Positions 1 through 64,000 are shown, numbered from the stretch's first letter. The stretch: DNA of 64,000 bases from Acidobacteriota bacterium (GCA_965205505.1 CBDBHB010000009.1:2912001-2976000); one strand, 5' to 3'. Program-made: numbers and translations. The notes: generated by a model not told the origin, from the sequence alone.

Positions 1-4
1 TGCT

Positions 5-439
5 TCACGACGGTGGGCGCACTGGGGGGCCGAGTGAGTCGAGGTAGCTCTGCAAAATAAGCGCTGCTGCAACACGGTCTACCAGTTGCTTACGACGCTT
101 CGGACGCACGCCTGATTCAACCAAGCGCCGAGTGGCCTCGACCGTCGAAAGCCGCTCGTCCCATAGGATCACTGGCATGCGAAGCAGCTCCTGCAGCTCG
201 GTGGCGACTGCCTCGACCGCAACGGCCTCGGGTCCGTGTGCCCCGCTGAGCCGCTTCGGCAGTCCGATCACCAGCCGCTGGGCGTCCGTGTCGCGCACGA
301 GTGGGCGCAGGCGCTCTGCGAACGCGGCGGCTGGCTCGCCGCCTGGCAGCGTATCGAGGGGCCGCGCAAGCATGCCGGTGGGATCAGAGACCGCCACGCC
401 AATACGGCGTGCGCCCATGTCCAGACACAGGTAAACCAT
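5..439 (-). CDS. ruvX: Holliday junction resolvase-like / pre-16S rRNA nuclease RuvX (YqgF)
   Basis: LDMGARRIGVAVSD, VIGLP, WDERLST and VDRVAAALILQSYL motifs. Confidence 0.95.
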   Translation of the reverse strand: MVYLCLDMGARRIGVAVSDPTGMLARPLDTLPGGEPAAAFAERLRPLVRDTDAQRLVIGLPKRLSGAHGPEAVAVEAVATELQELLRMPVILWDERLSTVEATRRLVESGVRPKRRKQLVDRVAAALILQSYLDSLGPPVRPPS

Positions 440-532
440 CGGGCCAGGGTACCATCGCGCTGCCTTGACATTCGGTCCCGCTTATCGAACCGTCAGTCGC
501 GTCGTTTCGCCCATCGTGTCGCTCCGAGCATC

Positions 533-1177
533 ATGTATCTGACCAAGCGCCAGAAGGAGATTCTCGACTACATCAGCGGCTATCTGAAGGCTGAAGGGTA
601 CGCTCCGACGTTGGAGGAGATTGGCGCCCATTTTGGTCTCTCGTCGCCCGCCACGGTTTACAAGCACGTCCAGCAACTCGTCCAGAAGGGCTACCTCAGC
701 AAGGCGAAGCATCAAGGCCGTGGGATTCAGCTCGTAGACACCAAGCTGGCTCGTGGAGTCGAAGTGCCGTTGCTGGGTCAGATCGCGGGCGGCCATCCTC
801 TCGAGCCAATTCGACCCGCCGAAGTCAACCTGCCTTCGTCCTTCGCCGCTGGGGGGCCGCTGTACGCACTGCGTGTGAAGGGCAACTTGTTGGCCGACGA
901 GCTCCTCCTGGACGGTGACCTCCCGGTGATCGAGGATCGCAGCATCGCCACGGACGGAGACACGGTCGTCCTGGTGCTCGGGGATCAACTTGCCGCCGTC
1001 GGAAGGTTCTTTCAGGAGCCGGGTCATGTGCGGCTCGAACCGAGCCACGGTGCCGGCGAGTCGCTCTATCTGCCGGAATCTCAGGTGCGCGTGCGCGGCG
1101 TCGTCGTGGGATTACTGCGCCACTATCGTTCCTCTTCCGCAGCACAGCGGCCGAGGTACGCCGCTGCGGCCAGATAG
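533..1177 (+). CDS. lexA: LexA-family repressor (wHTH plus S24-like domain) with substituted cleavage and catalytic residues
   Basis: Start reassigned to ATG 533 (MYLTKRQKEILDYI...GYAPTLEEIGAHFGLSSPATVYKH). C-domain LRVKG..DGD..GVVVGLLR. Confidence 0.85.
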   Translation: MYLTKRQKEILDYISGYLKAEGYAPTLEEIGAHFGLSSPATVYKHVQQLVQKGYLSKAKHQGRGIQLVDTKLARGVEVPLLGQIAGGHPLEPIRPAEVNLPSSFAAGGPLYALRVKGNLLADELLLDGDLPVIEDRSIATDGDTVVLVLGDQLAAVGRFFQEPGHVRLEPSHGAGESLYLPESQVRVRGVVVGLLRHYRSSSAAQRPRYAAAAR

Positions 1178-1959
1178 CCGCGTCGGTGCCCTACGTCGTA
1201 GTGGCGCCCGTCGATCCGGTACGCTGCGAGCCCGGCGTTGTCAATCAGATGCTGGAAGGCGGGAACGTCGTCCCACTCGCCTTGGCTCGGCGGACCGGTC
1301 GCCAGCAGCGCATCGTAGAATCGCGCGTCGACGACGTAGCGGGCGCATCCGCGCAGGACCGAACTCTTTCCCTCGGTCGCGAATACCCCCGGGCGCTTGT
1401 CCTGTAGCGCGAGCACTCGGTAGCAATCACCATCCAGCCGCCGCAAGCCAACGCCGCCGACGTTACCGAACAAGGCACTCTCTTCAGTAACGACCTCGGT
1501 CAACCCCAGGCTGCATAAGCCGGTCTGGGCGTAGGCCCGTGCAACCTGGCCGATCGCCGGTGTTGCCGCATCGAACCAGTTGTCCGGGAGCAGCACCGAG
1601 AAGACGTCCTGACCTGTTACCGCACGGCAGCACATGAAAGCGTCGCCGATGCCGAGCGGTTCCGCTTGCTCGATAAAGCGGATCTCGCGGTCGAGCAGAC
1701 CGCGTCCGAGGCACGCCAGGTCGGTCTTCTCGTTGCGTCGCGCCGCCTCGACGGCGACGCCCAGATAATCGCGAACAAGCTGTTGGTCGGGTCCGACGAC
1801 CAGGATGATGCCGGGTATGGCAGCTCGAATCGCTTCGACGAGCGCCCAATGCAAGATCGGCCAGGTGCCCACTGGCAGCAGCGCCTTCGGAACGACCGCG
1901 GCGGCCGGCTGCATGCGCTTGCCGTGTCCGGCCACCGGGATCACCGCCCATTCGATCAT
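1123..1959 (-). CDS. Sugar-phosphate nucleotidyltransferase (GalU-like)
   Basis: AVIPVAGHGKRMQP..PKALLPV, EQAEPLGIGDA, YDVGH motifs. Confidence 0.85.
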   Translation of the reverse strand: MIEWAVIPVAGHGKRMQPAAAVVPKALLPVGTWPILHWALVEAIRAAIPGIILVVGPDQQLVRDYLGVAVEAARRNEKTDLACLGRGLLDREIRFIEQAEPLGIGDAFMCCRAVTGQDVFSVLLPDNWFDAATPAIGQVARAYAQTGLCSLGLTEVVTEESALFGNVGGVGLRRLDGDCYRVLALQDKRPGVFATEGKSSVLRGCARYVVDARFYDALLATGPPSQGEWDDVPAFQHLIDNAGLAAYRIDGRHYDVGHRRGYLAAAAYLGRCAAEEER

Positions 1960-3005
1960 GGCGCCATCCGGCTACTCGTCGCGGCCGCGACGCGCCGGAC
2001 GCGCAGCCCGCTCCGGGCGATTCGTACCGGGAGCACCAGGGCGGCGACTGCCTCGGCGGCCGCGGTAACGGTCTGCCGATCCGCTGGATCGCGCAGCAAG
2101 AACAACATGCATCCTCCGGACGCAGCGCCGCAGCCCTTCGCCGCCGCTGCTCCGGCCTCCAAACCGGCTCGCTCTAGACGCCGCAGATCGGGCGGCGCCA
2201 GCGTAGGGTCGATACCCTGACGTGCCTTCCAATCGGCGGTCATGGCGCGTCCGAGGGCGCGCCAGTCACCCTGGCGCAGCGCCTCTCCAGCAGCGACAGC
2301 GGCACGAGCAATGGCCTCGAACCCGTCGCGTGCCGTCGGGTCCCCTTCGATGCGGCGCCGGTAAAGCCTCCAGTTTGACGGTGCCGAAGCATGTGGCTGG
2401 CCGCTGTACACCAGCATCAGGCGCCGCTCTAGCGCCTCAAGGTCCACCGGAAGTCGCTCCATTCGAGTCTCGCCGGGACGGTAGTGGAGCTGTAGCGCCC
2501 CTCCGTAGATGGCCGGGTAGTAGTCCTGCACGCCAGTGGGGAATCCCAGCACCTGGGCCTCAAGATCGCGCGCCAGGCTCGGCATCTCCTGGCGCCGCAG
2601 TGGTCCTCCGGCGGCGCGGCAAGCGAGGCCGTAGAGCGCCACCAGCAGCGCCGATGAGCCGCCTATCCCACCGCCCGGAGGGCCGTCAACGGTGGTCGTT
2701 AGCCGTCCTGCTTGCCGGAGCCCGGTATGCGCCAGGACGCGGAGCACGAGGGCGAACGGGTCGCCGTCCCGGCTCTCGTTGGCGGCATCAGCAAGCGCGG
2801 ATGCCGCGAGCCGGCGCCGCGCTCCGTGATCGCCGGCTCGCAACTCCCAGCGTCGACCGCCCGGCTGGTAGGTGGCTCGCGCGCGCAGGTCGAGTGCCAC
2901 ATTGACCGTCGAGGAATTTTCGTGGAGCAAGTACAGCGGCCATAGGTCGAGCGTCCCTCCTGCAAGATCCGCCCGCAACGGCGCGCTCGCCGCCCAACCG
3001 CTCAC
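1956..3005 (-). CDS. GHMP-family sugar kinase (HddA-like)
   Basis: SAPLRADLAGGTLD, PPGGGIGGSS, TGVQDYY, KGCGAASGG. GTG start at 3005 with a GGGGAG SD. Confidence 0.85.
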   Translation of the reverse strand: MSGWAASAPLRADLAGGTLDLWPLYLLHENSSTVNVALDLRARATYQPGGRRWELRAGDHGARRRLAASALADAANESRDGDPFALVLRVLAHTGLRQAGRLTTTVDGPPGGGIGGSSALLVALYGLACRAAGGPLRRQEMPSLARDLEAQVLGFPTGVQDYYPAIYGGALQLHYRPGETRMERLPVDLEALERRLMLVYSGQPHASAPSNWRLYRRRIEGDPTARDGFEAIARAAVAAGEALRQGDWRALGRAMTADWKARQGIDPTLAPPDLRRLERAGLEAGAAAAKGCGAASGGCMLFLLRDPADRQTVTAAAEAVAALVLPVRIARSGLRVRRVAAATSSRMAP

Positions 3006-3186
3006 GGCCAACTCCCCACTCACAGGCCGGGCTCCGTAACGGGATCTATTGCGGCCGGTATCCGGCGCGGCGTCCGATACTAGCATCGGCGAGGCTCGAT
3101 CAAGTTGGATACGCTCGCTGCACGTTCGATGGATCAAGGGGAGCATGTCCTCGAAGAGCGTACCGCACCTGGTTGGCGGCTCGCTC

Positions 3187-3969
3187 CTACACCATTGGCG
3201 CCAGCGTATACGTATCGCCATCGGTGGCCGCCGCCACCGGCCCGGTGAAGCGTTCGCCCGCCTCGAGCGACAGATCGGTCTCGGTGTGCTCGCCCGACTC
3301 TCCCAGATGGATCAGGCTCAGCTCTCCTACGCGGGCTGCTGCGGCGATCTCACCGGCCTGGCGGGCACTCGAGTGCTGCCCTTCGAACGCCGCGAGATCC
3401 CGGTGCAGGCCGGCACAGTCATGCATGAGGAGATCGACGTCGGAGCTCAGGGCGACTATATGGTCGCTGGGTCCCGTGTCGGAGGCATAGACAAACGCCC
3501 GGCCGTACTGTTCGAAGCGCAACGCGAGCGTGTCGCGGCTGTGGGCCGCCGGCGTCGCAACGACGCGCCCGGCCGGAGAAGCGACGACCTCGATATTCGG
3601 TTGCATCGCCACACTCCTCAGGTCGAGCCGGTGGGCGCAGGCGGTATCGAGCCCGTGAATCTGAAGCATGGCGCGCAGTGTCTCGAGGGTCTGCTCAGGT
3701 GCATGCACGACGAGGGGCGGTCGCTCCGCTGACAAAGCTAGAGCGTGTGCCAGATGGACGAAGCCGTAGACATGGTCGACGTGATTGTGGGTGACCAGCA
3801 GGCGCCGCAGGTCGACGAGGTCGGCGCCCAGACGTGCCAGCTTGTGCACCGCTCCACCCGGGCAGTCCACCAGGGTCCACTCGTCCCCGGCTTCCACCGC
3901 GACGGCAGTGGTGTCACGGCGGCGCCCTGCTGCAGCGTTGCCTGAGCCGAGAACATGAACCCGCAACAC
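3187..3969 (-). CDS. Metallo-beta-lactamase fold hydrolase, RNase Z/BN-like
   Basis: LGSG, VDCPGG, THNHVDH, SDT, HS and IH metal motifs. Confidence 0.85.
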   Translation of the reverse strand: MLRVHVLGSGNAAAGRRRDTTAVAVEAGDEWTLVDCPGGAVHKLARLGADLVDLRRLLVTHNHVDHVYGFVHLAHALALSAERPPLVVHAPEQTLETLRAMLQIHGLDTACAHRLDLRSVAMQPNIEVVASPAGRVVATPAAHSRDTLALRFEQYGRAFVYASDTGPSDHIVALSSDVDLLMHDCAGLHRDLAAFEGQHSSARQAGEIAAAARVGELSLIHLGESGEHTETDLSLEAGERFTGPVAAATDGDTYTLAPMV

Positions 3970-3990
3970 GTTAGCCCATCAGCTCGAGGC

Positions 3991-5133
3991 TCAGAGGGTA
4001 ACGTCGGGTTCCAGCACCAGAGAGCGCGCCTCGTCCAACAAGCGAAGCTGCACCGCGACCAGGTCGCCTCCGAGCTCCTCCGCCAGCGCACGCTGGTACG
4101 TCGCCCCGTTCTGGGATTCGATGATCTCCGACAGCATGCGGAGGTGCGATTCGGTGCCGAGCGACGCGCTCGCCTCGCCAGCGTCAGCCACCATGAGCCG
4201 GGCCATCTCCTGCATCGACATGATCTCATGCGTCTCCGCATCGATGACTGTAGCGTCGAGGCCGAAACGCATGCCCTTGAACCGCCCGTCGTCGAGAAAC
4301 TCCTGATCCTGGGGCGGCTCGGCCTCTCCGGCCCGATGGCGCTCGCCGTATTCCACCACTAGCGCCTGACAAAGGGCCGCGATCGCAGCGGTGCGACGCA
4401 ACGACATCTGCACGTCGCAGGCACGAATCTCTACGGTCCCAAATGTCGGATGAGCGCGCACGTTCCACCAAACGTGGCGTGGGTTTTGGATGCTGTCGGC
4501 TGCCTCAAGCCCTCTCATGACCTGTTCGTAGTGCGCCCAGTTCCGCAGGCGTGGGGGAACGCCCGAGCGCGGGAAGCTGCCGAAGGCAACCGAGCGCGCG
4601 GAATCCCAGCCGGTATCGACACCGTCGAGGAACGGCGAGTTGGCGGCGATTGCGATCAGCGGACCAATCCACCGCCGCAGCCGATTGGCGACGTAGATGG
4701 CACGCTCCGCATCGTCGACGCCGACGTGGACGTGGAGTCCAAACGAGAGGTTGCGCCCCGCGACATAACGCAATTGGTTACGCACCCAACGGTATGCCTC
4801 GGTAGCGACGAATTCAGTCTTGCGTGGATCGGCATACGGATGTGCCCCGGTGATGCCGAGGGTGCAACCTTCCGCTTCCGCATACGAGAGCACGCGCTGG
4901 CGCTTTGCTGCCAGGTCAGCGGTCGCCTCGTCGACCGTCTCGGCGATGTCTGTGACGGCTTCGATCAGTCCCTGAATGAGGTCATGGGCCAAAAAACGCG
5001 CCGTGTCCTCATCGGCATGTGCCATCAGCTCGTTGACTCGCGGTACTAGATCCCCCGTACTCGGGTCGCAAATCTGGTACTCCTCTTCGACGCCGATGGT
5101 CGGACGCGGGCTTGCGTTGTAGCGGTATTTCAT
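3991..5133 (-). CDS. Carboxylate-amine ligase, YbdK/GCS2 family
   Basis: TIGVEEEYQ, FGLHVHVG, ANSPF, WWNVR.HP..GTVEIR motifs. Confidence 0.9.
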   Translation of the reverse strand: MKYRYNASPRPTIGVEEEYQICDPSTGDLVPRVNELMAHADEDTARFLAHDLIQGLIEAVTDIAETVDEATADLAAKRQRVLSYAEAEGCTLGITGAHPYADPRKTEFVATEAYRWVRNQLRYVAGRNLSFGLHVHVGVDDAERAIYVANRLRRWIGPLIAIAANSPFLDGVDTGWDSARSVAFGSFPRSGVPPRLRNWAHYEQVMRGLEAADSIQNPRHVWWNVRAHPTFGTVEIRACDVQMSLRRTAAIAALCQALVVEYGERHRAGEAEPPQDQEFLDDGRFKGMRFGLDATVIDAETHEIMSMQEMARLMVADAGEASASLGTESHLRMLSEIIESQNGATYQRALAEELGGDLVAVQLRLLDEARSLVLEPDVTL

Positions 5134-5158
5134 CGTCTCGTGACCAAAAAGGGCTTAG

Positions 5159-5429
5159 CAGGCGGTGGGGAAAGCGTGGCGGGCCTGGTTACGGCGAGTT
5201 GGGGCCAGATACAAGGCGGCCTAGCACAGGCGATGCCCTAGCCATCGTCGAGGAGGACCAACGCCGCAGATGGCCCCAAATCGCCGTAACCCTCCGGGCG
5301 ATAGGGGGTTGCGCGCGTATGGTGTGTCGTTTGTCGTCAACGATGGGGTAACCATCGCCTCCTCCTTTCTCCTTGCCTCCGCCTCGCAAGACCCCGTCGC
5401 CAGGCCCGCCACACTTCCACCACGGCCTG
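5159..5429. mobile_element. 271-bp MITE-like element, subtype A (CAGGC ends)
   Basis: 30-bp terminal IRs (26/30 match), flanks TTAG/CTAG, internal paired CGATG..CATCG hairpins. Same length and ends as 27002-27272. Confidence 0.8.
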
Positions 5430-5532
5430 CTAGGGAGCGCGAAAGTCTACCATGGGGCTCGAGGTCGGCCGACGTGCTAGAGGGCCCCCAAGCCGCTCAA
5501 TGCCGCAACGCCAGATCGTGCCGAGCGCCTCT

Positions 5533-6495
5533 CTATCGCTTGGCGACGGCTTGGCTGTCAACGGTCTGATGCGTCATCGCGTCGCGGATTCGGAGCGCTG
5601 TTTCCAGGGCTCTTCGACCGGAGGCTCCGTCGACGCGCGGCGCATCCCTTGTTCGCACTGCGCCGAGGAAATCATTCAGTTGGCAAACCAGTGGCTCGGC
5701 TCGGGCCACCTCTACCGGAACGGCCTCGATACTGGGACGGCCCCCGTCGTGGCCGAGCCGGTAGTGCGCCACTTCCTGGGCGGAATAGTCGACCGACAGA
5801 TACCCCGACGAGGCGAAGATTCGGACCTTGCGGACGCGGTTCAGACTCACCCGACTAGCGGTCATGTTTACGACGCAGCCGCCGCTCAACTCGAGGCGCG
5901 CATTGGCGATGTCGATCTCGTCCGACAGCACAGGAACACCGACGGCGCGGATCTCGTCGACATCTCCCTGGACCATGGCGTGGACGATGTCGATGTCGTG
6001 GATCATCAGGTCGACGATTACATCGACTTCGAGGCTTCGCGCCGCGAACGAGCCAAGGCGATGAATCTCCACGAACCCAGGCCGGTCGACACGGCTCAGC
6101 AACGCCTCGACGGCCGGGTTGTAGCGTTCCACATGCCCGATCTGCAGCAGTCTGTCTTCTTCCGCAGCTGCCGCGATGAGTCGGTCGGCCGCGTCGATAC
6201 TGTTAGCGATGGGCTTCTCGATCAATGCATCACAGCCGGCCTGGAGGCAGCGCCGCCCTACTTCCTCGTGAGCCAGCGTCGGCACCGCGACGCTGACAGC
6301 GTCAACGTCATCGAGCAGGGCGTCGAGCTCGTGGAACGCCCTGCATTCCGTGCCTCTCGCCACCTCGATGGCTCGATCCGCGTGGAGATCGTACACGCCC
6401 ACCAGATGTGCGATGTCACTATCGGCATAGACTCGCGCGTGGTGCCGGCCGATGGAGCCTACTCCGACGACGCCCACGCGTACTCGCTCAGGCAT
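5533..6495 (-). CDS. Gfo/Idh/MocA oxidoreductase (GnnA-like by context)
   Basis: GVVGVGSIG, IEKPIA, GHVERYNP, DLMIHDID. Directly follows lpxI. Confidence 0.85.
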   Translation of the reverse strand: MPERVRVGVVGVGSIGRHHARVYADSDIAHLVGVYDLHADRAIEVARGTECRAFHELDALLDDVDAVSVAVPTLAHEEVGRRCLQAGCDALIEKPIANSIDAADRLIAAAAEEDRLLQIGHVERYNPAVEALLSRVDRPGFVEIHRLGSFAARSLEVDVIVDLMIHDIDIVHAMVQGDVDEIRAVGVPVLSDEIDIANARLELSGGCVVNMTASRVSLNRVRKVRIFASSGYLSVDYSAQEVAHYRLGHDGGRPSIEAVPVEVARAEPLVCQLNDFLGAVRTRDAPRVDGASGRRALETALRIRDAMTHQTVDSQAVAKR

Positions 6496-7324
6496 CGTCA
6501 GCTCTAGCGGTCAACGCCATGTCGAACTCCCGCGCCAGCTTTTCGACGCGCGCGCGGTCGAATAGGACCGTCATGTCCGCTTCGATCGCTAGCGCCGAGG
6601 CGCCGACCTCGCGCATGGTCTCCAGCGTGCGCGCACCTACCACTGGCACGTCGAATCGCAGGTCTTGATCAGGCTTGGCCACTTTCACCACCACCGAGCC
6701 GGGGCCGCCGAGATCGCCGCCTCTCCGGACGCAGGCGTCCGTCCCCTCCATTCCCTCCACGGCTACTGCCGCCTTTTCCTTGACCACCACGGTTTGCCCG
6801 ATATCGTGCTCGCCGAGGGCCTTGGCAATCCGCCAGCCGTGTCGGATGTCGGCGTCTTCAGTAGCCGTCAGCTGACGCCCGGCGGTCCACCCCGGGGCGG
6901 GCATCAACGGGCGTAGATAACGCGTCGACTCGACCAGACGAATACCGGCTGACTCCAGCACCTTCGCCACGGCGCCGAGCAGCTGGTCCGTGTGGCCGGA
7001 TGGGAGCTCGGCGAGCATCGCCTGTATTCCGCCGTCATCATCGCGCTCGTACATGCGCTGCTGTTCGACCTTTCCCGCCATGATGGCTTCGGTGATGCCA
7101 TCTCGACGCCAACCCTCGAGCACGCTGAAGAAAGCGGGAAGGTCGCCCCAATTGAGCCACTCGATGCCGTCGACCTGCGCCTCGAGCGCAGGATCGGTGA
7201 TGCCGTGGATGGCAGCGGCAAGCACGCGCCTGCCTTCCTGTCGCGCCTCGCGCGCGACCAACACGGGCATTTGTGTGCTACCGGCGATCAGCGCCAGCGC
7301 CTCACTTGGCGATTCCGAGCTCAC
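6488..7324 (-). CDS. lpxI: UDP-2,3-diacylglucosamine pyrophosphatase LpxI
   Basis: LIAG, DIGQTVVV..AVEGMEGTD, KVAKPDQDLRFDVPVVG. Confidence 0.92.
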   Translation of the reverse strand: MSSESPSEALALIAGSTQMPVLVAREARQEGRRVLAAAIHGITDPALEAQVDGIEWLNWGDLPAFFSVLEGWRRDGITEAIMAGKVEQQRMYERDDDGGIQAMLAELPSGHTDQLLGAVAKVLESAGIRLVESTRYLRPLMPAPGWTAGRQLTATEDADIRHGWRIAKALGEHDIGQTVVVKEKAAVAVEGMEGTDACVRRGGDLGGPGSVVVKVAKPDQDLRFDVPVVGARTLETMREVGASALAIEADMTVLFDRARVEKLAREFDMALTARADDA

Positions 7325-8087
7325 TGCTCTTTACGAATGACACCAGCTGGTCAACCTCGGGACCAGCGGGCCCGCCCGCGGTGATCTTTGCCAGCGCCTG
7401 AGTGGTGTTGAGCTTTTCGCGGAACAAGATGCGGAAGACCCGCTTGAGGTCGCGGCGTACCTCATCGTCGTAGCCGCAGCGCTGCAAGCCTATCGAATTC
7501 AAGCCCAGGATGCGCGCGTGGTTGCCGTGTACCCGGGCGAACGGCACAACGTCCTTGGTAACCCCAGCATACGCCGCCAGATAGGCGTGCGCACCGATAC
7601 GAACATATTGCTGGATACCGCAGAAAGCGTTGAGAATCGCGTAGTCGCCGACCTCGACGTGTCCCGCCAGGGTGGCGGCATTGCCGAAAATAGTGTGATC
7701 GCCGACCTGGCAATCGTGTGCCACGTGCGAGTAAGCCATGAACATGTTGCCCGAACCGATCCGGGTGACGCCTCCGCCGCCTTCGGTACCCCTATTCGCC
7801 GTCACGAACTCGCGAAACGTGTTGTCCTCGCCGGTCTCCAGGAAGGACACCTCGCCATCGAATTTCAGGTCTTGCGGCTCGGATCCGACCGAGGCGTGCG
7901 GGAACACGCGCGTGTGGGCGCCCAGAGCAGTGCGATCGTGCACAACCGCGAACGCACCAATCTCCGATCCGTCGCCGATTCTTGCGGTCGGATGAACGAT
8001 CGCATATGGCCCGAGCTTGACGCCGACGCCGAGCTCCGCTCCCTCGTGTACGACAGCTGTCGGATGGCACTCTACCTGCACGCTCAT
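7302..8087 (-). CDS. lpxA: UDP-GlcNAc acyltransferase LpxA
   Basis: Hexapeptide repeats, EPQDLKF, REFVT.NRGT, HVAHDC. ATG 8087 overlaps the fabZ stop. Confidence 0.95.
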   Translation of the reverse strand: MSVQVECHPTAVVHEGAELGVGVKLGPYAIVHPTARIGDGSEIGAFAVVHDRTALGAHTRVFPHASVGSEPQDLKFDGEVSFLETGEDNTFREFVTANRGTEGGGGVTRIGSGNMFMAYSHVAHDCQVGDHTIFGNAATLAGHVEVGDYAILNAFCGIQQYVRIGAHAYLAAYAGVTKDVVPFARVHGNHARILGLNSIGLQRCGYDDEVRRDLKRVFRILFREKLNTTQALAKITAGGPAGPEVDQLVSFVKSSELGIAK

Positions 8088-8539
8088 CGCGCCACCCCGG
8101 TTCCCGGATCGACCATCAATGACAACAAAATGGCTTCGGCGGCGGTCTCCCCATCGACCGTCGCACGGCCGGCCATCTTGCACGCGCGTGGACGCATCGA
8201 AAGCACCGTGAGCTCCATCCGTAGTTGATCACCGGGAACGACCGGCCGACGGAAGCGCACCTTGTCGACGCCTGCGAGGTAGAAAAACTTGCCGGCAAGA
8301 GCGTCGCCGCCCTCGCGAATCACCATGACAGCCCCGGTCTGGGCCATCGCCTCGACGATCAGCACTCCGGGCATCACCGGGCTGCCCGGGAAGTGGCCGG
8401 GAAAGAACGGTTCGTTCATCGTAACGTTCTTGATCCCGACGACCCGTTCACCCGGGTCCATCTCGACGATGCGGTCGACCAGCAAGAACGGATAACGATG
8501 TGGCAGCGCCGCCATGATGCCTGCGATGTCGACGGTCAA
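8084..8539 (-). CDS. fabZ: 3-hydroxyacyl-ACP dehydratase FabZ
   Basis: [33 protein letters not shown]. Confidence 0.97.
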
Positions 8540-8542
8540 GCC

Positions 8543-9607
8543 CTACTCCTCGCGGCGGCTCTCGGCCGCCTTCTCCAGTCGCCGAACGCGACGCCGCAAC
8601 TCCGGCAGCTTGGCGAGCGTACCGATGACGCGTCGCCACAAACCAATTTCCATGTGCGGAGAGCCTCCGACGACCGAACCCGGGGGCAGGTCGCCGTGAA
8701 CGCCGCTCCTGGCGGCAAGCATCGAACCGGCTCCGATCACCTGGTGCCCCGAGGTGCCGACGTTGCCACCGACGATGACGCCATCCTCCAGCACCGTGCT
8801 GCCGGAGAGGCCAGTCTGGGCGCTGATCGCACAGTGCCGACCAATGTCGCAATTGTGGCCGATCTGCACCAGGTTGTCGATTTTAGTCCCCGCGCCCACC
8901 CGCGTGGCGCGTAGCGTGCCGCGATCGATGCAGGTGTTGGCGCCGATGTCCACGTCGTGCTCAATTACTACCCCGCCAATCTGCGGGATTTTCATCTGCT
9001 CTGACCCATCGCGCGCGAATCCGAAGCCTTCCGCCCCGATCACCACGCCGGAGTGAAGCACGACGCGGTCGCCGATCCGCGTGCCCTCGTAGACGGTGAC
9101 GTTCGGATAGAGCGTGCAATGCTCGCCCAAGCGTACGCCTCGCCCGACCGTGCAGCCGTGGCCGATCTCGCTGCCGGCGCCGATTGCGGCCGCGGCACCG
9201 ATCTCCACGTGGGCGCCTACGGCCACGTCGGCCGCCAGGTCCGCCTCCGGATCGACCCTGGCGCTAGTGTGGATTCCGCTTGTCGTGGGCTGCAGCGGAT
9301 ACAGCGCGTCGAGAACGAGCGCGACGGCGCAATACGGATCTTCGACCCGTATCAGGTTGATTTCCTTACCCGGCGCGTGCTGCGCGACCTCCAATTCCCG
9401 CGGTACGAGCACCGCGGCGGCAAAGGTGGTCGCCAGCGCCCTGGCTCGCTTGCTATCGGTCACGAATACGATGTCGCGTTCGGTCGCCAGCCCGATCTCT
9501 GCCACGCCGTCGACGATACGTTCGGGATCGCCTTCCAAGCTGCCGTCGACGAGGTCTGCAAGTGCGGTCAGCCGCAACCCCGCGATGGATCTAGAACGTC
9601 GAGCCAA
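8543..9607 (-). CDS. lpxD: UDP-3-O-acylglucosamine N-acyltransferase LpxD
   Basis: Hexapeptide repeats, GFGF..KIPQIG, IDRG, KIDNLVQIGHN. Exact start uncertain. Confidence 0.95.
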   Translation of the reverse strand: MARRSRSIAGLRLTALADLVDGSLEGDPERIVDGVAEIGLATERDIVFVTDSKRARALATTFAAAVLVPRELEVAQHAPGKEINLIRVEDPYCAVALVLDALYPLQPTTSGIHTSARVDPEADLAADVAVGAHVEIGAAAAIGAGSEIGHGCTVGRGVRLGEHCTLYPNVTVYEGTRIGDRVVLHSGVVIGAEGFGFARDGSEQMKIPQIGGVVIEHDVDIGANTCIDRGTLRATRVGAGTKIDNLVQIGHNCDIGRHCAISAQTGLSGSTVLEDGVIVGGNVGTSGHQVIGAGSMLAARSGVHGDLPPGSVVGGSPHMEIGLWRRVIGTLAKLPELRRRVRRLEKAAESRREE

Positions 9608-12086
9608 TCGCGAACTCGAACGTTGACCTCTGCTCCCCGAAGATCTCCAGGGGATCGAAGTTGTAGGCCCAGAAGAAGCGCATCGGTATGTTGAAGACAG
9701 GCGCGAAGATCTCGAACTCCAGCCCCGCAGTGCGACGCATGTCCCGGATGCTGACCTTGTCGTCTGACAGCCAGGCCTGCCCAGCGTCGTGGAACCCCTT
9801 CACGCGCAGTGCCGGGGTGAGAGCGAAGATGTACTCGAGGTTGTATTGCAGCCCCTTGGTGCCGCCGAGAATGTTGCCGAACTCGTCGATCGGGCCAATC
9901 GACCGCAGCCGCGTACCACGAACCGAGTTGCTTCCGCCGAGGAAGAAGCGCTCGAAGATCGGCAGCTCTTCGAGATCCCCCAGCGGCTCGGCATAGTCGG
10001 CCCGGATATTGACCACCAGGATCTGCTTGGGGGTGCGAATGAACCCGGGGCGGGTCACGGTGGGGATGTACCAGGTCGTGCGCAGGCTGGCGCGCCAAAA
10101 GTCGAGCGTCCCACCGAGAGGTCCGCCAGCGTACTCGAACGACGCATTCGAACGGCTGCCGCGCGAGGCCATGAAAGGGTTGTCGAGATTGGTATGGAAC
10201 ACAAACGGTCGTATCGAGCTGGTGATGCGGCGACCGCGGGTCAGGAAGAGCGCCTGGAACAGCGGTGACGAGATGCTCCCCAGTGAGCTGCTGACGTTGC
10301 CGATGTCGATGACCTCGTAGTTGTATTCGAGGAAGGCGGCGACCGTCTCGTCGAGGTTCAGCGGTTTGCCGAAGCGGATGGCCCCACCGGTGCCGGACCT
10401 TTGGAAGTCAGGAAAATCAATGGCATCGCGGAATATGTCGGCGCCGAAGCGCACGCGCTTTCCGAGGAAGTACGGATCCGAGAACGATAGCCGTACGTTC
10501 TGACGAAGCTTTCCGACCTGCCCGAAGAGCGATACAGTCTGCCCGTAGCCGAACAGGTTGCGGGTCGAATAGCCGAACTGGACGAACCCGCCTTCGAGCG
10601 CTGACACACCGCCGCCGAACGAGATCTGGTTGCGGCCGATCTCCGCGACTTTCAGGTCGACATCCACAGAGCCGAACTGCGGGTCCGCCGGCACTGCAGG
10701 ATCAAGGGACTCCCCGGGGGGGGCGGTAGCGAGGTCATGCTCGACGTTCTGAAAGTAGCCGAGGCGCCATAGTCGCTCGATACTGGTGTCGAAGCGACTT
10801 TGATCCCATCGCGCCAGCTCGTGCAGGTTGAGGTTTCGTCGGAGGACGAAGTCGCGCGTGTTCGTATTGCCCGAAAACTCGATTCGGTTCACACGGTAGA
10901 CGGCGTTCTCCTGCACCTGGTAGGTCAGGTTGGCGAGGCCGGTCGACGGGTCTTGATAGGGAATCGGAGCTATGGCGACCTGCAGGTATCCCGCGTTCGT
11001 GTACTTATCGGCGAGCGCCTTGTTTGCCGCCTGAACTTCCTCGATATTCAGAATTTGGCCGCGTTGGAGTCCCACCTCCCGGATGAGCTCTTCGTCACTG
11101 AAGGCGGTGTTCCCTTCGATCGTGATGTCGCCGATGTGATATTGGGTGCCCTCATAGATCGGAATCGTTATCGCCAGGCGCTCCCGATCGTCAAACCACA
11201 GCGATCGGTCCTCGGTAAACACCTCGATGCGCGGCTCGTCGGCATCGAACTCCAGATAGCCGTTGCGGTGATATAGCTTTTGGAGCTCGACCATGTCGAA
11301 CTCGTACCCGGCGCGCGAGTAACGATCGCTTTTGCTGAGGAACGACATGAAGTGGTGCTCGGCGGTGCGTTTCATCGCCCAGCGCAGCTGCTGATCGCTG
11401 AAGACTGTGTTGCCTTCGAACTGCACCAGCGCGATCCGCACCGAGTCGCCCTCGATGACCCTGTAAATCGCGTCCACCCCGGCTCCGAGCTCCGACTCCA
11501 CGACCTCCAGGTCGATCTGCACGAACTGCAGCCCGTCATCGCCCTGCAGCATGAACGTCAACACTTCGATGTTGTCGCGCAGCAGTTGTTCGTCGACCGG
11601 GTCGTTGATAACCACGCTGCGCTCGATCAGAGCGAGACGCTCGACGAAGTCCCGCAAGCTCACCTTGCCGGTTCCTTCGATGCGGACCTGTCGAAGCAGG
11701 GGCAGCTCTTGCACGTCGACGACGAGCACGATGCCACCGTTGGCTCCCTCTTCCCAGCTCATCACCAGGTTGTAGAACCAGTTCGTGTTGAACAGCGACA
11801 TGTAGTCGAGCTCTGCGGTGGCCGAATCGAAGGGTGCCCCGGCGCGGCTCGCCATGTAGAAGCTGATCGTGTCGGAATCGAATCGCTCGTTACCGATGAT
11901 GCGGATTTCTTCGATGTTCCGGCCTTGGGGACCGCGCGCGGCGGTGGCGACCTGCGCGGGCGGTAGCTGGGCGGCGGATGACGCGAGCAGCGGGCTCGAG
12001 TCGACCACGATGGTCACGAGCGCCGCCAGGGCGGTTGCCCGGAGGGCGAAGAGATAGTGTTTCTGATCGCTCGGGAGAAGGTTCAT
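9591..12086 (-). CDS. bamA: Outer-membrane protein assembly factor BamA
   Basis: POTRA-like repeats (FEGN, IEGN, FSGNTNTRD.VLRR), ERFFLGG..SVRG, C-terminal IGSTF. Confidence 0.93.
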   Translation of the reverse strand: MNLLPSDQKHYLFALRATALAALVTIVVDSSPLLASSAAQLPPAQVATAARGPQGRNIEEIRIIGNERFDSDTISFYMASRAGAPFDSATAELDYMSLFNTNWFYNLVMSWEEGANGGIVLVVDVQELPLLRQVRIEGTGKVSLRDFVERLALIERSVVINDPVDEQLLRDNIEVLTFMLQGDDGLQFVQIDLEVVESELGAGVDAIYRVIEGDSVRIALVQFEGNTVFSDQQLRWAMKRTAEHHFMSFLSKSDRYSRAGYEFDMVELQKLYHRNGYLEFDADEPRIEVFTEDRSLWFDDRERLAITIPIYEGTQYHIGDITIEGNTAFSDEELIREVGLQRGQILNIEEVQAANKALADKYTNAGYLQVAIAPIPYQDPSTGLANLTYQVQENAVYRVNRIEFSGNTNTRDFVLRRNLNLHELARWDQSRFDTSIERLWRLGYFQNVEHDLATAPPGESLDPAVPADPQFGSVDVDLKVAEIGRNQISFGGGVSALEGGFVQFGYSTRNLFGYGQTVSLFGQVGKLRQNVRLSFSDPYFLGKRVRFGADIFRDAIDFPDFQRSGTGGAIRFGKPLNLDETVAAFLEYNYEVIDIGNVSSSLGSISSPLFQALFLTRGRRITSSIRPFVFHTNLDNPFMASRGSRSNASFEYAGGPLGGTLDFWRASLRTTWYIPTVTRPGFIRTPKQILVVNIRADYAEPLGDLEELPIFERFFLGGSNSVRGTRLRSIGPIDEFGNILGGTKGLQYNLEYIFALTPALRVKGFHDAGQAWLSDDKVSIRDMRRTAGLEFEIFAPVFNIPMRFFWAYNFDPLEIFGEQRSTFEFAIGSTF

Positions 12087-12232
12087 GGCGTCTTCGGGCG
12101 CAGGGGGTTTGTGGCGTCTCGCGCCCACGCGGCGGGTCGCGGGCACACCATGTGAGGATAATACCGCATCGGCCCGCTCGTGGCCCGGCCAGCCTGCCGT
12201 CTTCGTAGGCCCGCATGCTCCAACGGCCGGGT

Positions 12233-14677
12233 CTACACGACCGCGTCCGCCGGCTCCGGCTCGACCAGCTGGATATCGAAGTGCAGGCCGTTGTCATCCG
12301 TTGACACGATGACGTGCGTACCCGTCCCCAGATTGCCCCGGATGAACTCCTCAGCGAGGGCGTCCTCGATGTACTTCTGGATGGCGCGCCTCAACGGTCG
12401 TGCGCCGTAGCTGCGATCCGCGCAAGTAGTGTCGATCAACCACTGGTAGGCCGCCTCGTCGAGCTCCACCTGGATGTCCTTGGTGGCTAGGTGCTCGTTC
12501 ACCTGACCGACCATCAACCGGATGATCTGCTGGAGGTGCTCGTCGGTCAACGCGTGAAACACGATCGACTCGTCCAGCCGGTTCAGGAACTCCGGGTTGA
12601 ACGTGCGCTTTACTTCCTCGACAACACGGTCTCGCATGTCGTCAAACGTGGCTACTTCGTCGAGCGCTCGGAAGCCGACGCCGCCGCGCTTTTGCATGAA
12701 GCGCGCGCCGATGTTCGACGTCATGATCAGGATGCAGTTCTTGAAATCGACCGTATGGCCCAGGCCATCGGTGAGCTGGCCGTCCTCGAACACCTGCAAC
12801 AAGATGTTGAAGATCGACGGATGGGCTTTTTCGATTTCGTCGAGCAACACCACGCTATAGGGACTGCGTCGCACCTGATCGGTCAGCTGGCCGCCCTCCT
12901 CGTGACCGACGTACCCGGGTGGAGAGCCGATCAACTTCGATACCGAGTGACGCTCCATGTACTCGGACATGTCGAAGCGGACGAGGGACCGGTCGTCCCC
13001 GAACAGGAAGGCGGCAAGCGTTCGTGCCACCTCCGTCTTGCCTACGCCGGTGGGGCCCAGGAACAAGAAGGAGCCCACGGGCCGATGCGGTGACTTGAGG
13101 CCGGCGCGCGACCGACGGATAGCTCGGGAGACCACCTCGATGGCTTCCTCCTGGGCAACGATCCGCGTATGCAGCCGCTCCTCCATGTTGACCAACTTGT
13201 CCATCTCCTCCTGCTTTATGGAGGCAATAGGAATCCCGGTCCAGTTCGAGACAACCTGTTCGATGTCCTCGACGCTGACCAACAGGGGAGCCTCCTCCTC
13301 AGGTTCCTCCTCGCGGTCTGCACGGAGACGTTCCAGGCGCTCGCGCTCTCGCTTCATGAGGTCACGAAAGTGAGCCGCCTGCTCGAACTCCTCATCGGCA
13401 ATCGCTGCGTCCAGCTGGGTCGCCAGCTCGCGGGAGCGTGCCTCAAGCTCTCGAACGCGGCTCGGCGCCGAGCTCATCGCAAGCTTGACGCGCGCCCCGG
13501 TCTCGTCGAGCACATCAATCGCCTTGTCGGGCAAGAAACGATCCGTGATATACCGATTGCTCTGATAGACGGCGGCCACCAGTGCCTCTTCGGTGTACGT
13601 CACGCCGTGGTACTTCTCGTAATGCTCGCGGATCCCACGCACGATCTCGACGGTCTCTTCCTCGGTCGGCTGGGCGATATTGACGCCTTGGAAGCGCCGG
13701 GCAAGCGCTCGGTCCTTCTCTATGTACTTGCGGTGCTCGCGCGGCGTCGTGGCGCCGATGCACTGCACCTCACCTCTCGCCAAAGCGGGCTTGAGGATGC
13801 CGGCGGCGTCGAGCGAGCCCTCGGCGGACCCAGCACCGACGAGCGTGTGCAGCTCATCGATAAAGATCACGGTGTCTTTGTTGTCGAGCAGCTCCTTCAT
13901 GATCGTCTTGAGTCGTTCTTCGAACTGGCCTCGGTACTTCGTTCCGGCGACCACCGATGAGATGTCGAGCTCCAAGATGCGCTTGTCGGAGAGGAACCGG
14001 GGCACTTCGCCGCCGCCGATCCGTTGTGCCAGGCCTTCGACGATCGCGGTCTTACCTACTCCCGGCTCGCCGATCAGAACAGGGTTGTTCTTCGTGCGGC
14101 GACACAGAATCTGGATGACGCGCTCGAGCTCGTCATCGCGCCCTATCAACGGGTCGAGAGTGCCCTTGGCGGCCATCTCCGTCAGGTCGCGTGAGAACTC
14201 CGACAGGAACGGTGTCTCCTTCTTCTTCTCGCTGAGGTTCTTCTCTTTCAGCAGATAGAGGAGGTCCTCGCGCGCCGTCGACAGCCGCATACCCTTTTCG
14301 ACCAGAATGCGCGACGCTAGCGACTTCTTCTCGCGCAGTAGCCCCAAAAGTACGTGCTCGGTGCCAATGTACTTGTGCAGCATCTTCTCGGCTTCCTCCG
14401 CTGCGTACGCCAGCACGCGCTTTGATTCGACCGAGAGAGGGATCTCTACTGAGGTGGAGATCTTCTCGCGTACTTCGGTACGCGTCTGGATCTCTCCGCG
14501 GATGGCTTCTGCCTCGATGTCTGAGCGACCCAGGAGCTTGCCGGTGAGGCCGTTGTTCTCGCGGATCAGCCCGAGCAGCAGGTGCTCGGTCTCGATCGTG
14601 CGCGAGCCCAGCTGGCTGGCTTCGTAGCGCGCAAAGAAAATGACCCGTCGTGCCCGTTCGGTATAGCGCTCAAACAT
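12233..14677 (-). CDS. clpC: ATP-dependent Clp protease ATPase ClpC
   Basis: MFERYTERARRVIF, two AAA modules (GEPGVGKT, GPTGVGKT), UVR-like middle domain. Confidence 0.95.
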   Translation of the reverse strand: MFERYTERARRVIFFARYEASQLGSRTIETEHLLLGLIRENNGLTGKLLGRSDIEAEAIRGEIQTRTEVREKISTSVEIPLSVESKRVLAYAAEEAEKMLHKYIGTEHVLLGLLREKKSLASRILVEKGMRLSTAREDLLYLLKEKNLSEKKKETPFLSEFSRDLTEMAAKGTLDPLIGRDDELERVIQILCRRTKNNPVLIGEPGVGKTAIVEGLAQRIGGGEVPRFLSDKRILELDISSVVAGTKYRGQFEERLKTIMKELLDNKDTVIFIDELHTLVGAGSAEGSLDAAGILKPALARGEVQCIGATTPREHRKYIEKDRALARRFQGVNIAQPTEEETVEIVRGIREHYEKYHGVTYTEEALVAAVYQSNRYITDRFLPDKAIDVLDETGARVKLAMSSAPSRVRELEARSRELATQLDAAIADEEFEQAAHFRDLMKRERERLERLRADREEEPEEEAPLLVSVEDIEQVVSNWTGIPIASIKQEEMDKLVNMEERLHTRIVAQEEAIEVVSRAIRRSRAGLKSPHRPVGSFLFLGPTGVGKTEVARTLAAFLFGDDRSLVRFDMSEYMERHSVSKLIGSPPGYVGHEEGGQLTDQVRRSPYSVVLLDEIEKAHPSIFNILLQVFEDGQLTDGLGHTVDFKNCILIMTSNIGARFMQKRGGVGFRALDEVATFDDMRDRVVEEVKRTFNPEFLNRLDESIVFHALTDEHLQQIIRLMVGQVNEHLATKDIQVELDEAAYQWLIDTTCADRSYGARPLRRAIQKYIEDALAEEFIRGNLGTGTHVIVSTDDNGLHFDIQLVEPEPADAVV

Positions 14678-14899
14678 CGACCCAGCCCCAATCGCAGGAG
14701 GTCCCCCACAGACCGCGTGCCGTAGCGACGAGCCCGTTGGATCTCCTGTCACAAAGGGCGACGCCAGAGGGCGCCGCTTGGTTTTGAGTATAGCGGAGCG
14801 ATTTTCCAGCCGCCAAGACGTCGCCAGTCGCGCGGCGGGCCCAATCGAGGGTCCACGCCGCTGATGGGCACGCCACAGGCCGTTCCCTCCGCGCGCGGT

Positions 14900-15604
14900 T
14901 CATTGATGCTCTCCCGATACATGTGCTCTGAGTTGACCGCCGGACTCCATCACGAGAACGCGGTCGAAGTCGGCCACCAACTCAGGGTTATGTGTGACCA
15001 GCACCATCGCGTTGCCGTGACTCTCGTGTAGCCGGAAGAAGATCTCCAGGGCTCGCATGCCGTTGTCGCGGTCGAGGTTGCCGGTAGGCTCGTCGGCAAG
15101 CAGAACCTCCGGCTGCCGGACCAGGGCGCGCGCGATGGCAACGCGCTGGCACTCGCCGCCGGATAGCTCGGATGGAAAATGGTGCGCCCGATCGGCCAGC
15201 CCCACGTCCGCCAGCAGGCCCGCGGCGCGCTCCCGCGCCCCATCCATGTCGCCGCCAATCAGTAGCGGCATCATGATGTTCTCCAGCGCGCTGAACTCCG
15301 GCAGCAGGTGGTAGAACTGAAAAACGAGACCCACGTGACGACCTCGAAACTCCGCCAGGTCGGGCTCAGACAGCGATCGCAGCTCGCGGCCGCGGAAGCG
15401 GATGCTGCCGCTGTCGGGACGATCCAGTCCGGCGAGGAGGTGCAGCAGCGTGCTCTTGCCCACGCCGCTCTGGCCGATGATGGCGATACGTTCCCCTGCC
15501 GCCAGGCGTAACTCGCAGTCCGACAGAACTTGCAGTCGGCGGTCGCCGGTGCGGTAGCTCTTAGCGATCCCTTCGACGGTGAGGAACTCTTCGGCGCCAT
15601 GCAT
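14900..15604 (-). CDS. lolD: Lipoprotein-releasing ABC ATPase LolD
   Basis: GQSGVGKS, LSGGE, ADEPTGNLD. True start is ATG 15604 inside the over-long 654-aa ORF. Confidence 0.9.
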   Translation of the reverse strand: MHGAEEFLTVEGIAKSYRTGDRRLQVLSDCELRLAAGERIAIIGQSGVGKSTLLHLLAGLDRPDSGSIRFRGRELRSLSEPDLAEFRGRHVGLVFQFYHLLPEFSALENIMMPLLIGGDMDGARERAAGLLADVGLADRAHHFPSELSGGECQRVAIARALVRQPEVLLADEPTGNLDRDNGMRALEIFFRLHESHGNAMVLVTHNPELVADFDRVLVMESGGQLRAHVSGEHQ

Positions 15605-15606
15605 GA

Positions 15607-16884
15607 CTACTCGTAGCGAAGGGAGGAGACGGGGTCGAGGCGCGACGCGCGCAGCGCCGGATAGAGCGTGGCGGCAAAGGAGATGATCAGGGCGACCAGG
15701 CAGACGCGGCCGAGATCGACCGAGCGCACGTGAAACGGGACATACGCCAGGTAATAGACCTGCGCCTCCAACCGGATGAGCTCGTAGTGGTCCAGCGTCA
15801 AAGCAGTAGCGACGCCGAGAATGCACCCCAGGAGGGTGCCGATGAGTCCTATCACCACTCCCTGAATCATGAAGATTTGCCGGATATGCCGCCGCGTCGT
15901 CCCAAGCGACATCAGGATGCCGATATCCCGTTGCTTGTCCTTGATCATCAGCACCAGAGTGGCTGCGATGTTCAGTGCGGCCACGGCGGTGATCAGGCTG
16001 ATCGTGACGAAGAGAGCGAGCTTCTCCAGCTTCAGCGCCGCGAAGTAGGCTCGGTTCATGCTCTGCCAGTCCATCAAGAAGTAGCCTTCGCCGAGACGGT
16101 CCCCCAGCTCTTCGAGCACTGGTGCGGTGTTGAAGGCGTCCTCGACGCGGACCTGCACCAGCGTCACCCCATTCCCCGACTCGATCATGCGTTGCGCGGT
16201 CTCGAGGGGGATGAGGGCCCAGGTGTTGTCGTATTCGTACATGCCTGCCTCGAAGATCCCCACCACGTCGAAGCGAACGATCTTGATCCCGCCACTGCCG
16301 CCGAATGGGGTAATCATGCCGCTGGAGTGCACGCTGACCTTCACCTGGTCGCCGACGTTGACGAAGAGACTCGCCGCCAACTCGCGGCCGAGCACCACGC
16401 CGGGACGGCCCGATGAGCTTGCGCCTCGTGCTGTCAGGCCCTCGGCGCTTCCCTCCACCATCCGATCGAGCAGCCTCGTGGTGCGGGCTTCGCCGCGCGC
16501 ATCGATACCCTTGAGATTGACGAAGCGCGGCGTCTGCGAACGGCCCTCCATGAGACCAGGTGTCAGCAAGGCCGGCGCCGCATCGATCACGCCGTTCACG
16601 GACCGGGCCGTGTCCGCGACATACGCGTGGTCTTCCAGGTACGGGCCGAACGGCTGCACGAAGACGTGCGCGTTGGCGCCGATGATCTTGTCCTGGATGT
16701 CTTCTTGGAATCCGGTAAGCAGCGCCAGCGCGATGATCAGGGCTGCCACACCGACGCTCACGCCGAGGATCGAAACGACGCTGACAACCGACGTGAACGC
16801 CTGCCGGCGGCGCGCCTTGAAGTAGCGCAGTGCGATGTACAGCTGCAACCGGCTCGTCAGCCATCGGGGTCCGCTCTCCCGCAT
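15607..16884 (-). CDS. lolE: Lipoprotein-releasing ABC permease LolC/E
   Basis: IALRYF..F.SVVS, GMYEYD, KQRDIGIL, ATLYPALRASRLDPV.SLRYE. Confidence 0.9.
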   Translation of the reverse strand: MRESGPRWLTSRLQLYIALRYFKARRRQAFTSVVSVVSILGVSVGVAALIIALALLTGFQEDIQDKIIGANAHVFVQPFGPYLEDHAYVADTARSVNGVIDAAPALLTPGLMEGRSQTPRFVNLKGIDARGEARTTRLLDRMVEGSAEGLTARGASSSGRPGVVLGRELAASLFVNVGDQVKVSVHSSGMITPFGGSGGIKIVRFDVVGIFEAGMYEYDNTWALIPLETAQRMIESGNGVTLVQVRVEDAFNTAPVLEELGDRLGEGYFLMDWQSMNRAYFAALKLEKLALFVTISLITAVAALNIAATLVLMIKDKQRDIGILMSLGTTRRHIRQIFMIQGVVIGLIGTLLGCILGVATALTLDHYELIRLEAQVYYLAYVPFHVRSVDLGRVCLVALIISFAATLYPALRASRLDPVSSLRYE

Positions 16885-17018
16885 CTTGTCCTCGTCGAGT
16901 GCCTAACCGAGGTCAACGCCCCGGTCGGTCTGCTTGCACAGACTCCACGTAGACTGTAGCAGTCAGGAAGAGACTTAAAAAGCTATGACTAACTAATCGT
17001 GACTTTTAGTAAATTAGC

Positions 17019-18494
17019 CTAAGCGTTTCGGCGTAATAATGGAAATAGAATAACGTCTCGAATCGTCGGCGAGTCAGTGGAAAGCATTACAAGGCGATCT
17101 ACACCAATGCCGATGCCTGCTGCCGGGGGCATACCATGTTCGAGCGCAGTGATGTAATCGACATCGACGGCGGGCGGGATCTCTCTGTCGTCCTCGCGTC
17201 CGTCCACCTGCTCTTGCATACGGCGCTGCTGCTCGCGTGGATCGTTTAGCTCTGAGTAGCCATTGGCCACCTCCATCCCACCCATGAAAAGCTCGAAACG
17301 CTCGACCGTGTCGGGGTCGTCGGGGCGAGCTTTGGACAGCGGTGAGAGCTCCAACGGGTAGTCGGTGATGAACAACGGCGAGCTGACGCCCGGCTTGACC
17401 ATCTTGTCGAACGCGGCCTCGCGCAGCGCGCCCAGACCCATGTCGGCAGTTGGTATCTCCTTTGTCTGCAACCACTCGGAGAGCTTCGACGCGTCATCGA
17501 CTAGCTCGGGCTCGAGCCCGCCGACATCGACGAGCGCCTGGCGCAGAGGCATTCGCCTCCAGGGGCGCTGCAAGGAGATCTCATGGCCCTGGTACGGGAG
17601 TCGGGCCTCCTGCCCGGCGCCGCCGAGGGCGGCACAAAGCAGATCTTCCGCGTACTCCATCATGCGCTCGTAGTCCCAGTAGGCAGCATAGAACTCCAGC
17701 ATCGTGAACTCCGGATTGTGCTGTCTGGAGATCCCTTCGTTACGGAAGTTCCGGTTCAGGTCGTAGACCCGTTGGAGTCCGCCCACCAGCAGCCGCTTGA
17801 GATATAGCTCAGGCGCAATTCGCAAGTAGAGGTCCATTTCGAGTGCATTGTGATGCGTTTCGAACGGGTGGGCCATGGCGCCGCCATACAGAGGCTGCAG
17901 AGTCGGCGTCTCGACCTCGAGGAAGCCATTGGAATCCAGGTGAGCCCGCAAGGCCCGGACGATCTCGGCACGGCGCATAAATACCGCGCGCACCTCGGGG
18001 TTCGCCAACAAGTCGAGGTATCGCTGTCGGTAGCGAACCTCGGTATCGCGCAGCCCATGCCACTTCTCCGGCATCGGCCGCAACGCCTTCGACAGGAGTC
18101 GGTAGTCGTCGACCCGGGCGGTCAGCTCACCCGTCCGTGTGCGGAACAGCACGCCCTGGACGCCCACGAAGTCGCCCAGATCGAGGTTTAGCCATGCCGC
18201 AAAGCGATCTTCACCCAGCACCTTCTGCCGTACGTGACATTGAAGCTTGGAGCTGCCGTCGTCGAGGTCAGCGAAGGCTGACTTGCCATGCTCGCGCAGT
18301 GCCACGAGGCGTCCCGCGAGCCGCACGGCCGGTTGCGCCTCTTGCAGCTCCTCCGCTGTTGCACCGTCGTGGGCCGCACACAACTGCTGCAGGGTGCCAT
18401 CGACGGGAAATCGGCTGGGGAATGCATTGACTCCCGCCGCTTCCAACGCGGCAAGCTTCTGCCGGCGCGACTCCAACAAATCGGCTTCGACCAT
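17019..18494 (-). CDS. lysS: Lysine--tRNA ligase (class II)
   Basis: RYRQRYLDL, YLRIAPELYLKRL, FRNEG..HNPEFTMLE, GIGVDRL..IRDVILFP. Confidence 0.97.
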   Translation of the reverse strand: MVEADLLESRRQKLAALEAAGVNAFPSRFPVDGTLQQLCAAHDGATAEELQEAQPAVRLAGRLVALREHGKSAFADLDDGSSKLQCHVRQKVLGEDRFAAWLNLDLGDFVGVQGVLFRTRTGELTARVDDYRLLSKALRPMPEKWHGLRDTEVRYRQRYLDLLANPEVRAVFMRRAEIVRALRAHLDSNGFLEVETPTLQPLYGGAMAHPFETHHNALEMDLYLRIAPELYLKRLLVGGLQRVYDLNRNFRNEGISRQHNPEFTMLEFYAAYWDYERMMEYAEDLLCAALGGAGQEARLPYQGHEISLQRPWRRMPLRQALVDVGGLEPELVDDASKLSEWLQTKEIPTADMGLGALREAAFDKMVKPGVSSPLFITDYPLELSPLSKARPDDPDTVERFELFMGGMEVANGYSELNDPREQQRRMQEQVDGREDDREIPPAVDVDYITALEHGMPPAAGIGIGVDRLVMLSTDSPTIRDVILFPLLRRNA

Positions 18495-18532
18495 ATTCGG
18501 CTCTCGCTGAGAAGGGCTCGCGGAGACGCCGT

Positions 18533-19771
18533 TCAGGTGGCGTAGCGCTTGAAGATCAGTGCCGCGTTCGTGCCACCGAATCCGAACGAGTTCGAAAGAC
18601 CGTATTCGAGATCCATCGCCCGCGCCTCGTTAGGGACGAAGTCGAGGTCACACTCTGGATCGGGATTCTCGTAGTTGATCGTCGGGGGCACCTGCCCATG
18701 CTTCAACGCCATCACCGTAATGCCGGCTTCTACGCCGCCTGCAGCTCCAAGCGCGTGCCCCATCATCGATTTGGTCGAGGACACGGCCAGGTCGGTTGCG
18801 TGGTCGCCAAAGACCGACTTGATCGCCTTCACCTCCGCCGCATCGCCCACCGGTGTGGACGTGCCGTGGGCGTTGATGTAGTCGATCGTGTTCGGCTCGA
18901 GTTCAGCATCGTCGAGCGCCGCTTGCATCACGCGTACGGCGCCGTCTCCATCCTCGGGCGGCGCGGAGATATGGTAGGCGTCCGCAGTCATACCATAACC
19001 GACGATCTCGGCGAGAACATTGGCCCCCCGCTGTCGGGCTGTCTCCTCGGCCTCCAGAACCAGGATCCCCGCGCCTTCGCCCAGCACGAACCCATCGCGC
19101 TCGGAGTCAAACGGTCGACTCGCCCCGGCCGGATCGTCGTTGCGCATCGAGAGGGCGCGCATGGCGCTGAAACCGTCGATGGCGAGCGAGCATATGACCC
19201 CCTCCGTGCCGCCACACACCATGGCTTCGGCATCTCCGCGGGCGATCACCCGGAAGGCATCGCCGATAGCGTGATTACCGGTAGAACAGGCGGTACATAC
19301 GGAAGAGTTCGGTCCCCTGAGCTTGTACTGCATGGAAACCCACCCGGAGGCGAGATTCACGATGAGTGCCGGAATGAAGAACGGGCTCACCCGACCGGGG
19401 CCTCGCCGCAGTTGAACCTCGTGGAACTTCTGCATGATGTTCAGGCCGCCGATTCCCGATCCGATGATGGTACCGATTCGCTCGGTAGCATAGGCGCCTG
19501 CGACACCGGACATTGCCCAGGCGTCGGCCGTGGCCGCCATGGCGTAGACGATATGCAGGTCCATCTTTTTGAGGTCTTTCTTGGGGACGAAGTCGGTGGC
19601 GGTCAGGTCACGCACCTCGCCCGCGATCGTGACGGCGTAGCCGGTGGCATCGAACTTGGTGATTGGGCCAACACCGCTACGACCCTCGAGCAGAGCGCTC
19701 CAGGTGACCTCGGTGGTCAGACCGACAGGCGTGATTAGTCCAACGCCCGTAACGACGACGCGGCGATCCAT
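18533..19771 (-). CDS. fabF: 3-oxoacyl-ACP synthase II
   Basis: RRVVVTG, TACSTG, NAHGTST, SNSFGFGGTN. Confidence 0.97.
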   Translation of the reverse strand: MDRRVVVTGVGLITPVGLTTEVTWSALLEGRSGVGPITKFDATGYAVTIAGEVRDLTATDFVPKKDLKKMDLHIVYAMAATADAWAMSGVAGAYATERIGTIIGSGIGGLNIMQKFHEVQLRRGPGRVSPFFIPALIVNLASGWVSMQYKLRGPNSSVCTACSTGNHAIGDAFRVIARGDAEAMVCGGTEGVICSLAIDGFSAMRALSMRNDDPAGASRPFDSERDGFVLGEGAGILVLEAEETARQRGANVLAEIVGYGMTADAYHISAPPEDGDGAVRVMQAALDDAELEPNTIDYINAHGTSTPVGDAAEVKAIKSVFGDHATDLAVSSTKSMMGHALGAAGGVEAGITVMALKHGQVPPTINYENPDPECDLDFVPNEARAMDLEYGLSNSFGFGGTNAALIFKRYAT

Positions 19772-19800
19772 GAATCCCCCATCCTGCACCAGCTGTGCTG

Positions 19801-20034
19801 TTAGCCGAGCTTGCTCGTGATGTAGGAAACAGCGTCTTGGACCTTCGCCATCTTCTCGGCGTCCTCGTCTGGGATCTCGAGGTCGAATTCCTCCTCCAAG
19901 GCCATCACGAGCTCGACCGTATCCAGAGAGTCGGCGCCGAGATCCTCGATGAACGAGGCTCCCGTGGTCACTTCCTCGACATCCACGCCGAGTTGCTCGA
20001 CGATGATCTCCTTTACCTTCGCTTCAACGTCCAT
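19801..20034 (-). CDS. acpP: Acyl carrier protein
   Basis: [20 protein letters not shown]. Confidence 0.97.
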
Positions 20035-20113
20035 GCCTTCCTCCAGCACAGCAGGTTGCAGGTAGTTTAGAGACGCGCGGAGCAGCAGGCGCCCGTGACT
20101 CGGAAACCAGGGT

Positions 20114-20860
20114 TCACATACACATACCGCCGTCGACGCTGATCACCTGGCCGGTGATGTAGGTGGCGTCATCAGACAGAAGAAAGCTGACCGTCCCGGC
20201 AACGTCGTCGCCGGTCCCGAGCCGGCTGAGCGGAATCTGTTCCTTTAGCTGCCGCTTGGCCTCCTCGGGCAGGTCGTGCGTCATGTCCGTTTCGACGTAG
20301 CCCGGAGCCACAGCGTTCACCGTAATGCCGCGCGACGCCACCTCGCGCGCGAGTGCCTTCGTGAAACCGTGCACTCCGGCTTTAGCGGCGGCGTAGTTCG
20401 TTTGGCCGGGATTGCCGAGCAGCCCGACGACCGAGCTGATCGAAACGATTCTGCCCCGGCGTCGGCGAAGCATCGATCTTAGCACGGCGCGTGAGCACAG
20501 AAAGACGCCGGTCAGGTCGGTCCGGAGCACATCGTTCCAAGCGTCGTCGTTGAGTCGCAGGAGCAGTCCGTCACGTGTGATCCCAGCATTGTTGACCAGG
20601 TTGTCGATCTGCCCGAAGTGATCAAGGACGGCCTTGACGGCGGCCTTGACGGAGTCCGGTTTACCGACATCCATCTCCAACGGAAGCACGTCTACGCCGT
20701 GCGTCCGAGCCTCCTCCGCAACCGACTCGCACGCTGCGGCCGTACGCGCTCCAATCGCTAGATGGCACCCTTGGCTCGCGAGGCGTAGGGCAATTGCCCT
20801 ACCCATGCCGCGCGAGGCCCCGGTAACGATGCTGACCTTGTCCTGGAAGCTGGCGGACAA
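20114..20860 (-). CDS. fabG: 3-oxoacyl-ACP reductase
   Basis: [21 protein letters not shown]. Operon context. Confidence 0.95.
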
Positions 20861-20887
20861 TCTTGCCCTCCGTCGAAGAGATTGGAG

Positions 20888-21835
20888 TCAGCCCGCCACC
20901 AAGGCGAGCAGCGCGTCCACATCGGTCGGCCCTTGCACCGAACGGATCTGGGGTGATTCCAGGGTTCGCTTCGCGAGACCCGTGAGTACTTTGCCTGGCC
21001 CGACCTCCACATACGTCGTGGCACCGGCATCGGCCAGCCAGCGCAGGCAGTCCACCCACCGGACGGCCGCCGTGACCTGTCGGATGAGGGCTTCACGCAC
21101 CTGGTCGGTAGTTGACAGAGGTGTGGCGCTCACGTTGCAAACCACGGGCACCCGCGGCGTCGCGAGGGGAACAGACTGCAGGTCGGCCGCGAGTCGCTGC
21201 TGGGCGGGCGCCATCAACGAGCAGTGGAACGGCGCCGATACCTCTAGCATGAGGGCACGGCGGGCGCCCCGCGCCTTTGCCATTTCCACGGCCCGCTCTA
21301 CGGCCTGCGTCGCACCCGCGATCACCACCTGGGCGGGCGAGTTGAAGTTCGCCGGTTCGACCGGTTCGGTCTCGCTCGACACCTCCTCGCAGGTGGCGAT
21401 GACAGCGTCGTCGTCGAGACCCAGCACGGCGGACATTGCTCCTTCGCCTACGGCAACCGCCTCCTGCATATAGCGTCCTCGAGATCGCACCAAGCGCACT
21501 GCATCAGCGAGCTCCAGGCTGCCGGCAGCGACCAGGGCGCTATATTCGCCCAGCGAGTGCCCCGCCATCCAACTCGCTTCTACCCCACGCGCGGCGAGGG
21601 TGCGCTGCAACGCAATGCTCACTGTCAGGATCGCCGGCTGCGTATTCTCGGTGCGCCGGAGCTCGTCTGCGTCGCCGGCGAAACATAGCTGCGACAGGGC
21701 GAAGCCTAACGCTTCGTCGGACTCGGCGAACACCGACGCAGCCTCCGGAAACGCGTCGTGCGCTTCCTTGCCCATGCCGACGTACTGTGCTCCCTGCCCG
21801 GGGAACAAGAATGCGACGGATGACGGGCCGTTCAT
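20888..21835 (-). CDS. fabD: Malonyl-CoA:ACP transacylase
   Basis: FPGQGAQ, GHSLGEY, SAPFH. Confidence 0.96.
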   Translation of the reverse strand: MNGPSSVAFLFPGQGAQYVGMGKEAHDAFPEAASVFAESDEALGFALSQLCFAGDADELRRTENTQPAILTVSIALQRTLAARGVEASWMAGHSLGEYSALVAAGSLELADAVRLVRSRGRYMQEAVAVGEGAMSAVLGLDDDAVIATCEEVSSETEPVEPANFNSPAQVVIAGATQAVERAVEMAKARGARRALMLEVSAPFHCSLMAPAQQRLAADLQSVPLATPRVPVVCNVSATPLSTTDQVREALIRQVTAAVRWVDCLRWLADAGATTYVEVGPGKVLTGLAKRTLESPQIRSVQGPTDVDALLALVAG

Positions 21836-22860
21836 GTCGTAGCGCTACCGCCAGCGGAGGTAGCCTGCCGTGATTGCATCTCGGCCAGTGCCGCCTCGAT
21901 ACGCTGATCGACGCCATGTTGGCCGTATTCGACAGCCACGCGAACACCGTTGCAGATCGCCCGCGGGCTGGAGCGTCCGTGGCAGATTACCGCGAGGCCG
22001 CGAAGGCCCAGCAACGGCGCTCCACCGAACCCGGCGTAGTCGACTCTGCCTCTCAACCGGCGGAAGGCACCGCGACCCAGCAGGGCCGCCAAGCGCCCCC
22101 TCCACGTACGAGTGAACTCGGAACGCATCAGGACGCTCAGCGTCTCGACTGCGGCCTCACTGGTCTTCAACAAGATGTTGCCGGTGAACCCGTCGCACAC
22201 CACGACGTCGGCACCACCACGATAGAGGTCGCGTGCCTCGACGTTGCCAATGAAGTTCAGCGCGGAGCCCAGCAATGTAGTGTGCGCGCTGCGCACCAAC
22301 TCATTGCCCTTTCCGGCCTCCTCGCCAATCGACAACAAGCCCACGCGCGGTCGCTCGACTTCGAGGATCTGGCTCGCGAAGTGGGCCCCCATCACCGCGA
22401 ACTGCACCAGGTGCCGGCTTTTGGGCTCTACGTTGGCGCCGACGTCGAGCACCATCGCGCGGCCGGTTTGCGTCGGTAAGACGACTGCCAATGCGGGACG
22501 GTCGACACCACTCAGTGTCCCGACGATCACCTTGCCCACGGCCATGATCGCACCAGTGTTGCCAGCCGAGACGAGGCCTTGTACCTCGCCCTGGCGAAGC
22601 AGCCGGGCGGCCTCATGAATGGATGACCGACGCTTGCGTCGCACCGCCACGGCGGCCGGCTCATCCATGCCGATCGCCTCCTCGGCGTGGATGATGTCGA
22701 CGCGAGCCGGGGAGTCATGACGCGCTAGCAGAGGCGCGAGTACTGCTTCATCGCCGACGAGAGCGATCTTCACCTCGAGGTCTCGTGCCGCCATTACGGC
22801 GCCGTTCACCGGGTTTTCCGGAGCGTGATCCCCGCCCATCGCATCGACGGCGATCCTCAT
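21832..22860 (-). CDS. plsX: Phosphate acyltransferase PlsX
   Basis: MRIAVDAMGGDHAP, SAGNTGA, DGFTGN. Confidence 0.97.
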   Translation of the reverse strand: MRIAVDAMGGDHAPENPVNGAVMAARDLEVKIALVGDEAVLAPLLARHDSPARVDIIHAEEAIGMDEPAAVAVRRKRRSSIHEAARLLRQGEVQGLVSAGNTGAIMAVGKVIVGTLSGVDRPALAVVLPTQTGRAMVLDVGANVEPKSRHLVQFAVMGAHFASQILEVERPRVGLLSIGEEAGKGNELVRSAHTTLLGSALNFIGNVEARDLYRGGADVVVCDGFTGNILLKTSEAAVETLSVLMRSEFTRTWRGRLAALLGRGAFRRLRGRVDYAGFGGAPLLGLRGLAVICHGRSSPRAICNGVRVAVEYGQHGVDQRIEAALAEMQSRQATSAGGSATT

Positions 22861-22918
22861 GCGACCTCCGCGGACAGAGCGCTCGACCCTCAGGGTCCGG
22901 CGCGGGAAACGAGTGACC

Positions 22919-23104
22919 TCAGCCTTCGTCGCCGGACGAGATCACCTGTCGTCCCCGATAGGTGCCGCAGTGAGCACACGCACGGTGGGGCTGCTTGGCT
23001 CGGCCACACTCGGGACACAGGGAATGCGGAGGGCGTCTCAGGGCGTCGTGTGTGCGCCGCTTATCGCGACGCGTACGCGAGTGTCGTCGCTTCGGAAGTG
23101 CCAC
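22919..23104 (-). CDS. rpmF: 50S ribosomal protein L32 (Zn-binding CxxC form)
   Basis: ALPKRRHSRTRRDKRR, CPEC...CAHCGTY. Confidence 0.95.
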   Translation of the reverse strand: MALPKRRHSRTRRDKRRTHDALRRPPHSLCPECGRAKQPHRACAHCGTYRGRQVISSGDEG

Positions 23105-23164
23105 GGGTTATTCCCTCTAGGTTGGCGCGAGCAACGTGCGTAGGCGCGTTAACCGCACAATAAA

Positions 23165-23674
23165 TTACTGACGATCCCGCAACGCGGCCAACGGTGAGAG
23201 CCGCCCATCTACTGCAGGCTGGCAATCACAAGCCTGCTCGCTACGGTTCGCGCCGCACTGCGGACAGAGCCCCTGACAATCGTCGCTGCAAAGCGGCTTC
23301 ATCGGAAGGTCGAGTAGAACCTGCTCGGTCAGCACAGACCGCAGATCCAAGGCGCCACCCGCATAATAATCGACGTCGAGCCGCTGGGCGTCAAGCTCGG
23401 TGCCGTCCGGGCGCGGTGCCTTTTCGGCCGAGTAGAAGACCAGCTGGAGCTCACGATCTACTGTCAGGGGCGTTGGCTCGAGACAGCGAGCGCACGGCAC
23501 GCGTACCGTCGAGTGAAGCCATCCCGTGACCTGCACTGCGTTGCCATCGAGCGCTACAGTTGCGGCGAAGGCTATCGGAGCGGCCAGGCTGGTGTCGTGC
23601 CCCTCAGAAGACATTGCCATGGTGCCGGCAAACCGACGCGGCCCGTCCTCCAAGGTTGCGATCTCAACCCGCAT
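23165..23674 (-). CDS. yceD: YceD/DUF177 family protein
   Basis: CARCL, PMKPLC..DC.GLCPQCG.N. Upstream of rpmF; ATG at 23674. Confidence 0.9.
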   Translation of the reverse strand: MRVEIATLEDGPRRFAGTMAMSSEGHDTSLAAPIAFAATVALDGNAVQVTGWLHSTVRVPCARCLEPTPLTVDRELQLVFYSAEKAPRPDGTELDAQRLDVDYYAGGALDLRSVLTEQVLLDLPMKPLCSDDCQGLCPQCGANRSEQACDCQPAVDGRLSPLAALRDRQ

Positions 23675-23680
23675 GCCTAG

Positions 23681-23950
23681 CGTCCTGTAACAGAGGTTCG
23701 TTGCACATTGTGGCGCGCGCGACTGAGTCGAATCCAAGGAGGTTCGACGACAGCGATGCTGAGCGTATCGCAGAGAGAGCCGACGCCGGAGGTGGCCAGT
23801 CCCGCGGCCACCCGGAGGGCTGGGTCGATATGGGGGCAATCTCAGCGTTGCGATTCGTCGACGATGGGCACCGCATCGCCATCCTCATCGCGCCTTGCGC
23901 TTGCCCCCATCTCGATCCAGCAATATGCAACGAACCTCCGTTACAGCACA
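23681..23950. mobile_element. 270-bp MITE-like element, subtype B (CTGTAAC ends)
   Basis: 30-bp IRs (26/30), flanks CTAG/CTAC, same internal CGATG..CATCG cores. Ends resemble 26810-27353. Confidence 0.8.
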
Positions 23951-23960
23951 CTACGGCCGG

Positions 23961-24296
23961 CTACGCTACGGCGGTCACCTTGTCGAGCATGCCCACGATG
24001 CTGTCGCGCGATGCAGCCCCGACCATCTGCTCCTGGACCTCGCCCTCATGGAATAGCAGCAGGGTGGGTATACCCCGGACGTTGTAGCGTGTCGCAAGAT
24101 CACCGTGATCATCGACGTTGAGCTTGCCGACTTTGACCTTGCCGGCATAAGAACCGGCGAGCTCTTCTACAAGCGGGGCTATCATCCGGCAGGGGGCGCA
24201 CCAAACAGCCCAAAAGTCGACCAATACCGGGAGGTCGCTTTGTAGCACTTCGTTCTCGAAGTTTTCCGTCGTCAGCTCGATGGTGCTCTCGCTCAC
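23961..24296 (-). CDS. trxA: Thioredoxin
   Basis: VDFWAVWCAPC, GIPTLL. GTG start at 24296. Confidence 0.95.
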   Translation of the reverse strand: MSESTIELTTENFENEVLQSDLPVLVDFWAVWCAPCRMIAPLVEELAGSYAGKVKVGKLNVDDHGDLATRYNVRGIPTLLLFHEGEVQEQMVGAASRDSIVGMLDKVTAVA

Positions 24297-24473
24297 AAAT
24301 CGCCTCTTCCTGTTCTCATGTGGTCCGATACCGGGCCCAACTCCGGCTGACGAAGACCCGCCGCCCGTTGGTTCGCCCACACGGTTCCTTCATCAAGGCG
24401 TCGCGATCAGCCCACTGTTATCTGCAGTCTGGAGTATCCCACAGACCTCAGAGACCGACTACACGGTAGGGGA

Positions 24474-25634
24474 TCAGGTCGGGCCTGCGGCGGCGTTGGT
24501 GAGCAGCGTGCGTGCAACAACGAGTCGCTGGATCTCCGAAGTGCCCTCGTAAATGGTGGTGACGCGAGCATCTCGATAGAAACGTTCGACCGGATAGTCG
24601 GATACGTAGCCGTAGCCACCGTGCATTTGCATCGCCTGGTAGGCGATGCGGTTTGCCGCTTCGCTGGCGAAGAGCTTGGCGATTGCCGCTGCCTTGGTGT
24701 TGCAAGCGCCGTGATCGCGCAGCGCCGCAGCTCGTAGGTACAGCAGCCGTCCAGCGCCGATCTCCGCGGCCATGCGAGCCAGTTGATGGCGAAGCCCCTC
24801 GAAGTGCGCCAGCGGGCGGCCGAACGCCTCGCGCTCCAGTAGGTAGTCACGTGCCGCGTTGAAGGCTGCTTGGGCAATGCCGACGGCTTGCGCGGCGATC
24901 CCGGCGCGACCGCCGTCGAGGCTGTCGAGAGCGATACCGAGGCCGTCACCCTCCTCTCCAAGCCGATGCGATACCGGTAGCACGACATCCTGGAAGCTCA
25001 CCTGATTCGTGCGCGACGAGCGCAGTCCCAGCTTGTCTTCCTCACCGAGCACTTTTACCCCCGGCTGGTCACGCGGCACGATAAACGCCGAAATGCGACG
25101 ACGCTCCGATTGCTGATCGGTAACCGCGAATACCAGCATCGCTCCGCACACCGCGCCACTGGTGATCCATGCCTTCGTCCCGTTGAGCACGTAGTCACTG
25201 CCGTCGCGCTCGGCGCGCGTCGTGATTGCGCCGGCATCGGATCCGGCCTCGGGCTCGGAGAGGCAAAAGGCGCCGAGCCACTTGCCGCTGGCGCACGGAC
25301 GAAGCCAACGCTCACGTTGGTCGTCATTGCCGAACTTGTTCACCGGGGCGCAAAACACCGAGTTGGTCACGCTGATCGCCACGCAGGTCGAGGCGTCGCC
25401 ACGTGCCAGTTCCTCGAGGGCGAGACAGTAAGCGGTGCCATCGAGCCCGGCGCCGCCCCAGTCCTGGGGCACGATCATGCCGAACAAGCCGAGCTCGCCG
25501 AGATGCGTGAAGGTCTCCACCGGGAAACGCTTCTGTCGGTCCCAGTCCGCCGCTTCGGGCGCCACCTCGGCGTCAACAAACTCGCGCACTGTGTTCCGGA
25601 TCATTTGTTGATCCGGTGTTAGCAGCCAGTCCAC
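24474..25634 (-). CDS. Acyl-CoA dehydrogenase
   Basis: [36 protein letters not shown]. Confidence 0.95.
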
Positions 25635-25687
25635 TTCTCTATGGCCCTATCCGGGAAGATGCGCACCATGTCGTCGGTACCTTGTCG

Positions 25688-26764
25688 CTAGCGCGACACG
25701 TTGGGCAACAGCCCGTCGGCGATAATTCCGAGCTGGTCTTCGTTGGTACCGCCCAGCACCTCCGTTACCTTCGCATCCCTGTAGAGGCGCTCGAACACCG
25801 AGGTGCGCAGCGTCCCTTGTTCCCCGGCTATCTGTATGGCACGACGACTGGACGCCACGGCGGCCTCGGCAGCCAGCAGGCGGCACATCGCCGCGGCGGC
25901 GTGCGCGTCGCCGTTACCGAGCTCCAGTGCGGCGTGCCACAGCGACAGCCGCGCCGCCTCCGACTCGGTGGCGATATCGGCTAACATCCACTGAGTCGAC
26001 TGCGGCTGCTCACGGATATCCTCAGCAGTGTCGGCAGAGGCCAAGTGCGTCAAAGCCGCGTCCAGAGCGCCCGCTGCGATCCCGAGGGCCTGGGCAGCGT
26101 GAGCGATACGCGTGGCGTCCACGAGCCTTGAGGCGAGTCCGAGATCGCCCACCCGCGCAGACGGCGTTAGCCTGACCCCTGTCCACGTGATGGAAGCCGT
26201 ACCGCTGCCCGCCAGACCCATCAAGACTTCCGTAGGCCCGACGGAGACGCCGTCGGTGTCGGCGGACATGACGAAGACACCGGCGGCGCTCCCCTGCTCG
26301 CAGGCCACCACGAAGACCGTCGCATAGGCTGCGCCCGGGGCCAGGTCTACGGTCCCCTGCAACACCGCTCCGTCGTCGGACGCCTCTGCCGAGAGGGCTG
26401 TGCCGCCGCAGACAGCAGCATAGATGGGGCTGGCGTCGGCCACCGGCGTGCGAGGCTTGGTGTGGTCGCGTGCGATGAAGCTCCCGACGCCGTGGGCCGC
26501 CGCAACTGCCGCTGCTGCGGCGCTGTGGCGAGCCACTTGTTCCAGACGCAAGGCCAGGTGCATCGGCGTCGGGCAGGTGCCGTCGACCTCGTCGGAGATC
26601 CGTGCACAGAGCTGCTGGACGAGCTCGTCCGGGCAGCGACCCGAGCTATCGATATCCACGGCCCGAGGTGCAACGTGCTCGAGGGCCAGGTCTTTTGCCT
26701 GATCAAGCACCGCTTGCTCGATAGCACTCAGCAGTGGGTTCACACTGGTTCCCGCCTGCGCCAC
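25688..26764 (-). CDS. Divergent acyl-CoA dehydrogenase family subunit
   Basis: AAQALGIA, QWMLADIATE, ERLYRDAKVTEVLGGT. Lacks the TEP..GSD motif. Confidence 0.8.
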   Translation of the reverse strand: MAQAGTSVNPLLSAIEQAVLDQAKDLALEHVAPRAVDIDSSGRCPDELVQQLCARISDEVDGTCPTPMHLALRLEQVARHSAAAAAVAAAHGVGSFIARDHTKPRTPVADASPIYAAVCGGTALSAEASDDGAVLQGTVDLAPGAAYATVFVVACEQGSAAGVFVMSADTDGVSVGPTEVLMGLAGSGTASITWTGVRLTPSARVGDLGLASRLVDATRIAHAAQALGIAAGALDAALTHLASADTAEDIREQPQSTQWMLADIATESEAARLSLWHAALELGNGDAHAAAAMCRLLAAEAAVASSRRAIQIAGEQGTLRTSVFERLYRDAKVTEVLGGTNEDQLGIIADGLLPNVSR

Positions 26765-26809
26765 CTACCCCCGGCGCCGGATTCGATTGGTGGCGTATAG
26801 GAGCACTAG

Positions 26810-27353
26810 TGGCCTGTAACAGATGATCGTTGCGTATCGTGGTGGTGAAATGGGTCCGGATGCCAGGCGCGACGACGAGAGGATGTTTGCCCATCTTGGA
26901 GGAGGAGCAACGCCGCAGACGGGCTGATTTCGCCGCCATCCTGCGGACAGATGGGCAGTTGCGGGCGATATCGGCGTTGCGCCTCGTCGACGATGCCCCA
27001 GCAGGTCGTGATGGAAGTGTGATGGGTCTGGTTACGCCGCCAAGGGCGCAGATCCAAGGCGCCGCGTCGCCGGCGATGCCCGTGCGCATCGTCTAGGAGC
27101 GGCAACGCCGGAGACGCGCCCTTGGCGGCGTCACCCGTAGGGCAAGTGGGAGTCACGGGCGATGGCGGCGTCTCTCCTCCTCGACGATGGCTCCAGCATC
27201 GCCTCATCGTCGATCCTTGCCCTAGCCCGTGAGTCCCACTTGCCAGACCCACCACACTTCCATCACGGCCTGCTAGCATCGCCTTCCTCGCCGCGCCTTG
27301 ATCTCACCCGCAAATCCCATCTGCGATATGCAACGATCATCTGTTACAGGCCA
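26810..27353. mobile_element. MITE-like element subtype B (269 bp when empty), interrupted by a nested subtype A copy
   Basis: IRs 26810-26839 and 27324-27353 (29/30). CTAG at 26806-26809 and 27354-27357. Confidence 0.85.
27002..27272. mobile_element. 271-bp MITE-like element subtype A, nested
   Basis: IRs 27002-27031 and 27243-27272 (28/30). Flanks CCAG/CTAG. Confidence 0.85.
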
Positions 27354-27629
27354 CTAGCGATTGACGAGCTCGCGTAGCTCCTTACCCGGCTTGAAGAACG
27401 GCACCACCTTTGGCGGCACGTCAACGCGCTCGCCGGTCCTCGGATTTCGGCCAATGCGTGCTCGGCGGTGTCGCAACTTGAAGCTACCGAAGCCGCGGAG
27501 CTCGACCTTGTCGCCCCGCGTCAGCGACTCGACGATGCTGTTGAAGAACGTGTTTACGATGATCTCCGAACTCTTCTTGCTGAGGTCAGACGCCATCGCC
27601 ACCTCTTCGATCAGGTCCGCTTTGGTCAT
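27354..27629 (-). CDS. HU/IHF-family DNA-binding protein (IHF-beta-like by position after rpsA)
   Basis: MTKADLIEEV, VELRGFGSF, GRNPRTGE, FKPGKELRE. Confidence 0.93.
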   Translation of the reverse strand: MTKADLIEEVAMASDLSKKSSEIIVNTFFNSIVESLTRGDKVELRGFGSFKLRHRRARIGRNPRTGERVDVPPKVVPFFKPGKELRELVNR

Positions 27630-27669
27630 CGTTGCTCGGCATACTGCTCGGCCACCGGCCGGCGCGCCG

Positions 27670-29499
27670 CTACTCCTCGTCCGAGTCGGGCTCGTCCTGT
27701 GGCGCGTCGTCGTCGGATTCCGCCGCCGCGTCGGGTCTGGAGCCGAAGATGTTTCCAACCATGTCGCCGAGCGTCATCGTGCCGTCCTTCTGGTAACGGC
27801 TAGCGGGCTCAGGCGCTGCGACCGGCTCGTAGTCACGCTGCTGCACCTCCGCGCCTGCTTCACGCAGAGAGAGTGCGATCTTGCGAGCGTCGGTCTCGAT
27901 CTTGAGTATCCGAACGTCGACGGTATCGCCGACCTTGAGCTCGTCTGCCGGGTCCTTCACGTGCCGATCCGCGATCTCCGAGACGTGCAGGAGTCCTTCG
28001 AGGCCCTCTTGCAGTTCCACGAACGCACCGAAGTTGGTCAGCTTGGTTACTTGCCCGCTGATCTGGTCACCCACGTGATGTTTCTCGATGAATTGATCCC
28101 AGACGTTCGGTCGCAGTTGCTTGAGGCCGAGCGAAAGGCGCTGTCGCTCTACATCGACGTTGAGCACCGCGACCTCGACCTCCTGCCCCTTCTGCAGAAC
28201 CTCGGTGGGGTGTTCGACGCGCTTGGTCCACGACATGTCGGAGATGTGGATCAAGCCGTCGATGCCATCCTCGATCTCGACAAAGGCACCGAAGTCGGTC
28301 AGGTTTCGGACCCGCCCCGTGATTACCTGACCCTCATGGTATTTGTCGGCGATGACGCGCCAGGGGTTGGGCTCAGTCTGTTTCATGCCCAACGAGATGC
28401 GACGATTGTCCTCGTCGACGTCAAGAATGACGATGTCGACAGGGTCGGCGATCTGCACCAGCTTGGAGGGGTGCTTGATGCGCTTTTTCCAGGTCATCTC
28501 TGATATGTGAACGAGCCCCTCGACACCCTCCTCGAGCTCCACGAAGGCGCCATAGTCGGTAAGGCTGACGACCTTCCCCTGCAGTCGCGATCCGACCGGA
28601 TACTTCTCCGTTACTCCGATCCAAGGATCCTGCGTGAGCTGTTTGCAGCCCAGCGACACGCGCTCGCGCTCCGGGTCGAAGCTGAGGATGACGACCCTGA
28701 TCTCATCGCCAATCTTGAACATCTCACTGGGATGCGAAATGCGTCCCCAGGACATGTCGGTGATGTGTAGCAAGCCGTCGATCCCACCCAGATCCGTGAA
28801 ACACCCGTAGTCGGTGATGTTCTTGACCACACCGGTGAGGACATTGCCGGCGATGAGCTTGCCGAGCGTGCCCTGCTTCTCTTCGGCGCGAGCCTCTTCG
28901 AGCACCGCCTTGCGCGACACGACTACGTTGGCACGGCGCTTGTTTACCTTGATAACGCGGCACTCGATTTCCTCGCCGCGCATCGCCTCGAGGTTGCGCA
29001 CCGGGCGCAGGTCGACTTGGGAGCCCGGCAGGAAGGCGCGCACCCCGATGTCAACTGACAGGCCACCCTTGACGCGGTCCGTGACGATTCCCTTGATCGT
29101 CGCTTCATCGCGGTAGGCTTCCTCGATCTTGCCCCATACTTTCATCTTCTCCGCTTTGTCCTTGGAGACGATGACGTTGCCGTTCTGATCCTCGCGCCGG
29201 ACGAGCAGCACTTCGACGTGGTCGCCGGCGGCAACCAGCAACTCGCCCAGTGGGTCGCGGAACTCGTTGATATCGACGAGACCTTCCGACTTGTAGCCGA
29301 TATCTATGAGGACGTCGTTCTCGCGTACTTCGAGCACGTTTCCGTTGACAACTTCGCCCTCTGCGAGATCCTGCAGGCTCTGTTCGTAGAGCTGCATCAT
29401 GACCTCGGGGTCGATCTGGCCGCCCTCCATGGCGTCGAGCTGGGCGAGCAGATCGTCCAAGGGGCGTAGGTTTGGTTCTTCTTCGGTCTGGACCGACAT
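27670..29499 (-). CDS. rpsA: 30S ribosomal protein S1
   Basis: Six S1 repeats (GYKSEG, AFLPGSQ, DGLLHITDMSW, EGLVHISEM). Confidence 0.96.
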   Translation of the reverse strand: MSVQTEEEPNLRPLDDLLAQLDAMEGGQIDPEVMMQLYEQSLQDLAEGEVVNGNVLEVRENDVLIDIGYKSEGLVDINEFRDPLGELLVAAGDHVEVLLVRREDQNGNVIVSKDKAEKMKVWGKIEEAYRDEATIKGIVTDRVKGGLSVDIGVRAFLPGSQVDLRPVRNLEAMRGEEIECRVIKVNKRRANVVVSRKAVLEEARAEEKQGTLGKLIAGNVLTGVVKNITDYGCFTDLGGIDGLLHITDMSWGRISHPSEMFKIGDEIRVVILSFDPERERVSLGCKQLTQDPWIGVTEKYPVGSRLQGKVVSLTDYGAFVELEEGVEGLVHISEMTWKKRIKHPSKLVQIADPVDIVILDVDEDNRRISLGMKQTEPNPWRVIADKYHEGQVITGRVRNLTDFGAFVEIEDGIDGLIHISDMSWTKRVEHPTEVLQKGQEVEVAVLNVDVERQRLSLGLKQLRPNVWDQFIEKHHVGDQISGQVTKLTNFGAFVELQEGLEGLLHVSEIADRHVKDPADELKVGDTVDVRILKIETDARKIALSLREAGAEVQQRDYEPVAAPEPASRYQKDGTMTLGDMVGNIFGSRPDAAAESDDDAPQDEPDSDEE

Positions 29500-29594
29500 G
29501 GGGTTGGGTATCCTCCTGAACCCTGAATGTGCCCTCTGGGCACGCGTGTGTCGCACGGGGCAGCCCCTAATCCTAGGGGGGGCTCAGGTGACTG

Positions 29595-30254
29595 TCAACG
29601 CGCCGCCCGCGCCCGCACCACACGCAGGACGCGCTTCAGGCTCGTCGCCTCGTCCTCGCCGCCGGTGTCGATAACGGCCGCTCCGGGCGGGACTCGCAAC
29701 GGTGATGTTGAACGTTGCTCGTCGCGCCGATCGCGCTCGCGAACATCCTCGGCGACTTCGGCGGCGCTGACCCCGCTGAGCTGACGCGCGCGTCTCTGTA
29801 GGCGCTCCGCTTCTGGCGCCGTGATGAACAACTTGGCATCGGCATCGGGAAGCACCACGCTGCCGATATCGCGTCCCTCGAGGACCGCGCCGTGCTCGGC
29901 CTCGTCGCGCTGCCGCTGCAGCAACCAAGCACGCACTGCGGGAATCTGAGCCACCTCGGAAGCGCGCCGACCGATGCTCGGCGCTCGCAGCTCGTCGGTC
30001 ACGTCAATCCCCCCGACTCGAACCCGGAAGTTCTCGGGGTCTGCGGTCACCTGTAGGTCCAATCCGTCGAGCAGCGCCACGACCTCGTCGGAATCTACCG
30101 CGCCGGCCTGCATGGCTTTCCAAGCGACGGCGCGGTACATCGATCCGGTGTCGAGGTAGCGCAGGCCCAAGGCGCCCGCGAGGGCCCGTGCCAAGGTCGA
30201 CTTACCTGCCCCACTCGGCCCGTCGATGGCTATGCGTAGGCGACGATCGCTCAT
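29595..30254 (-). CDS. cmk: Cytidylate kinase
   Basis: IAIDGPSGAGKST, DTGSMYR, EGRDIG. Confidence 0.96.
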   Translation of the reverse strand: MSDRRLRIAIDGPSGAGKSTLARALAGALGLRYLDTGSMYRAVAWKAMQAGAVDSDEVVALLDGLDLQVTADPENFRVRVGGIDVTDELRAPSIGRRASEVAQIPAVRAWLLQRQRDEAEHGAVLEGRDIGSVVLPDADAKLFITAPEAERLQRRARQLSGVSAAEVAEDVRERDRRDEQRSTSPLRVPPGAAVIDTGGEDEATSLKRVLRVVRARAAR

Positions 30255-31000
30255 CGCGCCTCACGCGGCGTCTGCCGCAGGGCCAGCCGCTTCAAGACGG
30301 TCTCCTCACGCTTGCTTAGCCTTCGGTACGACGCGGGCTGCAGATCACCGAGCCTGACGGGGCCGATCCGCGTGCGAACCAGCTTCTCCACGCGGTGGCC
30401 GATATCGCCGAACATCCGTCGAATCTGGTTCTTCTTCCCCTCGTGAAGGATCACGCGGAACACGGATTCCTGTGGCGCGGATCCTGGCAAGGCCTCGATG
30501 GTGCACGGTAACAGATGGCGCCCACTCAGCCGCGCACCGGCGCGCAACTGAGCGAGGTCGGCTCCGGCCGGGACCCCACGGACGTGCACTCTATAGACTT
30601 TTTCCACCGCGCCGCCCGGTCGAGTCATGGCCTGCATGAGCTCCCCGTCGTTGGTCAACAGGATGAGCCCCTCGCTCTCGCGGTCGAGTCGGCCCGCCGG
30701 GTAGACTCGCTCTTCGATGTCGTTTCCCAGTAGATCGGTAACGACGCGCTCCGCATACGGGTCGCGAACCGAGCTCACCACCCCCCACGGCTTGTTGAGC
30801 GCCAGGTATACGCGCCGTGGACGTGGCAAGGGGCGGCCGTCAACGCGCACATCATCAAGGTCGACGTCGGCTTTGGCGCCGAGATCGGAGATCACGGCGC
30901 CATTTACCGTTACCCGACCGCTGACTATCATTCCCTCGGCCTTGCGGCGCGAAGTGAGCCCGGCGGCAGCGATGAGCTTCTGGAGTCGCGCCGAGGGCAT
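30251..31000 (-). CDS. rluB: rRNA pseudouridine synthase (RluB/RsuA family)
   Basis: S4 domain RLQKLIA..SRRKAE, GRLDRESEG, EGKKNQIRRM. Confidence 0.9.
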   Translation of the reverse strand: MPSARLQKLIAAAGLTSRRKAEGMIVSGRVTVNGAVISDLGAKADVDLDDVRVDGRPLPRPRRVYLALNKPWGVVSSVRDPYAERVVTDLLGNDIEERVYPAGRLDRESEGLILLTNDGELMQAMTRPGGAVEKVYRVHVRGVPAGADLAQLRAGARLSGRHLLPCTIEALPGSAPQESVFRVILHEGKKNQIRRMFGDIGHRVEKLVRTRIGPVRLGDLQPASYRRLSKREETVLKRLALRQTPREAR

Positions 31001-31012
31001 CGAAGAGGGCGC

Positions 31013-31585
31013 TCAGGCTTCGAGCAGCTCTTGGAACTCCTTCTCCGACGGCAGCTCCTTGAGGTCTCGGAGGCCGAAGAGCTCCAGAAAGCGATCTGTG
31101 GTGCCATACGTAAACGGACGCCCAACCGCTAGGCGCCGGCCAGTGATTCGCACCAGGCGCAGATCGCGCAGCCGCCGTAGGGCGGCCCCGGGGTCCTTGC
31201 CACGGATCGCGTGGATCTCGGCGAGTGTGGTGGGCTGGCGGTAGGCGACCACGGCCAGTGTTTCGAGCACGGGAAGCGATAGCTGAGTGGGCCGTTCGAC
31301 CTGTCGCAGCAGACGGATAGCCCCGTCGAAACGCGGGCGGGTACCGAGACGGTATCCTCGCGCGATCTCCACGACTTGTAATGCCGAGGCGGTGGCTCGA
31401 TAGCGCTCCTCGAGCTCCAGGCATGCCGAGCGCACCGTGTCCACGTCGAAGTCATCGTCCCCGGCCCGGTCACATGCCTCCGCGACGAGCTCCATCAACT
31501 TGTCTGCCGATACCGGCTCATCGGCGGCATAGAGCACGGCTTCGATGGTGCCGATCAGCGCATCGGAACCCGGGGACGCGGTCAT
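31013..31585 (-). CDS. scpB: SMC-Scp complex subunit ScpB
   Basis: IEAVLY, LETLAVVAYRQP, YGTT..FLELFGL..L.ELP. Confidence 0.94.
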   Translation of the reverse strand: MTASPGSDALIGTIEAVLYAADEPVSADKLMELVAEACDRAGDDDFDVDTVRSACLELEERYRATASALQVVEIARGYRLGTRPRFDGAIRLLRQVERPTQLSLPVLETLAVVAYRQPTTLAEIHAIRGKDPGAALRRLRDLRLVRITGRRLAVGRPFTYGTTDRFLELFGLRDLKELPSEKEFQELLEA

Positions 31586-32349
31586 GCGGTCGTCTCGTTC
31601 GGGCTTACGTCGTCGTCAGCGTCAGCGGAAAAGACCAGGATCGTGCCCAGCGGTCCGTCCTGGAACGCGCGCACCGCAGATCCGCGGATCAGGTCCAGTA
31701 GTGCCAGGAAGGTCGCGATCAGCTTGCCGCGCGGTGCGCCTGACTCGAAGAGCTCTAGGAACGGTATGGGCATGCCGGCGGCGAGCTTGGCATGGATCTC
31801 GGCGGAACATTCGGCCACGGAGAACTTCTCACGTGCAACCTCGAAGCTGGCGGGCTCCGCTAAGCCAGCCACGACATTGCGGAACGCCGTCACCAGAGTG
31901 AACAGGTCGGCCTCGACGATCTCAGTGTCGCTGGCCTCGATGCCGGCGGGACTGACCTCGCCTCGGAACCACACCGCCGCGGCTTGGCTCTCGCGGTGAC
32001 GTAGCTGCTGCGCTGCCAAGCGGACGACTTGGTGCTCGACGAGTTGCTGGAGCAGCGCAGTTTCTTCTTGCGCGGCGAGCTCAGGGTCTTCCGGAACCGC
32101 CGGACGCGGCAGCAGCGCCCGGGCCTTGAATCGCATCAACGTGGCCGCGACCTCTAGAAACTCTGCAGCCGGCTCCAACTCGAGCTCGGCCATGAGCTCG
32201 AGCGTCTCGACATACTCACCGGTGATCTGCGCCAACGGCACCTGTTCGATCGGAACCTCGTGGCGTCGTACCAAGTGGAGCAGTAGGTCGAGCGGCCCGT
32301 TGAAAGACTCCGTGTGAACGAGAAACGGGTTCGATTTCTCGTCGGCCAC
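31582..32349 (-). CDS. scpA: SMC-Scp complex kleisin ScpA
   Basis: FNGPLDLLLHLV, TFLALLDL. Confidence 0.93.
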   Translation of the reverse strand: MADEKSNPFLVHTESFNGPLDLLLHLVRRHEVPIEQVPLAQITGEYVETLELMAELELEPAAEFLEVAATLMRFKARALLPRPAVPEDPELAAQEETALLQQLVEHQVVRLAAQQLRHRESQAAAVWFRGEVSPAGIEASDTEIVEADLFTLVTAFRNVVAGLAEPASFEVAREKFSVAECSAEIHAKLAAGMPIPFLELFESGAPRGKLIATFLALLDLIRGSAVRAFQDGPLGTILVFSADADDDVSPNETTA

Positions 32350-32365
32350 GATCGGACCGTCGCGT

Positions 32366-33016
32366 CTATCCGAGACCCGCAAGGGTCTGCCCTAAACGGA
32401 TCACCGGCAAGACGAACGCCCGCAAGGCGCCGAGCCATATCAGCGCGATCAGGATGAAGAAGCCATACGGCTGTATGGAGCGGTAGAACTGCTCGACCGG
32501 GCCGGACAGGGTGGCCGAGAGGATCCACGAGCCGTCCAGTGGGGGGATTGGGATCATGTTGAAGGCGGCGAGCAGCAAATTGATCAGCAAGGAAGCCACC
32601 AACAACTGTAGGACCGGCAGAAACACGCTCGCTGAGACAACGCCGACGAGTACTTCTTGGTTGGCGCGCATCAAACGTATCAAAATCACGCAAATCGCCG
32701 CCAAGAGCACGTTGCTCAGCGGTCCCGCGGCGGCAATCCAGGCGTGATCCCGCTTCGGACGGGCCAGGTTGGCCGTATTGACTGGCACCGGCTTGGCGGC
32801 GCCGAACGGTGGCAGCCCGGCGAACATCATCATGGCCGGGAACAAGATCGTCATGATCGGATCGATATGGGCGATCGGGTTCATGGTCACTCGGCCAAGA
32901 ATCCGTGCCGTCGGGTCGCCGAGTCGGTCGGCCGACCAGGCGTGCGCCGCTTCGTGAAACGAGATCGCGAACAGCAGCGCGACGATCTGGGTGGCGATGA
33001 GGCCGGCTCCCTCCAT
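32366..33016 (-). CDS. Site-2 protease, M50 family
   Basis: HEAAH, AAAGPLSN, FNMIPIPPLDG. Confidence 0.92.
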   Translation of the reverse strand: MEGAGLIATQIVALLFAISFHEAAHAWSADRLGDPTARILGRVTMNPIAHIDPIMTILFPAMMMFAGLPPFGAAKPVPVNTANLARPKRDHAWIAAAGPLSNVLLAAICVILIRLMRANQEVLVGVVSASVFLPVLQLLVASLLINLLLAAFNMIPIPPLDGSWILSATLSGPVEQFYRSIQPYGFFILIALIWLGALRAFVLPVIRLGQTLAGLG

Positions 33017-33025
33017 AGTGTGATG

Positions 33026-34834
33026 CTATCTCGGGTGTCGGGTCCGTGCTAGAACGGCCCGGATCGACCCGGCGAGCTTAGTGCCGACGACCTCGGCCAA
33101 TTCCGCCTCGGAGGCCTTGCGCACCCCGGCAAGGGACCCGAACTTGCGGAGCAAAGCGCGTTGGCGCCGCGGTCCGACGCCGGGAATCTCGGTCAGTTCA
33201 GACCGGAGTACCGACTTGCTACGCAGCGAACGATGGTAGGTGATCGCAAAGCGGTGGGCCTCGTCGCGTACTCTCTGCACCAGCTTGAGCGCATCCGGAT
33301 GCGGCCGTAACGGAACGGGATCGGTGCGCTCTGCGACGAAGAGCTTCTCCTCGCCCTTCTCGATTGCGGCCACCGCCTGCTGCTGCATGCCGAGCTCGGT
33401 CAACGCCGCGTACGCCGATGACAGTTGCCCCCTGCCACCGTCGATCAACAACAGGTCGGGGGGTGGTAGCTCGCCGTCGAGCACCCGCCGAAAGTGTCGC
33501 CGGACTATCTGGGCAATGGACTCGAAGTCGTCCTGTCCAGCCAAATCGCGGATGCGGAACCGTTTGTAGCTCGATTTGTCGGGCCTACCATCGCGCAGCG
33601 ACACCAAGCTGGCAACGATCTGTCCGCCTTGCAGATTCGAGACGTCAACACACTGGATCAGCTGCGGCGGATGGTCCAAGTCGAGCAACTCCTGCAGCTT
33701 CTGCGCGCCGCGCTCTGCCTCGCCGCGCTCGTATCGATGCGCGTACGCGAGCTTGGCGTTCTGCACCACCAGCTCGAGCAATCGTCGCTTGGGCCCGCGC
33801 TGCGGAACTACCAACTTGACCGCTCCCCCACGAGCGTTCCGTAGCCACTCCATCAGCACGTCGGCCGAATCGAGTGCTGTTGGTACGCATATCTCGGGTG
33901 GAATCGTGGTGCCACCGTGGTAATACTGCTGCAGACTCGTAATCAGGAGTTCCCGCTCGTCCGCGCCCTTTACGTCATCCCAGAAGTACTGACGGCGCTC
34001 GACGACAAGGCCATCGCGCACCAGGAAGATCTGCAGCGCGGCGCGCCGCCCCTCGAGATAAAAGGCGAACAGGTCACGATTGCCGAGGTCTTTCGAGGCC
34101 ATCTTTTGCTCACGCGAGGAGGCTCGGACGGTCTCCAAGAGATCGCGATAGTGAGCGGCGCGCTCGAATTGCTGGGTTGATGACGCGCTCAGCATCTTGG
34201 CTTCCAGATCGCCCTCCAGATCTTCTCCCCTTCCCTGCAGAAACAGCTTCACCTCCTTGGCGATCTCCGAGTAGCGCTCTTCGTCGCAAAAGGCACGCAC
34301 GCACGGGCCGGCACACTCGCCGATGTCGTAGTAGAGGCAGGCGCGCTCCCACGAACCGTCGATGTCGATGTTGCACGGACGCAGACCGAAGTTGCGATAT
34401 ACCACCACCTGCATGAGGCGCGCCCGGGTGTTCGGGATGTAGGGACCGAAGTACTCATCGCCGTCCTGTTTCATGCCGCGTACCAGCTGCAGGCGAGGAA
34501 ACTTCTCGTTCTCGGTCAAGCGCAAGTACGGATAGTTCTTGTCGTCACGCAGGAGCACGTTGAACCGCGGTGCGCTCTGCTTGATGAGGCTGTTTTCGAG
34601 CGTCAGAGCCTCGACCTCGGAATCGGTCACGATCACCTCCACATCGACGGCTTCGTGGAGCATGCGCTGCTGACGGCGTTCCTCCCCGCCGCTGCTGAGA
34701 TGCGATCGCACGCGGTCACGAATACGGTTGGCTTTGCCGACGTAGATGGTGCGACCTCGAGCATCCTTGAAGAGGTAGACGCCCGGCTTGGTTGGCAGGT
34801 TGCCGACGAGCTCGCGGATGGCGTCGATCGGCAT
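33026..34834 (-). CDS. uvrC: Excinuclease ABC subunit C
   Basis: GIY-YIG (PGVYLF..YVGKA), LIDGGRGQ, RDEAHRFA, HhH tail. ATG at 34834. Confidence 0.96.
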   Translation of the reverse strand: MPIDAIRELVGNLPTKPGVYLFKDARGRTIYVGKANRIRDRVRSHLSSGGEERRQQRMLHEAVDVEVIVTDSEVEALTLENSLIKQSAPRFNVLLRDDKNYPYLRLTENEKFPRLQLVRGMKQDGDEYFGPYIPNTRARLMQVVVYRNFGLRPCNIDIDGSWERACLYYDIGECAGPCVRAFCDEERYSEIAKEVKLFLQGRGEDLEGDLEAKMLSASSTQQFERAAHYRDLLETVRASSREQKMASKDLGNRDLFAFYLEGRRAALQIFLVRDGLVVERRQYFWDDVKGADERELLITSLQQYYHGGTTIPPEICVPTALDSADVLMEWLRNARGGAVKLVVPQRGPKRRLLELVVQNAKLAYAHRYERGEAERGAQKLQELLDLDHPPQLIQCVDVSNLQGGQIVASLVSLRDGRPDKSSYKRFRIRDLAGQDDFESIAQIVRRHFRRVLDGELPPPDLLLIDGGRGQLSSAYAALTELGMQQQAVAAIEKGEEKLFVAERTDPVPLRPHPDALKLVQRVRDEAHRFAITYHRSLRSKSVLRSELTEIPGVGPRRQRALLRKFGSLAGVRKASEAELAEVVGTKLAGSIRAVLARTRHPR

Positions 34835-34856
34835 CAGGAGCGTTTTCGGCGGCGGT

Positions 34857-36863
34857 TCACGAGACGCCGAGCTGCCGCCGCCGGAGCTCCTGCATGCGGT
34901 CGCGAAGCTCGGCGGCCTGCTCGAAGTCGAGCTCCTCGGCGGCCGCCAACATCTGCTTCTCGAGCTCGCCAAGGCGCTCGTGTAGGCTCGCGACATCCAT
35001 CGGAAGCTCCGGCTCCTCCGCCACGTTGAGCTCGACGTAGTCGCGAGCATAGAACTGGCCAAAGGTGTCCGAGATCCGCTTCACTATGGTCTCGGGAACG
35101 ATGCCATGGTCGTCGTTGTAGGTCTGCTGGATGGCGCGCCGCCGAGTCGTCTCGTCGATGGCATGCTGCATCGACCCGGTAACGCGATCGGCATAGAAGA
35201 TGACCTTCCCGGCGACGTTACGAGCCGCGCGACCGGTCGTCTGGATGAGTGCCGTCGCCGACCGCAAGAAGCCTTCCTTGTCAGCGTCCAAGACAGCGAC
35301 GAGAGTTACTTCGGGTAGATCGAGTCCCTCGCGAAGCAAGTTCACACCAACCAAGACATCGAAGTCGCCGCGGCGGAAGTCACGCAGCAACTTGATGCGG
35401 TCGAGAGTATCGATGTCGCTGTGCAGATAACGTACGCGAACGCCCAGATCACCGTAGTAGTCGGTGAGCTCCTCGGACATGCGCTTGGTAAGCGTCGTCA
35501 CCAGCACGCGCTCGGAGCGGTCCACACGAGTGCGCACCTCCGCCAGCAGATCATCTACTTGCCCGGCAGCCGGGCGCACGTCAACATCCGGGTCGGTCAA
35601 CCCGGTGGGCCGGATGATCTGCTCGACTACGACCCCGCCGCTTTCCTCGAGCTCCCAGGGCCCCGGAGTGGCCGACACGTGGATGGTCTGCCCGACGAGG
35701 CCCTGAAACTCGTCGAAGTTCAGGGGCCGATTGTCTAGGGCCGAGGGCAGACGGAACCCGTGCTCAACCAGAGTGCTCTTGCGCGATCGGTCGCCCACGT
35801 ACATGCCCCGCAGCTGCGGCACCGTCATGTGTGATTCGTCGATGAAGACGATGTGATCCTCGGGCAGGTACTCGATCAGCGTCGGCGGCGGTTCGCCTGG
35901 CTCTCGACCCGTCAGGTGTCGCGAGTAGTTTTCGACACCGTGGCAGTAGCCCACCGTCTGCATCATCTCCAGATCGAACATCGTGCGTTGATGCAACCGC
36001 TGGGCCTCCAGCATCTTGCCCTCGGACTGGAGCTTCGGCAGCCAGTCATCGAGCTCCGCCTTGATCGTTTCGATCGCCTCGGTCCGACGTTCCAGGGTGG
36101 TTACGTAGTGCGATGCCGGAAAGAGGCCGAGCTTCGTGTGCTGGCGCAGTGTCTCCCCCATCAACGGGTCGACCTCGGCCAGCCCGACGATCTCCGCATC
36201 ATCGAACGTGACGCGCAACGCGTCCTCGCCGTAGGTGGGGAGAACCTCGACTTCTTCGCCGCGCACGCGAAAGCTGCCACGTTCGAGACCGTGCGCACGC
36301 CTTGTGTAGTGCAATTCCACGAGGTGCCGCAGGAAATCCTGCCGGTCCAGACGCGCTCCCACCTCCAACGACAGCATGAGCCCGTAGTACGAATCCGGTG
36401 CACCGAGACCGTAAATACAGGACACCGACGCCACGATCACGACATCACGACGGCTCCACAGAGACCGCGTCGCCGAGTGCCGCATGCGATCGATCTCTTC
36501 GTTGATCAGCGTCTCCTTGGCGATGTACGTATCGGTCGACGGAAGGTAGGCCTCGGGCTGGTAGTAGTCGTAGTAGGAGACGAAATACTCCACCGCGTTG
36601 TCGGGGAAGAAGTCACGAAACTCCTGGTACAGTTGCGCCGCCAGCGTCTTGTTGTGTGCGATGACCAGGGCGGGCCGCTGCCGGCGCGCGATGATCTGCG
36701 CCATCGTGAAGGTCTTGCCGGAACCGGTGACCCCAAGCAGGACCTGGTTCGCCACGCCCGCCGCGAGCCCCGCCTCGAGCTCCTCGATGGCCTGAGGCTG
36801 ATCGCCTTGCGGGTCGAAATCAGCTTGCAGGCGGAACTGGTCCGCGGCGATCGTCGAGCTCAT
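34857..36863 (-). CDS. uvrB: Excinuclease ABC subunit B
   Basis: [32 protein letters not shown] at 36863. Confidence 0.97.
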
Positions 36864-36916
36864 CGAGAGACCCGCAGCGGGTGCGTCATTGCGCCGGCCA
36901 TCACACTGCGCGCGGT

Positions 36917-38101
36917 CTAACCTGCCGCCAACGCCGCACACGCCGTCTCGAGCCGGTCGAGCGCCTGCTCGAGCGTCTCCATCGACGTCGCATACGACAT
37001 GCGCAGGAAGCCGTCGCGGCCGAACGCTACCCCCGGAACGGTGACCACATGGGCATGATCGATGAAGTAGCCCGCCAACTCGGCAGATGTCGGGTACTGC
37101 TCTGAAAACAGCGCCGATACGTTCGGGAAGGCGTAGAAAGCGCCCTTCGGCTCGACACACTCCACGCCGGGAAGGGCGCGGATGCGCGGCAGAACTCGAT
37201 CTCGCCGTTCCGCGAACGTGGCCAACATCTTACGAACTGGCGTTTGATCGCCGGTCATCGCCTCCAGCGCAGCGTACTGGCTAACCGACGCAGGGTTCGA
37301 CGTAGTATGGCCCTGCAGGCGAACGCAGGCGGCGATGATCTCTCGCGGACCCGCGAGGTAGCCAATGCGCCATCCGGTCATCGCGTAGCTCTTTGAACAC
37401 GAGCCGCATACGACGGTGACGTCCTTGGCTTCTTCGCCCAAACACAAGGGGGTCACGTGCTCGGCACCCTCGTACACCAAAGTGGCGTAGCACTCATCTA
37501 CCAACAACAGCACACCGCGCTCGAGGGCGAGCTCGGCCAGCTTGAGCATTTCACCGCCGTCGATGACCGCGCCGCTGGGATTGTTCGGCGTGTTCACCAC
37601 GATCACGCGTGTGCGTTCCGTGCACGCTGCGGCGATGGTGTCGGCATGTAGCTCGAAGCCATCGGCCTCATCGGTGTCGACGATAACGGGTCGTCCGCCC
37701 GCCAGCTTGACCTGCTCCGGGATACTCACCCAGTAAGGTGTCGGGACGATCACTTCGTCGCCCGGGTCCAGCACGCTCATGAAGAAGTTGTGGAGGCCCT
37801 GTTTGCCACCCGCCGTGATCATGGTTTCGTCGGTTCGGTAGGGTATCCCGTCGCGCGAGCTATAGAGACTGGCAACTGCCTCGCGTAGCTCGGGAATACC
37901 GGCGACCGGGGTATAGCGGGTACGCCCTTCGCGGATTGCTCGGATGCCCGCCGCACAGATCGCTTCCGGTGTATCGAAGTCAGGCTGGCCGGGGCCGAGG
38001 TCGAGCACGTCGATCCCCTTGGCGCGAAGCTGGCGGGCCTTTTCGCTGGCGGCGAGCGTAGCCGACGCGCCAATGCGCGACACGGTGCTGCTGAGTCGCA
38101 A
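36917..38101 (-). CDS. Aspartate aminotransferase family (class I/II PLP)
   Basis: [31 protein letters not shown] start after AAAGGAG. Confidence 0.92.
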
Positions 38102-38105
38102 GGCG

Positions 38106-38597
38106 TTACTCCTTTGGGCGGGTGAAATGCTCACGTAGCTGCTCCTCGACCTCGGCAGGGACCATGCCGGTCACGGTACCCCCGAGCTCGTAGATATCTT
38201 TGATCAAACTCGATGAGAGGTAGGTGTAGTCTTCGTGCGGCACCATGAACATGGTTTTGATCTGACCATCGAGGTGCCGGTTCATCATGGCCATCTGGAA
38301 CTCATACTCGAAATCCGTCACGGCGCGGAGACCGCGGATAATAACGCTGGCATCACGCTCCTGCGCCACCTTGACTAGTAGCCCATCGAAGCTGATCACC
38401 TCGATACGGTCGTCGTCAGCGAGCAGCCGATCGAGCATGGCCGTCCGTGCTGCGACCGGGAACGTCGCGTCCTTACGTGGGTTGCGTAGCACCGCCACAA
38501 TCAGACGCGGGAACACCTCCCGGGATCGCCGGATGATGTCCAGATGTCCGTTGGTGACGGGGTCGAACGACCCTGGGTAAATGGCAGCGGTGTTCAC
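38106..38597 (-). CDS. coaD: Phosphopantetheine adenylyltransferase
   Basis: YPGSFDPVTNGH, RGLRAVTDFEYE, LSSS. Confidence 0.96.
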   Translation of the reverse strand: MNTAAIYPGSFDPVTNGHLDIIRRSREVFPRLIVAVLRNPRKDATFPVAARTAMLDRLLADDDRIEVISFDGLLVKVAQERDASVIIRGLRAVTDFEYEFQMAMMNRHLDGQIKTMFMVPHEDYTYLSSSLIKDIYELGGTVTGMVPAEVEEQLREHFTRPKE

Positions 38598-38651
38598 GAT
38601 CTCGGACCCCGTTTGCGAGCCCACCCGCGATCCGTAGGCTACCGTCGCACT

Positions 38652-39221
38652 TTAGCAGGGCGCACCGTCGGGCTCTACGCGGGTACAGATCAGAAATACT
38701 GTCTCCCCTATCCGTAGGGTTCGCACCGCCGACCATTCTTCAGACAGCTCGGCGCTTTCGTCGCGCCGCTGCTCCAGAACCACGCGAGCACCCTGGGCGT
38801 CGAGCCCATGTGTGCTCAGCAGGGTGAGGCACTCTGTGCCCCGCCCCGAACCGTACTCCGGGTCGATGAAAACAAGATCGTACGAAAGCTTGCTGGCTCC
38901 GAGCCGACGCAGCGCGGCGCGATAGTCGGCGGTGATTACCTCGCACTCGGACTCGAGCTGGCAGCGAGCGATGTTGGCGCGTAGCGCCGCGGCCACCTTG
39001 CGGTGGCGCTCGACAAAGGTGGCGCTGCGCGCTCCACGGCTTACGGCCTCGAGGCCCAGGGCCCCGGAACCGGCGAACAGGTCGAGCACACGAGCCCCAT
39101 CCAAGAGCGGCTGCAGCACGCTGAAAAGCGTCTCCCTGGCGCGATCGGTGGTGGGGCGTACTCCAGCCAGATCAGGGACTTGAAGCCGCCGCCCTCGCGC
39201 CCGCCCGGCGATGACTCGCAT
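38652..39221 (-). CDS. rsmD: 16S rRNA m2G966 methyltransferase RsmD
   Basis: MRVIAG, RPTTDR, LDLFAGSGALGLEA.SRGA. Confidence 0.93.
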   Translation of the reverse strand: MRVIAGRARGRRLQVPDLAGVRPTTDRARETLFSVLQPLLDGARVLDLFAGSGALGLEAVSRGARSATFVERHRKVAAALRANIARCQLESECEVITADYRAALRRLGASKLSYDLVFIDPEYGSGRGTECLTLLSTHGLDAQGARVVLEQRRDESAELSEEWSAVRTLRIGETVFLICTRVEPDGAPC

Positions 39222-41302
39222 CAACCCGCCCGAGCCAGCCGCATACGTGTACGCCAGGCGCTACGCAGCTGGTCGCGATAGCGAGTCGCGGCCGCGTCAT
39301 CGCTCTGGACCAAGGTACGTGCGATGTCTCGAGCTTCTTCGACCCAGTCCGCATGCGCATAGGGGTCCCCGATTCGCAGCTCCACGGGGCCGGCCTGGCG
39401 TGTGCCGAGCACTTCGCCGGGGCCGCGCAGCCGCAGGTCTTCCTCGGCGATACGGAACCCGTCGTGCGTATCGCACAGCGTACGCAAGCGCTGCGTCGCG
39501 TTCTCGCTCAGAGTGCCGCGCGAGATCAACCAGCAACGGCCCGGGAGCGCTCCCCTGCCGACGCGACCCCGCAGCTGATGCAGTTGCGCCAGACCGAAGC
39601 GTTCGGCGCCCTCGATCACCATCAACGTTGCCTCGGGTACATCGACGCCAACCTCGATCACCGTCGTTGCTACGAGCACCGGGGTGTCCCCGGCGATAAA
39701 CCGGCGCATCGCACGCGCCTTACCTTCTCCGTCCAGATCGCCGTGCACCAGACCGACGCCGACATCCGGAATCCGCTCCTGTAGCTGCCGAGCCAGCTCC
39801 ACGGCCGAGATGCCGCTCGCAGCGGATTCGTCGATGCGTGGCGCCACGACGAAGGCGCGTTCTCCGGCCCTGGCAACTCGTCGAAGCTCGCGATCCACCG
39901 CACCGAGCTCGGCTTCGCGCATCCACCGCGTCGTTACCGCGGCACGCCCCGGGGGTAGCTCGTCGATTCGGCTCACCTCGAGATCGCCGTACAAGGCCAG
40001 CGCCAGGCTCCGAGGGATGGGCGTGGCGGTCATCACCAGCAGGTCGGGATGGGCGTCTTGCTGACGTCCTTTCGACCCGAGCAAGGCTCGCTGAGCAACA
40101 CCGAAGCGGTGCTGTTCGTCGACCACCACGAGGCCGAGCCGCTTGAATCGCACCTGCGGCTGCAGCAAGGCCTGGGTGCCGACAACGGCTTTGCAGCGTC
40201 CGTCCTCGAGGGCCGCGAGAACCTCGCGGCGGTGGGCGCCATCGGTGGCCGCGGTCAATGACGCGACCTCGATGCCGAGTTTGGCGCTCCAAGCTTGCAG
40301 GTTCCGCGCGTGCTGGTCGGCGACAATGGCGCTCGGCACCAGCAGTGCCGCCTGCTCGCCATGCAACGCCACAGCGAACATGGCGCACGCCGCTACAGCC
40401 GTCTTGCCGCAACCCACATCGCCCTGCAGCAGCCGGTGCATCGAGCTTGGATCACAGAGGTCGGCCATGATCTGGCTCGTGCAGCGCTGCTGCGCTGCGG
40501 TCATCCGAAACGGCAATGTCGCCTCGATACGCCGTCGGCTGTTCTCGTCGATGCGGCGCTCGATGCCGGGCTCGCTTGCGGCACGTCGGCGCTGCAGCAT
40601 GAGGGCCGCCTGGTAGTCGATGAATTCCTGCATGATGAGGCGGCGGTGAGCCGGCGAGCGGCGGGCGTTCCATATCTCGAGGTCGGCGTCGGCTGGCGGG
40701 TAATGGACGTGTCGCAGCGCGGTGCCCAGATCGAGCAGCTTGCCCGGACCGACCAAGAACTCCGGCAATGGATCCAACAGCTCGTCTAGATCGTCGAGGG
40801 CCGCCACGAGCAGTCGACGCATGGCGCCCGAGCCGAGACCGCCGGCCCTCGGGTATACCGGAACGTGGCGTCCGATATGAGGAGATTCCTGGTCATCGTC
40901 CTCGACCAACTTGTGCACCGGGTTCACCATCTGCAGCCCACGGTCGTGTATGTGCGCGCGACCATATAGGCGCACGCGGCTGCCGACCGGGAGAGCATCG
41001 GCCACGTACGCTTGGTTGAACCAGACCGCATGGATCGAACCGCTGGCGTCGGTGGCACGCAGCTCGGCGCGCCGACGCCTCCCTGCGCCTCCTACGCGAC
41101 GGGATGAGCGCACCACGACTTCGACACAGGCCGCTTCGCCGACGACGAGATCGGAAACTGAGACGAGGCGCGAACGGTCCTCGTAGCGTCGCGGGAGAAA
41201 TGTCAGCAGGTCGCCCACCGTCAGCACCCCGGCGCGGCGCAGCTGGTCGGCTCGACGCGGGCCGACCCCGGAGACTGACTGGACTCCCTCCGCTAGCTGC
41301 AT
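39221..41302 (-). CDS. recG: ATP-dependent DNA helicase RecG
   Basis: LQGDVGCGKT, DEQHRFG, MTATPIPR, QLHQLRGRVGRG. Confidence 0.96.
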   Translation of the reverse strand: MQLAEGVQSVSGVGPRRADQLRRAGVLTVGDLLTFLPRRYEDRSRLVSVSDLVVGEAACVEVVVRSSRRVGGAGRRRRAELRATDASGSIHAVWFNQAYVADALPVGSRVRLYGRAHIHDRGLQMVNPVHKLVEDDDQESPHIGRHVPVYPRAGGLGSGAMRRLLVAALDDLDELLDPLPEFLVGPGKLLDLGTALRHVHYPPADADLEIWNARRSPAHRRLIMQEFIDYQAALMLQRRRAASEPGIERRIDENSRRRIEATLPFRMTAAQQRCTSQIMADLCDPSSMHRLLQGDVGCGKTAVAACAMFAVALHGEQAALLVPSAIVADQHARNLQAWSAKLGIEVASLTAATDGAHRREVLAALEDGRCKAVVGTQALLQPQVRFKRLGLVVVDEQHRFGVAQRALLGSKGRQQDAHPDLLVMTATPIPRSLALALYGDLEVSRIDELPPGRAAVTTRWMREAELGAVDRELRRVARAGERAFVVAPRIDESAASGISAVELARQLQERIPDVGVGLVHGDLDGEGKARAMRRFIAGDTPVLVATTVIEVGVDVPEATLMVIEGAERFGLAQLHQLRGRVGRGALPGRCWLISRGTLSENATQRLRTLCDTHDGFRIAEEDLRLRGPGEVLGTRQAGPVELRIGDPYAHADWVEEARDIARTLVQSDDAAATRYRDQLRSAWRTRMRLARAG

Positions 41303-41360
41303 GCGCCGTGCTCAGCGGCCTCAGGCGGCGACACGGGAGTGCCGAGGTCGCAGCGAAACC

Positions 41361-44285
41361 TCAGTTCAAACGCACCGACACCAGCTTGGAGACTCCGCTG
41401 TCCTCCATGGTGACGCCGTACAGCAGGTCGGCGACCTCCATGCTGAGCTTGTTGTGCGTGATCATGATGAACTGCGCCCGGTCCTGGAAGTGGTGCAAGG
41501 TCCGGATGAAACGCGCCACGTTGTTTTCGTCGAGCGCCGCGTCGGCCTCGTCGAGAATGCAGAACGGCGCCGGATGGTATTCGAAGATCGCGAACATCAA
41601 CGCCAGGGCGATCATCGAGCGCTCCCCGCCCGACATGAGGCGGATGCTCTGCAGCGTCTTGCCGGGCGGTTGCGCCATGATCTCGATGCCACTGTTGAGC
41701 GGATCGTCTGGGCACTCGAGTCGCATTCCGGCACGGCCGCCGCCGAACAGTTGCCGGAAGATGCGGTTGAAATAACCGTCGATAGCCCCGAACGCCTCGG
41801 TAAAGCGACCGATGCACTCCGCGTCGATCTTCTTTATGGCCTCGCGCAGGTTCGTGGTGGCGCCGTGGAGGTCGGCTCGCTGGCTGTTCAGCTCCTCGAA
41901 ACGATCCTTCTGCGACTCGTAGTCCTCGTAGGCGACCAGGTTCACCGGGCCCAGCCGATCGATGGCGGCGCGAACCCGTCCGATCTCCTCATCCAAGGCG
42001 GGCTCGTTCGGTGCCCCCGTCGCCGTGTCCGATCGATCATCGTCGACGCTCTCGACGGCGACCGAAGCCAGCAACTGTGCCGGGTCCGTATCCAGCCGTT
42101 CACGAATCTGCTCGTGCAGGTGCTGGCGCTCAATACGCACTTCGGCGGCATGCACCTCATTGGCCGAGCGACGTGATTGGGCCCGCTCGACCGCGTTGCG
42201 GTGCGCTCCGACGGCAGATTCCAACGCCGCCAGTTCGAACTCCTCGGCCAGATCGCTGCCATCATCTTCCCGTAGTCCTTCTTCGAGCTCAGCGCACAGC
42301 TTGCTGGACTCTTGCGCCCGCTCATCGGCGACTCCGGCGCTGACTTCGGCAGCGGCGCCGCTTGCTACCAGCGCCTTGGCATCGGCGTATGAGCGGGTAA
42401 TCTCCGCGTCTTGTCGCCGCACGCCCGCTTCCGCTACTTGGAGCTCGCGGGCCGCGGCGGCGGCCTGTGCACGCGCCGCCCCGAGCGACGTCTCGGCTCG
42501 ATCTACCTGCAGGCGCAGGGCCTCGATTTCTGCCGAGGGCACCACCTCCGTCGCCGTCGTGGAGGCAGGGAGCTCGACGCGGACTCCTGCGCGGGCCCCC
42601 TCGGTGATGCGGTCGACCGACTCGTTGCGATAACGGATCTCCGCGCCCCGCGCCCAGACCTGACCGAGTGCATCCACGAAGCCATGAGCCGGATTCTCGG
42701 CGGCAAGGCGCAGCGCATCATCTGGCGTGGCCACCAGCCAGGTGTTGGCCATGAGGTCGTCGAGGACCATCTTGCCGGCTGAGTTCCGCCCGCGCGCTGC
42801 TGCACGCAGGGGCTCCAGATCCGGTTCAGGCGCCGTGTTCACGGGCGTTGCGGTACCGAGGGGCCGTAGCCCCGCCGACACGCCGCGGCGCACCTCAGCG
42901 GCCTTCAACCAGACATCGATTTGCTTCGCCGACAGCATCGGCAAACGCAAGCTGTCGCCCAGCGCCAGGGCGACGGCGCCGCGGAGCTCCGGCTCGACCT
43001 CGATACAAGCCGCCAGCGTGCTTAGCTCCAAAACGTTGTCGGCCACCGCCGTGGCGTCGAGATGCGTGATCGGGTCCAAGCGCTGGCGCGCTTCTTGTAC
43101 AAGACGCTCGGCCGACCGCGCAGCTCGATCCCCCTCGTTGGATGCATTCCGTCGTGCATCGGCGATCGACTGGGCTTCGTCACGGGCAGTTTGCAGAGCT
43201 TGTAGCTTGCGCTGCAGCTCTTCCTGGCGCTCGACGACGAATGCGGCGCGATCGCGCTGTCTGGATGCCTCCGACCTGGCGCGCTCGTGCTCCACCTGCG
43301 CGTGGTAGAGCTTCTGCCGGGATTGCTCACGCTCCTGTCTTTGCTCCCGTCCGGCCTGGCGGGCGCGCTCCCAAGCTCTTGTCGCGGTCTCGAGCTCATC
43401 GCGGGCCACCTGCTCCCCCAAGCTGGCCGCCTCTACCGCCGCTGCGGCGATACGCGCCCCGCTCTCGGCCGCATGCAACCGCAGGGTGAACCAGGTTCGC
43501 TCCAGACCACGCAGTCGTTCGCGCAGCGCACGGTAGTGACGCGCCCGTCCCGCCTGCCGCTTGAGGCTCCGCATCTGCCGGGCAACCTCCTGGCAGATAT
43601 CGTCGACGCGCGCCAGATCCTGGGCCGTAGCCTCCAGCTTGAGGTTGGTGCCGTGCCTGTGCCGGCGATACAGCGAGATCCCGGCAGCCTCCTCGATCGG
43701 TGCTCGGCGCTCCATCGGACTGGCCGACAGAATCTGATCGATTCGCCCCTGGCCGATCGTGTAGCAGGCGCGCGCTCCGAGGCCGGTTCCCAGCAGCCGA
43801 TCGCGAACGTCGCGCAGCAGGCACTTCTCGCCGTTCAGCAGGTACTCGCTGTTGCCGGAGCGGAACAACCGGCGGGTGATCACCAACTCGCCCCCGAGAT
43901 CTTCGCCGCTGGAGGGTCGGGGTGTCCCGGCACCATCGCCCCCGTTCGTATCGGCCCGGTGGCGGTTGGCTTCGACGTCGGCGCCGACCGTGAACAGGTC
44001 AGCCGTCGGCTCTGGGCGCGTCGTCAGATGGAGGGTTACCTCGGCGGTGCTAGTGGGCTTGCGGCCGGCACTACCCTGGAAGATCACATCCTTCATGCGC
44101 TGAGCACGTAGCAGGCTGGTGCTCTGCTCCCCGAGAGCCCACATGATCGCGTCGGAGATATTGCTCTTGCCGCACCCGTTCGGACCGACGACTGCCGTAA
44201 TCCCCTCGGGAAAGACGAGCTCAGCTGCGTCGGCGAACGATTTGAAGCCGTAGATATCGAGCTTCGATAGACGCCACACGGGCAC
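41361..44285 (-). CDS. smc: Chromosome segregation protein SMC (short arms)
   Basis: GFKSFA, GPNGCGKSN, MSGGE, ILDEADAALD, hinge-like segment. scpAB nearby. Confidence 0.9.
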   Translation of the reverse strand: MPVWRLSKLDIYGFKSFADAAELVFPEGITAVVGPNGCGKSNISDAIMWALGEQSTSLLRAQRMKDVIFQGSAGRKPTSTAEVTLHLTTRPEPTADLFTVGADVEANRHRADTNGGDGAGTPRPSSGEDLGGELVITRRLFRSGNSEYLLNGEKCLLRDVRDRLLGTGLGARACYTIGQGRIDQILSASPMERRAPIEEAAGISLYRRHRHGTNLKLEATAQDLARVDDICQEVARQMRSLKRQAGRARHYRALRERLRGLERTWFTLRLHAAESGARIAAAAVEAASLGEQVARDELETATRAWERARQAGREQRQEREQSRQKLYHAQVEHERARSEASRQRDRAAFVVERQEELQRKLQALQTARDEAQSIADARRNASNEGDRAARSAERLVQEARQRLDPITHLDATAVADNVLELSTLAACIEVEPELRGAVALALGDSLRLPMLSAKQIDVWLKAAEVRRGVSAGLRPLGTATPVNTAPEPDLEPLRAAARGRNSAGKMVLDDLMANTWLVATPDDALRLAAENPAHGFVDALGQVWARGAEIRYRNESVDRITEGARAGVRVELPASTTATEVVPSAEIEALRLQVDRAETSLGAARAQAAAAARELQVAEAGVRRQDAEITRSYADAKALVASGAAAEVSAGVADERAQESSKLCAELEEGLREDDGSDLAEEFELAALESAVGAHRNAVERAQSRRSANEVHAAEVRIERQHLHEQIRERLDTDPAQLLASVAVESVDDDRSDTATGAPNEPALDEEIGRVRAAIDRLGPVNLVAYEDYESQKDRFEELNSQRADLHGATTNLREAIKKIDAECIGRFTEAFGAIDGYFNRIFRQLFGGGRAGMRLECPDDPLNSGIEIMAQPPGKTLQSIRLMSGGERSMIALALMFAIFEYHPAPFCILDEADAALDENNVARFIRTLHHFQDRAQFIMITHNKLSMEVADLLYGVTMEDSGVSKLVSVRLN

Positions 44286-44476
44286 CTGCCTCCTGTCCCT
44301 GTGCCACCCGACCGGCCAGTACAGCCTGTTCGTCTAGCGGGCGCCCCCTGACGATGCGCGAGCTGAGACCCCCTCGCTCCGCGCGCCACCGGCGGCGAGT
44401 GTAGCACGGTCCGTTTCCGTCGCCGACGAACCACAAGGCAATCCTGTTCGCCTCGGCAGGGTAGCACCAAGTCGGT

Positions 44477-44505
44477 TTGCGACCCCTTTTCCCCGTCGGT
44501 AGACT
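44477..44505 (+). promoter_or_regulatory. Putative sigma70 promoter of tRNA-Thr
   Basis: TTGCGA-17 nt-TAGACT followed by a GC-rich discriminator just ahead of the tRNA. Confidence 0.55.
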
Positions 44506-44517
44506 CCGCTTCGGCCA

Positions 44518-44589
44518 GCCGGCGTAGCTCAGTGGCAGAGCAGCTGATTCGTAATCAGCAGGTCCGCGGTTCAAATCCGCGCGCCGGCT
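44518..44589 (+). tRNA. tRNA-Thr(CGT), CCA not encoded
   Basis: GCCGGCG/CGCCGGC acceptor, GCTC/GAGC D-stem, GCTGA-TTCGTAA-TCAGC, CGCGG-TTCAAAT-CCGCG. Confidence 0.97.
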
Positions 44590-44655
44590 CTAGGATTTAT
44601 CGATTCGATAATCCGAGCGGTCACGGAACAGTCACGCCAACAGGACTGAGGCGGC

Positions 44656-45512
44656 ATGAGATTCTCCGAGCGCATCGGCGCGAAACCGCTCCGAGACGTC
44701 GTCCAAGTCACCTCGATGGACGACAACCTGCGCAACTCGCTCTGGAACTTGCTACTTCCGTGGGTCCAAGGGCGTAAAGGACAAGGCCATCTCTGGTGGG
44801 AAGCAGCGGTAGCGATCGCGCGCGACTTCACCAAGCAACCGGTAGACGAACTCCCACCCAACAACCAATACGATCTCCACGGATGGGTGAAGGAGATCTT
44901 CTTCGAATCCAAGTGGTTCGAGGTTTACGACCTGATTGAGTTTGTTGTCGGCAACGTCCCTGTCCCAGGACGGTCGCCCGAAGGCCTACGCGAAGCCGTA
45001 AACGAGATCCTCGAGCGCGAAGCATCAGGATACCGATTCATTGCGGAGCGCCTCGCGCCAATCTCCTCCGAGGTCGAGCTTGCGGCGATCGATGGCGCGG
45101 TGGCTGCAGCCGACGATCAGGGCCTGCACGTAGTCTCTGGTCACATTCGCACTGCGGTCGCTAAGCTCAGGGAACCGCCCGATGCCGACTACAGGAACGC
45201 CATCAAAGAGCTATCTCCGCGGTGGAGTCCGCGGCGAAGTTGGTCACTGGGATCGAAGGCGGCGGCCTGAAGCGTGCCCTCAAGGAACTGGCTCAGCGTG
45301 CGTACCTCCACGAGGCGCTTCGCGATGGCCTCGTGAAGCACGAGTATGCAAGCGACGAAGACGGGGTGCGACACGTGGCCTTGGAGGGCAGCAAGGTGGG
45401 CTTCGACGAGGCCAAATTCATGGTCGTCCTCTGTTCCGCCGCCAGCCACCTGTTGATCGTCAAGGCGGAAGCAGCCGGTCTTCTGACAGGGGACACGCGA
45501 GGAGGCCTATAG
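44656..45512 (+). pseudogene. AbiJ N-terminal-domain/HEPN protein, frameshifted near 45205-45222
   Basis: MRFSERIG..SMDDNLRNSLWN; DYRNAIKE continues as ISAVESAAK in another frame; YASDEDGVRH. Confidence 0.7.
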
Positions 45513-46531
45513 GCCTCCCGGCGGCTCAAACGGCCCGCCGCGGCTCGATTCTCTCGCCGGGGGAGTCTTGCGCCGTGGTGCCGGCAGCGAGGACGGCTTC
45601 CGCCGCGGTGTTGCGCGATCCTGGAGGCACGGGCCCAGCGTTTGGGACAACGCTACGCCTCCTCCTAGCCTCTAACAAGGCCGGTAGACACGCACGGCCG
45701 CAGCGTAGGTGCAAGTGTCGAGGGCTCGACGCGGTAGGCACCAGTCGCACATGCCGCATAGGGTCACCCGGCCACCTCTGGTGGCTGTGCGTGCCCTAGC
45801 ATGGATCTCGAGGGCGCTGGTTCACCCTTTGACCGTGCTCAGGGCTCGACGGCCCTTAGAAACGATCTGTGGCCTCGCAGCGCTCGGTCCCGAGATCACG
45901 CCGCGTAGCAGCCCGCTAGCAGCGTTCGACACGATGACCCCGACCAGAAGCGCCTCGCGCGGCGATGCGCCGGTTGCCCTGCTGCTCGGACACTTTCGGC
46001 ACGGTCGTGGCCTCAAAGGTGGGACCTTCGAGGCCATCGAAGATGATCACCACCTCCATGTTGCTGTGCTCGTCGATGCTGAGCACACGACCCATGGCCG
46101 TTTGTCCGGCGTGCCCTTCCACCGGATGATCCTCTCCCCGGCCATGAAGTACGAGGTATCCGGCCCGTTCGGGTCGCTCGAGGAGTGGAGCGCGAGAGGC
46201 GCCGGTCTCTGCGGTTGGCGCAATTTACGGCGGGAAACGAGCGCCCCCGTGGATCTGCCGGCCTCGAGATCAGCGCCGACGGACAGTCGAGCCCGAGTAG
46301 CAACCTGAGTCTCGGCGCCACGAGCACGACGTGCGCCCGGTATTCAAGCGAGTCGTCGATACGTGCGGCGCGGAGTTCGTCGCTCACACGCCGTTCTCCG
46401 GTTCTCCATCGGGGCGCATGACACCGTACATGGATGCGCCGGATCTTACAGCGAGACTGGTGCACGGGACGGAGCCATTGACTAGACTAGGCATCGGTAA
46501 TCTGACACCGTCACTCACCGAGGGTTCCGGA

Positions 46532-46801
46532 ATGGCTCATCGACTGTTGCGCACCGTTGCCGTTGCGCTGATGGTCGGCCTTTCTCTGAGCGTCGTCGTG
46601 CCGCACGCGCACACGCTCGGGGCACCGAACGACGGATGCCTGTGCAAGTGCAACACGGGCTCCGCCGGTTCGGCGATGACCACCAGCGCGCTGGACCATC
46701 CGCGTCCGACTTGCTGGCGTGACTCGGCACCGCAGGTCGCCTCCTCCGCGCCGCTCGCCGCGGCGCCGGTGATTCGTCGAGGACCACCCGTCTCCGCCTG
46801 A
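46532..46801 (+). CDS. DUF2946-like leader protein (89 aa) with C-terminal RGPP
   Basis: N-terminal hydrophobic segment, HAH, CLCKC, ends VIRRGPPVSA. Precedes a TonB receptor. Confidence 0.7.
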   Translation: MAHRLLRTVAVALMVGLSLSVVVPHAHTLGAPNDGCLCKCNTGSAGSAMTTSALDHPRPTCWRDSAPQVASSAPLAAAPVIRRGPPVSA

Positions 46802-46969
46802 TCGCGACGAATCTGTGGAGTCGCCGACTCCACTCGCGTTCGCCCGTCGCGGTCTGACGTTCCGAGCAGGAAACGCGGGCTGTCGTACCCGCGTCTCATT
46901 CGACGTCGCCGTTACTCCGAGATCCAGCCGTGGACCTGGAGAGTTCGGCTAAAGGCAGAGACGATACCG

Positions 46970-49324
46970 ATGAAAAGCTGTTTACAGTTCTTCCACAGGA
47001 TTTTCAGCCCTTCCCCCGGACCCCCATCCCGCGGTCTGGTGCTCGTGGCGGTCGCTGCGAGCCTCCTATTCGTGTCCTCGACATTCGCACTCGCGCAGGA
47101 GGCGAGCAGCATCGTGGGCACCGTGACGCTGGAAAACACCGGCGGTGCGCTGCACGGCGCACGCGTGCTCATCATCAACCTGGGTCGCTCGACCCTTTCC
47201 GACGAGGATGGGCGGTTCCGCTTCGACGGCGTGCCGGCAGGACAACATGAGCTGCTGGCGATGCGCGAGCACCTGCAGGCTGACCGTCAAACCGTCGAGG
47301 TCGGCGCAGGCGAGGCGACCACCGTCGACTTCGCGCTGGCGCTGGCGGCCGTCCACGAGGAAGTCACGGTAACCGCCACCGGCCGCATCACGACCGCCTT
47401 CGATGCGTTCAACACAGTGCAGGCACTCGACTCCATCGACCTTGCCCAGAACATGGCCGGCAACCTGGGGGAGCTGCTGGAGAACGAGCCCGGGGTGGCC
47501 AAGCGCAGCTTCGGACCGGGCTCGAGCCGTCCGATCATCCGCGGCTTCGACAACGATCGCGTGCTGTTGATGCAGGACGGCGTGCGCTCCGGGGACCTGT
47601 CGAGCCAGTCCGGCGATCACGGCGTCAGCATCGACCCCGCAGCACTCGGACGGGTCGAGATCCTCAAAGGCCCGGCCACGCTACTGTACGGGTCCAACGC
47701 CATCGGCGGCGTCGTCAACGCGATCTCGCCGCACCAGGCGTTCTACGAGAACCCGCCCGCCGAGCTACGGGGCCAGCTGAACGCCGACCTCGGCTCCACC
47801 AACGAGCAGGCCGGCGGTAACGCCAACTTCCAAGTCGGCAACGGTAAGATCATGGCCTGGTTCGGCGGCGGCGGCCGTCGCACGAGCGAGTACATCACGC
47901 CCGAGGGCACCGTCGAGAACTCGCAGACCGAGCAGATGAACGGTCGCGCCGGGCTCGGCTGGTTCGGCGACCGAGACTACATCTCGGTCAGCTACGAGAT
48001 CGAAGACGGCACCTACGGCATCCCGTTCGCCGGCGAGCTACACGGCCATCACGAAGAAGAGGAGGAAGAGGAGCCCCTGATCGACATCGACCAACGCCGG
48101 CAGGTAGTGCGCGTCGAAGGCGGGCTGCGCAACCTCCAGGGCCGCTTCATCGACGGCGTGAAGGCGATCTTCAGCTACGTCGACTGGCAGCACCAGGAGA
48201 TCGAGAGCTTCGCGGACACCGGCGTGCGGGAGGTCGGCACCGAGTTCGACAACAAGCACTACATCGGACGGATCGAGGTGCAGCAAACCCCGACCGAACG
48301 GCTCCAGGGGCAGTTCGGAGCGTGGGGTCAGCGCCGCGACTACGTGGCCATGGGGGAAGAAGCGCTGGCGCCCCCCACCCAGCAGGATGCCTTAGCGGCC
48401 TTCGCCTACGAGGAGCTCGAGCTCAAGGGCTGGAGCTTGCAGTTCGGTGGCCGCATCGAGACCAACAAGTACAAGCCCGAAGCCAGCGAGCGCGCAGCCG
48501 GCCACGAAGAGGAAGAGGGCGAACACCATGCCGAGGAGGCCCCTGAGGTTCGCGACCGCACCTTCACCGGGTTCTCGGGATCGGTAGGAGTCCGCGTGCC
48601 GTTCGCAGAGAATCGCGCGGCGCTGGTGGCCAACTTCACCAGCTCGTATCGTGCCCCCGCGCTGGAGGAGCTGTACAACTTCGGCCCCCATGTGGGGAAC
48701 CTGGCCTTCGAGATCGGCAACCCCGATCTGGAGCACGAGCGCTCCAACGGCGGCGAGGTGAACCTGCGCCTCAACACCGGCAAGGTGCGCGGCCAAGCGA
48801 GCGTCTTCTATTACGACATCAGCAACTTCATCTTCGGCGCTCCGACCGGCGAGGTGGTCGACGAGTTGCTGGAGCTCAAGTACGAACAGGGCGACAGCCG
48901 CTTCGTCGGTGCCGACCTGGCCCTGAGCTTTCACCTGGATGAGCGGTGGCGCCTGCACGTCGGCAGCGGCGTGATCGACGCCAGGCTCGAGGACACCGAC
49001 GAAGCGCTGCCGCGGATCCCGCCGTTGTCGGGCCGCCTGGCGCTCGACTGGCTGCCGGTGAATGGACTGCTGATCCGGCCCGAGCTGCTCGTCGCTGCCA
49101 AACAGGACAATGTGTTCGGCGCGGAAACGCCGACCGACGGCTACACGACGGCCAACCTGATGGCGTCGTACACGATCGCCGGCTCCAAGATGATGCACGT
49201 GTTCACGCTCAAGAGCACCAATCTCGGCGACACGCTCTATCGGAACCACACGTCGCTGATCAAGGACCTGGCTCCGGAGATGGGACGCAGGGTCCTGCTG
49301 ACCTACGGACTGCGGCTGTTCTGA
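46970..49324 (+). CDS. TonB-dependent receptor, ZnuD-like metal transporter
   Basis: Signal peptide, N-terminal beta-sandwich extension, plug PGV..SFGPGSSRPIIRG..GDH, His/Glu-rich loops, terminal F. Confidence 0.88.
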   Translation: MKSCLQFFHRIFSPSPGPPSRGLVLVAVAASLLFVSSTFALAQEASSIVGTVTLENTGGALHGARVLIINLGRSTLSDEDGRFRFDGVPAGQHELLAMREHLQADRQTVEVGAGEATTVDFALALAAVHEEVTVTATGRITTAFDAFNTVQALDSIDLAQNMAGNLGELLENEPGVAKRSFGPGSSRPIIRGFDNDRVLLMQDGVRSGDLSSQSGDHGVSIDPAALGRVEILKGPATLLYGSNAIGGVVNAISPHQAFYENPPAELRGQLNADLGSTNEQAGGNANFQVGNGKIMAWFGGGGRRTSEYITPEGTVENSQTEQMNGRAGLGWFGDRDYISVSYEIEDGTYGIPFAGELHGHHEEEEEEEPLIDIDQRRQVVRVEGGLRNLQGRFIDGVKAIFSYVDWQHQEIESFADTGVREVGTEFDNKHYIGRIEVQQTPTERLQGQFGAWGQRRDYVAMGEEALAPPTQQDALAAFAYEELELKGWSLQFGGRIETNKYKPEASERAAGHEEEEGEHHAEEAPEVRDRTFTGFSGSVGVRVPFAENRAALVANFTSSYRAPALEELYNFGPHVGNLAFEIGNPDLEHERSNGGEVNLRLNTGKVRGQASVFYYDISNFIFGAPTGEVVDELLELKYEQGDSRFVGADLALSFHLDERWRLHVGSGVIDARLEDTDEALPRIPPLSGRLALDWLPVNGLLIRPELLVAAKQDNVFGAETPTDGYTTANLMASYTIAGSKMMHVFTLKSTNLGDTLYRNHTSLIKDLAPEMGRRVLLTYGLRLF

Positions 49325-49451
49325 GACTTACGTAGTGAGCACAGCCCGAGACGACGACGGCTGATCGCGACGTCAGGCGAAGCGGGTGCATGGGCACAGC
49401 GCCGGTGACTTCGGCATCCGGCGTCAGAACCGTCCCCACTCCCTTACAGGC

Positions 49452-49574
49452 TAAGCGAGACTCAACCGATTCCTATCACTCAAAGATTTTGCCCTATGGA
49501 ACAATCTAGTTTGGCCAAATGAGCGACCCTTCCCCTGCTTCAATTGCTCGCCCGTCTTCTTGAAAAAAGGACGC
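49452..49574. repeat. Copy 1 of a ~120-bp non-coding direct repeat (copy 2 is 50282-50340 plus 53883-53945, split by the IS)
   Basis: Shared ordered blocks TAAGCG.GACTCA, CTATGG.ACAAT, TTTGGCCA, GACCCT.CCCC, ATTGCTCGC, TCTTC.TGAAA, GGACGC. Confidence 0.7.
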
Positions 49575-50229
49575 ACGCGCGCACGATCGGGGTAGCGGCC
49601 GGGACGTTCCCGCTCGATGCGATCGGCAGACCGGCCACCTCCACAGGCATTGCGGCGCGGCCTACCGCGGCCGGTGCGGGGTTTTGACCGTGAGTCTCGA
49701 ACAGGGCCGGACTGCAGACCGGGAACAACGTCTCCTCGAACAGCGTCTCCCGGCGGGTCGTCTCCGCGCTCGGCGCCTTGGCCTCGCCGGCATAGGTGAT
49801 CCAGACGTCGAAGTCGTGCCGGTTGGGGTCGACGCCCAAGTGGTCGGTCTCCAACTCGATGATAACGCCAGGGTGGGACACCTGGAAATCCGCCAGCTTC
49901 GGCATGAGCCACCGCTCGGCGACGGATTCGACCGAAACCAGTTTCAGCCGCTGTATCCCGGAATCGCCGCGGCAGCGTTCCGTGATGTCCCGGATCTCGG
50001 CCAGAATGCGCTGGACATCCTTCAGATACGCCTTGCCGCGCCCGTTCAGGCGCACACTACGATGACTGCGCTCGAACAGCGCGCCGTCGAGATGCTCTTC
50101 CAGTACCTTGATGCGGTGGGCAACGGCCGACGATGAGACGTTGAACTCCTCAGCCGCCTTGGCGAAGCTCTCGCGGCGGGCCGCGGCTTCGAAGAAGCGC
50201 AGGCATTCAAGCGGCGGAAGTGGCGGCAT
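49540..50229 (-). pseudogene. LysR-family (GcvA-like) regulator, C-terminally truncated
   Basis: LPPL..LRFFEAAARRESF.KAAEE.NVS.SAV HTH; similarity ends after PVCSPAL (~180 aa). Confidence 0.8.
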
Positions 50230-50469
50230 GGTCGCGGATCTCCGAACAGGAATAGGTGCTCCTTTGATTGCCTACATAGGGTAAGCGTGACTCACAGGAG
50301 TTTTGGAATATAAAATTAACGGCTATGGGACAATTAAATTCGGCAGTGTGTACTTGTTGCAAATGTGCGTAGAACCGCGCAGCCTTTGGCGAGAATAGAC
50401 ATGGCGAGGGCTTGGCGCGTCAAGGCCGGGAATGGATTCGGTGGGGCGCTGCAGGGCTCGGGAGCCGAC

Positions 50470-50643
50470 TCAGTCTTTAGTCGGATCTTCTTCGTTTGCC
50501 GACTTGGCTGACGCGCTGCGGCCCTTCTTCTCGGGCGGCGCTGTCAGGAGCCGATGCACGGCTTCCTCGGGATCAATGTCGATCCGCAACCGGTCGGCTG
50601 TAGGCCCTGGTTTCTTCTTTTCATCGGGCTTTGAAACACTCAT
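50470..50643 (-). CDS. Small 57-aa hypothetical protein inside the IS
   Basis: Hand-translated MSVSKPDEKKKPGPTADRLRIDIDPEEAVHRLLTAPPEKKGRSASAKSANEEDPTKD; shorter than any ORF in the track. Confidence 0.55.
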   Translation of the reverse strand: MSVSKPDEKKKPGPTADRLRIDIDPEEAVHRLLTAPPEKKGRSASAKSANEEDPTKD

Positions 50644-50668
50644 GTCTCAAGGCTACCATTGGTGCGAG

Positions 50669-50756
50669 TGCCCCCGGCGGGATTCGAACCCGCAAGACGT
50701 GAAATCGTCAACCGGTTGCAAACCGGGCGTGTATGCCGATTTCCACCACGGGGCGC
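50669..50756 (-). tRNA. Atypical class II tRNA: Leu-type body, anticodon UGC (Ala), irregular acceptor stem
   Basis: GTG-GAAATCGGCATA-CAC D-arm; CCGG-TTTGCAA-CCGG; V-arm GACG/CGTC; GCGGG-TTCGAAT-CCCGC; A73. Confidence 0.75.
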
Positions 50757-50780
50757 TTTTCTTGTCTCTCGGGACCAAAA

Positions 50781-51893
50781 CTACCGGACCATTGCATCCG
50801 GAACAGCCCGCAGCATTCCGCGCTTCTCGTCCCTGTTCACCTGGACTCCATACGAGTACCTGAACTCCTCCGGTAGCAGCCCCAACGTGGCGGCCAACTG
50901 GTCCGTGGTCCAGTTCAGGTTGTCTATGTGCCATTCGACATACTGCCCCAGGAGGGTTGGCCACTCCCGCGGCGGGTCCAACTCTGGCGGCTCGCGGCGT
51001 CGATACCCGGCCTTACTGAGCCGCATCCAAAGCCGCTTCTCGGCTCGGGGCGTGATTCGGCGCAGCTCCTTGGCCCGGTACAGGAGTGCCGCCATTGACA
51101 CTCGCCAGTACTTCTTGAGCGTAGCGAGCTTCGCGAACGTCAGGTTGGACAACTGTGTCCGTATCTCCGTTTCAGGCATCAAGAACTCAGCGGCGAAACC
51201 ATCCGCTTGGCGCTCCATGTCCGCGTCTGGCACGGGGACGGTGTGCATCACAATGTGGGCAAGCTCATGCGCCAACGTGAGACGAGTTCGATCCGGGGGC
51301 ATGCGCGAGTTCAAGAAGAACAAAGGAGGGAGGTCCGGAAGCCAACGGCTTACAGCGTCGACCTTCCCGGTGCCGAAATCGAACTGCACGACTATGCCGC
51401 CAGCGTTCTCGATAATCGCGACGAAGTCCTCAACTGGGCCGGGTGGAACGTTCCAATGGGCGCGCAGCAGTTTCGCGATCTTCGCTGTATCGGCTCCGTA
51501 TTCGTCGGGGTCGAATACGGGAAACTTGTCAGTTTTCAGTTCAACGGTTGCCACAAGACGCCGAACGTGGATCAAGTACCGGTTGATAAGAGCATGTATC
51601 TGACGAATCACCCCAACCGGAGCAGACTGTCGTTTCCGATGAAAGAACTCACTAACCGATGGGCTGACCATCTTGTCCGTGAAGAAAAAGAAGCCCTTCG
51701 GATAACTGAGCGCGCCGCACAGCTCATCCAGCACACCATCCGAAACGGGAACGAAGCCCGCCTCGATCTTCGACAAATGACCCTGTGTGATGCTCAGGTG
51801 CTCGGAGGCTAGTCGGCTTTGGGAGAACCCCCGCGTTTCTCGAGCGAGGGTGACCATTGCTGGGTTGACCGTGTCACCAACCAGTTGTTTCAT
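50781..51893 (-). CDS. XRE HTH plus ImmA/IrrE zinc metallopeptidase
   Basis: LARETRGFSQ.RLA..SKIEAG HTH; R.RLTLAHELAH; ERQADGFAAEFLMP; WRVSMAA. Confidence 0.92.
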   Translation of the reverse strand: MKQLVGDTVNPAMVTLARETRGFSQSRLASEHLSITQGHLSKIEAGFVPVSDGVLDELCGALSYPKGFFFFTDKMVSPSVSEFFHRKRQSAPVGVIRQIHALINRYLIHVRRLVATVELKTDKFPVFDPDEYGADTAKIAKLLRAHWNVPPGPVEDFVAIIENAGGIVVQFDFGTGKVDAVSRWLPDLPPLFFLNSRMPPDRTRLTLAHELAHIVMHTVPVPDADMERQADGFAAEFLMPETEIRTQLSNLTFAKLATLKKYWRVSMAALLYRAKELRRITPRAEKRLWMRLSKAGYRRREPPELDPPREWPTLLGQYVEWHIDNLNWTTDQLAATLGLLPEEFRYSYGVQVNRDEKRGMLRAVPDAMVR

Positions 51894-51899
51894 GAACGA

Positions 51900-52604
51900 T
51901 CACTCCGCCTCGTCTTCTGATTTCTTGTTCTTCCGCTTCGACTCGCCCCGAGCCTCAAAGCGGCGTTCGTGATCGACTTGCTTGCGCGCCTGCTCGGCTT
52001 CGGCCCGCATTCTCGTTCGTGCGGCTGCGGCGAAGTCGATAACGGTTGTGCGTGCTTCTAGCGGCAGTTCCCAAGCGTTGTCCTTGCCGTTTGGGCACAC
52101 GACATGGAAGCTCGCCGCGAGCCATTCTCCCGGTTCCGCTGCATAACCGAACAGAAGGCTCGTCACCGGGATTCGCCCGGCTGAACTCGGTGGATAGTCT
52201 GGGAACGGGAGACCCGCTTGACGCTCTACCGCTACCGACCGTTGAAACAGAAACCCGCTCATTACGCGCGTCGGGATGTTGCTCGGTCGCATGTTCCCAT
52301 CGAAGCCCTTGATGCGCCCACTGTATTTCTTCTGGCCTCCCATTTGGAGGTCGACGTAAACGGTTCCATCTTGGTCCCGCACATCGATATCGTGATCGTC
52401 CTCGAACTCGGCCCGGATGAACGCAGCTGCATAGTCCCAGATCACCCCTCGTTGCGTTCGCACGCTAAGCTCCGGATCTGACCCATACTTTGCGTCGAAC
52501 TCACCGAGCGCTTGGGCAAGGCAATCAGCGATACGTCCTCCGACGTTCCCGCCCCCGATCTCGTCCAAGTCTTTCGCAACCGTCTCTTCTGATCTGATCG
52601 TCAT
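51900..52604 (-). CDS. Hypothetical protein, putative toxin partner of the XRE-ImmA gene
   Basis: ATG at 52604; 6-bp gap to the next gene; RIKGFD..SNIPT, LLFGY, VVCP..W motifs. Confidence 0.7.
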   Translation of the reverse strand: MTIRSEETVAKDLDEIGGGNVGGRIADCLAQALGEFDAKYGSDPELSVRTQRGVIWDYAAAFIRAEFEDDHDIDVRDQDGTVYVDLQMGGQKKYSGRIKGFDGNMRPSNIPTRVMSGFLFQRSVAVERQAGLPFPDYPPSSAGRIPVTSLLFGYAAEPGEWLAASFHVVCPNGKDNAWELPLEARTTVIDFAAAARTRMRAEAEQARKQVDHERRFEARGESKRKNKKSEDEAE

Positions 52605-52660
52605 GCGCTGCAAACTCCGATTTGCTCCTCCTGCCTGGATAGTCAAGCGCCCCACTTGCG

Positions 52661-52741
52661 ACGGTAGCGAAGCGGTGCGGCGTTTTCAAGGGTTCTATGC
52701 ATAATTTATGCATTGCATTAAGTATAAAGATACTGTAGACT
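52661..52741. promoter_or_regulatory. Divergent sigma70-like promoters around a perfect palindrome
   Basis: Minus strand TTGAAA-17-TACCGT; plus strand TTGCAT-17-TAGACT; ATGCATAA-T-TTATGCAT at 52697-52713. Confidence 0.6.
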
Positions 52742-52751
52742 CCTTTCTGTC

Positions 52752-53702
52752 ATGTCAAAACGAGCACCGAAGTCACCGATCCTGGCGGAGTTGAGACGGG
52801 CCACCATCGACGAAAAGGCGGCCGTCGAGTTCTTCGAGCGCCATCGCTGGGGCTCGGACACCGGTTGCCCCCGATGCGGCAGCACGAACGTCTATCAAAT
52901 GAGTGATCGCAAGACCGGCGTGCGGAACAAGGACTATCGCTGGCGCTGTCGTGACTGCAAGCGTATGTACACGGTCAGGACGGGCACGATCTTCGAGGAA
53001 ACCCGTCTGCTGCTTCGGCACTGGTGCTTCGCTTTCTGGAAGGCATGCGCCTCCAAGAAGGGCGTGAGTGCCCTACAGATCAGCCGGGAGTGCGAGATCA
53101 GCTACAAGTCGGCTTTGTTCTTGATGCACCGCATCCGCTACGCGATGGCCTACGGCCACATGCTGCCCCCGGCCCGCAAGCTGTCGGGCATCGTCGAGGT
53201 CGACGAAACCTACGTTGGTGGGAAGCCGCGCTACCCAGGCAAAGGGAAGCGGGGTCGCGGCACCGCCAAGACGCCGGTTCTTGGGATCGTCGAGCGCGGG
53301 GGTGACGTGCGCTTCGAGGTCATGGACCGCGTGACTGCCGCGACGCTAGAGCACGCAGTCGCAGAGCACGTCGACACGGATTCCCGACTGATCACCGACG
53401 AGCTGAACGCATACATCCGAGTCGGGCGTCATTATCGGAAGCATGACCGGATCAAGCACAAGGACCGCCAGTACGTTCGGGGCGACGTCCACACGAACAC
53501 CGTTGAGGGCACCTTCGCGCTACTCAAGCGGGGGATCTATGGGACGTACCATTCGGTCAGCAAGAAGCACCTGCACCGATATCTCGGTGAGTTCGCCTTC
53601 CGCTACAACCGCCGCGGGATCAACGACGATGAGCGCGTTGTGGCGGCAATCAAGCGGGCCGATGGAAAGCGCCTGCCTTTCCGCACGCTGGTAGATGGCT
53701 AG
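52752..53702 (+). CDS. IS1595-family (ISXO2-like) DDE transposase
   Basis: Zn ribbon CPRC..CRDC, VEVDETYVGG, LITDE, HTNTVE, HLHRYL.EF.FRYN. Confidence 0.95.
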   Translation: MSKRAPKSPILAELRRATIDEKAAVEFFERHRWGSDTGCPRCGSTNVYQMSDRKTGVRNKDYRWRCRDCKRMYTVRTGTIFEETRLLLRHWCFAFWKACASKKGVSALQISRECEISYKSALFLMHRIRYAMAYGHMLPPARKLSGIVEVDETYVGGKPRYPGKGKRGRGTAKTPVLGIVERGGDVRFEVMDRVTAATLEHAVAEHVDTDSRLITDELNAYIRVGRHYRKHDRIKHKDRQYVRGDVHTNTVEGTFALLKRGIYGTYHSVSKKHLHRYLGEFAFRYNRRGINDDERVVAAIKRADGKRLPFRTLVDG

Positions 53703-53954
53703 CGGTTACCGAGCCGGTGTTACGCTGACATTGGGTGAGAGCCAGGTGCTAGCCTAGGTCCGTCAGACGGGCAGTGAGATATACGGGAGAAGGGGGTCGT
53801 CCAATGCGGACGACCCCCTTCTCTTGTCTTCTAGCGTCGCGTTCGGCAGAAGTTGCAACAGGTACACACTGTCGATTAAATTTGGCCAGACGCGTGACCC
53901 TCCCCCGTTCGATTGCTCGCACATCTTCCTGAAATACCCGGACGCTCCCGGCGG

Positions 53955-54700
53955 CTCCTGGCCGGGTGGCGAGCTGTCCGCGAGCGTAGCGTGCCAGCAT
54001 GGTGGGCGAGAGCCAGCGTCCTGCCTGCTGCATTTCAACCAGCGAAGCGCCAGCGGCGGCGGGGTCCTGTACCGCTCCGATGCGCAGCGAGTGCCCGGAC
54101 ACCCGGCCTTGGACGCCGGCTTCGGCGCAGCGCCGGGCGATGATGGCGCGCAACGCCGTGGCCGAGATCGGCTCGGAGCCTGCACGCCGCCCACCCTTGT
54201 GCAGCCGCACGAACACCGTCGGCTCGCCGATGTAAAGCGCGGCTCCGGCCGCCTCTTGATCCGTCTTGGAGCGGCGCAGGGTGATCGTATGCCCGCCGTC
54301 GGCCTCGATGTCGCCCCAGCGCAGCGTGGCGAGTTCCGAGACGGCAAAGCATCGCCGCCGAGCCGACCGCCACGATGGCCCTGTCGAGCAATCCGTGGGT
54401 GCTCTTGGAGCCATTAGCGGCGACAGCGGCCGCAGCGTCGGCCTGGCCCCATCGCACGCCGGTGGCCGCGCCCGCGCGAGCGTTCGGCGCCGACGTGCCG
54501 GAACCCGTCTAGCACCCGTGCCGTGGCCTCGCCCACGGGCGAGAGTTCTCCACTGAAGCGGTACTGTGCCCGCACGGTCACAACAATCATTGAGGCCGGC
54601 GCCGGCGAGCGTCCGGCTTCGAACAGCGAGCCCAAATACACGGCGAGGGAAGAGTCGGTGAGCTCGGGTGGCGTCGCCAGCGGACATTTGGCATCGCGCG
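53955..54700 (-). pseudogene. Tyrosine recombinase (Cre-like) relic with multiple frameshifts
   Basis: Fragments in different frames: LLDRAI, SELATL, RRSKTDQE, SGHSLRIG, QAGRWLSPTM..RY. Limits approximate. Confidence 0.8.
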
Positions 54701-55023
54701 AGCGCTCAAAGAACGCTCCGGCATCTGCGCATTGCCGTGAATCTGGCCGAGTGGTGGCGGATCAAAGGCTTGCCGCCGCGAGCAGGTCGCCCAGCCTGGG
54801 CTCCGAGAGCGGCAACACCACGAAACCTCGTGCAGCTTGGGTGGCGGACCTACTGTCGCACACGGTTGCTGCGTATCGAGGAATGATTGGGCAGATGCGC
54901 GGCAACCGCCGTGGCGCTGTCGACCGCGTCCGGGATGTGGATCTCCGCGCGCAGGTGGCTGAGGGCCTCGACAGCCCGCCGCTCCGGGCCGAGGCCCAGA
55001 TCCTGACCTAACGCGCGGGCAGG

Positions 55024-58000
55024 CTACCTAAAAATCCCGCCTAGTCCGTAGCTCAGCCGCCGCGCGCCCTCGCTCCCCGCATGGACAAACGTATCAAGAA
55101 CTTCGATCAGACGTTGCCGAGCCTCCTCGTCCGTCTGAAAGAGCGCACGGTAGTCAGCCAAGTAGCGATCGACGATTCGCACTATCACCTCCTCCGCCAT
55201 CTGGTCGTACTGATAGCCTCCCATCCGTCCCCCGCGGACAACGCGCGCAACTCTCGAAAACACCCGACGGGGATCGACAGGGACAAGAACCTCGAGCGCT
55301 TGCAATAGGTTGTGGCTAAGCGGCGGAAGCCCGACGCCCGCCAACTCGTCGATAATCTCCCCCGACTCGGCGTGCAAGCGCCGGAGCACCTGCTCGCCGG
55401 GCGATTCGTCGCCATCCTGCGCGCCCGAAGCAAAGCAGATGTTCCAACTCACGCACTCTAGCAGACGCGCAAGGTCCTGCATCTGTTCTTCGCTGGGCCC
55501 ATCCTCTGCGACATCATGGGTATCCTCTTCGCGTTCCATCCCACGACGGAACTCAGCCGCCGCTCCCCTCGTAACTCGCAGGAGGAAGCTCCAACTTCGC
55601 CCGCGGGCAGCGTCGGTCTCAGGATCTCGAGGATCAACCGCACCACTCACCAGAATCTCGCGGAATCCCTGCACCAAGTGAGTGACGTCCTCAAGATGAG
55701 CGACAGGATTATCAGCAAGCCCGTCGATCACCGCTGAAGCGGCTTCATCCCTGCCCCAGATGAAAAGGTCAGCGAGAATATTGCCGCATGAATTTGCCAG
55801 CTCGCGTGCATCTGCCACAGCCTCCTGAATACCTATCGTGATCCTGGCGACCCGCGCCGGCTCTTCGAACTTCAGAGAGCTGAGCGGACCTTTCACCAAC
55901 CCCCGCAGCACCCCTGGACTACGATCGCGGGCCATCCGTTCGATCATCCTCCACGTCCAATCCGAGTCGTGGGGATACCGAACCAGTAACCGGGAAGCAA
56001 TCTGCCATCGGACGCACGGCGCGGGATCGACGACCAGCCGCTCCACGGCGGCAAGAACGTCCGGATCCTCGCAGGAAGGATGCTGGAGGATCGTCATTAG
56101 ACCTGCGGCAGCATCTATGCGGGCTGCCGGCTTCCCCCACGAAGCTTCCAAGAAGCGCTCGTCTGCGTCGCTGTCGAAGGCCGGCACTCGGTTCCCACTT
56201 GCCTCGAGCAGCACGGTCCGCACGAATGCGCCTGCCTCTTCGTGGCAAAGAAGGCCCTCTGTTTTCGCAATCGCAGCGCTCGCCTCAGCCAAAATCCCCC
56301 AAGCGTAATCGGCCTGCTTCTCGTGAACGCCGTCAGCTTCGGAGGATCGCAGTGTTGTGTACAGACGCCTCATGTGCGGGATCACCTCGGCTAGTTCCTC
56401 GGATTCGGGAACCTCGTTGAGGTGAACCTTCGCAAACTTCTTAACCGGCACTTCCAGCTCCCGAAGGCGCTTGTTCGGCTCCTCCTCTACCGGCACTCCT
56501 TCATCGGCGAGGAACTCAACCTCACCAGCCTCTCGGCTGTACAACGGGAACGTGGCAACCTCCTCGCTTAGCGGAACCGTGCCCGCAGCACGCAGCGCAG
56601 ACAGATGCTCCCGGGACTCCGAGGTCACGAGCCCGTCCTCAGGAAGACATCCGAGCAGTCGATCGCGTGCCCGCTCCGCCCAACTTTGGCATTCTCGCGG
56701 CATTACCACTGGAATGGAAAGAATGGCGCGTTCGATCCTCTCTCGGTCAGCCTCGGACAGATCGACAAAAAGAGCGCCGTTCATTCTTCCGACATCCTCT
56801 ATCGTGTCAGGACACATCAAGACGGGGAGCGACCACCCGAGCGCCCGAATCTTCATGCCTATCTGGTCTGGATAGCGAGTTCCCAGACGGAGAAGCCGTC
56901 GCCAAACAGCCGCCAGCTGACATGTCCGAACGAGGATGTCCAGCAGGTTGGCCAGCTCCGCCGTGCCTCCCTGGCCGCCGGCGAGGTCCTCCAACCGCCG
57001 CTGCACTTGATCCAACAACTTGACTGCATGCTCGTCGCGATGGCCTTGACCTCGATCCCAGATGGAGCTGTGATCCGTTAGGAGAACAGCCCGTACCCTA
57101 TCAAGGTCGAATTCGGCAGGCTCTTCGTCAGGCGGCGAGTATTCGTGGGCGACGTGCCATTGGAGAGCGGCATGCATAGCCTCAACCGCTTCTTGTGGCG
57201 CTGCACGCAGGAACTCTGGAAATGATTGGACCAGTTGGTAGAGTCCACCGCGATAGTCTTGGCGGCGATTCGATATCAGCGCGACGACTTTCCCTCCCAC
57301 GGGAACTGGCGCCTCGGACGTTTCCCGGTATCCGAAGGCGGCTCGGTAGATATCTCTGACCAAAGCCGGGGCGTGGGGTGTGATCGAGGTCACCGCGTCT
57401 GCAATCCAGCGCAGCTCCTCGCTTCCGTGCTGTGCGAGGTGGTCGGGTTGGATCGCACGCCGCAGAAGCTCAGAAGATGCTCCGACATCGGTCCCGAACG
57501 TGTGGCCGACAAACTGTATGGCCCTCACCACAAGCCATCGATCTCTCTGGCTCCGAGCCCACGCAAAAGCAAGGAGACGCCGACTGGCCGTGCCCACTTG
57601 CTCAGCCTGCGCAACGGAGAGTTGATCGAGCCTTGCCACGAGATTCGATAGGATCGAGCATGTTGGATAGGCGGTCCCGATCGTGAAGCTGCCGCTAAGC
57701 TGCTCCGCTAGATCACAACACAACCCGGCAGCCTCAGGCTGGGAACCACGCTCCGCAAGGAGAGCGCGAACACAGTGCGCCAGTGCATTCTCTGCCGACT
57801 CGCGAACAGGGTCATCCGCGCCCGCAAGCGCCGTCAGGAGCGGCACGAACTCCTGAACAGCCAACCCACTCTCTGCGGCCACGCCGGATCCAATCAGCTT
57901 GCCGATCTCAGGAATCCCGGGTGAGCCGCACACGGCAAGAGCTGTCTTCCAGAACTCCTTCCGTGCCTGCTGTGGTGGGTCAAGCGTCCAGAGATAATGG

Positions 58001-59985
58001 AAGTGCATTACAAGACTCGGTCTCCCCAGCAAGACAAAAGCGCGGTCCTCTGCGAGAAACGCTACCAAGCGACTGGCGCTGCACCGAAGCAGCAGCCGAG
58101 CGACGGCATAGTCGAACAGAACATGATGCGCGAAAGCGAGTGTAGAGCTTCGCGGTGGGTCTTCTGGTCGCGGGCTCCACTCAATGATCACCTGCTCCGA
58201 TAGGAGATCGTAGATGTGTGGTCCTGCCGAGACTTCCGTCTCCACAAGGTCCCGATCCGCGTGCAGGACTCGCTCGCGGGTCATGGTCTTCACTGCCCCC
58301 CGAAGAACAACCTCCCGAGATGGAGCGTCGCGCGCGCTGCCACCTCCGAGAACGCGTTCCTGCCAGTAGAGGTCGAGTAGATCCAGTTGGCTCCTTACAT
58401 CCCGAATCGCCTGCGGATCGGTGCCTTTATCCAGTAACTCCGCGGCAAGCCTAAGATTGAAAGGGTTGTGTAGGAGTTCGGCGACCGCTGTCGAAGCTGA
58501 CTCGAGGAGTCGAGCCAGTTTTGGAGCGCCACGGTCGCCGATCTGTTGCAGCTCGTCATCCGTCAGCCGCCCGACGACGATATGGCGCATTCCGGCAAAT
58601 GACTCCCCAGCAAGGGGAGGCTCAGGACCGTCGAGCGGAGTGCCCTTGAAAATAGTGGCCAGATCCCCGCTGTAGCGAGCATCGTGCTCACGGATCGACG
58701 CGACGACATTCCACCGGGTCCCTCGTTCACCGACTTCTCGGATCAGAGTCCTGAGGGCTGCAGCCGATCGTTCGGTCCGAGCTGCGTCCAGTGCATCGAT
58801 AAGCAGGAAAGAGGGGCGTGCCCCTGGCCAATTCGCGAGAATGTCCACGACGTCGTGGTCGAGTCGCAGCTCGTCTCGCAATCCTCCCATGCTCTCAAAT
58901 GGCGGTTGCTCGGCCGCCAGCACGATTACTTCACGTCCCTCCTTTCGCAGCGCCTCGCAAAGCGAGTGGAGTGCACTCGATTTTCCCGCCCCAGGTTCGC
59001 CAACAACAAGAATGGGCCCAGTTTCAGCAGCCTCCTTGAGGAGAGAGACGTAGGGCCGCTGGATCCGCAAATCAGCGCACCCCAGTCGAATGGACGCATG
59101 TTCTGCCAGGCGGCTAGTGACCCGATCGCTGTGATTCTTCAGGCGCCGAATGTCTTCCCGATAGCTCCGCGGGGCGCGTACCCTCACGTCGGCGGAGTTC
59201 AACACTTCAAGCAACGTGGCCCGATCCGCGTGACCTTGTGTTCGGATCAGGCGCAGACCTTCGGTGATCAACACCGACCATGCCACGGCGGCCTGATCGG
59301 GGGTTTCGAGCACACTCGCCCGGAGGATGCTCTTTGCCGCTTGTTCGTCTCTCTCGCCCTCGCCCACTTCGATTGTCTCGACGTGAAGGAGGTTCAGGAG
59401 CTTGCGGACATCGTGGTCACTAGGGCGGGACCGGGTTGTCGCGCTCCAGGACGCCCGGATGTGGTGAGCAACAACGTCCAGGGCTCTTCGCCGCTTGCCG
59501 AGCCCGTCACTGGGCAGCTCGTGGCCTGGGTGGTCGCGTACGCGCCCCAACGCCTCGCGGAGAGTCACACGAATGGTCGCGGGAGCGTCGACACCTACCG
59601 CCAAAACGAGGCGATCATGCGCGGCATCCAAAGGGTCCTCACCGCCCCCCGGTGCCGTTCTCCCTTGCAGGAACTGCCGAACGAATTGGTCCACGGCCGA
59701 GGCAAACGGCGCGAGTTTCCCGGCGCGATGCCCAGCGCAGGAAAGGGAAACGGTCCGTTTCACCTGTACATACGCGGTATGCCGGGTGCGCGTCGTGACG
59801 ATCAGGTCATCGACTGGTTCGGGACTTTCGCAGGCGATTTGAGCTACAGGCGCCGTCAACCGGAATGGCGGTTCCGCATCCTCCTCCGCAAGCAGGTGCA
59901 CAGCTACCCAGGCACTGACTCGCGCCTGGTAGTCCGCCCCGCCCCCCATCGCGGCTCCCCCCACGCTCGGGCGCCTACCCACCAC
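55024..59985 (-). CDS. PD-(D/E)xK-like nuclease plus STAND NTPase plus long C-terminal region (Avs-like defence protein)
   Basis: G.DYQ...E...VDDL...QVK; GEPGAGKS; LLIDALD; NPFNL; ~1000-aa helical-looking tail. Confidence 0.8.
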   Translation of the reverse strand: MVGRRPSVGGAAMGGGADYQARVSAWVAVHLLAEEDAEPPFRLTAPVAQIACESPEPVDDLIVTTRTRHTAYVQVKRTVSLSCAGHRAGKLAPFASAVDQFVRQFLQGRTAPGGGEDPLDAAHDRLVLAVGVDAPATIRVTLREALGRVRDHPGHELPSDGLGKRRRALDVVAHHIRASWSATTRSRPSDHDVRKLLNLLHVETIEVGEGERDEQAAKSILRASVLETPDQAAVAWSVLITEGLRLIRTQGHADRATLLEVLNSADVRVRAPRSYREDIRRLKNHSDRVTSRLAEHASIRLGCADLRIQRPYVSLLKEAAETGPILVVGEPGAGKSSALHSLCEALRKEGREVIVLAAEQPPFESMGGLRDELRLDHDVVDILANWPGARPSFLLIDALDAARTERSAAALRTLIREVGERGTRWNVVASIREHDARYSGDLATIFKGTPLDGPEPPLAGESFAGMRHIVVGRLTDDELQQIGDRGAPKLARLLESASTAVAELLHNPFNLRLAAELLDKGTDPQAIRDVRSQLDLLDLYWQERVLGGGSARDAPSREVVLRGAVKTMTRERVLHADRDLVETEVSAGPHIYDLLSEQVIIEWSPRPEDPPRSSTLAFAHHVLFDYAVARLLLRCSASRLVAFLAEDRAFVLLGRPSLVMHFHYLWTLDPPQQARKEFWKTALAVCGSPGIPEIGKLIGSGVAAESGLAVQEFVPLLTALAGADDPVRESAENALAHCVRALLAERGSQPEAAGLCCDLAEQLSGSFTIGTAYPTCSILSNLVARLDQLSVAQAEQVGTASRRLLAFAWARSQRDRWLVVRAIQFVGHTFGTDVGASSELLRRAIQPDHLAQHGSEELRWIADAVTSITPHAPALVRDIYRAAFGYRETSEAPVPVGGKVVALISNRRQDYRGGLYQLVQSFPEFLRAAPQEAVEAMHAALQWHVAHEYSPPDEEPAEFDLDRVRAVLLTDHSSIWDRGQGHRDEHAVKLLDQVQRRLEDLAGGQGGTAELANLLDILVRTCQLAAVWRRLLRLGTRYPDQIGMKIRALGWSLPVLMCPDTIEDVGRMNGALFVDLSEADRERIERAILSIPVVMPRECQSWAERARDRLLGCLPEDGLVTSESREHLSALRAAGTVPLSEEVATFPLYSREAGEVEFLADEGVPVEEEPNKRLRELEVPVKKFAKVHLNEVPESEELAEVIPHMRRLYTTLRSSEADGVHEKQADYAWGILAEASAAIAKTEGLLCHEEAGAFVRTVLLEASGNRVPAFDSDADERFLEASWGKPAARIDAAAGLMTILQHPSCEDPDVLAAVERLVVDPAPCVRWQIASRLLVRYPHDSDWTWRMIERMARDRSPGVLRGLVKGPLSSLKFEEPARVARITIGIQEAVADARELANSCGNILADLFIWGRDEAASAVIDGLADNPVAHLEDVTHLVQGFREILVSGAVDPRDPETDAARGRSWSFLLRVTRGAAAEFRRGMEREEDTHDVAEDGPSEEQMQDLARLLECVSWNICFASGAQDGDESPGEQVLRRLHAESGEIIDELAGVGLPPLSHNLLQALEVLVPVDPRRVFSRVARVVRGGRMGGYQYDQMAEEVIVRIVDRYLADYRALFQTDEEARQRLIEVLDTFVHAGSEGARRLSYGLGGIFR

Positions 59986-60582
59986 TACTTTGAACCTTCA
60001 TGAGGCCCCGCACCGTCCCCCCGGCCCTCCACCGCGGATCGGCGATGGCAGCGTCAGGCGCGCGTCCCAGTAGCACGTTGCCGCGAGCATTGTCGGGCAG
60101 TGCCTCGATGTCCGCACGCACCTCCTCAACGAGCCATGATCCCTTTCCGGGTATTCGACGAGAGCGTGAGCCCGTCCGAGCCAGACGGACGACGCAATTT
60201 CCCGTAGACGCTGGCCGTGAAAGACCTGGTTCAGGTCGGTCGCTCCCGGTTCCATACAGAGCCCTTTCCATGATGCGTTCGATCTGGGTCCTCGAACGCT
60301 GCCGCGAGTGAAGCAAGCCCTAGATCGAATAGCTGGACGATATCGAGCCTTGGTCGGTGCAAGCCCCGCCGCAAGCTGGGCACTCCCGGCCTCGAACAAA
60401 CTCGGCTGGCAAGCCCCTCCGCACACGCAGCCAAGCTGTTTGACCCTGCCCCACTTTTCCGGACACTTAGTTAAGATCCATTGTCGTAGTGGTAGTAGCG
60501 GCTGTGGGAGCTGTTGGCAACGCGAAGCGTTGTCCGAGCGACGGTGGAAATCGGGAATCGATTTCCACGGGCGCATCAGCTT

Positions 60583-61152
60583 TCACAGCTGATTGGCGGC
60601 TCTTGCCTGGGCCGCCGCATTGCCGCCTCGAACTGAGCCGGACTCTGGTCTCCGATCGATCACGCTCACCGACCAGCCGATGATCCGTCGCGAGCACAGA
60701 TCTATCAGCACGGCCAGGTAAAGCCACCCCACCTGGGTCCACAGGTAGGTCATGTCGCCCAGCCAGACGGTATCGACGACGTCCACCGTGAAGCGTCGAT
60801 CCAACAGGTTAGGCGCCGCCGGCCGCCCAGGCGTGGATCGTGTGGTTACTCGGAACCGACGAGGTTGGCGGGCTCGAAGTCCTTCCTGACCCATCAGCCG
60901 AGCTACCCGCTTGCGAGAGCAGCGGATCCCTCGTTGCCGAAGTTGCTTGTGGATGCGCGGACTTCCGTAACGGTCGCGGCTCTCTCGGAATGCAGCTCTG
61001 ATCTGCACACGTAGACGGCGATCTTCTCGCGCTCTCGGGCTCGGCCCCCTTCCTCGCCACTCGTAGTAACCGCCGTGAGACACCTCGAGCATCTTGCACA
61101 ACCGCCGCACCGGGAACTTGCCGGACAGTTGCTTGATGATCGGGTACTTCAT
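60583..61152 (-). pseudogene. IS3 OrfB, truncated within the integrase core
   Basis: YGSPRI, KRVARLM, NLLDRRF, WLGDMTY, YLAVLIDLCSRRIIGW, then similarity is lost. Confidence 0.85.
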
Positions 61153-61442
61153 CGCGGGCGTTCCGAGAAGATCGCCAACGCTTTTTTTAGAATGTCGCGC
61201 TCCTGCCGTACTCGCCGCAGGTGCCGCCGTAGCTGTTGCCCGTCCAGGTCCTGGTCGGGCATCTTCCCCGCGCCCGGAAACGCCGTGACCCCCTGCTCCT
61301 GGAGCTGTTTGCGCCACTTGGTCAACATGCCGCGGCCAACACCCAGATCCCGGGCCACCTCAGACACCGGATGGCCCAGCTGCGTCACCATCCTCACTGC
61401 CTCAATCTTGAACTCGCGACTGTACCGCCGTCGTGACCCCAT
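61149..61442 (-). CDS. IS3 OrfA
   Basis: RRRYSREFKIEAV..VARDLGV..ERDILKKA. Confidence 0.9.
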   Translation of the reverse strand: MGSRRRYSREFKIEAVRMVTQLGHPVSEVARDLGVGRGMLTKWRKQLQEQGVTAFPGAGKMPDQDLDGQQLRRHLRRVRQERDILKKALAIFSERPR

Positions 61443-61503
61443 GCTTCACCTCCGAGCCCATTATCGGGCTTCCAAAGGTGTCCGGGAAATCGGGGGAGGC
61501 CCA

Positions 61504-62358
61504 AGCTGGTTCGGGGGGTGTTCGAGATTCTGTTGGAACACCCCGAAGGTCTAGCGGCCAAAGACGTGCTGGCGCGCATGGCGAGGCAAGTGCCCCCGAC
61601 CGAGTTCGAGAACTCAACATACTCGAAGCACCCGACAGTCCGGAGATACGAGAAGATCATTAGGTTCGCCACCATCGGGCCGGTGAAAGCCGGTTGGCTC
61701 GTCAAGGACCATGGCGAGTGGTCCCTGACCGAGGAAGGGCGTCGCGCACTTCGCGAGCACCCCGACCCTGAAGGGTTTACAGAGGAAGCAGGTCGGCTGT
61801 ATCGAAAATGGGCGCAGGACCGCCCCGACTTGCCAACTGAGGACGAGTCAGACGATACGGTTGTGGAATCTGCGTCGCTCGAAGAGGCCGAGGAGTCGGC
61901 TTGGTCGGACATTGAGAGCCATCTGGCTGAGATGGACCCGTACGACTTGCAGGACCTGGTCGCTGCGTTGTTGCGAGCGATGGGCTATCACGTGGCGTGG
62001 ATCGCTCCGCCCGGGCCGGATAAGGGCATCGACATAATTGCGCCACTCTGACCCACTCGGGATCGACGGACCCCGCATCAAGGTTCAAGTCAAACGCCTC
62101 ACTGCCCGCGTGACGGTGGACGGCATCCGCGCTTTTCTCGCCGTTCTAACACCTACAGACGTTGGGCTCTTTGTCAGCACCGGCGGGTTCACCAAGGATG
62201 CGCAGCTCGAGGCACGGAGCCAGGAGACGCGTCGGATCATGCTGGTCGACCTGCCCCGGCTCTTCGACCTGTGGGTCGAACACTATGGACAGGTGGCCGA
62301 ACAGCAGCGGCTGCTGCTTCCGCTGCGGCCCGTCTACTTCCTGGAGCCGGCGGATTGA
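61504..62358 (+). pseudogene. Mrr-family type IV restriction endonuclease, 5' end cut by IS3 and frameshifted near 62042
   Basis: Mrr_N-like region; ALLRAMGY..GPDKGIDIIA then HSDPLG..IKVQVKR..FVSTGGFT in the next frame. Confidence 0.85.
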
Positions 62359-62877
62359 GCCAGATAACGGAAGTTTGGAAGGCGAGGTCTTCGAGTGGTC
62401 CTAAACGAGCGAATGTGGCGCTCACGCTCGACGACCGCGCCCCGAGCTCGTGACCGTCGACCCCAGCACCGAGCCCGACCCCAACACCGAGCCCACGCCC
62501 CCCGCGGGCCAGCCGGGGTTCCCGCCGAGATCCAGTATCCGCACCCCAGGGATTTTTGAACACGGCTCACCGCTGGGTAGGGACACAACGCTGCCGCGAT
62601 CAGGGGGGCGGCGGATCTGCCGCCCCCGCCGGGTGGTTCGAGGCGCCCGCCCCGATGGCCACCGGCATGGCGCGGATCACTTCGCCTGAGCCCTTCACCT
62701 AGCGGCCCCCGTGAGAGGCGGTCCCTTCACGCTGCACGTGCCGGGCAGTCGTGGTGGAGCCAGATCTATACTCCGTGCTTCAGGTCCCTTGCTGCGCCGC
62801 AGTCGCTCCCGTCACGGTTCCATCCCTGCGGGAGGGACGCATTGAAAGGGATCCCGGGAATGGGAGGAGGCGAGCGT

Positions 62878-63564
62878 ATGACAGCGCAACGAGAAATACG
62901 CAGATGGATCCGCACGGCGACCACTGTGATCGTGGCGGTCCTCCTCGGTGTCACTGGCCTCCTGGCACAGGAAGATCTCGACGCGCACCGGCGGAGAGCC
63001 GAGCAGGGTGACGCCGAGGCACAGCTCTACCTCGGGCGCATGTACTCCAGGGGCGAACGAGTTCCCCGGGACGACACCGAAGCGATGCGTTGGTACCGCA
63101 TGGCCGCCAGCCAAGGTGACGCAGACGCGCAATACGCCGTTGGGATCAGTTACGTCCTCGGGCATGGCGTACTGCAGGACGACGCCGAGGCTGTGCGTTG
63201 GCTAAGCCTAGCCGCCGAACAAGGTAACCCCGATGGGCAAAACGTTCTCGGAGTCATGTATTCCAGCGGGCGCGGCGTGATTGAGGACGACACCGAGGCC
63301 GTCCGTTGGCATCGCTTGGCCGCTAGCCAAGGCAACGCCGATGCGCAGTTCAACGTCGGGGTTAGTTACGCCAATGGTGCAGGTGTCCTCAAGGATGCCG
63401 TGCTCGCGCACATGTGGTTCAACATCGCCGGTGCCAATGGAAACGAAGACGCCAGAAAACGGCGGGACAACCTGGAGCGTGACATGAGCCGCGCCGAGAT
63501 CAGCCGTGCGACCGAACTGGCCCGGGCGTGCATGGACTCGGACTACCAGGTCTGCGAGCCGTAA
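62878..63564 (+). CDS. Exported Sel1-like repeat protein
   Basis: GGAGGAGG SD, signal peptide, 3-4 repeats A.QG.A.AQ..LG.MY..G.GV..D..EA.RW. Confidence 0.9.
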   Translation: MTAQREIRRWIRTATTVIVAVLLGVTGLLAQEDLDAHRRRAEQGDAEAQLYLGRMYSRGERVPRDDTEAMRWYRMAASQGDADAQYAVGISYVLGHGVLQDDAEAVRWLSLAAEQGNPDGQNVLGVMYSSGRGVIEDDTEAVRWHRLAASQGNADAQFNVGVSYANGAGVLKDAVLAHMWFNIAGANGNEDARKRRDNLERDMSRAEISRATELARACMDSDYQVCEP

Positions 63565-63614
63565 GCCGAACCGTTGCGGTGGGCAGCCTAGGTCGAAGAG
63601 GAAAGAAAACGTAG

Positions 63615-64000
63615 ATGAGTGAGGGCAAGACGCTCAGAGAAACCATCGAAGAGGTGTTGGAAGAAGCCTGCAACTACCTGGAGTTGTTTGATGGAGAGAG
63701 CGACAGGGGTGCCGCTGTTCTTGCCGTAGCACTATTCGACGACCGGCTACAAAAAACTATTGAGAAGCGGTTCGTCAACTATGACAATAAAGTACGGAAG
63801 GACGTATTCAGTCGTCCTGGCGCACCACTTAAGCCATTCGCGAACAAGATAGAGCTAGCTTATGTTCTTGGACTCTATGGCCGTAAGATTCGGGATGGTC
63901 TACATGCCGTCCGAGAAATCCGTAACGAATTTGCACACTCGCCCGAACCGATGGGATTCGACCACGAAAAGGTGGTGGCTAGGTGTCGGAAACTCGATGC
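63615..64000 (+). CDS. MtlR-like HEPN-domain protein (partial, runs off the window)
   Basis: Hand-translated ..GESDRGAAVL..GAPLKPFANKIELAYVLGL..IRNEFAH; absent from the ORF track. Confidence 0.75.
   Translation, partial: MSEGKTLRETIEEVLEEACNYLELFDGESDRGAAVLAVALFDDRLQKTIEKRFVNYDNKVRKDVFSRPGAPLKPFANKIELAYVLGLYGRKIRDGLHAVREIRNEFAHSPEPMGFDHEKVVARCRKLD

Follow-up and report, generated by a model that had tools for sequence, protein, structure and literature searches.

Introduction

Some insertion sequences (IS) of the IS1595 family are transporters: elements of the ISNha5 type have ends of the form CGGnnTT, measure 3.45-7.9 kb and carry passenger genes. For bacterial tRNA-Leu, identity lies in a class-II long variable arm, A73 and a Leu-type D-arm, and the pair G3:U70 is the identity element of the alanyl-tRNA synthetase (AlaRS). 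Body and anticodon of a tRNA can point to different amino acids, as exemplified by natural mistranslating tRNAs such as variants of bacterial tRNAPro that bear an Ala, Thr or Asn anticodon and nematode V-arm tRNAs, which are charged with leucine. To our knowledge, natural tRNAs with such a disagreement are rare and most of them are known as isolated genes only.

Natural mistranslating tRNAs are on record (PMC10365949), and the Ala, Leu and Ser synthetases are described as enzymes that do not read the anticodon (PMC11028032). In Acidobacteria, Mukai et al. (2017) found allo-tRNAs and irregular tRNAs near toxin-antitoxin (TA) systems and a transposon-related ORF, and proposed that allo-tRNAs are tied to TA systems or transposable elements; variants of allo-tRNA(UAU) were inactive in E. 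coli translation and two were lethal (PMC5389517). Among TA systems, RosmerTA combines a Zn-peptidase antitoxin with diverse toxins of unknown function (10.1101/2022.05.11.491447; PMC10440598).

Here we describe a region in a stretch of 64,000 nucleotides from an Acidobacteriota bacterium (the window). The joint explanation that we find best, and still hold as tentative, is an intact, recently inserted transporter IS of the IS1595 family with one minus-strand cargo operon of two modules.

Anatomy of the element

The element has a length of 3,534 bp, with intact inverted repeats (IR), target-site duplication and transposase gene. By direct reading, the 8-bp duplication ATTAAATT is found on the left at 50333-50340 and on the right at 53875-53882. 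It encloses two 22-bp repeats, IR-L (50341-50362), which begins with CGG, and IR-R (53853-53874), which agree at 20/22 positions after reverse-complementing and form the longest inverted pair in 50200-54000. The ends start with CGGCAGT and CGACAGT and the 3,534 bp include passengers, features for which the general ISNha5 rules served as comparison. Divergent from the cargo, a DDE transposase of 316 aa with an N-terminal Zn ribbon is encoded on the plus strand (52752-53702). It matches DDE_Tnp_IS1595 (PF12762, E 1.3e-44) and Zn_ribbon_IS1595 (PF12760, E 8.9e-11) in Pfam and transpos_IS1595 (NF033547) in NCBIfam with 200.8 bits at a cut-off of 75, and a 69%-identical homologue aligns over its full length. 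Transposase type and zinc ribbon as well as terminal IRs and 8-bp duplication agree with membership in the IS1595 family. Hence, the intact transporter IS of the original prediction, with its 20/22 repeats, the duplication ATTAAATT and a complete transposase, was confirmed at 50333-53882. Perfect AT-rich 8-bp duplications also flank three other complete elements of the clade, L022 (AATAACTT), L025 (TTTCTAAT) and L036 (TTAGAAAT), which argues against a chance arrangement, and one genome (G190) holds two element copies with different flanks.

The transposase gene is followed by a perfect, terminator-like hairpin with a 16-bp stem (53787-53823, plus strand), detected by inverted-repeat search. 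In the divergent intergenic region, the perfect 8-1-8 palindrome ATGCATAA-T-TTATGCAT (52697-52713) is a candidate operator. As predicted, the cargo run comprises an ORF of 234 aa, an XRE-ImmA/IrrE (M78) ORF, a tRNA and an ORF of 57 aa, all four on the minus strand. The element had further been described as intact among decayed neighbours. Its ORFs are indeed open; the decay of the neighbours is read from Pfam coverage alone, with a LysR ORF that covers only positions 6-92 of the 209 in the substrate-domain profile and an integrase ORF whose match is limited to residues 116-236 of 312. The tRNA lacks a base in the acceptor stem, so not every part of the element is intact. One sequencing run (X1) matches the window exactly, its contigs giving no matching cover of the left junction. 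None of the 20 runs listed is recorded as RNA. A contig joint from 50692 to 52923 was set aside, with 23 letters only on one side.

The RosmerTA-like gene pair

The XRE-ImmA protein (370 aa; 50781-51893, minus strand) consists of an XRE helix-turn-helix and an M78 (ImmA/IrrE) Zn-peptidase domain. It matches 14 RmrA models in PADLOC, the best with an E-value of 3.5e-53 over residues 9-344, which qualifies it as RmrA, and Peptidase_M78 with 3.2e-20. The HExxH motif is intact, and H209, E210 and H213 are invariant. These matches support its assignment as a putative RmrA-type (RosmerTA) antitoxin and repressor, the unnamed upstream partner taking the toxin position.

This partner, encoded at 51900-52604 on the minus strand (234 aa, or 251 aa from an upstream GTG), ends 6 nt before the start of rmrA. 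Its designation as a putative toxin in the RmrT position is based on relatives, structure model and position. A word-index search returned only the protein itself, an exhaustive HMMER search 20 distant relatives, and hhalign gave 99.6% for the homologue in L022; in the Protein Atlas, only clusters named 'hypothetical protein' were obtained. The structure model (pLDDT 83.8) resembles the restriction-endonuclease-like fold weakly, with Z-scores of 5.9-6.1 that lie under the tool's own caution line. This weak fold match hints at a restriction-endonuclease-like putative toxin from a small unnamed family. At a threshold of E<=0.01, neither the protein nor any of the 19 relatives aligned with it was matched by a PADLOC model, RmrT models included. 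Since RmrT families are diverse, this lowers the case for a known member and not the case for a protein that works like one. Prediction of a toxin-RmrA complex gave scores of 0.14 and 0.24, the mark being 0.32, and speaks neither for nor against an interaction. The TA-like pair that had been predicted therefore stands on the RmrA match of one partner and on the toxin position of the other, whose family has no name.

The Leu-like tRNA with anticodon UGC

A class-II Leu-like tRNA of 88 nt with anticodon UGC and A73 is located at 50668-50755 on the minus strand and was identified by ARAGORN, Rfam and the covariation of its family. Between rmrA and the tRNA there is a terminator-like hairpin with a T-run, and no separate promoter was found. 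In the Rfam scan of the IS the tRNA was the only family, and no Rfam family matched the conserved hairpins 5′ of the tRNA in related elements of 2.25 kb; the tRNA itself was reported by Rfam in just 2/6 loci scanned.

The family alignment comprises 43 sequences from several phyla, with 97.7% of cells paired and compensatory changes in 18 of the 24 pairs. Its covariation score of 0.696 compares with 0.144 in shuffles, 0/500 of which reach the observed value, and with a maximum of 0.144 after sliding the partners. Compensatory changes affect 6/7 pairs of a 7-bp acceptor stem and 2/5 pairs of a 5-bp T-stem, a split other than 8/4 or 9/3. With a 4-bp variable stem, a nearly invariant A73 and the D-arm GUGG..GG..A.AC, the family shows the class-II tRNA-Leu identity features. 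When 12 members were compared with the canonical tRNAs of their own genomes, tRNA-Leu came out nearest for 10. The anticodon UGC is not a leucine anticodon. The AlaRS element G3:U70 is found in a single member: the pair 3:70 is C:G in 29 sequences, among them the lineage of the window, G:C in 10, A:U in two, and U:A and G:U in one each.

Invariance of the anticodon among the 43 sequences is partly built in, since most of the pattern-derived ones were required to contain TTTGC. The loci found by an HMM of the micro-ORF are free of this pattern bias. All seven strong matches (E<=1.5e-11, five genomes) have a class-II UGC tRNA directly upstream, and loop positions 32, 37 and 38 vary across these seven tRNAs. 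U33, the T-loop and G18G19 of the D-loop are preserved in the family, and CCA is encoded by many copies.

Codon supplementation by the tRNA was rejected, as GCA is not overrepresented in the genes of the IS (17/89 Ala codons, compared with 9/73 and 33/204 in two neighbouring genes). A likeness of the IR to the tRNA D-arm, 16-17/22 as reverse complement in two elements, was dismissed as chance; by hand comparison, the tRNAs of the window and of L025 reach only 9-13/22.

In the window copy, the 5′ acceptor strand is one base short and a C:U mismatch is present at 27:43. Owing to the missing base, the Rfam score is only 37.3 bits, compared with 53 and 50.9 for relatives. Near-identical IS from other studies (runs X4 and X5) have an extra G behind 50749, which restores the 7-bp acceptor stem; the transposase ORF of this variant is likewise one base longer (behind 53540), in contigs with a depth of 2.6-3.6. 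The acceptor stem is also complete in a 95%-identical tRNA copy (genome G039). The one-base deletion probably weakens or silences the tRNA of the window. Deletion, mismatch and low score, set beside the full stems of G039 and of X4/X5, are what one would expect of a decaying, functionless passenger in an element of which the TA pair and the transposase alone matter. We regard this as unlikely, given that the remaining tRNA gene and the adjoining micro-ORF are intact. Moreover, tRNAs with bulged acceptor branches are on record in the work of Mukai et al. (PMC5389517), so that one bulge may be compatible with a working tRNA.

The micro-ORF

The last cargo gene (50470-50643, minus strand) encodes a Lys-rich micro-protein of 57 aa, designated family A4. 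In an alignment of 17 sequences, differences amount to 0.62 at third codon positions, compared with 0.31 at first and 0.29 at second positions. Judged by this pattern, the micro-ORF is coding. The protein had no match in Pfam, NCBIfam, PADLOC or PHROGs. Weak HMM matches (E>=1.8e-4) occur at 13 places, ten of them inside frames of 279-411 aa, and three that were inspected were all without a tRNA. The small ORF 3′ of the tRNA in one further genome (G298, see below) showed no significant similarity to the family (hhalign probability 0.9%, E 0.059). By eye only, this ORF and proteins of 61-62 aa on plasmids resemble the family.

Recurrence in other genomes

An alignment-based search found the toxin family in 4/401 genomes of the phylum, three copies being full-length. 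In each of the three, RmrA comes next, an odd tRNA comes after it, and a transposase gene of the IS1595 family lies alongside, so the predicted linkage of toxin, peptidase and tRNA recurs, in other soil bacteria. RmrA itself was detected at E<=1e-30 in 4/391 genomes, with the odd tRNA in three and none in the 31%-identical fourth. The four-part cargo is also present in a congener. In the third genome, G298, the cargo lies in another IS1595-family element and the tRNA slot is occupied by an allo-tRNA(UAU), which folds 8/4 and is unrelated to the Leu-like UGC family. The slot may thus require an 'odd tRNA' and not Ala-to-Leu decoding.

More generally, the tRNA and the micro-ORF are recurring passengers of an IS1595 clade in this phylum, and the middle cargo is usually a small winged-helix protein (model pLDDT 79; fold matches to Fur, PerR, ArsR and MarR domains). 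The gene 5′ of the tRNA is regularly of a DNA-binding type: RmrA, an XRE antitoxin, or a coiled-coil and winged-helix protein. Linkage of the tRNA to the TA pair is seen in three genomes, but neither the tRNA nor the micro-ORF is specific to TA pairs, both being passengers of the clade next to winged-helix cargo as well. The orientation of the tRNA is always that of the cargo. Its distance from the upstream gene is 11-126 nt in the copies on IS, in the prophage and in G398, and a few tens of nucleotides separate it from the micro-ORF.

This constant place between upstream gene and micro-ORF, and the fact that the unrelated Leu-like UGC and 8/4 allo-UAU tRNAs share one position, after RmrA and before a small ORF, would also fit a non-decoding tRNA as the RNA part of the cassette. 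Such an RNA could act as processing and stability 'punctuation' by which the upstream mRNA is set apart from that of the micro-ORF, or it could titrate a tRNA-binding factor in a regulatory or toxic manner. The translation-inactive allo-tRNA(UAU) variants of Mukai et al., two of them lethal in E. coli (PMC5389517), point the same way. We rate this possibility as doubtful, although it deserves attention: UGC and U33 are preserved, although the loop positions beside them vary and so does every stem. The retention of A73, T-loop, G18G19, UGC and U33, together with the often encoded CCA, is more than a mere cleavage signal should need.

Members of the tRNA family are also found within a prophage and at ordinary chromosomal sites. 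The prophage copy (G039), whose 3′ end and discriminator differ from those of other copies, and the integrase remnant adjoining the IS of the window could suggest that the tRNA gene is a portable attachment site where integrases land, so that islands and IS travel together. This is very improbable, as the remnant adjoins the transposase end and not the tRNA end, the G039 tRNA sits between portal and terminase genes, away from the prophage border, and the 2.25-kb elements have no integrase beside the tRNA.

Discussion

Taking the transporter IS with two cargo modules as the preferred reading, we propose that module 1 is a RosmerTA-like pair of a restriction-endonuclease-like putative toxin followed by RmrA. 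Through its XRE domain, RmrA would act at the palindrome as a repressor of the divergent promoter region; the M78 peptidase of RmrA would relieve repression or neutralisation upon a trigger. This module may stabilise the element and possibly serve in phage defence. Module 2 would be the hallmark pair of the IS1595 clade, a Leu-type class-II tRNA with UGC followed by a Lys-rich protein of 36-57 aa. The tRNA would be excised from the operon transcript and charged by leucyl-tRNA synthetase; as the anticodon is not read in charging, leucine would be inserted at GCA/GCG codons at a low level, which the upstream repressor gene would set. The element may spread deliberate mistranslation. These proposals on transcription, charging, decoding, toxicity and regulation are predictions that build on the observed anatomy, family membership, recurrence and structural conservation.

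A further-reaching version, which we consider quite unlikely, gives the odd tRNA the role of effector in a mobile cassette for defence or addiction. Here, phage or stress would inactivate the RmrA-type or winged-helix repressor, and a stable Leu-charged, Ala-codon-reading tRNA, or another mis-assigned tRNA in the allo-tRNA variant, would flood the cell. Programmed proteome-wide mistranslation would arrest the cell, IS1595 elements would spread such cassettes among soil bacteria, and hosts might escape by point damage to the tRNA stem, of which the window copy would be an example.

What stands out is an odd-tRNA family with a structure conserved across several phyla, a retained Ala anticodon and a fixed place as passenger of an apparently active IS1595 clade, behind a gene of repressor type that in three genomes is rmrA of a RosmerTA-like pair. 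The elements of 2.3-3.5 kb are a clonable system for work on regulated mistranslation or a toxic tRNA as weapon or stabiliser. An IS1595 cassette would explain the clustering of irregular tRNAs with TA systems reported in 2017, and the passenger repertoire of IS gains an RNA gene.

Comparison with known systems

With RosmerTA (Millman et al. 2022; Ernits et al. 2023), the window shares, at the gene level, an antitoxin with XRE HTH and ImmA/M78 domains, whose gene comes 6 nt behind a putative toxin gene that belongs to no known family. It differs in that the toxin has no RmrT match in PADLOC and in that the operon, inside an IS, continues to a tRNA and a micro-ORF.

The irregular tRNAs in PMC5389517 are likewise class-II-like, with a mismatch of anticodon and identity, from soil bacteria and with TA and transposon neighbours; unlike the allo-tRNAs described there, the family of the window has a canonical 7/5 acceptor/T arrangement, a Leu-type D-arm and A73. 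The main text of that paper contains no word beginning with 'UGC'. In the literature, we found neither a Leu-like UGC tRNA family nor such a tRNA on IS1595. The original prediction of an undescribed combination is thus narrowed by the irregular tRNAs near TA and transposon genes in PMC5389517; for the pairing of a Leu-like UGC tRNA with IS1595 it stands as far as our searches go.

Natural mistranslating tRNAs have in common with the window tRNA a body of one amino acid and an anticodon of another. The nematode V-arm tRNAs share class II with it, and presumably Leu charging. Different from all of these, the window tRNA is IS-borne and has no adjoining dedicated synthetase gene.

Known IS1595 transporter IS and the element of the window both have a Zn-ribbon DDE_Tnp_IS1595 transposase, terminal IRs, 8-bp duplications and passengers, here within 3.5 kb. 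Alphaproteobacterial plasmid relatives, with a 40%-identical transposase, carry a hypothetical gene, a PIN/VapC gene and a gene for 61-62 aa, and no tRNA was present in the two inspected. In contrast to the known transporters, the clade of the window has a tRNA gene and a conserved micro-ORF beside one IR.

Anatomy of the IS1595 element

The intact IS1595 transporter element of the original prediction was confirmed in the sequence. A perfect 8-bp target-site duplication, read directly as the octamer ATTAAATT at 50333-50340 and 53875-53882, encloses two terminal inverted repeats (IRs) of 22 bp each (50341-50362 and 53853-53874), which share 20 of 22 positions and form the longest inverted pair of the region. 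The element is 3,534 bp long, has a G+C content of 59.3% compared to 63.6% for the window, and is present once in the 5.98-Mb genome. On the plus strand, an ORF of 316 aa encodes an intact IS1595-family transposase with a zinc ribbon, which could be aligned over its full length to a 69%-identical homologue. The minus strand carries the cargo: a 234-aa ORF is followed after 6 nt by a 370-aa XRE/M78 ORF, after 25 nt by an 88-nt tRNA and after another 24 nt by a micro-ORF of 57 aa, which ends 107 nt from IR-L. As a vehicle, the element does not stand out among transporter ISs of the IS1595 family, and it may belong to the ISNha5 sub-group. The neighbouring genes had been described as decayed, and the LysR and integrase ORFs flanking the element match their Pfam profiles in part only, which fits this description, though weakly. 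The integrase remnant has as its neighbour a 1,653-aa protein, encoded on the minus strand (55024-59985), that gives weak matches to STAND/AAA NTPases, and the IS may lie within an island of defence genes or mobile elements.

Protein cargo

The 370-aa protein matched 14 PADLOC models of RmrA, the antitoxin of the RosmerTA system (best E-value 3.5e-53, residues 9-344). It contains an HExxH motif, which is invariant across an alignment of 45 sequences, and its family is very large, with at least 1,861 of 8,000 scored candidates matching at E≤1e-20. For the 234-aa protein, no match was obtained in Pfam, NCBIfam, PADLOC or PHROGs. An exhaustive search revealed 20 distant relatives of approximately 200-230 aa (E-values from 3e-9 to 7e-4), which have a few invariant residues in common. 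The predicted structure (pLDDT 83.8) shows a weak likeness to proteins of the restriction-endonuclease fold (SwaI, Z 6.1; NaeI, 6.0; EcoRV, 5.9). Since these fold matches are weak, the label is limited to what the model weakly suggests, a putative toxin with a restriction-endonuclease-like fold, and nothing beyond. A perfect 8-1-8 palindrome (52697-52713) inside the 147-nt divergent intergenic region is a candidate operator.

A class-II tRNA(UGC) and its micro-ORF

ARAGORN and Rfam agree on an anticodon UGC and a long variable arm for the tRNA of the window. A BLAST search with the cargo in 401 genomes of the phylum detected the tRNA in three others: G039 of the same family (95% identical, with perfect stems), G398 of another family (77% identical) and G069 of the same genus, where it is found at two loci. 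Using a degenerate pattern, further class-II tRNAs(UGC) were obtained at 16 of 21 matching loci in species-representative genomes and at 30 of 33 in metagenomes. The titles of these records name Acidobacteriota, Alpha-, Gamma- and Deltaproteobacteria, Chloroflexota, Verrucomicrobiota, Gemmatimonadota, Bacteroidota, Zixibacteria and Clostridia. Among 43 distinct sequences, 97.7% of the cells are paired in the canonical 7/5 class-II cloverleaf and 18 of 24 pairs show compensatory changes. The covariation score is 0.696 versus 0.144 for shuffles, none of 500 reaching it, and slid partners give at most 0.144.

A73 is almost invariant in this set, G3:U70, the identity pair of alanine, occurs in a single one of the 43 sequences, and a leucine-type D-arm is present. 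When 12 members were compared with the canonical tRNAs of their own genomes, the closest one was a tRNA-Leu in 10 cases. The tRNA is neither an allo-tRNA, which is defined by an 8/4 or 9/3 acceptor branch, nor a tRNA-Ala by identity, nor a tRNA-Leu by anticodon.

The degenerate pattern imposed TTTGC, and conservation of the anticodon was checked separately with a profile of the micro-ORF. Seven strong places in five genomes were found, and a class-II tRNA with UGC lies immediately upstream in all seven. The anticodon is constant while the loop positions 32, 37 and 38 vary, and selection thus acts on the anticodon itself. An ORF of 36-57 aa with a Lys-rich start and a conserved core is located directly 3′ of the tRNA in 22 of 50 loci examined (18 by a strict motif and four by eye, several contigs stopping too early to judge). 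Its third codon positions differ about twice as often (0.62) as the first (0.31) and second (0.29), which marks it as a genuine gene.

The tRNA of the window itself lacks one base of the 5′ acceptor strand in the Rfam alignment and has a C:U mismatch at 27:43. Decay of the tRNA in this copy would account for both defects and is, in our view, improbable. Sequencing run X1 yields contigs identical to the window between 50339 and 53991. The runs X4 and X5, from other studies, contain a near-identical IS with 4-8 differing letters per contig of about 1-2 kb. Three one-base insertions are common to both; their depth is low (2.6-3.6), yet the two runs are concordant. The insertion behind 50749 brings back the fifth C of the acceptor strand, as in G039, and thereby restores a perfect 7-bp acceptor stem. 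A second one, behind 51902, slightly lengthens the ORF of the putative toxin, and the third, behind 53540, breaks the transposase frame. Thus, one allele combines an intact transposase with a damaged tRNA, whereas in the other the situation is reversed. Such a trade-off would be expected if an active tRNA is costly; with two alleles only, it remains an anecdote. The X4 and X5 contigs end where the IS ends, apart from about 30 letters that do not align, so this IS may occupy another insertion site than in the window.

Some further observations concern tRNAs of this kind. In Azospirillum cavernae (L026 1995-2331), two tandem class-II tRNAs(UGC) of 89 nt each, with encoded CCA, sit behind the gene of a small winged-helix-like protein. 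In L027, from a MAG labelled Bacteroidota, the tRNA and the upstream protein are near-identical to those of Azospirillum although the phylum labels differ, pointing to transfer or to an error in binning. A likeness of the D-arm and anticodon-stem segment (reverse complement) to the IR consensus reached 16-17 of 22 positions at L024 7331-7352, L030 2004-2025 and L023 7215-7236. By hand comparison, it is only 13 of 22 in the tRNA of the window and 9 of 22 in that of L025, and the resemblance is probably due to chance.

Two other odd tRNA calls were obtained in the genome of the window. A 76-nt class-I tRNA with anticodon GGA (G000:C4:81188-81263; L003 6189-6264) is flanked on either side by a copy of an IS1-like transposase gene, whose NF033558 score of 68.5 bits stays below the cut-off. 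An odd tRNA call with a four-letter anticodon (G000:C9:617574-617648; L004 5075-5149) directly follows the gene of a 179-aa coiled-coil protein ending in DDDIPF, which aligns with the winged-helix proteins of IS1595 elements described below.

Genomic context and recurrence of the cargo

An IS1595-family transposase gene is found within 2 kb of the tRNA at 6 of 21 genome loci and 10 of 33 metagenome loci, and the copies in G158 and G190 adjoin one as well. Complete elements with perfect IRs and 8-bp duplications were detected in L025 and L036 (2.25 kb) and in L022 (3.36 kb); G190 has two copies with different flanks. The order is IR, leftward transposase gene, middle gene, tRNA, micro-ORF, IR. 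That the tRNA serves as a landing pad is very unlikely in our view.

The middle gene differs between elements. It encodes a 178-aa protein in L025 and L036, a coiled-coil and winged-helix protein in L028, L047, L051, L061, L064 and L077, a weakly DUF5343-like protein in L030 and G190, a 214-235-aa protein in L052, L058 and G158, and the pair of putative toxin and RmrA in the window and L022. The coiled-coil/winged-helix model (pLDDT 79) has fold matches exclusively to winged-helix repressor domains. These six proteins and that of L004 (4484-5023) end in an acidic tail, DEDIPF or DDDIPF, reminiscent of the C-terminal tip through which bacterial SSB binds other proteins. Outside IS elements, the tRNA of G039 lies inside a prophage after a ParE toxin and an XRE antitoxin. 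In other phyla, the tRNA usually follows a small protein, winged-helix-like by eye, with Pfam support only in L043 (HARE-HTH, E 1.5e-6) and faintly in L026. Certain tRNA loci have the appearance of ordinary chromosomal sites.

One or two conserved GC-rich hairpins are located between middle gene and tRNA in L025 (1877-1994), and the same stretches occur in L036, L030, L048, L055, L058 and L069-L071. Their cores are GGGCCGC..GCGGCCC and GTGGGGACG..CGTCCCCAC, with pairing kept by some base changes; no Rfam family was matched. On plasmids p1318-1 of Roseomonas marmotae (L104) and pMOC1 of Methylobacterium oryzae (L105), IS1595 transposases of 40% identity precede three genes, one hypothetical, one for a PIN/VapC toxin and one for a Lys/Pro-rich protein of 61-62 aa; no tRNA was found in either cargo. 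From these two loci, a TA-like cargo that closes with a small ORF may be a general feature of this IS1595 branch.

The complete four-part cargo recurs in the L022 element of G069, which has perfect 22-bp IRs and the duplication AATAACTT. Its transposase is 69% and its RmrA 46% identical to those of the window, its 225-aa protein belongs to the putative toxin family (hhalign 99.6%, E 1.2e-23), the acceptor, variable and T stems of its tRNA show compensatory changes, and its micro-ORF has 51 aa. At the second G069 locus, only tRNA, micro-ORF and one IR remain. A profile of the toxin family detected 4 of 401 genomes, namely that of the window, G069, G298 and, with a truncated copy, G384. G298 has a transposase of the IS1595 family (35% identity; NF033547, 200.8 bits), followed in turn by the toxin homologue, RmrA (44% identity), an odd tRNA and a small ORF, with a different pair of terminal repeats around the whole. 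This tRNA of 85 nt has the anticodon UAU, an 8-bp acceptor stem and a 4-bp T-stem and is therefore an allo-tRNA; the small ORF shows no significant likeness to the micro-ORF family. RmrA at E≤1e-30 was found in 4 of 391 genomes, with an odd tRNA in three and none in the distant fourth (31% identity). G152, an unpublished genome, underlies none of the conclusions. A toxin/peptidase/tRNA linkage confined to one genome had been named as counter-evidence to the original prediction; G069 and G298 show the linkage to recur. Its interpretation as a mobile addiction or anti-phage module with a tRNA component is partly supported, and broadened.

Proposed function

The IS is intact, and its RmrA-type gene follows a partner that occupies the toxin position. 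A structurally conserved tRNA with a Leu-type body and an Ala anticodon precedes a coding micro-ORF; the two share one strand and come after a repressor-type gene. We propose that the operon would be transcribed from the divergent intergenic region under autorepression by RmrA, and that the usual processing enzymes would release the tRNA. Leucyl-tRNA synthetase, which does not read the anticodon, would charge it, and charging by AlaRS would be precluded without G3:U70. GCA and GCG would then be decoded as leucine at a level set by the repressor. As a whole, this chain is tentative and somewhat short of probable. According to the chief alternative, the tRNA works as an RNA; it would then be a signal for processing, or a molecule with toxic or titrating activity. 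It is favoured by the replacement of tRNA(UGC) by an allo-tRNA(UAU) in G298 and by the finding that tRNAs of the allo-tRNA(UAU) type were reportedly inactive in translation in E. coli, two of them being lethal (PMC5389517). We consider it rather unlikely. A conserved tRNA of Leu type on an IS, predicted to decode Ala codons, would surprise specialists in translation or mobile elements, and the small size of the system permits direct testing.

Comparison with known systems

RosmerTA is described as a Zn-peptidase antitoxin with varied toxins of unknown function; deletion of rmrA is not tolerated, and a phage-borne member protects E. coli (10.1101/2022.05.11.491447; PMC10440598). The 370-aa protein corresponds to this antitoxin, and the pair would work like RosmerTA, the 234-aa putative toxin matching no known toxin family in PADLOC. 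For Acidobacteria, Mukai et al. (2017) report allo-tRNAs and irregular tRNAs near toxin-antitoxin systems and a transposon-related ORF, for which a missense-suppressor or regulatory role was proposed (PMC5389517). Their ‘polycistrons of irregular tRNAs’ are brought to mind by L021 (G069:C2:5211000-5225000), where three odd tRNAs lie within 3 kb (6565-9519): Arg-CCU (72 nt), a class-II UGC accompanied by its micro-ORF and a single IR, and Ser-GGA (76 nt), which is preceded by a 200-aa protein; an IS1-like transposase gene comes next. In the literature searched, which excluded subscription journals and ISfinder, no account was found of the micro-ORF, of a Leu-like tRNA(UGC) family or of IS1595 elements with tRNA genes as passengers. 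A transporter IS, a RosmerTA-like pair and tRNAs with mismatched anticodons are each of a known kind; what sets this element apart is an RNA gene in a fixed place of a mobile element.
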